Shown here: piece by piece, positions 1 to 27,356 of the stretch | Layout of the letters: the number at the start of each line of letters is the position of its first letter | How positions within the stretch are numbered: the stretch's first letter is position 1 | Source of the DNA: an uncultured Candidatus Saccharibacteria bacterium | GTDB lineage: Bacteria; Patescibacteriota; Dojkabacteria; SC72 | DNA length: 27,356 nt | Direction: 5' to 3' | Assembly: GCA_964350615.1 (NCBI GenBank) | Contig: CAYGKF010000001.1 | Location: 1-27,356, forward strand | Notes under the pieces: generated by a model | What the model saw: only the letters and a program-made list of their open reading frames with translations | Told to the model about the DNA's origin: nothing | The model's database searches: none | Translations under genes and position numbers: made by a program

Positions 1-46
1 AATTATACTACATGTAAGTGTTAAATAAAAAGAATATATTGTAGTA

Positions 47-52
47 TATAAT
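47..52 (+). promoter_or_regulatory. -10 box TATAAT 5 nt upstream of ATG 58 (leaderless-type)
   Basis: Perfect TATAAT at 47-52; no SD before the ATG. Confidence 0.6.
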
Positions 53-57
53 TACAT

Positions 58-1194
58 ATGCCCATATTCAAAAAAAACAAAGGGGGAAAGAAAAGAAAAA
101 AACAGTCAGATCTAAAAGGCAAAGTATATATGCCCCAGAAAAAATCTTCCGTAACTGTTGAAAAAAGAAGAAAAAAAACTTCTTTTTTTAAGAGTTCCAG
201 TAAAAAAAGTTCTCCTAGAAGAAGAAAAAGTTTTAATATCTCTTATCTATTCTTTTACATTATTCTTCCTTTAATATTCATTGCCCTACTCTATATCTCT
301 ACCCTATTTATTATTAACATGAGAGGGAAGGGAGACAGGGAGGATTTGGAAATAGAATATGTGATTGGTTTAGAAGAGGTGCCTACCTATCCTGGTTCAC
401 AGTTCATTTTTCAGAATAATATTAATTCTGTGTCTGTTGCTAATTTTATTGGCTCTGGTAATTCTGCATACAGACTACCTTTAAACAAAACTGTATTGCA
501 AGCATATGAGTATTATGCAAAAATCCTCCCTGGTTTGGGTTGGGAACATGTCTTGTCTGTTGAGGTAGGTTCCGAGGAGATGAAGCAGGGAGAGTATTGG
601 GTAAAGGATAATAGTGGGCTAAGAATATATTCCAAATTTAATGATGTCTGGTATGAATTAATTAGTACAGAGCAGGCGGTTACAGGATTGAGGGAGAGAG
701 TTGAAAGAGAGATAGAGAGAGATTTGTTACTAGGTACTCAGGAGTTACAGGAGCTTCTTCCAGATTATCCTTGGGTAATAAAAATTCCGAAGGAATATAT
801 TATTTCTTATAGAACTTCCGATTACGATAATTTGAGGTTAGTTGAATTTAGAAAGATTGGTACTACAGAGTCTGTAACCGTTACTCCTGTTGGAGCAATA
901 GGTGGAGTTCTTGATAATTACCTAAGAGAGTATGTAGATATACTTAATAAGAGAGATGAACAAGAGAGCCAAGAAGGAGGAAATTGGGGAATCACGAATA
1001 CTACCCTTACACATACAACTTATGGTACAAGTCTGAAGGGAATTATTAGTAAAAATGGAGAGATTCATGATGTTATGGTTGTACAAAATCCGTATGATAA
1101 AGTTGTGTATGTCATTCATTCAAATAGTACAGACAACCCTTTCTTCGAATATGTATTTTCTAACATGGAGCCACAGGGGATGCGAAGAGATTAA
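58..1194 (+). CDS. Hypothetical single-pass membrane protein with a very basic K/R/S-rich N-terminus
   Basis: 378-aa ORF; 24 K/R in the first 59 aa, then one hydrophobic helix (ISYLFFYIILPLIFIALLYISTLFII), then a globular region. No family recognised. Confidence 0.8.
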   Translation: MPIFKKNKGGKKRKKQSDLKGKVYMPQKKSSVTVEKRRKKTSFFKSSSKKSSPRRRKSFNISYLFFYIILPLIFIALLYISTLFIINMRGKGDREDLEIEYVIGLEEVPTYPGSQFIFQNNINSVSVANFIGSGNSAYRLPLNKTVLQAYEYYAKILPGLGWEHVLSVEVGSEEMKQGEYWVKDNSGLRIYSKFNDVWYELISTEQAVTGLRERVEREIERDLLLGTQELQELLPDYPWVIKIPKEYIISYRTSDYDNLRLVEFRKIGTTESVTVTPVGAIGGVLDNYLREYVDILNKRDEQESQEGGNWGITNTTLTHTTYGTSLKGIISKNGEIHDVMVVQNPYDKVVYVIHSNSTDNPFFEYVFSNMEPQGMRRD

Positions 1195-1196
1195 AT

Positions 1197-2726
1197 TTAA
1201 CCCTGAGTCTGAGTTCTATTCTCGTCGTTGTTGAAATACTCATGTATACGAGATGATACCTTTTTATTTTTTATTACTTCGTTTATTTCATCTACCTTTG
1301 CTTCTTTAATATTCTGTATATTTTTAAAATGTATAAGTAATAATTTTCTTCTTTTATCCCCTACTCCAGGTATCTTACTTAATTGAGATGTTTTTGAATC
1401 TCTAATTCTTGCTTTTCTATGATGAAGAATGGCAAATCTGTGAGCCTCATCTCTAAGGTCTATTAGTATTGAGTTGTTTGTAATGTCAACTCTCTTGATT
1501 GTATGTGTTTGTTTTTTGTCATTACTGTTAACAACTAGCCAAAATTCATCTGTCTGTTTACTCCCTTTTCTTTTTAACCTCTTTCCTTTAGATATACCAA
1601 GTAGGTGTGTGCCACTGGGTATTGTACTTTCTACTAATGGGAGCAGTACAGAGAGTTGTGTTTTGCCTCCATCTATTAAAAGAAGATCTGGAATTGCAGA
1701 GTTTTTATCTTTATTTTTTTTATCAAATCTTCTCTCTAGAACCCTCCTTAGCATAGCAGGATCATTTACTTCTTTTATGTCATCTACTTTAAATATTCTA
1801 TATTGATCCCTTCTTATTTCTCCATCTACGGCAACTACCATAGAACCGTAGGACTGTTTTCCTTGAATGTTAGATATGTCATAGCATTCTATTCTATTGA
1901 GTTTTTTAAAACCTAATTCGGTTCTAAGATCGTTAAACTCTTCTATTAAAACCCTCTCTCTTCTTTCTTTGTATGTTTGTTCTGTATCATCTGGTAGAAG
2001 GTCAATTCTTTGTCCTAGGTATTTTAAATCATTTATTCTGTCTCTTAATTGAGCTGCTTTTTCGAAATCCTTTCTTTTAGAATATTCATACATACTCTTT
2101 TCCATTTCCTTTATTTGTCCCCTTTTTCTACCCTTTAGAAACTTAATAATCTCGTTAATATTCTTTCTGTAATCTTCTTGGGTGATGTGACCTTGGTGGG
2201 GTCCTGGACATAGTCCTAAATGAAAGTAAAGACATTCTTTACTATTTTCTTTTTTACAAGTACAAAAAGGGTAAGTTTTTCTTAGATATGTAAAGATTCT
2301 TTTTGTTGCAGAACTATTGGGATATGGTCCAAAGAGTTGTCCATTTTTAAATTCTTTGTTATTTATTTTTCTAACAATTTTTACAGTAGGGAATTTATCT
2401 TTGGTAGAGATGTATATCCAAACGTATGACTTGTCATCTTTCTTGTCGGAATTGTAAAAAGGTTGATGTTTTTTAATTAATACAGATTCTAAAACTAATG
2501 ATTCTATTTCATTGTTTGTTTGTACAATTTCTACATCAAATATCAATGGAATCATTTGCTTAATACGTGGTCTGTCGTAGAGGTCACTAGAGAAGTAAGA
2601 CTTAACCCTGTTTCTAAGGTTAGTAGCTTTACCAATGTAAAGTATTTTTCCTTCTTGGTTTAAAAATTTGTAAATTCCAGGACCTTGGGGAAGAAGGTCT
2701 ATTTTGATTTTAAGAGAATTGTTCAT
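1197..2726 (-). CDS. uvrC: Excinuclease ABC subunit C
   Basis: GIY-YIG motif (PGIYKF...ILYIGKATNLRNRVKSYF), UVR motif (DFEKAAQLRD), RNase H-like domain (RIECYDISN, LLLIDGGKTQL, DLRDEAHRFA) and HhH (IPGVGDKRR). Confidence 0.97.
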   Translation of the reverse strand: MNNSLKIKIDLLPQGPGIYKFLNQEGKILYIGKATNLRNRVKSYFSSDLYDRPRIKQMIPLIFDVEIVQTNNEIESLVLESVLIKKHQPFYNSDKKDDKSYVWIYISTKDKFPTVKIVRKINNKEFKNGQLFGPYPNSSATKRIFTYLRKTYPFCTCKKENSKECLYFHLGLCPGPHQGHITQEDYRKNINEIIKFLKGRKRGQIKEMEKSMYEYSKRKDFEKAAQLRDRINDLKYLGQRIDLLPDDTEQTYKERRERVLIEEFNDLRTELGFKKLNRIECYDISNIQGKQSYGSMVVAVDGEIRRDQYRIFKVDDIKEVNDPAMLRRVLERRFDKKNKDKNSAIPDLLLIDGGKTQLSVLLPLVESTIPSGTHLLGISKGKRLKRKGSKQTDEFWLVVNSNDKKQTHTIKRVDITNNSILIDLRDEAHRFAILHHRKARIRDSKTSQLSKIPGVGDKRRKLLLIHFKNIQNIKEAKVDEINEVIKNKKVSSRIHEYFNNDENRTQTQG

Positions 2727-2732
2727 ATATGG

Positions 2733-2741
2733 ATTATACCA
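2733..2741 (-). promoter_or_regulatory. Extended -10 (TGG-TATAAT) 6 nt upstream of the uvrC ATG
   Basis: Minus strand reads TGG TATAAT CCATAT ATG. Confidence 0.65.
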
Positions 2742-2758
2742 GCTCTACTATACTGTTT

Positions 2759-5700
2759 TTAAAACTTCTTTAGCCATTTTTTTGTTTGTTGATTGTTTGC
2801 TATTGTTTTATTTAGAATAACTGTATTATTGGTCTCTCCATCATTAACGATAATCTTAACAGGAATATTTCCTTCAGAATTTTTAATATATTCCTTTAGA
2901 GAAGCAATTTCTTCTTCTGTATGTAATGGGGTAATTCTAAATGTTATTCCGTCAAATTTAGAAGAGTGTTTTTTTTCATCTACATATTTAGCTTTTTGAA
3001 CTATTATGCTTTTTTGGCCATCTCTTACATTTATTCTTCCTGCAATTAGCATAGGTTTATTCTCTGCTAAAGCATCTTTAATTTCCTTATATGTTCTGGG
3101 AAATACCACGGCTTCTGTTTTAGCAGTTTTGTCCTCTATTGTTAAAAATGCCATTACATCCCCTTTTTTGGTGGTAATTTTTCTAACTTTAGTTACCATT
3201 ACTCCTAATACTAAAAGATCGTTGTTCTTTTTGTCTTCTAATGCTTCTGTTAAATTAATTGCATTTCTTTTTTCGAAAAACTCCCGTAGGTTGTCTAAAG
3301 GATGACTAGAGAAATAAAGGCCTAGGAGTTCTTTCTCCCATTGTAGTATTTGAGGTGTTTCCGCTTTTATGTCTGAGGGAAGGGAAGTTTTTTCTATTGT
3401 TTGTTTTTTATCACCATTTCCATTCATAGAATTATTCATAGCAAAGATGTCTATCTGACCCATCTCTTCTGTTTTTCTTGTTGATTTTGCTCTTTCGTAT
3501 ATGTCGCCTACTATGTCAAGTAGTGCTCCTCTATCTCCAAAGGCATCCATTGTGCCTGCCATAATGAGATACTCTATGGCTTTTTTATTTACCTTGTCAA
3601 AAACTCTGTGCACAAAATCATCTAGGTGTAAATATTTTCCATTTTCTTCTCTTTCCTTTACAACATCTTTAACTAGTTCGTTGCCTACATTTTTGATACC
3701 ACCTAAACCAAACCTAATGCTTCTTTCGTCTTCTACGTTAAAGTAAAAGTCGCTTTTATTAATGTCAGGAGGTAATACCTCTATTCCTAATCTTTCACAC
3801 TCTCCTAGGTCTAAAATTACTCTGTCGAATTTGTCAAGATCCCCTTCTAAGAGAGCAGCCATATATTCTAATGGATAATTGGCTTTAAGATATGCTGTCC
3901 AATAGGCTATAGTGGCATAGGATGCACTGTGTGCTTTATTAAAACCGTAATTGGCAAACTGAAGAAGTTTTTCCCATATTTCTTCCATATCTTCTTTCTT
4001 ATGTCCTTTTTTTACACCTCCCTGAACAAAGGCTGGCTTTTCTGCTTTCATTACGTCTAATTTCTTCTTTCCCATTGCCCTTCTTAGAATGTCTGCAGCT
4101 CCTAGAGAGTATCCTGCTACTACCTGGGCTATCTTCATAACCTGCTCTTGGTAAGAAATAACTCCGTTGGTAACCGAAAGTATAGGTTCTAAGTCCTTTA
4201 TTATGTAGTCTGGTTTTTGTTTTCCCTTTTTAACATCAGCATAATCTGAAATGAATTGCATAGGACCAGGTCTATATGCAGCTAGAATGTATGATATGTC
4301 CTCCATAGTTTCGGGTTCTAGCATTCGAATTGTTCTTTTCATACCTTCACTTTCTAATTGAAAAAGGCCTACAGTATGTCCAGATTTAATAAGTTTGTAT
4401 GCCTTTTCGTCATTTGGGTCTATGGTTACTAAGTCTATTTTCACACCCTTTCCTTCTTCGATCTTTTTAAGGGCAGATCCAATGATATGTAGGTTTCTAA
4501 GTCCTAGAAAGTCAAACTTCATTAAACCTACAGATTCTATATCTGACATTTCGTATTGACTCATCCCTATACCTTCTCCATGAGCATCTCTTTGTATTGG
4601 AACGTAATCTACTACTGGATTTGGAGTAATGATTACACCACACGCATGAGTAGAGACTCCTCTACAGAGCCCTGAAACTTTTCTTACAACCTCTGCTAAA
4701 TGTCTTGTTTTATCTGTAGATCTAATTATTTGGGCAAATTCAGGGTTATGCTCTAGCATATAGTCTATGCCTTTAGTTTTACCAAAAACTATCTCAACCA
4801 TTTTAGAAAGCTCATCTGCTATTTCTAAATCTACATCTATTACCCTTGCAACATCTCTAATTGCTTGTCTGGTTTGTAGTTTACTGAATGTTCCTATTTG
4901 TTTTACATTCTCTATTCCATACTTTTCTATTGTGTAGTTCATAACCTCATCTCTTCTTTTATCTGCAATATCTATGTCAAAATCTGGAGGGCTAGGTCTT
5001 TCAGGATTAAGAAATCTCTCAAAGTAAAGCTCCCAAGATATTGGCTCTATGTCAGTAATTTCTGTTGCATACGCTATTACAGAACCACATCCTGAACCTC
5101 TCATACCAACTACAATGTCATTGTCTTTGCAGAATTTTATAATATCTCTAACAACGAGGAAGTAGTCATCGTAACCTTTGTCATGAATTATTTTAAGTTC
5201 GTAATCAGCTCTTTCTTTGAGTTCTTTAGTTGCTCCTCCATATCTATTTTCAAGCCCCTCGTATGTAAGTTCTTTTAAATAATCTTTGGCAGTTTTGTCT
5301 TTAGGAAGATCTGGGAAAGGTATTTGTACTCTACCAAAGGTAATGTCATACTCTTCTATTCTTTCTGCTATCTTCTGAGTGTTCTCAATAGCCTCTGGAA
5401 TATCTTCAAACAACTTCTCCATCTCTTCTGGAGTTTTTACATAAAATTCATTAGTGGGCATCCTTCTTCTTTCAGGATCATTTATGGTGTAACCATCACT
5501 TATACACCAAAGAATTTCTTGGATTTCTGCATCCTCTTTGTTTAGGTAGTGAGAGTCGCAAGTAGCTACTAATGAAAGGTCTAATTCTTTAGCTACTTTA
5601 ATTAAACCTTCATTAACAATTTCTTGTTCCTCCATTCCATTTCTCTGAAGTTCAATATAGAAATTATCTTTAAATAATTTCTTGTATTCCTTTGCTCTTT

Positions 5701-6163
5701 CTAGAGCTTCAGGATAGTCGTTGTTTAATATAGGTTGACTGATTGGACCTGCTAAACAAGCAGAAAGAGCAATTATTCCTTCTGTATATTTAGCAAGTGT
5801 TTCTATATCTATTCTAGGTCTGTAATAGAAACCTTCCATATGTGCAATGGAAATAATTTTCATAAGGTTTTTATAACCCTCCAGGTTCTTAGCAAGTACA
5901 ACTAAATGAAAATATTCATTGTCTATTCCAAACTCTTTTTTATCCATACTTCTAGGAGCAATATATATTTCTGCCCCTATAATTGGTTTTAAACCCTTAG
6001 CTTTCATTAAACTTTGAAATTTGTACGTACCATACATATTGCCATGGTCTGTTAGCGCACATGATTTCATCCCAGACTCTTCTAGTTTTCCTATTAACTC
6101 AGGAATTCTTATAGTTGCGTCCAACAATGAGTATTCCGTATGTAAATGTAGATGTGTAAACAT
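2759..6163 (-). CDS. dnaE: DNA polymerase III subunit alpha
   Basis: PHP motif HLHLHTEYSLLD, RGSGCGS, FERFLNPER, catalytic PDFDID, FANYGFNKAHS and a C-terminal OB fold (MAFLTIEDKT). Confidence 0.98.
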   Translation of the reverse strand: MFTHLHLHTEYSLLDATIRIPELIGKLEESGMKSCALTDHGNMYGTYKFQSLMKAKGLKPIIGAEIYIAPRSMDKKEFGIDNEYFHLVVLAKNLEGYKNLMKIISIAHMEGFYYRPRIDIETLAKYTEGIIALSACLAGPISQPILNNDYPEALERAKEYKKLFKDNFYIELQRNGMEEQEIVNEGLIKVAKELDLSLVATCDSHYLNKEDAEIQEILWCISDGYTINDPERRRMPTNEFYVKTPEEMEKLFEDIPEAIENTQKIAERIEEYDITFGRVQIPFPDLPKDKTAKDYLKELTYEGLENRYGGATKELKERADYELKIIHDKGYDDYFLVVRDIIKFCKDNDIVVGMRGSGCGSVIAYATEITDIEPISWELYFERFLNPERPSPPDFDIDIADKRRDEVMNYTIEKYGIENVKQIGTFSKLQTRQAIRDVARVIDVDLEIADELSKMVEIVFGKTKGIDYMLEHNPEFAQIIRSTDKTRHLAEVVRKVSGLCRGVSTHACGVIITPNPVVDYVPIQRDAHGEGIGMSQYEMSDIESVGLMKFDFLGLRNLHIIGSALKKIEEGKGVKIDLVTIDPNDEKAYKLIKSGHTVGLFQLESEGMKRTIRMLEPETMEDISYILAAYRPGPMQFISDYADVKKGKQKPDYIIKDLEPILSVTNGVISYQEQVMKIAQVVAGYSLGAADILRRAMGKKKLDVMKAEKPAFVQGGVKKGHKKEDMEEIWEKLLQFANYGFNKAHSASYATIAYWTAYLKANYPLEYMAALLEGDLDKFDRVILDLGECERLGIEVLPPDINKSDFYFNVEDERSIRFGLGGIKNVGNELVKDVVKEREENGKYLHLDDFVHRVFDKVNKKAIEYLIMAGTMDAFGDRGALLDIVGDIYERAKSTRKTEEMGQIDIFAMNNSMNGNGDKKQTIEKTSLPSDIKAETPQILQWEKELLGLYFSSHPLDNLREFFEKRNAINLTEALEDKKNNDLLVLGVMVTKVRKITTKKGDVMAFLTIEDKTAKTEAVVFPRTYKEIKDALAENKPMLIAGRINVRDGQKSIIVQKAKYVDEKKHSSKFDGITFRITPLHTEEEIASLKEYIKNSEGNIPVKIIVNDGETNNTVILNKTIANNQQTKKWLKKF

Positions 6164-6181
6164 ACAAATGTTGCCCCAATT

Positions 6182-6190
6182 TGATATACT
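6182..6190 (+). promoter_or_regulatory. Extended -10 (TGA-TATACT) 8 nt upstream of ATG 6199
   Basis: TGn + TATACT seen directly. Confidence 0.5.
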
Positions 6191-6198
6191 AAACTATT

Positions 6199-6918
6199 AT
6201 GCCAGAAAACATGCCTAAAAAGTCAAATCATTCTGTAGTAAATAGAATAGTTAACTCCAATATTATTAGAGTTGCTTTTGTACTACTATTATTTGGTCTA
6301 TATATTTTCTTTTTATCTCCAAAGGTGGAAGCTGTTTTAACAGATAATATATCTTCTTTAGTTAGAAAAAGCTCTGTTGTTAAAGTAAATTCTCTTACTC
6401 CAATATTTGATATGCATGTTTATGCAGGAGAATATAATCTTTCTTCTTCACAGGCTCCTTCCTCAATTACAAGTAAAACAAAGTTTTTTACCCTAGATCC
6501 TAGAATATTAGCTATGAGTAAATTTTTACATGACTACCAATCTCCAATGGTACAACATGCTGAATTATTCATAGTTGAAGCAGATCGTCACGGTCTGGAT
6601 TGGAGATTAATAGTTGCAATATCTGGAGTAGAATCTGCATTTGGAAATCTAATCCCTAGAGGCTCACATAATGGTTGGGGCTGGAGAGGAAGAAATGCTG
6701 ATGAGAGAGGATGGAGCCAATTTGAAAATTGGGATGAAGCAATTATACATATAACAGAGAGGATGGCTTTAGGGTATGGGACTGACCTTACACCATACGA
6801 CATAGAGAGTACATACTGTCCTCCTTGTGGAGCTACAGGACTTCACCTTTGGGCAAATGGTGTAAATCGTTTTATGAATGAGTTAGAATATTACGTAAAT
6901 AATCTAGAAAGTCTTTAA
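6199..6918 (+). CDS. Membrane-anchored lysozyme-fold / glucosaminidase-like cell-wall hydrolase
   Basis: N-terminal TM helix; LDWRLIVAISGVESAFG (putative catalytic Glu), NGWGW, FENWDEAI; CxxC (YCPPC). Start could be 6211. Confidence 0.7.
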   Translation: MPENMPKKSNHSVVNRIVNSNIIRVAFVLLLFGLYIFFLSPKVEAVLTDNISSLVRKSSVVKVNSLTPIFDMHVYAGEYNLSSSQAPSSITSKTKFFTLDPRILAMSKFLHDYQSPMVQHAELFIVEADRHGLDWRLIVAISGVESAFGNLIPRGSHNGWGWRGRNADERGWSQFENWDEAIIHITERMALGYGTDLTPYDIESTYCPPCGATGLHLWANGVNRFMNELEYYVNNLESL

Positions 6919-6920
6919 AA

Positions 6921-7208
6921 ATGTTAAAACTAATAATACGCCTCGCATACTTTGTAGTAATTTTAATAGAAGCTCTTGTTTTAACAAGAATTATTCTTTT
7001 AGTAATAAATGCAAGCACTCAGAATGCATTTGCAAGCTGGGTATTAAGAACAAGCTCTATGTTTGTAGAACCTTTTGAGGGAATAGTTGCAACTTCTCTT
7101 CAGGTTAATAATTTTACCCTACCATTAACACCTTTAATTGCATTACTTTTCTACATTATTTTCGCTTTTGTACTCTCAGAATTACTAAAATCCTTCTCTA
7201 GAGAATAG
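6921..7208 (+). CDS. YggT family membrane protein
   Basis: 95 aa, hydrophobic, with the RIILLVINAS...N.FASWV...S..FVEPF.GI pattern typical of YggT. Confidence 0.8.
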   Translation: MLKLIIRLAYFVVILIEALVLTRIILLVINASTQNAFASWVLRTSSMFVEPFEGIVATSLQVNNFTLPLTPLIALLFYIIFAFVLSELLKSFSRE

Positions 7209-7216
7209 GGTTAATG

Positions 7217-7225
7217 TGGTATAAT
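7217..7225 (+). promoter_or_regulatory. Extended -10 (TGG-TATAAT) 7 nt upstream of ATG 7233
   Basis: TGGTATAATAGCTCTTATG seen directly. Confidence 0.65.
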
Positions 7226-7232
7226 AGCTCTT

Positions 7233-7967
7233 ATGGCTAGAATAGACCTGAAGAGTAGCTCCGGTTTCCCAGTAATATATGATGGAGAAGAGCTATTAGT
7301 AAAGGATTTTTCCTTTAAAAGTAAAAAAGACATTACTATTGATGATATTAGGACTCAACTTCTAAATAAGGAATTAAATTGTCCTGACATTTTTTATACC
7401 AAATACAAAGAATTAGATAACAACAATATTTACAAAGATAAGGGTATTAAGGTTAATTTTTATACACTCCAACCTAACCTTGCTGGTATAGAGTATGTAA
7501 AAACAAGAGCAACTAAGTCTGAAAAGTACCCTAGAATTTTTGATTTCGTATACGGTGGAGCTACAGTTTTACTACAAAAGTATAGTGGTGTAAGAAAAAA
7601 TCGTGTTATTAAGATAAATGTAAAGAAAAAAGACAAAATAATAGTTCCTTCTGGATATGATATTGTTGTTGTCAATACAAGACAAAACTTCAACCTAGTA
7701 TTCGTAGAATACCATAACGTTAATGCAAAACCAAAGGTAGCCCTTGATGAAAGAAACGGTTTAGCCTATTATATTATTAGAAAGAATGCCAAACAAGAAA
7801 CTGTCCGTAACCCTAGTTACAAAATGATTAGTAAACTAGAAAAAATAGATTGGGACAGTGTGAGAAATGAGTATGGTATAACACCAAAGACACCTATTAT
7901 TAAACAAATAATGAGGAAATATGAAAAATTTGACTGGTTATTTAAAGAAGATTCTGTTCAAATATAG
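7233..7967 (+). CDS. Cupin-type (archaeal-like) glucose-6-phosphate isomerase homologue with degenerate metal site
   Basis: LAGIEYVKT, GGATVLLQK, IIVPSGY...VNT and GLAYYI match the cupin PGI scaffold, but the GHxH/E/H ligands are absent. Confidence 0.7.
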   Translation: MARIDLKSSSGFPVIYDGEELLVKDFSFKSKKDITIDDIRTQLLNKELNCPDIFYTKYKELDNNNIYKDKGIKVNFYTLQPNLAGIEYVKTRATKSEKYPRIFDFVYGGATVLLQKYSGVRKNRVIKINVKKKDKIIVPSGYDIVVVNTRQNFNLVFVEYHNVNAKPKVALDERNGLAYYIIRKNAKQETVRNPSYKMISKLEKIDWDSVRNEYGITPKTPIIKQIMRKYEKFDWLFKEDSVQI

Positions 7968-9864
7968 TTTACTAGGACTTTTTTCCATTATTCTTGTTTT
8001 ATTATTATCACTTTTTTCTCTTTTAACCATTAACCCTCTTCTAGCTACAGATAATTTCCAAATATCTACAAATTTTGAGCACACATTAACTCAAGATAGT
8101 GTAAAAACCAATGTTATTATGCATATTCAAAGTGACTCTCCTAGGGTTATCTCCTACTATACTGCAACCATAGACTTGGAACAATTAAGAGTTGAATGCA
8201 CTAATTTTGAAACAAGAGAAACTTTAGAATGTACAACCTTTAATAGAGGCTCCTCTACTGAAATATTAATTAATTTAAATAACTCTGTAGTAAGACCAGA
8301 TAACCCATTGCAAGTTTTACTCTCCTACAATACCCCTCGCGGAGAAGATTCAACCTACAATCTTACTTCACAGGTATATGATACTACTACCAATTCTGTT
8401 TTAATTAGGTATCCAAAAGAGTTAGGGGAACCATTATGGACATCTGACCCTGTACAAAATATTAGAGTGGTAGGAGAGAATTTTGAGGCATTAATTAACA
8501 AACCTACCTATTCTAGAATCTCTCTTCTGTTTGGAGAAAAACTACTCTATGGATTTAATATAAACAAAGTTTTCTCAAACACTCTTGGACATGAAAACCA
8601 AACCTTTGAATTATATGTACCCACAGACACACCTACACAAACAGTGATATGGGAAGAAATTTCTCCACTACCAAATACAGCCTTAAAGGATGAGGATGGT
8701 AACTATATTTTTAAATATATTGTAGAACCAGAACAGACCATTGACTGTAATATTTCTGGATATATACAGAAAACAGAAAGTTTAGGATATGACGGTACTA
8801 TTCGATCTTTTTTAACTCAAAAAACAGGTTACTGGTCAATTAATAATAATACTGAATTTAGAAGGATTAACACCTTTCTCATAAAAAAAGGTCTTAATAT
8901 TGAAAACAGTTTTGATGATGTAGAAGGCTTAGAGAAAAATGAGAAAGAACTTTTTTATAAATATATATATCAATATGTCATTGACAGATTAAATCTTGAT
9001 AAAGAAGTACCTCTAGGAATAGGTGTACAACCTCGTTTAGGTGCAAATACTCTTACGGACTCACCCAATAAAGCCAGTAGTATTGATTACGCTGATTTTT
9101 ACATAGCTTTACTTAGAGGATACAACGTCCCTAGTAGATTAGTAGTTGGTTATATTTCTAATATAACAGGTTATACTTCAGATGGCTTTTATCATCACTG
9201 GGTAGAATATTTAGATACTAATACAAACAAATGGGTAACAGCAGACCCATTTTTAGAGGAATATTTTGAAAAAAATCTCTTTGGTAGTCCCTTCCTAGAT
9301 CATCTTGTAATTTTAAGAAGAGGTAAATCAGCAGTAGCTCCTAAGATCTCATTCTTTCAGGAGATAGATTTTGTAGTAAGGTCTGAAACTGAAAAAGATA
9401 TTACTCCTAAATTTGAGGTTAACTCTAATCTTTCCTTTAAGGGTTACAAGATCACAGATAAATTTGTGAAGGGATATATTCATATTTCAAATAGCGGCAA
9501 CATTGCTATTAATGAATATAATATTTCTAAATCTAATATTGAGAATATTTTAAGCTATTTAGACCCTGTTAACAATTTACAATCTACAATTGTACTTCCA
9601 AAACAAAATAATACAATTCAATTTAATATTCCTTATGAAGAAATTAATTCTAGTAATATTTTTGTAAATATACAGTATAGTAATCTTAATACTTATAAAA
9701 AAAATGAAACACTTGAGACAAAGTTAGAAGAAATAACTCCTTTATACCTTTCACTTCTTTCCAAAGCTCTCTCTGTATTAATTTTTGGTGTATTTATTTT
9801 TCTGATATACTTTTTAGTACTAACAGTTAGAAAAATTTTAATTAAAAGGAAACAAAATGGATAA
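7921..9864 (+). CDS. Transglutaminase-like domain membrane/secreted protein
   Basis: Signal peptide; DYADFYIALLRGYNVPSRLVVGY, HHWVEY and WVTADP; C-terminal TM helix. Confidence 0.85.
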   Translation: MKNLTGYLKKILFKYSLLGLFSIILVLLLSLFSLLTINPLLATDNFQISTNFEHTLTQDSVKTNVIMHIQSDSPRVISYYTATIDLEQLRVECTNFETRETLECTTFNRGSSTEILINLNNSVVRPDNPLQVLLSYNTPRGEDSTYNLTSQVYDTTTNSVLIRYPKELGEPLWTSDPVQNIRVVGENFEALINKPTYSRISLLFGEKLLYGFNINKVFSNTLGHENQTFELYVPTDTPTQTVIWEEISPLPNTALKDEDGNYIFKYIVEPEQTIDCNISGYIQKTESLGYDGTIRSFLTQKTGYWSINNNTEFRRINTFLIKKGLNIENSFDDVEGLEKNEKELFYKYIYQYVIDRLNLDKEVPLGIGVQPRLGANTLTDSPNKASSIDYADFYIALLRGYNVPSRLVVGYISNITGYTSDGFYHHWVEYLDTNTNKWVTADPFLEEYFEKNLFGSPFLDHLVILRRGKSAVAPKISFFQEIDFVVRSETEKDITPKFEVNSNLSFKGYKITDKFVKGYIHISNSGNIAINEYNISKSNIENILSYLDPVNNLQSTIVLPKQNNTIQFNIPYEEINSSNIFVNIQYSNLNTYKKNETLETKLEEITPLYLSLLSKALSVLIFGVFIFLIYFLVLTVRKILIKRKQNG

Positions 9865-10273
9865 TTCATTAATTTTTTCAATTACAATACTTCTCCTTAT
9901 CTTGGTTCTCTTTATAATGGTTTCCGTAAATAGTAGAAAGATAGACAGAAGAAAAAGAGAAAAATTCATAAAAGAAGTACTTACTCTTGAAAAATTCTTA
10001 CATAGTGATGAATTAGCCGTTAGGAGAGATGCTGTTATCAAATTAGACAATATACTGTCCAAATCCCTACAGCTTTACTTTAATAATGAGCTTCCTTGTG
10101 GAGAGAATCTTAAAATGGCTGACAAGCTGTTTAGAAAAAGAGAGTATAATATTCTCTGGGAAACACATAAATTAAGAAATAAGGTTGTTCATGATGATTA
10201 TTCTATTTCTAAAGATGAAGCTCAAAAAGGGTATAGAGTATATAAATCAAGTATAATAAAAATATTACAATGA
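9857..10273 (+). CDS. N-terminally anchored small helical protein with an RX4H (HEPN-like) motif
   Basis: TM at about aa 5-23, basic patch after it, WETHKLRNKVVHD; overlaps both neighbours (ATGA overlap at 10270). Confidence 0.75.
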   Translation: MDNSLIFSITILLLILVLFIMVSVNSRKIDRRKREKFIKEVLTLEKFLHSDELAVRRDAVIKLDNILSKSLQLYFNNELPCGENLKMADKLFRKREYNILWETHKLRNKVVHDDYSISKDEAQKGYRVYKSSIIKILQ

Positions 10274-10929
10274 AAAAGGTTTGTTTAATTTTTACAATTT
10301 TAAGTACCCTATTCTCTTCTTCCCTACTATTACCTTCTTTTTTAAATGCACAAACAGAATTAATATCTGAAGAAACAGAGTTAGTATCAGAGGAAACTGA
10401 ATTAGAAACTGAAACCCAAGAGGGGGTTGTTGATGAAAATACTAGAAGTACTAAAAACAGGTATTTTGATCTTACTCTTGAAAGAAAACCTCAAACTCCT
10501 TTTGGTAAATATGTTCCATATATATTGACTGTGACTCCCCATATTGATTCTCCTAGAACACAAATTTTGTGGAATACTCCTACTACTTTACAAGCAAATC
10601 CAAAACATGCTGAATTTGTAGCGCTAGAGAGTGACCAAACATATACATTTGAAGGGAAAATTAAACCATTAAGGTCAGGTTCTTATGATTTTTCAATTTC
10701 TGTTATATCCTGGCAACACGATACCAACTATACAAACTCAATTAAGGATAATCTTGTATTTGATAGTGCTATGGTTTTACAACCTGTAAGTTCACATTAC
10801 CAAATATTAAATATATTAAGATTTGTATTGATAGGGTTAGCATTTGTAGTCCTCGTAATATTAACTATCAAAATAGTTAAAAAATACACTCAGAAAGCCA
10901 AGAAGTGGTTAACCCCTCCTGATTGGTAA
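10270..10929 (+). CDS. Hypothetical secreted protein with an acidic linker, beta-rich domain and C-terminal TM anchor
   Basis: Signal peptide, E/T-rich linker, beta-strand-like core, TM ILRFVLIGLAFVVLVILTI followed by a Lys-rich tail. Confidence 0.8.
   Translation: MKKVCLIFTILSTLFSSSLLLPSFLNAQTELISEETELVSEETELETETQEGVVDENTRSTKNRYFDLTLERKPQTPFGKYVPYILTVTPHIDSPRTQILWNTPTTLQANPKHAEFVALESDQTYTFEGKIKPLRSGSYDFSISVISWQHDTNYTNSIKDNLVFDSAMVLQPVSSHYQILNILRFVLIGLAFVVLVILTIKIVKKYTQKAKKWLTPPDW
10357..10416 (+). repeat. Degenerate 21-bp tandem coding repeat (ELISEET/ELVSEET/ELETET)
   Basis: GAATTAATATCTGAAGAAACA, GAGTTAGTATCAGAGGAAACT, GAATTAGAAACTGAAACC. Confidence 0.6.
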
Positions 10930-10954
10930 TAATAAATAATTATCGTTTATCTGC

Positions 10955-11158
10955 CTAATCTTCAAGAAAATATCCTATATCCTTATGTAACTCTTTTGCT
11001 ATCTTAAGAAGATTTGTTACTGGTGGATATACTGTTCCCTTTTCATACATACTAATTGACTTGTCAGACAAGCCTACTCTTACTCCCAACATTTTTTGAG
11101 AATATCCCATTTCTTCTCTTGCCTTTTTTAATCTTTGTGCAAATAGTTTTGTGTTCAT
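10955..11158 (-). CDS. XRE-family helix-turn-helix transcriptional regulator
   Basis: RLKKAREEMGYSQKMLGVRVGLSDKSISMYEKG..YP is a canonical HTH_3 pattern. Confidence 0.92.
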   Translation of the reverse strand: MNTKLFAQRLKKAREEMGYSQKMLGVRVGLSDKSISMYEKGTVYPPVTNLLKIAKELHKDIGYFLED

Positions 11159-11721
11159 TTCTTTCCGAATAATAAATAACTAATTCTATCCCAAAAGGTT
11201 TCCTCTTTTTGTATGTTTTTTTCTATTTCTGCAGTTCTAGATATGCTGTAATGTACGTCATTTTCTTTTAATATTTTTTCGTCTGACAGGTATGGAACAT
11301 TCTTATCTACTCTTAGGTTGATTATTATTTCGTTCTTTTCATCTAAGAGTCTTTTAAGCTCTGTGTATTCATTTGCTCTGTCTTTTGTTCTGGACTTAAG
11401 TTTAAGTACAGTTGATTCTAATTTAGAGTTTTTTTCTTTAAGTTCTGGATATTTCTCAGCTTTTTCTAAAATGTCTTTATGCTCATCACTTTCTAGTAAC
11501 TTTTTAATAATGTCTTCCTTTTCAGCAGAGCTGTATTTGTAGTAAGCCATTTCTCTAGAGGATGGTTGCCTACCTAGGACTAATTTATACAATTTACTAA
11601 TTAGGGGAGATTTCTTAGTAGTAGGTTTTCTCATTGGAAAAGAGGGGGTATTAGCACCTCCCTTTGAAAAGTCATCTGTATCATCTCCTTTGTCCCATAA
11701 AGGAACATCAACGTTTTTCAT
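11155..11721 (-). CDS. Hypothetical protein with a DUF4214-like helical motif, coiled coil and amphipathic C-terminus
   Basis: LYKLVLGRQPSSREMAYY; heptad region ELKEKNSKLESTVLKLK...ELKRLLDEK; ends FWDRISYLLFGKK; ATGA overlap with the XRE gene. Confidence 0.7.
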   Translation of the reverse strand: MKNVDVPLWDKGDDTDDFSKGGANTPSFPMRKPTTKKSPLISKLYKLVLGRQPSSREMAYYKYSSAEKEDIIKKLLESDEHKDILEKAEKYPELKEKNSKLESTVLKLKSRTKDRANEYTELKRLLDEKNEIIINLRVDKNVPYLSDEKILKENDVHYSISRTAEIEKNIQKEETFWDRISYLLFGKK

Positions 11722-11727
11722 ACACTG

Positions 11728-11733
11728 ATTATA
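11728..11733 (-). promoter_or_regulatory. -10 box TATAAT 6 nt upstream of ATG 11721
   Basis: Minus strand reads TATAAT CAGTGT ATG. Confidence 0.6.
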
Positions 11734-11741
11734 TTACAAAT

Positions 11742-11750
11742 TGTGGATAA
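11742..11750 (-). promoter_or_regulatory. Perfect DnaA box (TTATCCACA)
   Basis: + strand TGTGGATAA at 11742-11750; a single copy, so it could be chance. Confidence 0.4.
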
Positions 11751-11791
11751 TTAGTAGCCTGATTCTGAAATTTTGGCGTAACACCAAGTTG

Positions 11792-11868
11792 TGGAGCAGG
11801 AGACGGGACTCGAACCCGCAACCCTCTGTTTGGAAAACAGATATTCTAACCAATTGAACTACTCCTGC
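11792..11868 (-). tRNA. tRNA-Gly (anticodon TCC), CCA encoded
   Basis: Minus strand GCAGGAG TA GTTC AATTGGTTA GAAT A TCTGT TTTCCAA ACAGA GGGTT GCGGG TTCGAGT CCCGT CTCCTGC T CCA: full cloverleaf with U73 discriminator. Confidence 0.95.
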
Positions 11869-11888
11869 ATTAGTTCTAATAAAATGTG

Positions 11889-12407
11889 CTAACTCTCTTT
11901 CTCTTCTTCAACCTTTTCCTCTTCTTTTACTTCCTCGGTAGAGTCTGTTACAGCCTCTTTTGTTATTTCACCCTCTTCAATATCTTCTTCTACTGCTATC
12001 TGGACACCTCCAGTTACTGGTACCTCTACACCAACCTCTTCTTCATCAGTAAAATACACATTAACTGTCTCTCCTGTTTTTAATGCTCTCTTACCAACTC
12101 TTTCTCTTAAGTAGTAAAGCTTAGATCTTCTAACAGTACCCCTTTTAACAACCTCTATCTTTTCTAACGCTGGTGCATGTAAAGGAACTATTTTTTCTAC
12201 ACCTACACCGTAAGATATTTTTCTAGCAACAAGATTCTTACTAAGACCTGACCCCTTAATAGAGATTACTACCCCTTCAAAAATCTGGGTTCTTTCCTTT
12301 TCTCCTTCCTTAACCTTAAGATGTAACTTAACGGTATCTCCTACCCTAACATCAGGTCTTTTTCTAAAAAAACTCTCTTCAACTTTCTTAATTACATCGG
12401 TATTCAT
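11889..12407 (-). CDS. rplS: 50S ribosomal protein L19 with a long acidic C-terminal extension
   Basis: [49 protein letters not shown]; SD-like AAGGA upstream. Confidence 0.97.
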
Positions 12408-12446
12408 AATGTTTTTCCTTTAAATATTACTTGGGTTGCAGTTGTG

Positions 12447-12452
12447 ATTATA
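12447..12452 (-). promoter_or_regulatory. -10 box TATAAT for the rplS-tRNA-Gly unit
   Basis: + strand ATTATA at 12447-12452, about 40 nt upstream of the rplS ATG. Confidence 0.45.
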
Positions 12453-12495
12453 GAATAAAATTGAAAAATATGCCACAATGTATATGTAACTGCCT

Positions 12496-14025
12496 ATGAA
12501 TATAAAACAAAGAGTACTATTAATAATACTAGATGGACTTGGAGCGGCACCAAAAGATAAAGGAAATGCTGTGGTTTTAGCCAATCCTGAAAATCTTTCT
12601 AGACTCTGGAGTACATGTCCCCATACTTATTTAATAGCATCTGGAGAATCTGTAGGTCTTCCTAAAAATGTAAAGGGTAACAGTGAGGTTGGGCATTTGA
12701 ATTTAGGTTCTGGTGCTACTGTGTTTCAAAATCTACAAAGGATTAATAAAGCTATAGAGAATGGTCTACTAGATAAAAACAATACTCTTAGAGATGCATA
12801 TACACATGCACAAAAACATAATAGTAATGTTCATCTAATTGGTCTGCTTAGTGATGGTAGTGTGCACTCACATATTGGACATTTTAAAGCTATTATTGAC
12901 TATTTTTCTAAAATGAATTTTACTAACCAAGTACATATTCATGCAATTACAGATGGAAGAGATACTGCTCCAAATGCTGCCCTTAACTGCTTAGTTGAAA
13001 TGGACAAATATTGTATTGATAGAGGTATGGGTAGAATCTCTACCCTTGTCGGTAGGTATTTTGCCATGGACAGAAATAGAAAGTGGGACAGAACCCAAAG
13101 AGCATATTATCTTTATGAGCAAAACATGGGAGAAAGATTTCCTACATACCAAAAAGCTTTAGAAACATTCTACCAACGAGGACTAACAGATGAATTTCTA
13201 GAACCTACTGTAATTAATTCTGCGACCATACAACCTAATGATGCTGTAATAATGGTAAATTACAGACCAGATCGTTCTCTTCAATTAACCGAAGCTTTAA
13301 TTTCTCAAGACTTTATTGGCTTTAGCAGAAAACCCATACCCAACCTTTACCTTGCAAGTATGACAGAATACAGAAAAGGGTTTCCTTCCCATGTCATATT
13401 TCCAAAACAGTACATTAAACTTCCCTTTGGTAAAGTTATAGATTCTGTTGGTTTAAGACAATTGCGAATATCTGAGACTGAGAAATTTCCTCATGTTACA
13501 TATTTTTTTAATGGAGGGTTTCCTCATACATATTCAAAGGAAGACAGAACCGTTGTACCTTCTTCAAGAATTGCAACATACAACCTTAAACCAGAAATGA
13601 GTGCATTGGAAGTTACAAGTATTTTACAAAAGAGGATAAAGGCAAACCTCTATGATTTTATTATAGTTAATTTCGCAAATGCTGATATGGTAGGACACAC
13701 TGGTGACTTACAAGCAGGTATTAAGGCAGTACAAACAGTAGACTACTGTGTGCATGAATTAGTTAGATCGTTTACTAACCTAGGAGGAGCGGTAATTATT
13801 ACCTCAGACCATGGAAATGTAGAAGAAATGATAAACATAGAAACAGGACAAATGCAAACAGAACACTCCCTTAACCCCGTACCATTCATATTAGCAGGTA
13901 CAGACATCTCTCCCTCCACGCTACCTTATGGATCTCTTCAAGACGTTGCTCCAACAATGCTACAGATTATGGGAATAACAAAACCTAGTGAAATGACGGG
14001 AAAATCACTTATTCAATCTTTTTAG
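12496..14025 (+). CDS. gpmI: 2,3-bisphosphoglycerate-independent phosphoglycerate mutase
   Basis: LIILDGLG, GNSEVGH (catalytic Ser), DGRDT, GRYFAMDR, ETEKFPHVTYFFNGG, NADMVGHTG, TSDHGN. Confidence 0.98.
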   Translation: MNIKQRVLLIILDGLGAAPKDKGNAVVLANPENLSRLWSTCPHTYLIASGESVGLPKNVKGNSEVGHLNLGSGATVFQNLQRINKAIENGLLDKNNTLRDAYTHAQKHNSNVHLIGLLSDGSVHSHIGHFKAIIDYFSKMNFTNQVHIHAITDGRDTAPNAALNCLVEMDKYCIDRGMGRISTLVGRYFAMDRNRKWDRTQRAYYLYEQNMGERFPTYQKALETFYQRGLTDEFLEPTVINSATIQPNDAVIMVNYRPDRSLQLTEALISQDFIGFSRKPIPNLYLASMTEYRKGFPSHVIFPKQYIKLPFGKVIDSVGLRQLRISETEKFPHVTYFFNGGFPHTYSKEDRTVVPSSRIATYNLKPEMSALEVTSILQKRIKANLYDFIIVNFANADMVGHTGDLQAGIKAVQTVDYCVHELVRSFTNLGGAVIITSDHGNVEEMINIETGQMQTEHSLNPVPFILAGTDISPSTLPYGSLQDVAPTMLQIMGITKPSEMTGKSLIQSF

Positions 14026-14668
14026 ACCTCTGTGACTCATCCCTTTTTTTATTTTCTTTAATAACACCCCTCATACCTCTCCAAATATATAATAGGAGAA
14101 GAATTACAAGTAAAGCAATTACCACTCTCTCATACTCCTCAGTATATACTGCCACTATATGCCAGCTTTCACCCATTAAATACCCAGCTGTACACAATAT
14201 TGTTGCAAATATTAAACTACCCGCAAAAGTAAAGATTGAAAATATTCCAAACTTCATTTTAGCTACTCCTGCTGGGAAAGATATTACAGATCTAACTATG
14301 GGAATTAATCTCCCAAAAAAAACAATTCCAGAACCATACTTTTCAAAAGCCCTATAACCTTTATCTAAATCCTCTTGCGATATAAATAAGTACTTACCGT
14401 ACTTCTTTAAAAACTTCTCTATAAATTCCTCCCCCCATAATCCCACAAAGTAAAAAGGAAGAGTTCCTAGATAAGCTCCAAAAGTTGCAGCAAGAATGAC
14501 TAAAACAATATTTAAAGAACCTTGGGAAGCAACAAATCCCGAGAAGGGTAAAATTATTTGACTAGGTATAAGGGCTATAAAACTTTCTAAAAATATAGAC
14601 AACATTACTCCTAAATAACCAAAAGCATCAATTGTATGAACCAACCAGTCAACAAGAGCGTTAATCAT
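14009..14668 (-). CDS. DedA family membrane protein
   Basis: FLESFIALIPSQIILPFSGF and FFGRLIPIVRSVISFPAG (DedA GR.IP.R motif); 3' end overlaps gpmI by 17 nt. Confidence 0.93.
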   Translation of the reverse strand: MINALVDWLVHTIDAFGYLGVMLSIFLESFIALIPSQIILPFSGFVASQGSLNIVLVILAATFGAYLGTLPFYFVGLWGEEFIEKFLKKYGKYLFISQEDLDKGYRAFEKYGSGIVFFGRLIPIVRSVISFPAGVAKMKFGIFSIFTFAGSLIFATILCTAGYLMGESWHIVAVYTEEYERVVIALLVILLLLYIWRGMRGVIKENKKRDESQRSKKIE

Positions 14669-14709
14669 TAGATAAATATTAAAAATAAATTACTTGGAAC
14701 TATACCACC

Positions 14710-15273
14710 TTAATTTGAAGATGCCAAATGTATGACAATATTTTGACCAATCTGTACATCATTAATATTGCTAAAACCTCCCTTTACTTCTAACACATAC
14801 TTGTAAGATTCTGATGACAATATTTGAGGACAATGGACCTCTGTACAAGGCTCATTGTTTTCCTTAATATCCACTATGAACCCTTTCTCATCTATAAATA
14901 TTATATCAAGATTAATAAGAGTGTCCTTCATCCAAAAAGGATTATTCACCTTTTCATCAAATATAAATAACATACCATTATAATCTCCTAGATATTTTCT
15001 GTTAGAGAGACCTAGAGCTCTTAATGTTGGTGTATCAGCGATCTCTACATCTACCCTTATACTCTCTCCGTTCCCTACAGATATTTCAACATAATTCTCT
15101 TCGTCCTGCTTAATAACACTCTCTGCCTTTTGTTCATCTCCAATCTCCTGCTCTTGTTTGGCCTTTTGGTTATCTACAAAAGCTATATCTAGCAAATCAA
15201 AACTATCCTGAAGATAGAAAAGAACCCCTACTATAAAAACAATGTAAAGCAACAACTTTAATTGGTTGTTCAT
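14710..15273 (-). CDS. DUF192 domain protein with an N-terminal TM anchor
   Basis: VEIADTP..RALGLSNR, GMLFIF, FWMKDTLINLDIIFID, YVLEVKGG. Start moved from 15291 to 15273 because an extended -10 lies 8 nt upstream of that ATG. Confidence 0.9.
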   Translation of the reverse strand: MNNQLKLLLYIVFIVGVLFYLQDSFDLLDIAFVDNQKAKQEQEIGDEQKAESVIKQDEENYVEISVGNGESIRVDVEIADTPTLRALGLSNRKYLGDYNGMLFIFDEKVNNPFWMKDTLINLDIIFIDEKGFIVDIKENNEPCTEVHCPQILSSESYKYVLEVKGGFSNINDVQIGQNIVIHLASSN

Positions 15274-15281
15274 ATCAACTA

Positions 15282-15290
15282 AATATACCA
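15282..15290 (-). promoter_or_regulatory. Extended -10 (TGG-TATATT) 8 nt upstream of ATG 15273
   Basis: Minus strand reads TGG TATATT TAGTTGAT ATG. Confidence 0.5.
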
Positions 15291-15444
15291 TAAACTTTAA
15301 GGCTTTGCCTCAAAGACCTATAATACATAATTTTGAAGTTTAACCTCTCTAATTAAACAAAAACTCAAGCAATGCCTTGGTTTGAAGTTTCTGTGTTTTT
15401 AGTATATACTTCCTGTTTGTAACTTCATTGCCTCACAATTAATT

Positions 15445-17658
15445 ATGCAAACGTTTAAAGAGTACTTGAATCCTTTGTACAAGGATGTAGATAATATTGC
15501 AGATTTTTCCGACCTAAAAGATCTGTCTTCCCTAGAACAAGAGGAATACCCAAACTTAGAAAAAGTTACTAAGATAAAAAGAGCTGTTGTTAAAAATCTT
15601 CTTCCTAGATTAGATCAGTTAGAAGAAGAGTTAGAACAACAAATATATCTCATACAAACAGAAAGCGACCTAGATGAAAGAAGCGATGCTAAGGGGATAT
15701 ACAACCAACTGCTTGTAAAAATCCAAGAGATGTTAGAGAGGATAAACAAAGAGTTAATTGCTCTAGACTCCCCCTACTTTGGAAAAATTCGTTTTAAACC
15801 TTATTATTCAAAAACAGAAAAATCTCTAGATTTGTACATTGGGAAATTTGCCCTTGTAGATGACAGGACTCATGTGCCTTTAATTACCGACTGGAGATCT
15901 CCCATTGCTAATCTTTACTATCAAAATAGTGGTCCTACTAACACCGTTTCTTTTGATACTCCTGTAGGAGAAAGAGAGGGAGATTTAGAACAAAAAAGGC
16001 AGTTTCAAATATCTAGGGCTAGAATACAAGGCATTTATGATGCTAAATCTGGTAATGTAGCAGCTGATGAGTTTCTTCTCTCTCAACTTAATGAGAGACT
16101 AGGTAAAAAGCTTCAGGATATTGTCTCTACTATTCAGGCCCTACAAAACAGCATAATTAGAGACCCTCTTAAAAAACCAATATTAATACAGGGAGTCGCA
16201 GGTAGTGGTAAGACAACAATACTTTTACACAGACTAGCGTATCTTTTTTACACGTACAAGGAGGAAATTAGTACAAACAATTCCCTAATAATTGCTCCTA
16301 ACCAAATGTTTATAGATTATGTCTCAGATGTTTTACCTAATTTAGGCGTACCAAAGGTAGATACTGAAACATATTTATTCTGGGCTAAATCTGTATTAGA
16401 GTGGGATGATAAGTACACAATATCTAGAGAGAAGCCTGATCTAGATATTAAAGAGTACAAGGGTTCTTTAGAGTTTTTAGATCTTCTTGAAAAATATTTT
16501 GAAGAGTTTGAAAAAGAGCTTTTAGGTAATATCCCCTACTCTAGAAAAGATATTATAGAAAGAAGGTATTATGAATTGAAAGAGAAATTTCCAGATATTG
16601 ATGTAAATGAGAGGTTAGAATTAGCTACAGAGTATGCTTTTGCACAAAAACAGTTTAAACAGGGAAATACTGGTTTCTATGATGCTACTAATGATACGGA
16701 TGTTAATTTAAAACGAAATATTCATTCATACTTCAAGAGAAATTGTAATATTTATTCTCTTTACAAGAATCTTTTTAAGAGTGATTTAGCCTCTAAAGAA
16801 ACTGCTAAGTACACATTGAAGGGTTTGACTCAAAATAAAGGTATAAGGCATTACAGGATGGAGGATTTAGGGGCTATGGTTTATTTACATCTTAAAATTA
16901 ATGGAACAAGAATGTATGAGAGAGATTATGTAATGATAGATGAGGCTCAGGATATTAGTTTTGTACAATTAGCTACATTAATTAAGGTTGCTAAGAATGG
17001 AAATATTACAATAGCTGGGGATTTAGCACAGTCCATAATTCCTCCTTTTTATATTAGAGATTGGGATGATGTTATTAAGTTAGTAAAAGATATTACTAAC
17101 AAAGATACAAAGTATTACCAGCTTCAGAGATGTTACAGGACTACTATAGAGATTGTGGAGTTTGCAAATAATATATTTAAGGATAGGTTCCCTAAGTCTT
17201 ACAAACTTCCAGAGGCTGTTTTAAGGCATGGGGATGAGGTAAGGGTATTAGAATATGACAATGATATTAAAGACTTAAATACAGAGGGTATAAAAGAGCT
17301 AGTTAACATAATAAAAGAACAGTTTGAAAAAGGTGCTGTTACTTGTGCACTTTTGTGTAGAGATAGGGATCATGCTAATATCCTTTATGATGTTTTTAAA
17401 GAGTATGAGGATATTATTGAAAGACAAGTGGTTAGTTACAAGGAGAATGATTACAAGAGTGGTTTACTTGTACTTCCTGTTGAGAATGCAAAGGGGTTAG
17501 AGTTTGATAGTGTAATATTTGCTGATTTAAATAGTAATTATTATGGTAATACAGAGTTAGATATTAAGCTTCTTTATGTGGGTATTACTAGAGCGTTGCA
17601 TAGGGTGTTTGTGGTTACTAAAAGGGATGACAAAATCTCTGAGTTATTAGGAATATAG
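15445..17658 (+). CDS. helD: HelD-family SF1 ATPase (RNA polymerase recycling motor, UvrD-like)
   Basis: SPYFGKI, LYIGK, ITDWRSPIANLYY, KRQFQI, DIVSTIQ..QNSIIR, GVAGSGKT..LHRLAYL, IDEAQD, GDLAQSI, KGLEFDSV, LYVGITRA. Confidence 0.88.
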   Translation: MQTFKEYLNPLYKDVDNIADFSDLKDLSSLEQEEYPNLEKVTKIKRAVVKNLLPRLDQLEEELEQQIYLIQTESDLDERSDAKGIYNQLLVKIQEMLERINKELIALDSPYFGKIRFKPYYSKTEKSLDLYIGKFALVDDRTHVPLITDWRSPIANLYYQNSGPTNTVSFDTPVGEREGDLEQKRQFQISRARIQGIYDAKSGNVAADEFLLSQLNERLGKKLQDIVSTIQALQNSIIRDPLKKPILIQGVAGSGKTTILLHRLAYLFYTYKEEISTNNSLIIAPNQMFIDYVSDVLPNLGVPKVDTETYLFWAKSVLEWDDKYTISREKPDLDIKEYKGSLEFLDLLEKYFEEFEKELLGNIPYSRKDIIERRYYELKEKFPDIDVNERLELATEYAFAQKQFKQGNTGFYDATNDTDVNLKRNIHSYFKRNCNIYSLYKNLFKSDLASKETAKYTLKGLTQNKGIRHYRMEDLGAMVYLHLKINGTRMYERDYVMIDEAQDISFVQLATLIKVAKNGNITIAGDLAQSIIPPFYIRDWDDVIKLVKDITNKDTKYYQLQRCYRTTIEIVEFANNIFKDRFPKSYKLPEAVLRHGDEVRVLEYDNDIKDLNTEGIKELVNIIKEQFEKGAVTCALLCRDRDHANILYDVFKEYEDIIERQVVSYKENDYKSGLLVLPVENAKGLEFDSVIFADLNSNYYGNTELDIKLLYVGITRALHRVFVVTKRDDKISELLGI

Positions 17659-17663
17659 TTTCA

Positions 17664-18080
17664 TTAATTGCATACAGGTTCGGTAACATAACCGCTCATT
17701 ATTAAAGTTTCATCCCCTATTTGTCCTTCTAAATGGTATTGGCCTACCTCAAAGTTTAATTCTACAATTCTTTCGTCGTACACAGTTCCTTCTACACTCA
17801 TAGGTAAACCACAATTATTAGTTATTATTACACTTGGGGGTTTGTAATAATATTGCATATCTATATATAGACACTCTTCTTGAGGGTTTACAATAACAAT
17901 GTCTTCTATCATTTGTATACAGGGGGTTTTTTCAAAGTCATCATCTTGTTCATTAATAACAGAAGGTATGTCTGACGTTTCTTCTGTCATAGGACTAGGT
18001 TGAGTGTTTTGGTTTAATAATATGGTAAATAATAGTACTGCAGATACTAATATCGCTGTATATGCTATTAGTTTTTTCAT
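17664..18080 (-). CDS. Hypothetical secreted/anchored acidic protein with 4 Cys
   Basis: 138-aa ORF with an N-terminal hydrophobic helix; TATACT at 18089-18094 (minus strand) lies 8 nt upstream. Confidence 0.75.
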   Translation of the reverse strand: MKKLIAYTAILVSAVLLFTILLNQNTQPSPMTEETSDIPSVINEQDDDFEKTPCIQMIEDIVIVNPQEECLYIDMQYYYKPPSVIITNNCGLPMSVEGTVYDERIVELNFEVGQYHLEGQIGDETLIMSGYVTEPVCN

Positions 18081-18159
18081 ATTAATATAGTATAGGATGG
18101 TTTTAGAATTATCAACAGTATTGTATGAATTCTTTTGTAACAGAATTGTTACTTAATAA

Positions 18160-18188
18160 TTGACAAGTTAATTAAAAGTGTATATAGT
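18160..18188 (+). promoter_or_regulatory. Near-consensus sigma70 promoter for the giant surface protein gene
   Basis: TTGACA (18160-18165) - 17 nt - TATAGT (18183-18188). Confidence 0.75.
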
Positions 18189-18201
18189 TTTAGTTATACA
18201 C
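18178..18201. promoter_or_regulatory. Inverted repeat GTGTATA-N10-TATACAC overlapping the -10 box (operator candidate)
   Basis: Perfect 7-bp arms seen directly. Confidence 0.4.
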
Positions 18202-18203
18202 AC

Positions 18204-18241
18204 TAATGGGGACTACTATGCCCCTAGTAGATTTCTCATTA
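18204..18241 (+). promoter_or_regulatory. 5'-UTR stem-loop of the giant surface protein mRNA
   Basis: 9 bp (with G-U pairs), 2-nt bulge, CTACTA/TAGTAG, loop TGCCCC; an alternative GGGG/CCCC pairing is possible. Confidence 0.5.
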
Positions 18242-18265
18242 ATATAAATTATTAATTATTATTTA

Positions 18266-21200
18266 ATGAGAAAATTTTTCAAGAGGTTTCCTTTTTACAA
18301 GGTATTTGTTACCTTGTTTATTTCTTTGTACACACTACTACCTTCAGTACAGGCTGTGGGTGTTGTTGTGAAAGACTATGCATCTGAGGATGTTACTGTA
18401 GAGACAGAGATTGATACAGAGAATCAGGAGCTAGAAGTAGATACTAGCGAGGATATATTGGATGAGGGTATTTCTGATCCTGAATGGATTGTTAATCCAG
18501 AATTAGAAGAAGATACAGAAGAGGAAGTTGAAGAGGAGGCAGATGAGCCTCTTTTTGTTTATGAGGATGGGGTATATACAGTGTTTAATGTAATAGAGGG
18601 TGAGGAGTATGTTTATCCTAGTAATGATAACTTAAGGATAGAGTTTACGTCAGTTACAGAGGATGGAAATTTGGTTATTGAGAGGGTTGTGTTAACAGAG
18701 GAAGAGAAAGAAAAATTAAATACTTCTGATAATTATGGTTGGGATATTACTTCTAGTATGAGTAATGGTTCTTTTACATATAATCTTACACTTCCTAATA
18801 CATTAGGTAATGATGTAGAGGTTGTATATACAGAGGATGGAGAGAATTATAATAAGCTAGAGGCTATAGTTAATGAAGATGTAATACATATTTATGGGTT
18901 GGAGCATTTTACAACATTTGTAGTGGTTAGTCCTGGAAATGATCCTTCTAAACAAATAGATTGTGATGCTGTTAAACTTGGATCAACCACAGGGACAACT
19001 TGTTTTGATACCATTCAAGGAGCCATTAATGCCGCTAGTGGTGGAGAGACTATTTATGTTGGAGCAGGGACATATGAAGAACCAAATGGACTAAATATAA
19101 CAGAAAGCATAACAATTACAGGTTCCGGAGAAAATCAAACTATTGTAAAAATTAGTAGACCCTCCGGAGGATACGGTATACAAACTTCAAGTGATTTAAA
19201 TCTAGAATTAGTAATGAGAAATCTTAGTTTTGAAGCAGTATCCGGTGTTTCTAATTTCTTTTTCCACATTGCACACAACGCTTCCTTTACTTTAGAAAAC
19301 TCTACTGTAACAGGTATGGGTAGGAATTATTATTCATCTGGAGCACAAGAGTGGGGCAATACTGTTGGAGGTGTAGATATCATTAATGTAAAAAGTGCTT
19401 TTTTGAACAATGTTACTGTAAGAGAAACAAGTAGAAATGCTGTATCTTTTTCTGCAGTAAGAAATATCAATGTAGAAGATATAACTATAGAAGATAATGG
19501 AGCAAGAGAAGGTTCCGCAGGAATTGCTATATATAACAGGTCTGAGTACCTTCCAAATAATCCAGAATATATCTCTATAAATAGAGGTTTAATTACTGGT
19601 TCTCCTATAGGGATGAATTTAGGGGGTACAAAAACAGGAGTTGACTTAGGGGTAGTTTCTGGAGATGACATAAAGAATCTCTCTTTTGTAAATAATCAAG
19701 TACAGGCTATTGCTTCTCCAGATGAAGCTAAGACATTATTAGAAAATAACACATTTGATAAAGCTGTTGTTGTTAGAAAGAACCCAATAGTAGTACCTGT
19801 TATCTTTAGTAGTATACAGGATGCAATAGATGCTGCTGAAGATGGAGATACAATTTATGTAGACGTCGGTACTTATAATGAAAACATTGTTATCGACAAA
19901 GAACTTAGTCTTCAAGGTGAGGATAAAGATACAACTATTATAGATGGTGGAAAAAGCGGTAAAGTTGTGTCTATAGTTTCTGATAATGTATTGTTGTCTG
20001 GTTTTACAGTTATTAATTCAGGTAGTACGCCCCTTGAAGATGGGGCAATAGTACTTCAAGGTGCTAATCATTGTACGATTGAGGATAACATTGTAAGCAA
20101 TAACGGTGGTGTTGGAATCGGCTTACAACTATCAGATGGGAATACCATTCAAAATAACACCCTTGACAATAACAATATTGCCGGCATCGGTTTGCTTGGT
20201 TCGTCAAACAACACTGTTCAGTTGAATGAATCTAGAAATACACGCTCAATGTCGGGTCAATTTGGTTATGGTTTAATAATTGATAATTTTGAAGGGACTA
20301 ACCCACCTACAACTACTATTTTTTCAAAAAATAATGTAATTGGAAGTTCAGAGGTAGATTTAAACAATGGACCCAATACTTTTGCGGATAATGAAGGTGA
20401 TGGTATCTACATTGGTTGGGGATGTGATAATAATAGTATTGTTAATAACATCATTGATCGTAATGGTAATGATGGTATTTATTTATGGAAGTCAGGGACA
20501 AATCAAATTATTAATAATGAAGTAAGCGAGAATCAAGAAGCGGGTATTCAGCTTATGGCTAGCCCGAATAATACAATTTCAGGAAACACTATTGTGAACA
20601 GTAACATCGGTGTATGGCTTAGAAGTGGTTGGACTCAATATAAACCACATCAGGCGGATCATCTAGCTATGTCGGAGAACAATGACATTACTAATAATAA
20701 TATTTATGGCAACAGTGTTTTTGGAATAAAATATGAGCAAAATGATTACGAATATGATGATGGTATTTCCATTGACGCCACCCTAAACTGGTGGGGTCAT
20801 ATAACTGGTCCCTCTGGAGAAGGTAGTGGTCACGGAGATAAGGTAAGTACTAACGTTACATATCAAGAATGGTTATGTGAACCCTATAAGACCGGTTGGT
20901 ATAGTATAGATGGCTCTTGTGCTATGCGTGATATTGGTTTTGGTTATGGGAGTGGAATAAACGGGGACGTTTCAGATCCGGGTATGTGTAATGTTTATAC
21001 CAATGACACATCCCTCCCTGGAAATAAAGCTCTACAAATTCTACAATTCCATACTCTATCTGGAGCAGAATATTACATGATCCAAGGATATAGATGGAAT
21101 GGTTCAAAATGGCTAGCCTCTGGGACTCCATATGATCCCGAAGAGTATGCTAATGGGAAACCAAATGTAGAGTTTAGTATTGACAATGGAGTTGCAACAT

Positions 21201-23194
21201 ATAAGACAGGAGCAACCAATGAAGGAATTTATACCTATCAAGTAATGGCTTATTCATTAAATGATAACCTCATGGGACTAAGCAATAGAATAATATCCAA
21301 CAACTATGATAATGCTTGTAAATTTACTGTCGACAGAACTTCTCCTCTTGCACCAGAACTTATTTCTCCAGAAGAACCCTTCTATACACAAGGCGTTTAC
21401 TTTGAACAAAAATGGGAAAGTGTTGAAGATGCTGTTAAATATGAATACAACAGCTGCTACAATGATCCAGATGAAGATGATGGTTACTGTAATTTGAAAT
21501 ATCCGCAAACTTTTATTGGTAAAGAGAATACGACAAAGAAAGTAAATGCTGAACAACCAGACAGCCACTTCTGGTGGAGAGTAAGAGCACAAGATATAGC
21601 GGGAAACTGGAGTGAATGGAGTGAGGCTTGGGAAGTTATAATAGATAATACATCACCAATGGTAGAAATTACTTCACACACAAACGGACAATTGGTGCGA
21701 GGAACACAAACAGTACAAGGTATTGTTGAAGATTTTAACCTCTCACACTACTGGTTCGTAATCCATGATTCAAATGGTAAAAGAGTTGCAGGTCCTAATA
21801 TTGTTAAAAACTCTGGACCAATAGTAACACCTTCCTTTGAATGGAATACTAAAAATGTTGCAGATGGAATATATACTATTAAATTAGAAGCAAAAGACTT
21901 AGCAGATAATAAAGATAGTGGCTCTGTACATTGGGTAGGAGTTAGCGTAGACAACACCCCTCCAACTGTTTCTAACATATCCATAGAAAAGGATGGAAAC
22001 CCTGCTACTCAAATTAAAAAGGGTGACATTTTAATTATAACAGCAACAGTTACAGATGATTATGGTGGTGTAAAAGCTGTATCCACTGATTTTAGCTTTA
22101 ACAGTACTTACTCAAGTAGACCATCACCAACCAGTATTGGAATGAAACACCAAGGTTCAGGGATATACAAAGCTGAATACACAGTTCCAGAGACGTGGGA
22201 TACAGATCAGATATTTATAACTGTAGCTGCTAGAGATAAACTCGACAATTATTCTGGTTATAGGAATCTTGCAGAACAATTAATCGTAGACAACACCCCT
22301 CCCGTAACTGAAATACAGGGAGAACAAAGTTACACATATACCAATGAGGCAATCTTCATAGAAGGAATATCTACAGATGAAAATGGAGTAAGTCATGTAG
22401 ATCTCTACTACAGAGTTTCTGATTCCGAAGATCCTTGGACACCTATTGGAACATCTCCATTCATTAATAACCCTGCAGATGATTCTCCATTCAATTGGGA
22501 CTACAGTTGGACCCCAGACCAAGAAGGAACATATGACATTAAAGCATCTGCTACAGATATTGCAGGAAATGTTGAAGAAAGTGCCTACATATATGAAATT
22601 ACATATGATGAAACCAACCCTACCGTAACTCTACTTTCTCTAATCAATGGAATTTTACAGGACATACGAGCAGACGGAGGAATCTCAGGAGTTAAATCAA
22701 TAGAGGTTGGAATGAGTGATACTGGCCCATGGGAGACATATTCTTCAAATATGAACCTTAATACTTTTGTAGGTGGACAACCAGGTACATACACAGTATA
22801 TATTAGAATTGTAGACAACGCAGGAAACGAGACAATTCATGAAGTCACCTTCACCATACCATCACCTCCACCTACTACCGCAGAAGAAATCTTAGGTGCA
22901 ATAACAGGACCATTTACACCTCAACCTGCACAAGCTACAGGTATAGGAGGCTACCTCTTAGCTCAAACCATTGAAGAAGAAACAGAGGAAGAAGTAGAAG
23001 ATACTAAGGTTGAAGATACAGAAGATATTGAGGACGAAGATAAAGATGTAAGAGGTACAGAGGATGAAAATGATGTAGAAGAAGAACAAGAAAGTAGACC
23101 ATGGTGGATATATCCATTAATTATATTACCATTACTACTACTCTTCATAATACTTTGGAAAAGAAGAAAAGAAGAGGAAGAACCACAGTATTAA
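18266..23194 (+). CDS. Giant cell-surface protein: right-handed beta-helix (pectin-lyase/NosD-like) domains, Ig/FN3-like repeats and a C-terminal TM anchor
   Basis: Signal peptide; two TIQ.AI.AA..G.TIYV..GTY.E beta-helix caps; Asn-ladder repeats; five (V/I/Y)D.T.P Ig-linker motifs; RVRAQDIAGNWSEWS; acidic stalk; TM WWIYPLIILPLLLLFIILW followed by KRRK. Confidence 0.92.
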   Translation: MRKFFKRFPFYKVFVTLFISLYTLLPSVQAVGVVVKDYASEDVTVETEIDTENQELEVDTSEDILDEGISDPEWIVNPELEEDTEEEVEEEADEPLFVYEDGVYTVFNVIEGEEYVYPSNDNLRIEFTSVTEDGNLVIERVVLTEEEKEKLNTSDNYGWDITSSMSNGSFTYNLTLPNTLGNDVEVVYTEDGENYNKLEAIVNEDVIHIYGLEHFTTFVVVSPGNDPSKQIDCDAVKLGSTTGTTCFDTIQGAINAASGGETIYVGAGTYEEPNGLNITESITITGSGENQTIVKISRPSGGYGIQTSSDLNLELVMRNLSFEAVSGVSNFFFHIAHNASFTLENSTVTGMGRNYYSSGAQEWGNTVGGVDIINVKSAFLNNVTVRETSRNAVSFSAVRNINVEDITIEDNGAREGSAGIAIYNRSEYLPNNPEYISINRGLITGSPIGMNLGGTKTGVDLGVVSGDDIKNLSFVNNQVQAIASPDEAKTLLENNTFDKAVVVRKNPIVVPVIFSSIQDAIDAAEDGDTIYVDVGTYNENIVIDKELSLQGEDKDTTIIDGGKSGKVVSIVSDNVLLSGFTVINSGSTPLEDGAIVLQGANHCTIEDNIVSNNGGVGIGLQLSDGNTIQNNTLDNNNIAGIGLLGSSNNTVQLNESRNTRSMSGQFGYGLIIDNFEGTNPPTTTIFSKNNVIGSSEVDLNNGPNTFADNEGDGIYIGWGCDNNSIVNNIIDRNGNDGIYLWKSGTNQIINNEVSENQEAGIQLMASPNNTISGNTIVNSNIGVWLRSGWTQYKPHQADHLAMSENNDITNNNIYGNSVFGIKYEQNDYEYDDGISIDATLNWWGHITGPSGEGSGHGDKVSTNVTYQEWLCEPYKTGWYSIDGSCAMRDIGFGYGSGINGDVSDPGMCNVYTNDTSLPGNKALQILQFHTLSGAEYYMIQGYRWNGSKWLASGTPYDPEEYANGKPNVEFSIDNGVATYKTGATNEGIYTYQVMAYSLNDNLMGLSNRIISNNYDNACKFTVDRTSPLAPELISPEEPFYTQGVYFEQKWESVEDAVKYEYNSCYNDPDEDDGYCNLKYPQTFIGKENTTKKVNAEQPDSHFWWRVRAQDIAGNWSEWSEAWEVIIDNTSPMVEITSHTNGQLVRGTQTVQGIVEDFNLSHYWFVIHDSNGKRVAGPNIVKNSGPIVTPSFEWNTKNVADGIYTIKLEAKDLADNKDSGSVHWVGVSVDNTPPTVSNISIEKDGNPATQIKKGDILIITATVTDDYGGVKAVSTDFSFNSTYSSRPSPTSIGMKHQGSGIYKAEYTVPETWDTDQIFITVAARDKLDNYSGYRNLAEQLIVDNTPPVTEIQGEQSYTYTNEAIFIEGISTDENGVSHVDLYYRVSDSEDPWTPIGTSPFINNPADDSPFNWDYSWTPDQEGTYDIKASATDIAGNVEESAYIYEITYDETNPTVTLLSLINGILQDIRADGGISGVKSIEVGMSDTGPWETYSSNMNLNTFVGGQPGTYTVYIRIVDNAGNETIHEVTFTIPSPPPTTAEEILGAITGPFTPQPAQATGIGGYLLAQTIEEETEEEVEDTKVEDTEDIEDEDKDVRGTEDENDVEEEQESRPWWIYPLIILPLLLLFIILWKRRKEEEEPQY
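21946..22302 (+). repeat. Exact 18-bp direct repeat CGTAGACAACACCCCTCC (21946-21963 and 22285-22302)
   Basis: Both copies read directly; 339 bp apart and in frame (VDNTPP). Confidence 0.85.
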
Positions 23195-23214
23195 TATATA
23201 AAAAATACTGCCAG

Positions 23215-23247
23215 AAGAGACACAGGTAAAACTGTGTCTCTTTCTTT
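23215..23247 (+). terminator. Intrinsic terminator after the giant surface protein gene
   Basis: Perfect 11-bp stem AAGAGACACAG-GTAAAA-CTGTGTCTCTT followed by TCTTT. Confidence 0.85.
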
Positions 23248-23300
23248 ATGTAACCCCTTTAAAGCAAAAACTATGGGTTTATTTCAGTGCCTTTTTATTA

Positions 23301-23416
23301 TATAATACCCCTGTTTATACCTAACCCACAGGGATTTAGGAACAATATAAACGATCTTTAAAAATGCATGGTTCTTTACGCTTATCAACTCACCACTACT
23401 ATCACCCACGGAGGTG
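23301..23416 (+). promoter_or_regulatory. Promoter/leader of the orphan gene: TATAAT, hairpin and strong SD
   Basis: TATAAT 23301-23306; hairpin CCTAACCC-ACA-GGG(AT)TTAGG 23320-23340; GGAGGTG 23410-23416, 5 nt before ATG 23422. Confidence 0.55.
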
Positions 23417-23421
23417 TAAAA

Positions 23422-23934
23422 ATGTTTGTAAAAAACTTTTTCAAAAATCTTGGGGAGAAGATAAAAAACTTCCTTTCGAAAAGCAAAAATTTTTTCGAAA
23501 ACATTTGGAGAGAAACTAAAAACTTTTTCTCAAAACACAAGTCAGTATTCCAGGACATTCAAAAAGTATTACTTGTACTACTTTTGATTGCATTTGGGAT
23601 ACTCCAGCTTTACCAATACTCCGAAATCCTTCTCATGGGACTCGAAGAAAATTCTACTATTGGAATAGCCATTGCTATCACCGGATACTTCTTCGTTGCT
23701 GGATACACCTACTGGTTACTATTCCACAGGTCACATAATAGCGATTTTCGGAGCCTGGAGTACCATATAAGAGATATTAGACTGCAATTACAATTGTACA
23801 AAGCTAATCTCTCATCGAGGGATTTCCAGATACATAACATCGGACTTGACCAAAAAATGTTTAATTTGGACCTTCAACACCAACTCAGAAAAATTGAGCG
23901 AAAGCTTGATGAACTCCGAGTGAAGGAAAAATAA
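23422..23934 (+). CDS. Orphan 170-aa membrane protein (KNFF-repeat amphipathic N-terminus, two hydrophobic helices, C-terminal coiled coil)
   Basis: Start moved from 23368 to 23422 on the basis of the GGAGGTG SD; no family recognised. Confidence 0.75.
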   Translation: MFVKNFFKNLGEKIKNFLSKSKNFFENIWRETKNFFSKHKSVFQDIQKVLLVLLLIAFGILQLYQYSEILLMGLEENSTIGIAIAITGYFFVAGYTYWLLFHRSHNSDFRSLEYHIRDIRLQLQLYKANLSSRDFQIHNIGLDQKMFNLDLQHQLRKIERKLDELRVKEK

Positions 23935-24004
23935 CAACTCTTAAAAAGAACCCTGCATAAACTCTTCGGCTAAGTGTCTTAGTAAACCTTGCCTTGGAGA
24001 AGAA

Positions 24005-24058
24005 GGTTAGGGGAGATAAATTAGTGGTTTTTACCATTCTAATATATCTCCTCTAACT
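24005..24058 (+). other. Long RNA hairpin (23 bp) abutting the ribozyme
   Basis: 14 bp (two G-U) 24005-24018/24045-24058, A-A mismatch, 5 bp, TT bulge, TGGT/ACCA, TTTT loop; no U-tract follows on the + strand. Confidence 0.8.
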
Positions 24059-24059
24059 A

Positions 24060-24111
24060 GTAAGTCATTTCTAAGAAATCTGATGAGCTTTTGAAATAAA
24101 GCGAAACTTAC
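24060..24111 (+). ncRNA. Hammerhead ribozyme, type III
   Basis: GTAAGT-C-[ATTTC TAA GAAAT]-CTGATGA-[GCTTT TGAAAT AAAGC]-GAA-ACTTAC. All core nucleotides are present, with stems I (5 bp), II (5 bp) and III (6 bp); GUC cleavage triplet 24064-24066. Confidence 0.92.
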
Positions 24112-24114
24112 ACT

Positions 24115-24142
24115 TTGCATAACCAATCTTTTGAGCTACAAT
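24115..24142 (+). promoter_or_regulatory. Promoter TTGCAT-N16-TACAAT, 5 nt upstream of ATG 24148
   Basis: Seen directly; lies immediately downstream of the ribozyme. Confidence 0.55.
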
Positions 24143-24147
24143 AAACA

Positions 24148-24720
24148 ATGCTCAAAACCAAAATAGCAAGAATAATATCAGAAATATCCAACGGCTTTAT
24201 GACTATGATACTAACCCCTGTTATAGCTATCCTAGTATCACCCTTAGACACACTAAATAAAACAATCTTTATTCTAACATACACCCTCTCCCCTATCCTC
24301 CCCTACTTTGTACTTAAAAAAATGGGTAAGGTTACCGACTATGAATTCACCAACAGAAAAGAAAGACCCCCTTACTTTTCTACCATCACAATAATCTTTG
24401 GCATACTCTTTCTACTTCTTACTACCTTTAATTTAGAAATGTTAACTAAGGTAACCCTAAACCTCTTCTTAATCTCCTCTGTCATTACACTAATTACATT
24501 CTTTTGGAAAATATCTGGACACATGACATACTCCACCATACTCTTTACCACCTTACTATTCCTCTTCCCTAATACACCTGCCCTCTTCGCTCTCTTTCTT
24601 TTTACCCCCTTCATAGGATGGTCTAGAATAGCCCTTAAGAAACATGACTTAACTCAAGTAACCCTAGGAACCTTAATCCCTCTTACCATTTCCATTCTAA
24701 TTTACTGGGGTTTTTGGTAG
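24148..24720 (+). CDS. PAP2-superfamily-like integral membrane protein
   Basis: Multiple TM helices; WKISGH (motif 2-like) and WSRIALKKH (motif 3-like). Confidence 0.7.
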   Translation: MLKTKIARIISEISNGFMTMILTPVIAILVSPLDTLNKTIFILTYTLSPILPYFVLKKMGKVTDYEFTNRKERPPYFSTITIIFGILFLLLTTFNLEMLTKVTLNLFLISSVITLITFFWKISGHMTYSTILFTTLLFLFPNTPALFALFLFTPFIGWSRIALKKHDLTQVTLGTLIPLTISILIYWGFW

Positions 24721-24723
24721 AAT
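24715..24723 (+). promoter_or_regulatory. Extended -10 (TGG-TAGAAT) 8 nt upstream of the gatA ATG 24732
   Basis: TGGTAGAATACACAAGTATG seen directly. Confidence 0.55.
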
Positions 24724-24731
24724 ACACAAGT

Positions 24732-26171
24732 ATGGACTACACAATAACCCAACTTAGAGAAAAATTACTAAGCAAAAAAATCTCCTCAGAGGAAATAGTT
24801 AAGTACTATCTTAAAAGGATCAAAGAACTAAATCCTAAACTCAATGCATACATAACAGTATGCGAGGAAGAGTCACTTAAAAAAGCTAAAGAATTAGACA
24901 AAAACTTTAACAAACTCAAAGAAAACAAATTAGCAGGAGTACCAATATCTGTAAAAGACATCTTCTCTACCAAAGACATACTAACTACAGCAGCCTCACA
25001 CCTACTAGATGGTTACAAACCTGTGTACAACGCTACAGTAATAGAAAATATCCTAAAGGAAGAAGCCATAATAATTGGTAAAACAAACCTAGATGAATTC
25101 TGTCATGGATCTGGTACTGTTACATCCTACTACGGACCCACTAGAAACCCCTGGGACGTTAAAAGACTACCTGGAGGATCAAGTGGAGGCTCTGCAAGTG
25201 CCCTTGCTGCAGACATGTGTACAGCAAGTCTAGGAACAGAAACAGCAGGATCTTTGCGACTACCTGCATCATGGTGTGGCCTAGTTGGTTTTAAACCAAC
25301 ATACGGAAGAGTGTCAAGGTATGGTGTGTTAGCCATGGGTTCGTCTTTGGACTCTCCTGGACCCTTAACAAAAGATGTTAAAGATGCTGCATACATGTTA
25401 GAAATTTTAGCCGGTCATGACCCAAATGACTTCACCTCATCTAAATTAGAAGTACCTAACTACTTTGACAACCTAACAAGTAAAAATATTTCAGATCTTA
25501 AAGTTGCACTTCCCAAAGAATACTTAGAAATGGAATTAGAAGACGGCGTTAGAGAAAACCTTCTTAAAGGAGTAGACATATTAAGAAAATTAGGAGTAAC
25601 AGTAGAAGAAGTTAATGTATTAGACCCTAAGTACGGAATAGCCGTATACACAGTAACATGTAGAAGTGAGGTGTCCTCTAACCTTGCAAGATATGATGGT
25701 ACAAGGTATGGATTAGAGGGAAGTGAAAATGAAAATATTAAAATATATTATGAATCTACAAGGGGAGAAGGTTTTGGACAAGAAGCTAAAAGAAGAGTAA
25801 TGACAGGAACATTTTCTCTTTCGGCAGGTTATGCTGATGAATATTTTAAAAAGTCTGAACAGGTTAGACAATTAATTAAGGAAGATATGGATGAGGTATT
25901 AAAAAAGTATGATGCCATAGTAGCCCCTACTACTCCATCCATTGCATTTAAAGACAAGGACGCAGATAACCCACTATTTGGAGAATTAGCAGATGTATTA
26001 GCGGAGAGTAGCTCAGAGTCTGGATTACCTGGTATAACTATCCCCTCAGGTTTAAGTGAAGGTATGCCAACAGGTATACAGTTCATAGGTAATTATTTTG
26101 ATGAGCAAACTATTTTGAATTTAGCCTACGGTTTAGAGAAAGAATTAGGAAAACTTAAATTAAAGATCTAG
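24732..26171 (+). CDS. gatA: Asp-tRNA(Asn)/Glu-tRNA(Gln) amidotransferase subunit A
   Basis: LAGVPISVKD, GKTNLDEF, PGGSSGGSASA, LGTETAGSLRLPA, SNLARYDG.RYG, GFGQEAKRRVMTG. Start moved from 24714 to 24732. Confidence 0.95.
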   Translation: MDYTITQLREKLLSKKISSEEIVKYYLKRIKELNPKLNAYITVCEEESLKKAKELDKNFNKLKENKLAGVPISVKDIFSTKDILTTAASHLLDGYKPVYNATVIENILKEEAIIIGKTNLDEFCHGSGTVTSYYGPTRNPWDVKRLPGGSSGGSASALAADMCTASLGTETAGSLRLPASWCGLVGFKPTYGRVSRYGVLAMGSSLDSPGPLTKDVKDAAYMLEILAGHDPNDFTSSKLEVPNYFDNLTSKNISDLKVALPKEYLEMELEDGVRENLLKGVDILRKLGVTVEEVNVLDPKYGIAVYTVTCRSEVSSNLARYDGTRYGLEGSENENIKIYYESTRGEGFGQEAKRRVMTGTFSLSAGYADEYFKKSEQVRQLIKEDMDEVLKKYDAIVAPTTPSIAFKDKDADNPLFGELADVLAESSSESGLPGITIPSGLSEGMPTGIQFIGNYFDEQTILNLAYGLEKELGKLKLKI

Positions 26172-26223
26172 TTGCAAGAGAAAATTATCCTTTAAACCCT
26201 TCTGCCTTATCTTTTTTAAATTC

Positions 26224-26272
26224 TTGACAATAATATTTACCCATGTTATACCTATACCATAGGTGGGGGTAC
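26224..26272 (+). promoter_or_regulatory. Promoter (TTGACA-N17-TATACC) with a CsoR/RcnR-like operator candidate
   Basis: TTGACA 26224-26229; TATACC twice (26247-26258); ATACC-ATAGGT-GGGGGTAC at 26254-26272. Confidence 0.4.
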
Positions 26273-26298
26273 ACCCTTTAAGTTTTAATATTACAAAA

Positions 26299-26502
26299 AT
26301 GAAAACATACATGTATGATCCTGTGTGTGGGAAAAAGATGGTGGAAAGAGAGATATATGTAGAAATAGAAAAGGAAATAGATGGAACAATTCATAAGATA
26401 CTCCTGTGTTGTCCAGAATGTCATGAGAAATTTGAAAAAGATGAGATAAACTATATAAACCAGGCAATAGAAATGGAAAAAACAAAACCAATATTAAATT
26501 AG
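26299..26502 (+). CDS. YHS/TRASH-domain metal-binding protein
   Basis: DPVCGK...LCCPECHEKFEKD. Start is 26299 or 26311 rather than the GTG at 26263. Confidence 0.85.
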   Translation: MKTYMYDPVCGKKMVEREIYVEIEKEIDGTIHKILLCCPECHEKFEKDEINYINQAIEMEKTKPILN

Positions 26503-26553
26503 CTAGAGAATAAGATGCCCCAAGAAAGCAGTACATCAACCTCCAACATCCTG

Positions 26554-26559
26554 TATAAT
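26554..26559 (+). promoter_or_regulatory. -10 box TATAAT 8 nt upstream of ATG 26568
   Basis: Perfect TATAAT; in-frame stop upstream fixes the start at 26568. Confidence 0.55.
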
Positions 26560-26567
26560 ATATCTAT

Positions 26568-27356
26568 ATGGCCACTATCAGACAAAGATATGCCCCAAAT
26601 ATTAAGGATTACAAATACTTAATACACCCCCTTAAACAAAACGGACAAATAACAGAAGGATTCCTTTACAGTGAAGAAGAAAGAAATGTACATGGTTTCT
26701 ATTTTCACAAGGCTATAGACTACACATGTAATTGGAAAACCCCAGTATACGCTGCAGCTAGTGGTTATGCTGTAGCAGGCTACCATAGATTCACACTACT
26801 TAACGAAGACAACACTCCCAAGCTTTACGAAGGAAAACCACTCTCTTTGGGCCTTGGTTACTTTGTACAAATATATCATCCATACAAGATATGTAGAGTT
26901 AAAGGTGGAAGAATTACACAATACAGTCATCTCTCTAAATTTGGTAATGGGATATATGCAAAGACACACAAACCCCTAAGGGTTAATTACAAAAAAGAAA
27001 TTATTAAAAAAAATAATACAAGAAGAAAGTACAAAAAAAGTAAAGCCCTATTAGAAAAAGCAATAAAAGAAACACAGAAATTAACAAGAAAATATTGGTG
27101 GATTAAAAAACTGTATGGTTTTTCATTCTCAGAGGATATAAACAAAAAAGAATCTTATCTGTACACACCTAAGGAACTTAAAAACCTTCTTTCTCAAGGA
27201 GATAAATATGTAAAATGGGTTGAGCAAGGAGACATAATTGGGTATACGGGTGCTTCTGGAATAATACACGGAAGATTAAAGTATTGGGAGAACAAGAGAA
27301 AACCTAATATGAGGAAATTTGAGACCTGGGATGAAGCACACCTTCATTTTGAAGAA
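26568..27356 (+). CDS. M23-family metallopeptidase, 3'-partial (missing from the supplied ORF track)
   Basis: My translation is open to the window end: MATIRQRYAP...HKAIDY...PVYAAASG...GLGYFVQIYH...QYSHL...VEQGDIIGYTGASG...AHLHFEE (HxxxD and HxH zinc motifs). Confidence 0.9.
   Translation, partial: MATIRQRYAPNIKDYKYLIHPLKQNGQITEGFLYSEEERNVHGFYFHKAIDYTCNWKTPVYAAASGYAVAGYHRFTLLNEDNTPKLYEGKPLSLGLGYFVQIYHPYKICRVKGGRITQYSHLSKFGNGIYAKTHKPLRVNYKKEIIKKNNTRRKYKKSKALLEKAIKETQKLTRKYWWIKKLYGFSFSEDINKKESYLYTPKELKNLLSQGDKYVKWVEQGDIIGYTGASGIIHGRLKYWENKRKPNMRKFETWDEAHLHFEE

Follow-up and report, generated by a model that had tools for sequence, protein, structure and literature searches.

The question raised by the segment from 23250 to 24122 of the window (the whole stretch of DNA analysed here, 27,356 nt in length) is whether it forms a unit of its own, where such a unit might have come from and how its transcript might end. 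An earlier note, made from the letters alone, had described the segment as self-contained, and that observation is confirmed: a promoter-like -10 box is followed, in order, by a conserved leader of about 110 nt, a Shine-Dalgarno sequence, an open reading frame (that of protein P0001) and a structured 3' UTR, and the unit closes with a hairpin of 52 nt and a hammerhead ribozyme of type III (Table 1). The neighbors of the unit are housekeeping genes; the 27-kb contig carries those for UvrC, DnaE, iPGM, L19, a UvrD-like helicase, the surface protein, PAP2 and GatA. A gene for a regulator was not seen at the locus. The host is an ultra-small CPR bacterium (Dojkabacteria).

The unit had been placed between a strong terminator and the next promoter, and both are found. 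The terminator is near-identical in the closest relative (L070) and conserved in G008. Relatives, among them genomes with nothing at the site, have kept the promoter of the PAP2-like gene, and it is at this promoter that homology with the empty-site genomes restarts. The mRNA of the PAP2-like gene is likely to be leaderless. A scan for terminators between the ORF and PAP2 found no intrinsic terminator.

Table 1. Features of the unit and of its two borders, with positions in the window.
Feature	Position	Strand	Remarks
Intrinsic terminator of the upstream 1642-aa surface-protein gene	23214..23243	+	Left border of the unit; 12-bp stem with 5 GC pairs, T-rich tail
CTATGGG, local form of the CCTAT..ATAGG palindromic motif	23271..23277	+	Motif lies upstream of the -10 box in every cassette; operator-like
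TATAAT, putative -10 box of the cassette promoter	23301..23306	+	Perfect match, read from sequence
Predicted stem-loop at the 5' end of the leader	23313..23352	+	MFE and centroid folds
5' box ATGCATGGTTCTTT	23364..23377	+	Complementary to the 3' box
Shine-Dalgarno sequence GGAGGTG	23410..23416	+	5 nt ahead of ATG 23422
ORF of P0001, 170 aa	23422..23934	+	Family alignment, relatives search, helical model, hydrophobic segment, dN/dS
3' box AAAGAACCCTGCAT	23945..23958	+	Complementary to the 5' box
Small 3' UTR hairpin CTAAG-TGT-CTTAG	23969..23983	+	Compensatory changes in relatives
Long hairpin	24006..24057	+	Arms 89% complementary; ends 1 nt short of hammerhead stem III
Type III hammerhead, RF00008	24059..24112	+	Predicted cut between C24066 and A24067
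Promoter of the PAP2-like gene, TTTGCA-17-TACAAT	24114..24142	+	Right border of the unit; 5 nt upstream of ATG 24148

The perfect TATAAT of the putative cassette promoter lies in a block, TATATAATA, that shows no variation across 11 homologous loci. A consensus promoter scan did not report it, because its -35 region is weak. The claim that the unit has its own promoter rests on the invariant -10 box and not by the scan, and the transcription start shares the putative status of the promoter. A T7-like promoter, read from CTATAGG, was rejected: the short palindromic core alone is conserved. Other loci maintain the stem at the start of the leader with different letters: G008 and most of the rest have CCTTG..CAAGG, and L070 also has a sequence of its own. 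An N-terminal extension of the ORF, or an upstream ORF, beginning at ATG 23364 or 23368 was rejected as a conserved coding feature, because the frame differs among species, with a stop after 7 codons in G008 and ATT in place of ATG in L047 and L055.

The GGAGG of the Shine-Dalgarno sequence is kept in 10 of the 11 homologues. As the note had remarked, no other gene in the window is preceded by the full sequence: P0001 is the only one of the 21 genes with GGAGGTG, the heptamer occurs on the + strand just once more, inside the surface-protein gene, and GGAGG is found within 25 nt of the start in none of the 20 other genes. Most of these have instead TATAAT 5–8 nt upstream of ATG, which suggests that they yield leaderless mRNAs. 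In the cassette genes, -10 boxes are of the TTTTGGTATAAT type and the Shine-Dalgarno sequences are strong.

P0001 begins with amphipathic KNFF repeats, continues with a two-helix membrane hairpin and ends in a helix resembling a coiled coil; the AlphaFold2 model is all-helical but of low confidence (pLDDT 69, pTM 0.33). The higher CpG frequency of the ORF, earlier judged by eye, is real (observed/expected 0.75, with 12 CpG in 513 nt, vs 0.18–0.55 in the other genes and a mean of 0.32 in the window), at a GC content that is the same as that of the neighbors, and it recurs in the orthologues from three other species (0.85–1.0). The protein was called an orphan, which holds insofar as P0001 and ten other cassette proteins gave only sub-threshold noise against Pfam and PHROGs. 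It is not a strict orphan, however, as it belongs to a tiny family of its own, with 20 matches among 1.84 billion representative proteins. The family has dN/dS values of 0.11–0.42, and synonymous sites are saturated between the ORF and its orthologues in sister species, which argues against a recent acquisition.

The 5' and 3' boxes of Table 1 are 14 nt long and 93% complementary, and the same pair is present in G008 and in other A-type units (those with P0001). The two boxes pair in the MFE and centroid folds of the mRNAs of both the window genome (G000) and G008 (z about -6.3), and in L070 a C-to-T change in the 3' box turns a G-C pair into G-U. This conserved complementarity of the two UTRs is new. 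Because the boxes are conserved in sequence, true covariation is sparse, and they could be inverted repeats at the DNA level rather than partners in RNA. Compensatory changes preserve the small hairpin: its arms read CTAAA..TTTAG in G008 and L058, and GTTAA..TTAAC in L067. At the base of the long hairpin is the conserved GTTAGRGGAGA / TCTCCYCTAAC; 96% of the cells of its alignment are paired, with 3 covarying pairs in the basal stem, and in each of five genomes it occurs at this one locus only. In the leader and 3' UTR, a search of Rfam with positions 23150–24200 at a permissive E-value brought up no further RNA family that was credible.

The hammerhead, which the note had also recognized, matches RF00008 over its full length (1–54 of 54) with a score of 57.6 bits (E 1.5e-10), above the gathering score of 48.5 bits. 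It is the only copy in the genome, and none of 14 control genomes has a match. Judged by the core expected of a hammerhead (C3-U4-G5-A6-N7-G8-A9, G12-A13-A14, the pair A15.1-U16.1 and the cleavage-site nucleotide H17), it is complete, with CUGAUGA at 24080–24086, GAA at 24103–24105, the pair A24106-U24065 and a GUC ending at C24066. Across 22 copies the core is invariant except for N7 (U or C). Stems I, II and III are 100% paired in the 22 distinct copies, stem III being open, and compensatory pairs occur in stem I (106–112, GC/CG) and stem II (128–137, CG/UA/UG), stem III being without variation. The stem I pair is flipped even with respect to L070. These pairs were counted on the canonical hammerhead structure, since RNAalifold mis-paired stem I when applied to the junction alignment. 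The element is 90–95% identical, although the synonymous sites of the adjoining ORF are saturated. The intact core and covarying stems indicate that selection acts on the RNA.

ORF, 3' UTR, hairpin and hammerhead occur together at the syntenic site in G008, G010 and G012, and also in metagenome loci (where 8 of the 22 matches to the junction pattern, inside an unrelated coding region, were discarded). Sister species have 1–6 tandem units at this site, upstream of PAP2-gatA, and the units encode unrelated small membrane proteins, alike in their two-helix membrane hairpin and in a C-terminal tail that is charged or coiled. The number of hammerheads per homologous locus is 2 in G008 and G010, 3 in G012, 4 in L068 and 5 in L065, as compared to 1 in the window, and distant members of the P0001 family head arrays of 4 and 5 hammerheads with one small gene before each. 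Linkage of ribozyme and ORF extends to other genomes, as the reading of the earlier note implied: hairpin and hammerhead follow the ORF in 11 of the 13 distinct family members with readable downstream sequence, and the other 2 have the hairpin alone. What lies upstream of a hammerhead is constant (hairpin and small gene) and what lies downstream varies, the next gene in AnMBR475 not being PAP2. Hairpins without a hammerhead are found in the terminal cassettes of G010 and G012 and at the distant loci L067 and L069, so the ribozyme is dispensable in some positions.

The empty site that had been proposed as a check exists in six genomes of the same genus (G001, G002, G003, G006, G007 and G013), where PAP2 lies directly behind the upstream gene, with neither ORF nor ribozyme. 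The PAP2 tree gives no resolved branching, leaving the GatA tree alone informative on the history of the cassettes. In it, the window genome clusters with four of the empty-site genomes, and at least two gains or losses are therefore needed. Cassette content differs among relatives (A-B-C in G010, A-C in L058, A-B in L060) with alignment breakpoints at the hairpin-hammerhead junctions, and within a genome the copies of the junction element are near-identical. It is at this direct repeat of about 110 nt that arrays gain and lose cassettes, most likely by homologous recombination.

The unit is thus an accessory insertion, and to that extent the idea of an acquired module survives. An origin from a phage, plasmid or retroelement is not supported. 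Searches of 50,697 phage records with P0001 (by tblastn) and with the 3' UTR and hammerhead (by blastn) found nothing, nor did the junction pattern in viral contigs; no integrase (IntI) is encoded on the 27-kb contig, and the single tyrosine recombinase (PF00589) of the genome lies on another contig (C91). Neither a reverse transcriptase (RVT_1) nor RtcB was found in the genome, which is 90% complete, and the neighbors, as noted above, are housekeeping genes.

An explanation that I consider probable, taking its three parts together, is that the unit is the one-unit version of an array whose copy number varies among species in part of one Dojkabacteria genus; that each cassette is an autonomous expression unit (palindromic motif and -10 box, leader, strong Shine-Dalgarno sequence, one small membrane protein, a hairpin of about 52–60 nt and a type III hammerhead); and that self-cleavage after C24066, as the most likely role of the ribozyme, would set a hairpin-protected 3' end of the mRNA and uncouple the unit from downstream transcription. 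Transcription would begin at the cassette promoter and, because no intrinsic terminator intervenes before PAP2, would continue. The hammerhead, to judge from its intact, covarying core, would then fold and cut after C24066. The cassette mRNA would end 9 nt past the long hairpin in a 2',3'-cyclic phosphate, giving it a defined, protected 3' end, and any transcript running on into PAP2-gatA, or in relatives into the cassette that follows, would be severed and start with a 5'-OH. In A-type units, the 5'-terminal stem-loop and the pairing of the UTRs would probably add stability or regulation. The layout is compatible with the earlier proposal that self-cleavage sets the mRNA end. Strictly, there is no need for polycistronic processing if, as seems to be the case, every unit is transcribed from a promoter of its own. 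There is precedent in vitro for the cutting of polycistronic RNA by hammerheads that flank single genes (PMC3088659). The biological role of bacterial hammerheads is still open, the current hypothesis being that they process mRNA (PMC6765202).

The ribozyme may conceivably serve mainly the RNA downstream, trimming read-through so that PAP2-gatA or the next cassette receives a defined 5'-OH leader that insulates or stabilizes it, in the manner of RiboJ. The 3' fragment would indeed retain most of the ribozyme, which ends 2 nt from the -35 hexamer of the PAP2 promoter and which, in arrays, always lies ahead of the promoter of the next cassette. I consider this unlikely: PAP2 has its promoter 5 nt from ATG and no Shine-Dalgarno sequence, with or without a hammerhead, so that a processed leader of 81 nt would be poorly translated; it is the downstream gene that varies and the upstream hairpin and small gene that are constant; and terminal cassettes lacking a hammerhead precede the same PAP2. 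The toxin- or holin-like membrane protein under RNA-level control that the note had offered is compatible with the processing model, and P0001 is predicted to be small, helical and membrane-bound with a charged tail, its mRNA to be unusually structured, with closure of 5' and 3' ends; one cassette protein of L065 has a sub-threshold resemblance to Phage_holin_2 (E 0.028, 15 bits, as compared to a cut-off of 32). This too seems improbable, as no match to Pfam, PHROGs or phages rises above threshold, no adjacent endolysin, lysis gene or antitoxin partner was found at the locus, antisense promoter-like sites there are not above chance, and a length of 170 aa with a long amphipathic N-terminus is atypical of holins and of type I toxins. 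The purifying selection seen among species suits any functional protein.

Two other readings make the junction something besides a device for processing mRNA. If it were primarily a site for recombination of DNA, in a cassette system that resembles an integron but does without an integrase, and RNA activity were secondary, then breakpoints of cassette indels exactly at the junction, the variation of cassette number and content among species and the near-identity of junction copies within a genome would all be expected, and the base of the hairpin, GTTAG..CTAAC, has what I take to be a superficial likeness to integron core sites. However, the arm order is the opposite of that of attC, whose 5' arm is RYYYAAC and whose 3' arm is GTTRRRY: on either strand the hairpin runs 5' GTTAGRGG ... 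YCTAAC 3'. The lack of an integrase on the contig (the one tyrosine recombinase being elsewhere), the confinement of the hairpin to one locus and the selection on RNA evident from the core and stems also make this a rather poor candidate, particularly as the indels need nothing more than homologous recombination between 110-nt repeats. Very unlikely, in my judgment, is that the units represent, or descend from, mobile RNAs bounded by ribozymes, like retrozymes or viroids, that are excised, circularized and possibly translated or re-integrated. The tandem hammerheads of relatives are 457–505 nt apart, and cleavage by two hammerheads yields 5'-OH and 2',3'-cyclic-phosphate ends fit for ligation. 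Circular products were raised as a possibility by Perreault (2011; PMC3088659), but circles were not detected there. The single hammerhead of the window leaves nothing to excise; the unit has no second ribozyme to bound it, neither RtcB nor a reverse transcriptase was found in the 90%-complete genome, and the hairpin is not dispersed; and the units, found at one chromosomal locus, have different ORFs, DNA promoters and no match in viral contigs. A broader proposal, which I hold to be doubtful, is that CPR bacteria at large have a gene-cassette system without an integrase and that the junction is its working module. The element of about 110 nt would then both punctuate transcripts and serve to capture, lose and shuffle genes for small membrane proteins, with ligated or circularized ribozyme-bounded RNA intermediates even possible.

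The locus offers a compact natural test system: the window has a single gene with a single hairpin and ribozyme, and the variants in sister species (0 to 5 ribozymes, hairpin-only ends) separate the contributions of hairpin, ribozyme and recombination junction. It also indicates that, in a genome that appears mostly leaderless, accessory genes for membrane proteins may follow a different logic of expression, with a long leader, a strong Shine-Dalgarno sequence and, as predicted, pairing of 5' and 3' UTRs and a 3' end made by a ribozyme.

Several known systems resemble the locus in part. Integron arrays likewise consist of single-gene cassettes that vary among strains, with an imperfect hairpin and a conserved base at each junction, where gain and loss occur. 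Unlike them, no IntI stands beside the array here, the cassettes have their own promoters and the junction holds an intact, covarying ribozyme. Phage morons (autonomous units of promoter, gene and terminator) are similarly self-contained, with atypical signals, between conserved neighbors and with an empty site in a sister, but this unit has no phage context, and hairpin and ribozyme take the place of an intrinsic terminator at its 3' end. In the early genes of phage T7, RNase III sites between genes leave a stabilizing 3' hairpin. The likeness lies in an intercistronic cut, an upstream mRNA that ends in a stable hairpin and one site per gene, and the difference in that here the RNA would cut itself, beside the hairpin and not within it, leaving a 2',3'-cyclic phosphate and a 5'-OH.

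[quoted passage not shown] These, too, lie between genes on the same strand that vary in identity, and their proposed role is to cut long transcripts into single-gene mRNAs; several gene-flanking hammerheads are found at loci homologous to that of the window, with 2–5 in its relatives and one small gene before each. The window itself has one unit only, and its locus is chromosomal, in a CPR genome, among housekeeping genes and with no integrase or phage genes nearby. Here, moreover, every ribozyme is fused to a conserved long hairpin, and every gene encodes a small membrane protein and has its own promoter and Shine-Dalgarno sequence. With these differences, the cassette of the window is a clear new example of a known, still unexplained bacterial arrangement.

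The unit between the surface-protein gene and the PAP2-like gene is a self-contained cassette, as the earlier note had observed, and the interpretation offered there is partly supported. Its hammerhead is a full-length match in the window to Rfam family RF00008 (57.6 bits against a cut-off of 48.5, E 1.5e-10), with a complete catalytic core (CUGAUGA at 24080-24086, GAA at 24103-24105, and GUC) and a predicted cleavage site after C24066. By RF00008 search it is the sole hammerhead of the 716-kb genome (G000), and a terminator scan found no intrinsic terminator between the ORF and PAP2.

Features of the cassette and its borders (window coordinates)
Feature	Position	Strand or region	Remark
Intrinsic terminator of the 1642-aa surface-protein gene	23214-23243	+	left border
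Perfect TATAAT, putative cassette -10 box	23301-23306	+	predicted promoter
Leader, ~110 nt	between TATAAT and ORF	+	
5' box ATGCATGGTTCTTT	23364-23377	leader	
Shine-Dalgarno GGAGGTG	23410-23416	+	
ORF P0001, 170 aa	23422-23934	+	
3' box AAAGAACCCTGCAT	23945-23958	3' UTR	
Structured 3' UTR, 125 nt			ends in the 52-nt hairpin
Long hairpin, 52 nt	24006-24057	+	
Type III hammerhead	24059-24112	+	RF00008; starts one base past the hairpin
Promoter of the PAP2-like gene	24114-24142	+	right border

The strong Shine-Dalgarno sequence is indeed peculiar to the cassette gene, GGAGG lying at most 25 nt from the start in 1 of the 21 window genes. Most of these genes lack a Shine-Dalgarno sequence; instead, a TATAAT-like box precedes the ATG by 5-8 nt (e.g., in the genes starting at 58, 2726, 7233, 11721, 24148, 24732 and 26568). 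This is the signature of leaderless mRNAs and suggests that such mRNAs dominate in this genome, the cassette gene being the exception. The higher CpG frequency of the ORF, previously judged by eye, is borne out by an observed/expected ratio of 0.75, against 0.18-0.55 in the other genes and a window mean of 0.32, with no difference in GC content. In three other species the ratio is 0.85-1.0 in the orthologues and 0.07-0.56 in their neighbours; the excess belongs to the gene family. Synonymous sites are saturated between P0001 of G000 and its sister-species orthologues, and because the excess is kept across this divergence, it is no mark of recent arrival.

No Pfam or PHROG family was found for P0001, the membrane protein of the cassette. 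Out of 5.8 billion proteins, a word-indexed search returned P0001 itself and one relative, and a profile built from ten family members found 20 proteins at E <= 0.001 among 1.84 billion representatives. The family alignment (A2) conserves two hydrophobic helices and a C-terminal ERK(L/I)D.L helix, preceded by an N-terminal amphipathic KNFF repeat in 2-5 copies. Pairwise dN/dS values within the family are 0.11-0.42, and P0001 is therefore a real gene under purifying selection. Its AlphaFold2 model is all-helical, at low confidence (pLDDT 69, pTM 0.33). The repeat, KNFF(K/E)N..K(I)KNF, occupies residues 2-40 of P0001 (window 23425-23540), and in the closest relative, P0004 of locus L070, further KNFF repeats are supplied by an in-frame insertion of 54 nt.

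Among 61 and then 100 related genomes searched, above-threshold RF00008 matches occur only in five species, all of the window's own genus (G000, G008, G009, G010 and G012). There they lie upstream of PAP2-gatA, at the syntenic position, and are frequently tandem, with spacings of 457-489 nt. In the sister loci such units form arrays. The leading unit is in most cases a P0001 homologue whose leader and 3' UTR match those of the window cassette, and the units behind it encode small unrelated proteins (58-126 aa). By BLAST (E <= 1e-3), at least 13 sequence groups can be told apart among the cassette proteins; hydrophobic segments are common to all of them, and an acidic or coiled tail to most. 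Every cassette comprises a CCTAT..ATAGG palindrome, an extended -10 box of the TTTTGGTATAAT type, a strong Shine-Dalgarno sequence, an ORF, the same hairpin and the hammerhead. The ~110-nt hairpin-hammerhead junction was matched by pattern search in 6 stretches of genomes, drawn from 5 records; in metagenomes the genuine stretches number 14. At L068 and L065, distant P0001 family members head arrays with four and five hammerheads, respectively, and each small gene is followed by one. The hairpin was checked in five genomes and is confined there to the cassette locus. It stands without a complete hammerhead in the last units of the G010 and G012 arrays and at loci L067 and L069; such hairpin-only ends show that the hairpin has its own function and that loss of the ribozyme is possible.

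The palindrome lies 12-21 nt upstream of each cassette's -10 box (window 23271-23277; L021 5146-5160; in L065 and L068, 25-45 nt past each hammerhead). It looks like an operator, and no regulator gene is evident at the cassette locus. The same hairpin-hammerhead also follows a gene for a 62-63-aa membrane protein (L042 5389-5727, L022 1853-2307), itself directly behind a GT2 glycosyltransferase gene, which it overlaps in G009. In AnMBR475 the gene downstream of the junction encodes an S24/UmuD-like peptidase, not PAP2. Because of these two settings, the junction is not bound to the PAP2 site. In the metagenome locus L068 (4640-5200) PAP2 starts with ATA rather than ATG and its frame is apparently interrupted, indicating either a pseudogene or errors of an old draft assembly.

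The empty site that the earlier note had proposed as a check exists: in six other species of the genus (G001, G002, G003, G006, G007 and G013), only ~55 nt separate PAP2 from the preceding gene, and ORF, hairpin and ribozyme are all missing. Homology of G000 to these sites restarts immediately past the hammerhead. The unit is a genuine accessory cassette. In the GatA tree, G000 clusters with four empty-site species (support 98/98) and the remaining species with the ribozyme make up a clade of their own (100/99) adjoining the empty-site G003, so that at least two gains or losses are needed; the PAP2 tree gives no resolution. Related arrays differ by whole cassettes (A-B-C in G010, A-C in L058, A-B in L060), with alignment breakpoints exactly at the junctions. 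Homologous recombination between 110-nt direct repeats would give such breakpoints, and the hairpin-hammerhead copies within one genome are nearly identical. A gene of 47-58 aa (L019 rc 17-163, L020 rc 3933-4076, L032 1293-1445), with a hydrophobic N-terminus followed by (V/I)DTS(E/Q)DIL(S/T)EGISDP, adjoins the array upstream or, in the empty-site G002 and G007, lies directly upstream of PAP2; in G000 the motif is found inside the 1642-aa surface protein, near its N-terminus (window 18266-23194).

Selection on the RNA was assessed in an alignment (A1) of 22 distinct hairpin-hammerhead copies, with pairs counted on the canonical structure. Paired cells amount to 96%, against 28-49% with partners slid. 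In the hammerhead, pairing reaches 100% in each of the three stems, with one compensatory pair in stem I (GC/CG) and one in stem II (CG/UA); in the basal stem of the hairpin, three pairs covary. Stem I shows a C-G to G-C flip even in comparison with L070, to which the G000 cassette is most closely related (85% nucleotide identity). The element is 90-95% identical between species in which synonymous sites of the adjacent ORFs are saturated. The two UTR boxes are 93% complementary, and the orthologous pair is present in G008 and other P0001-type units; in the 3' box of L070, a C-to-T change makes a G-C pair G-U. When the whole processed mRNA is folded, from predicted start to cleavage site, the box helix closes the coding region in MFE and centroid folds of both G000 and G008 (z ~ -6.3, from 20 shuffles), along with a 5'-terminal stem-loop, a small 3' hairpin covarying between species and the long terminal hairpin. 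Since both boxes are conserved in sequence, they may also be a DNA-level inverted repeat.

The elements with their conservation, covariation and linkage, the lack of a terminator between ORF and PAP2 and the modular indels are matters of observation. The mRNA end is very probably set by self-cleavage, as had been proposed. The most economical reading is transcription from the cassette's own promoter with a 3' end made by the hammerhead. Transcription would meet no intrinsic terminator, the hammerhead would cleave after C24066, and the mRNA would end 9 nt past the stable hairpin with a 2',3'-cyclic phosphate, the read-through RNA being detached; the hairpin would be protective, and the UTR pairing may play a part.

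Outside the window's genus, 14 of 100 genomes of the family, from other genera, have a second, distinct class of type III hammerhead, which scores 26-44 bits (under the Rfam cut-off) and lies at ~1501-1590 of loci L006-L014 with the ribozyme oriented + (45-112 in L008, 671-728 in L010). This hammerhead is preceded by CACACGCU, usually behind a gene for a secreted or membrane protein of ~160-235 aa (several with a 'PFVVGSELGW'-like motif), and at several loci a terminator-like hairpin follows it; downstream, on the opposite strand, there is usually a GT2 glycosyltransferase gene.

The suggested phage-, plasmid- or retro-element-like origin was not borne out by any test run. The rest of the 27-kb contig codes for UvrC, DnaE, iPGM, ribosomal protein L19, a UvrD-like helicase, GatA and an M23 peptidase, with no integrase, transposase or phage gene found on it; the one tyrosine recombinase of G000 is on a different contig, and the junction pattern is absent from the viral contigs searched. 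That the junction is an integron-like DNA recombination site is quite improbable, no integrase having been found together with the arm order of attC. Still less probable is a mobile or circular RNA bounded by ribozymes: neither reverse transcriptase nor RtcB was found in the G000 genome (90% complete), and there is no ligase or reverse transcriptase with dispersed copies. That processing serves the downstream message is unlikely, there being no dependent downstream gene, and I consider it equally doubtful that P0001 is a toxin or holin under RNA control, as the earlier note ventured: nothing found marks it as a toxin, and neither a match to a toxin or holin family nor an antitoxin or lysis partner was found.

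A full-text search found no literature connecting hammerheads with Patescibacteria or Dojkabacteria. Processing of the cassette's own mRNA matches the standing hypothesis for bacterial hammerheads, which a 2019 review (PMC6765202) regards as still unproven, and the 5'-3' UTR complementarity is a new detail. The cassette is a compact system, with natural variants, in which the function of bacterial hammerheads can be tested. Perreault et al. (2011; PMC3088659) described several hammerheads that flank single genes in prophage regions, and polycistronic RNAs cleaved in vitro; the window unit belongs to that known gene-flanking arrangement.

Follow-up and report, generated by a model that had tools for sequence, protein, structure and literature searches.

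A type III hammerhead ribozyme between a conserved hairpin and a promoter in Candidatus Dojkabacteria: a candidate element of mRNA 3'-end definition

The stretch of DNA analysed here, 27,356 nucleotides in length and referred to below as the window, is chromosomal and includes dnaE, uvrC, iPGM, gatA and a gene for a UvrD-like helicase. The host is a member of Candidatus Dojkabacteria, a lineage of the candidate phyla radiation (CPR) with a minimal genome, the available assembly comprising 716 kb in 105 contigs at 90% completeness, with a GC content of approximately 33%. A search for sequencing runs containing this sequence returned DNA metagenomes, which probably represent the source samples, and no RNA run. 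As listed in Table 1, a large surface protein gene and its terminator are followed by a small cassette encoding an orphan membrane protein, by a long hairpin and a hammerhead ribozyme, and by the promoter and genes of a PAP2-like/gatA unit. All genes around the ribozyme are co-directional.

Table 1. Coordinates of the features at the ribozyme locus, numbered from the first nucleotide of the window.
Feature	Position	Strand	Evidence and remarks
Beta-helix/Ig-like surface protein gene, 1642 aa	18266-23194	+	Protein domain search
Intrinsic terminator of the 1642-aa surface protein gene	23214-23243	+	Terminator scan: 12-bp stem, then T-run; marks where the orphan cassette begins
Likely -10 box TATAAT of the orphan cassette promoter	23291-23296	+	Putative, read from the sequence
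Leader segment AUGCAUGGUUCUUU	23364-23377	+	Complementary to 23945-23958
Orphan membrane protein gene, 170 aa	23422-23934	+	ORF list; SD GGAGGTG upstream
3'-UTR segment AAAGAACCCUGCAU	23945-23958	+	Complementary to leader segment 23364-23377
Conserved long hairpin directly 5' of the ribozyme	24006-24057	+	Outer stem GUUAGGGGAGA with UCUCCUCUAAC; no U-tract after it
Type III hammerhead ribozyme	24059-24112	+	RF00008, 57.6 bits, cut-off 48.5; covariation; predicted cleavage C24066/A24067
Stem III: GUAAGU with ACUUAC	24060-24065 with 24106-24111	+	Sequence read against RF00008 alignment
C17 (H17)	24066	+	Predicted cleavage between 24066 and 24067
Stem I: AUUUC with GAAAU, loop UAA	24067-24071 with 24075-24079	+	Sequence read against RF00008 alignment
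Core CUGAUGA	24080-24086	+	Sequence read against RF00008 alignment
Stem II: GCUUU with AAAGC, loop UGAAAU	24087-24091 with 24098-24102	+	Sequence read against RF00008 alignment
GAA (G12 A13 A14)	24103-24105	+	Sequence read against RF00008 alignment
A15.1-U16.1 pair	24106 with 24065	+	Sequence read against RF00008 alignment
PAP2-like/gatA promoter	24114-24142	+	Promoter scan; -35 TTTGCA 24114-24119, -10 TACAAT 24137-24142, 5 nt before ATG
Gene for a PAP2-like membrane phosphatase, 190 aa, first gene past the ribozyme	24148-24720	+	Pfam PF01569, weak, 24.2 bits, below cut-off
gatA (Glu-tRNA(Gln) amidotransferase A subunit, amidase family)	24732-26171	+	Pfam Amidase 440 bits; synteny; co-directional with PAP2-like gene

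An Rfam cmscan of the whole window has returned two matches above the gathering score, a tRNA and the hammerhead family RF00008 (Hammerhead_3, type III). The latter covers model positions 1-54 of 54, with an E-value of 1.5e-10 and a posterior probability that is maximal along the full length, so that a scan with Rfam hammerhead models, which had been proposed in an earlier note made from the sequence, gives a result above the gathering score at the place expected. The same ribozyme, at an unchanged score (E 9.5e-13), is the only RF00008 match in the whole genome, and a permissive Rfam scan of 21000-27356 detected no second, degenerate hammerhead. The conserved core of a type III hammerhead (C3 U4 G5 A6 N7 G8 A9, G12 A13 A14, A15.1-U16.1 and H17) is complete in the window and is surrounded by three helices, of which stem III is open, with GUC as the cleavage triplet. 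The core-adjacent pairs G24087-C24102 (10.1-11.1) and A24067-U24079 (1.1-2.1) are intact. Every core and stem coordinate that the earlier note had assigned proved correct when read directly against the RF00008 alignment. Its description of loop 1 as unusually small was mistaken, as the consensus geometry of RF00008 itself consists of a 5-bp stem I with a 3-nt loop, together with UGAAAUA as loop 2, and is equalled by the window ribozyme. The thermodynamic fold of the isolated motif is unremarkable (z -0.85), with a minimum-energy fold that omits stem I, because this stem is made up of five weak, AU-rich pairs. Folding in the native context predicts stems II and III as well as the upstream hairpin. 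Stem I is backed by the comparison of related copies, presented below, and not by energy.

Matches to RF00008 at E <= 0.01 occur in 23 of 100 related genomes and in 21 of the 60 within the same family, and they divide into two classes, here termed class A (the window type) and class B. These were analysed separately; a joint MAFFT alignment misaligned the cores. Elsewhere in the genus, class A is present in four species (G008, G009, G010 and G012) with one to three copies each, three in G012 and two each in G010 and G008, these carriers having been deposited as Candidatus Dojkabacteria MAGs. The same four species were the only ones to carry the exact class A pattern among 185,579 species genomes, and no match was present among the 2.9 million viral contigs of IMG/VR. 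In metagenomes, the pattern was detected on about 17 Dojkabacteria-type contigs, as well as in unrelated GC-rich hammerheads of the same geometry. The further genomic copies for which the earlier note had suggested a search are thus lacking in the genome itself, with its one match, and present in four other species and on metagenome contigs. The same division applies to clustering, that is, several hammerheads flanking small genes, which is seen in the relatives and the metagenome contigs and not in the single-copy window genome.

The unrelated hammerheads have an organization of their own. On a metagenome contig of 4820 nt (L078), GC-rich type III hammerheads lie at 177, 1887 and 3597, with an exact spacing of 1710 nt, while on another contig (L068) they lie at 54 and 2222 of the ribozyme strand, 2168 nt apart, with a loop geometry as in the window ribozyme. 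These repeats look like tandem copies of a larger retrozyme-like or satellite-like unit.

Twelve class A copies (10 distinct), taken from five species genomes and from metagenome contigs, have been compared. They are 95% identical, and their core is invariant except at N7, which is either U or C. Loop 1 varies (UAA, AUA, UUA or ACA), and loop 2 reads UGAAAY. In hammerheads, rapid cleavage at low Mg2+ requires a tertiary contact between these two loops. In the stems, 100% of the cells are paired across the 12 copies, and all changes are compensatory, with one pair affected per stem: C-G to G-C in stem I, U-A to C-G in stem II and G-C to A-U in stem III. Controls in which the 3' partners were slid gave 19-46% pairing and zero double changes. 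The copies occupy the same syntenic site, the gene order in all longer contigs being surface protein, orphan, ribozyme(s), PAP2-like and gatA. In G012, gatA (L030:7437-8791:-) is split into two ORFs of 352 and 94 aa, which may reflect a frameshift or an assembly error. The adjacent proteins diverge more than the ribozyme, with 41-48% identity for the orphan and 57-77% for the PAP2-like protein, whose orthologues occur in 10 of 13 genus genomes. This indicates that the ribozyme has been held much more tightly than the genes around it. The covariance model and the covariation bear out the earlier claim of a complete type III hammerhead, and on these sequence criteria the motif at 24059-24112 is confirmed as a genuine one and not a chance match.

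The cassette upstream of the ribozyme is likely to have its own promoter, the TATAATAACCC context of its candidate -10 box being conserved in the leaders of relatives. The orphan protein had no usable match in Pfam, PHROGs, PADLOC or the protein Atlas. A longer reading frame starting at 23368 is probably not used, considering that orthologues of the protein begin at the MxKNFF position. The in-frame N-terminal extension peptide encoded by 23368-23421 (AYQLTTT..HGGV) seems to be conserved in G010, and a stop codon interrupts this stretch in both G012 and G008, which indicates that it is conserved as RNA, as part of the leader, and not as protein. The leader segment and the 3'-UTR segment just past the stop codon pair at 13 of 14 positions and would bracket the orphan ORF. 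Both are conserved in related cassettes with no covariation between them, the energy of the duplex is equalled by 10 of 300 shuffles, and the pairing is a lead that is suggestive only. Another leader motif, GCUUAUCA, is complementary to the ribozyme core and occurs in four cassettes; it was discounted, since its target is invariant and helices of similar length are common in this AU-rich RNA.

Two further elements adjoin the ribozyme. The hairpin on its 5' side, which ends one base before it, folds at -27.7 kcal/mol with a z-score of -6.8. Its outer stem of 11 bp is 99% paired in nine copies, with three pairs changed on both sides. The possibility that it is a dispersed repeat has been rejected given its single occurrence in the genome, and it does not have the form of an intrinsic terminator, as it is followed by UAGUAAGUC and the terminator scan reported nothing there. 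On the 3' side, the promoter of the PAP2-like/gatA unit begins 2 nt past the ribozyme. Each of the eleven genus members with a PAP2-like gene, six of which are ribozyme-free, has the -10 box of this promoter (TACAAT or TAGAAT) exactly 5 nt before the ATG, and no SD is present. Given this spacing and the missing SD, the PAP2-like mRNA is probably translated in leaderless form, and the arrangement suggests that the PAP2-like/gatA mRNA as a whole is leaderless or near-leaderless.

Alignment of nine class A copies with their flanks has revealed three conserved blocks, namely hairpin, ribozyme and promoter, and little else. In relatives with several copies, a tandem unit of 457-506 nt begins with a promoter and an ORF for a small transmembrane (TM) protein of about 85 aa, after which come hairpin and ribozyme. 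The arrays therein follow the order surface protein, orphan, hairpin, ribozyme, then repeats of promoter, small ORF, hairpin and ribozyme, and finally promoter, PAP2-like and gatA. Inside the arrays, the promoter following a ribozyme takes the form of an extended -10 box, TGGTATAAT, after which come a leader with AAGGAG and the small ORF. The presence of a promoter after each ribozyme indicates that each ribozyme closes a transcription unit. In the six ribozyme-free members of the genus, the spacing between the PAP2 promoter and the ATG is unchanged, and five of the six have other genes upstream. In G013 (L058), about 120 nt upstream of the PAP2-like start, the hairpin is followed directly by the PAP2 promoter and the ribozyme is absent. 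This hairpin-only allele shows that the ribozyme, about 54 nt long, is a clean indel separating the hairpin from the promoter.

Class B has been detected in other genera of the family (L006-L024, for instance L009:1542-1671:- and L010:1386-1515:+) and in one member of the window genus, G004. Its architecture comprises a 6-bp stem I with a 7-nt loop and a stem II of GUCC with GGAC closed by UUAA, sometimes with an AT-rich insertion. Upstream of these ribozymes, with its stop codon 55-140 nt away, is the gene of a protein of 150-235 aa that evolves fast and is anchored at its N-terminus. On the other side, they adjoin the stop codon of a convergent gene for a family-2 (GT2) glycosyltransferase or overlap with it; in other loci, a bidirectional terminator follows. 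No co-directional gene was found downstream within the roughly 1.5 kb examined. With a downstream gene that is convergent or with no co-directional one, class B can act only on the upstream transcript, and this position in sister genera offers independent support, at the level of sequence, for an action of the window ribozyme on the transcript upstream of it.

Class B messages also carry a segment of 9-13 nt, about 10-45 nt past the stop codon, which is complementary to GCUAGAGUC(U), a stretch overlapping the 5' strand of stem III and the cleavage site. Segment and stem III covary across genera, GAUUCUAGC occurring with GCUAGAAUC, AGAUUCUCUAGGC with GCCUAGAGAAUCU, and AGAUCAAGCG with CGCUUGGUCU. 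That this competing helix points to conditional cleavage in the sister genera is well supported by such comparisons. Across the phylum, weaker RF00008 matches (28-46 bits, below the cut-off) with intact cores have been found in nine of about 145 sampled Patescibacteria genomes (L039-L047), mostly some 30-90 nt past the stop codon of a co-directional gene. One of the genomes, G176, holds two weaker copies 2.8 kb apart.

It is with moderate confidence that we regard the window ribozyme as a device that trims the orphan mRNA to a hairpin-protected 3' end and uncouples the PAP2-like/gatA unit from it. The ribozyme would form part of the 3' UTR of a self-contained cassette, with its promoter, SD, 170-aa orphan gene and structured 3' UTR. 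RNA polymerase would pass the hairpin, which has no U-tract, and then the ribozyme, which once folded would cut the read-through transcript after C24066. The upstream product is predicted to be an orphan mRNA that terminates with the hairpin, which is stable, and a tail of 9 nt bearing a 2',3'-cyclic phosphate; given the type III topology, it would keep only seven nucleotides of the ribozyme. PNPase is impeded by stable hairpins and by 3' termini other than a hydroxyl. Considering that the genome encodes PNPase, along with Rho, RNase J and RNase Y, and that an RNB-family exonuclease was not found in this 90%-complete genome, the orphan mRNA would be expected to resist the PNPase of the organism and the message to be stabilised. 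The downstream product would begin with a 5'-OH at stem I, carry the remaining ribozyme and be uncoupled from the orphan message, while the PAP2-like/gatA unit would be expressed from its own promoter. If its mRNA is leaderless, as seems probable, the read-through RNA would be poorly translated anyway. RNase J1 of Bacillus subtilis breaks down the 5'-OH RNA that the glmS ribozyme generates, and the read-through RNA may likewise be cleared, though its 5'-OH end is base-paired in a hairpin.

The earlier note had also held that the next gene has its own promoter and that the ribozyme most likely acts on the 3' region of the orphan transcript, as a terminator substitute or insulator. The promoter has been upheld by the -10 box conserved in eleven genus members, and the action on the upstream transcript, including insulation, gains support from the comparison of sequences, whereas the term terminator substitute is too strong, since the polymerase is not halted by cleavage and since, at this spot, one relative has only the hairpin and others have neither element. 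Some observations weigh against 3'-end trimming and uncoupling as such. Ordinary intrinsic terminators exist in the genome, such as that of the surface protein gene; upstream of the same promoter, the ribozyme is missing from six genus members, of which five have other genes there and one only the hairpin; and stem I is thermodynamically weak.

Other explanations of the locus have to be weighed against the same evidence. The ribozyme could instead serve the genes downstream, with processing of the read-through RNA giving the PAP2-like/gatA mRNA a defined, structured 5'-OH end as a form of operon punctuation, a role put forward for hammerhead clusters of prophages. Such a role would agree with the type III topology, by which nearly all of the ribozyme stays attached to the 5' end of the downstream RNA, with the co-directional genes and with the clustered bacterial hammerheads that lie before genes, for which polycistronic processing has been proposed (PMC3088659). 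It is nonetheless considered unlikely, as the PAP2-like gene keeps its private promoter even where the ribozyme is absent, an internal AUG lacking an SD would be poorly used on processed read-through RNA, and class B in sister genera, lying opposite a convergent gene, has no downstream gene that it could serve. Conditional cleavage has likewise been considered for the window itself, where an alternative pairing within the same mRNA would gate the ribozyme and 3'-end formation would depend on translation or on folding at the end of the message. The covarying class B segment that is complementary to the 5' strand of stem III provides a precedent, and the window cassette has its leader-tail pairing. 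For class A, however, no conserved competitor of stem III was found, the best candidates being equalled by 96-300 of 300 shuffles, and the leader-tail pairing, at a distance of about 100 nt from the ribozyme, does not covary and involves none of the ribozyme nucleotides, all of which makes gating in the window cassette quite unlikely.

The tandem occurrence of two to three ribozymes in relatives also recalls a selfish or mobile unit, whether a viroid- or retrozyme-like RNA circularised between two ribozymes or a phage-derived cassette, with no role for the host gene. The loop geometry equals the RF00008 consensus, which is typical of viroid and satellite hammerheads. Published clusters are often located in prophages (PMC3088659). 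Such an origin appears very unlikely for several reasons: the window and its genome hold one ribozyme only, the promoter after the preceding ribozyme makes each tandem unit a separate transcription unit, the site is fixed and syntenic in all carriers, the viral contigs of IMG/VR gave zero matches to the exact pattern, searches of PHROGs and PADLOC with the cassette proteins gave nothing significant, the window contains no integrase or reverse transcriptase, and an RtcB ligase was not found in the 90%-complete genome. A phage or defence origin was accordingly rejected on the PADLOC, IMG/VR and PHROGs results, and a circular RNA unit bounded by two ribozymes on the single genomic copy, the RtcB search and the promoters inside the relatives' repeats. 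One weak PHROGs match (E 0.0025), to a family of unknown function, was recorded for a small ORF of a relative. Lastly, the ribozyme might have lost its activity and persist as a relic, or might have been carried along neutrally when the cassette was duplicated, an idea prompted by its being dispensable in several relatives. This is scarcely plausible for an element with 95% identity across species whose adjacent proteins share 41-77%, in which N7, a free position, is the only one of the 13 core positions to vary and every stem substitution is compensated.

Trimming of the orphan mRNA and uncoupling of the PAP2-like/gatA unit may be one instance of a wider arrangement. As a tentative proposal, which we consider possible and no firmer than that, the type III hammerheads of the CPR, in Dojkabacteria and others, could represent a dedicated modular mRNA 3'-end device: a hairpin-plus-ribozyme block gained or lost between a gene and the next promoter, which would protect the mRNAs of small envelope proteins with a cyclic-phosphate end, insulate leaderless neighbours and, in sister genera, be made conditional by a covarying helix past the stop codon that sequesters stem III. 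If true, this would provide a general and testable cellular function for bacterial hammerheads. The ribozyme belongs to a known class and is not new, and the idea of mRNA processing has already been proposed. The present analysis extends well-supported hammerheads to Candidatus Dojkabacteria, a minimal-genome lineage. The locus is an unusually clean natural layout of gene, covarying hairpin, ribozyme and promoter, for which close relatives supply natural controls in the form of a hairpin without ribozyme, neither element, or tandem repeats of the unit. Because of this layout and these controls, the idea of 3'-end definition and protection is directly testable in reporter constructs.

Genomic hammerheads of bacteria have been known since 2010-2011, intergenic type III copies included (PMC3088659; PMC6155905). 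Clusters of them flank small non-conserved ORFs, and cleavage has been proven for three clusters (PMC3088659; PMC6155905). They have been proposed to process mRNAs and to be capable of acting in 3' UTRs (PMC3088659; PMC6765202), while their cellular role is still an open question (PMC6155905; PMC6765202). In the literature, no paper was found that meaningfully links hammerheads with the candidate phyla radiation, Patescibacteria or Dojkabacteria.

When compared to the viroid, satellite-RNA and genomic hammerheads that make up RF00008, the window ribozyme is alike in its full core, open stem III, GUC triplet and loop geometry. It differs in being single in a bacterial chromosome, positioned in an mRNA 3' UTR and not part of a rolling-circle replicon, in its AU-rich stems and in the lack of a second ribozyme of either polarity in its genome. 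The clustered bacterial and prophage hammerheads (Perreault et al., 2011, PMC3088659; de la Pena et al., 2017, PMC6155905) share with it an intergenic location on the gene strand beside small non-conserved ORFs, and the Dojkabacteria relatives likewise carry two to three copies flanking single small ORFs. The neighbours in the window are, by contrast, chromosomal genes (surface protein, PAP2-like, gatA, helicase, dnaE, uvrC) with no prophage or integrase context, and here a promoter follows and a conserved hairpin precedes, so that the ribozyme would close a transcription unit instead of dividing an operon.

An intrinsic terminator resembles the locus in that a stable hairpin ends the transcription unit directly before the next promoter, and differs from it in that no U-tract is present here and the end is proposed to arise by RNA self-cleavage and not by release of the polymerase. 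Self-cleaving ribozymes that determine mRNA ends from within 3' UTRs are the remaining point of comparison, examples being twister in bacterial 3'-UTR reporters and the discontinuous hammerhead of mammalian Clec2 genes, which removes the poly(A) signal by cleavage and lowers expression (PMC6765202). Like these, the window ribozyme is located between a stop codon and the normal transcript end, and its predicted cleavage would fix the 3' end of the message, whereas, unlike in Clec2, the mRNA would probably be protected, given the strong hairpin that immediately precedes the predicted cleavage site.
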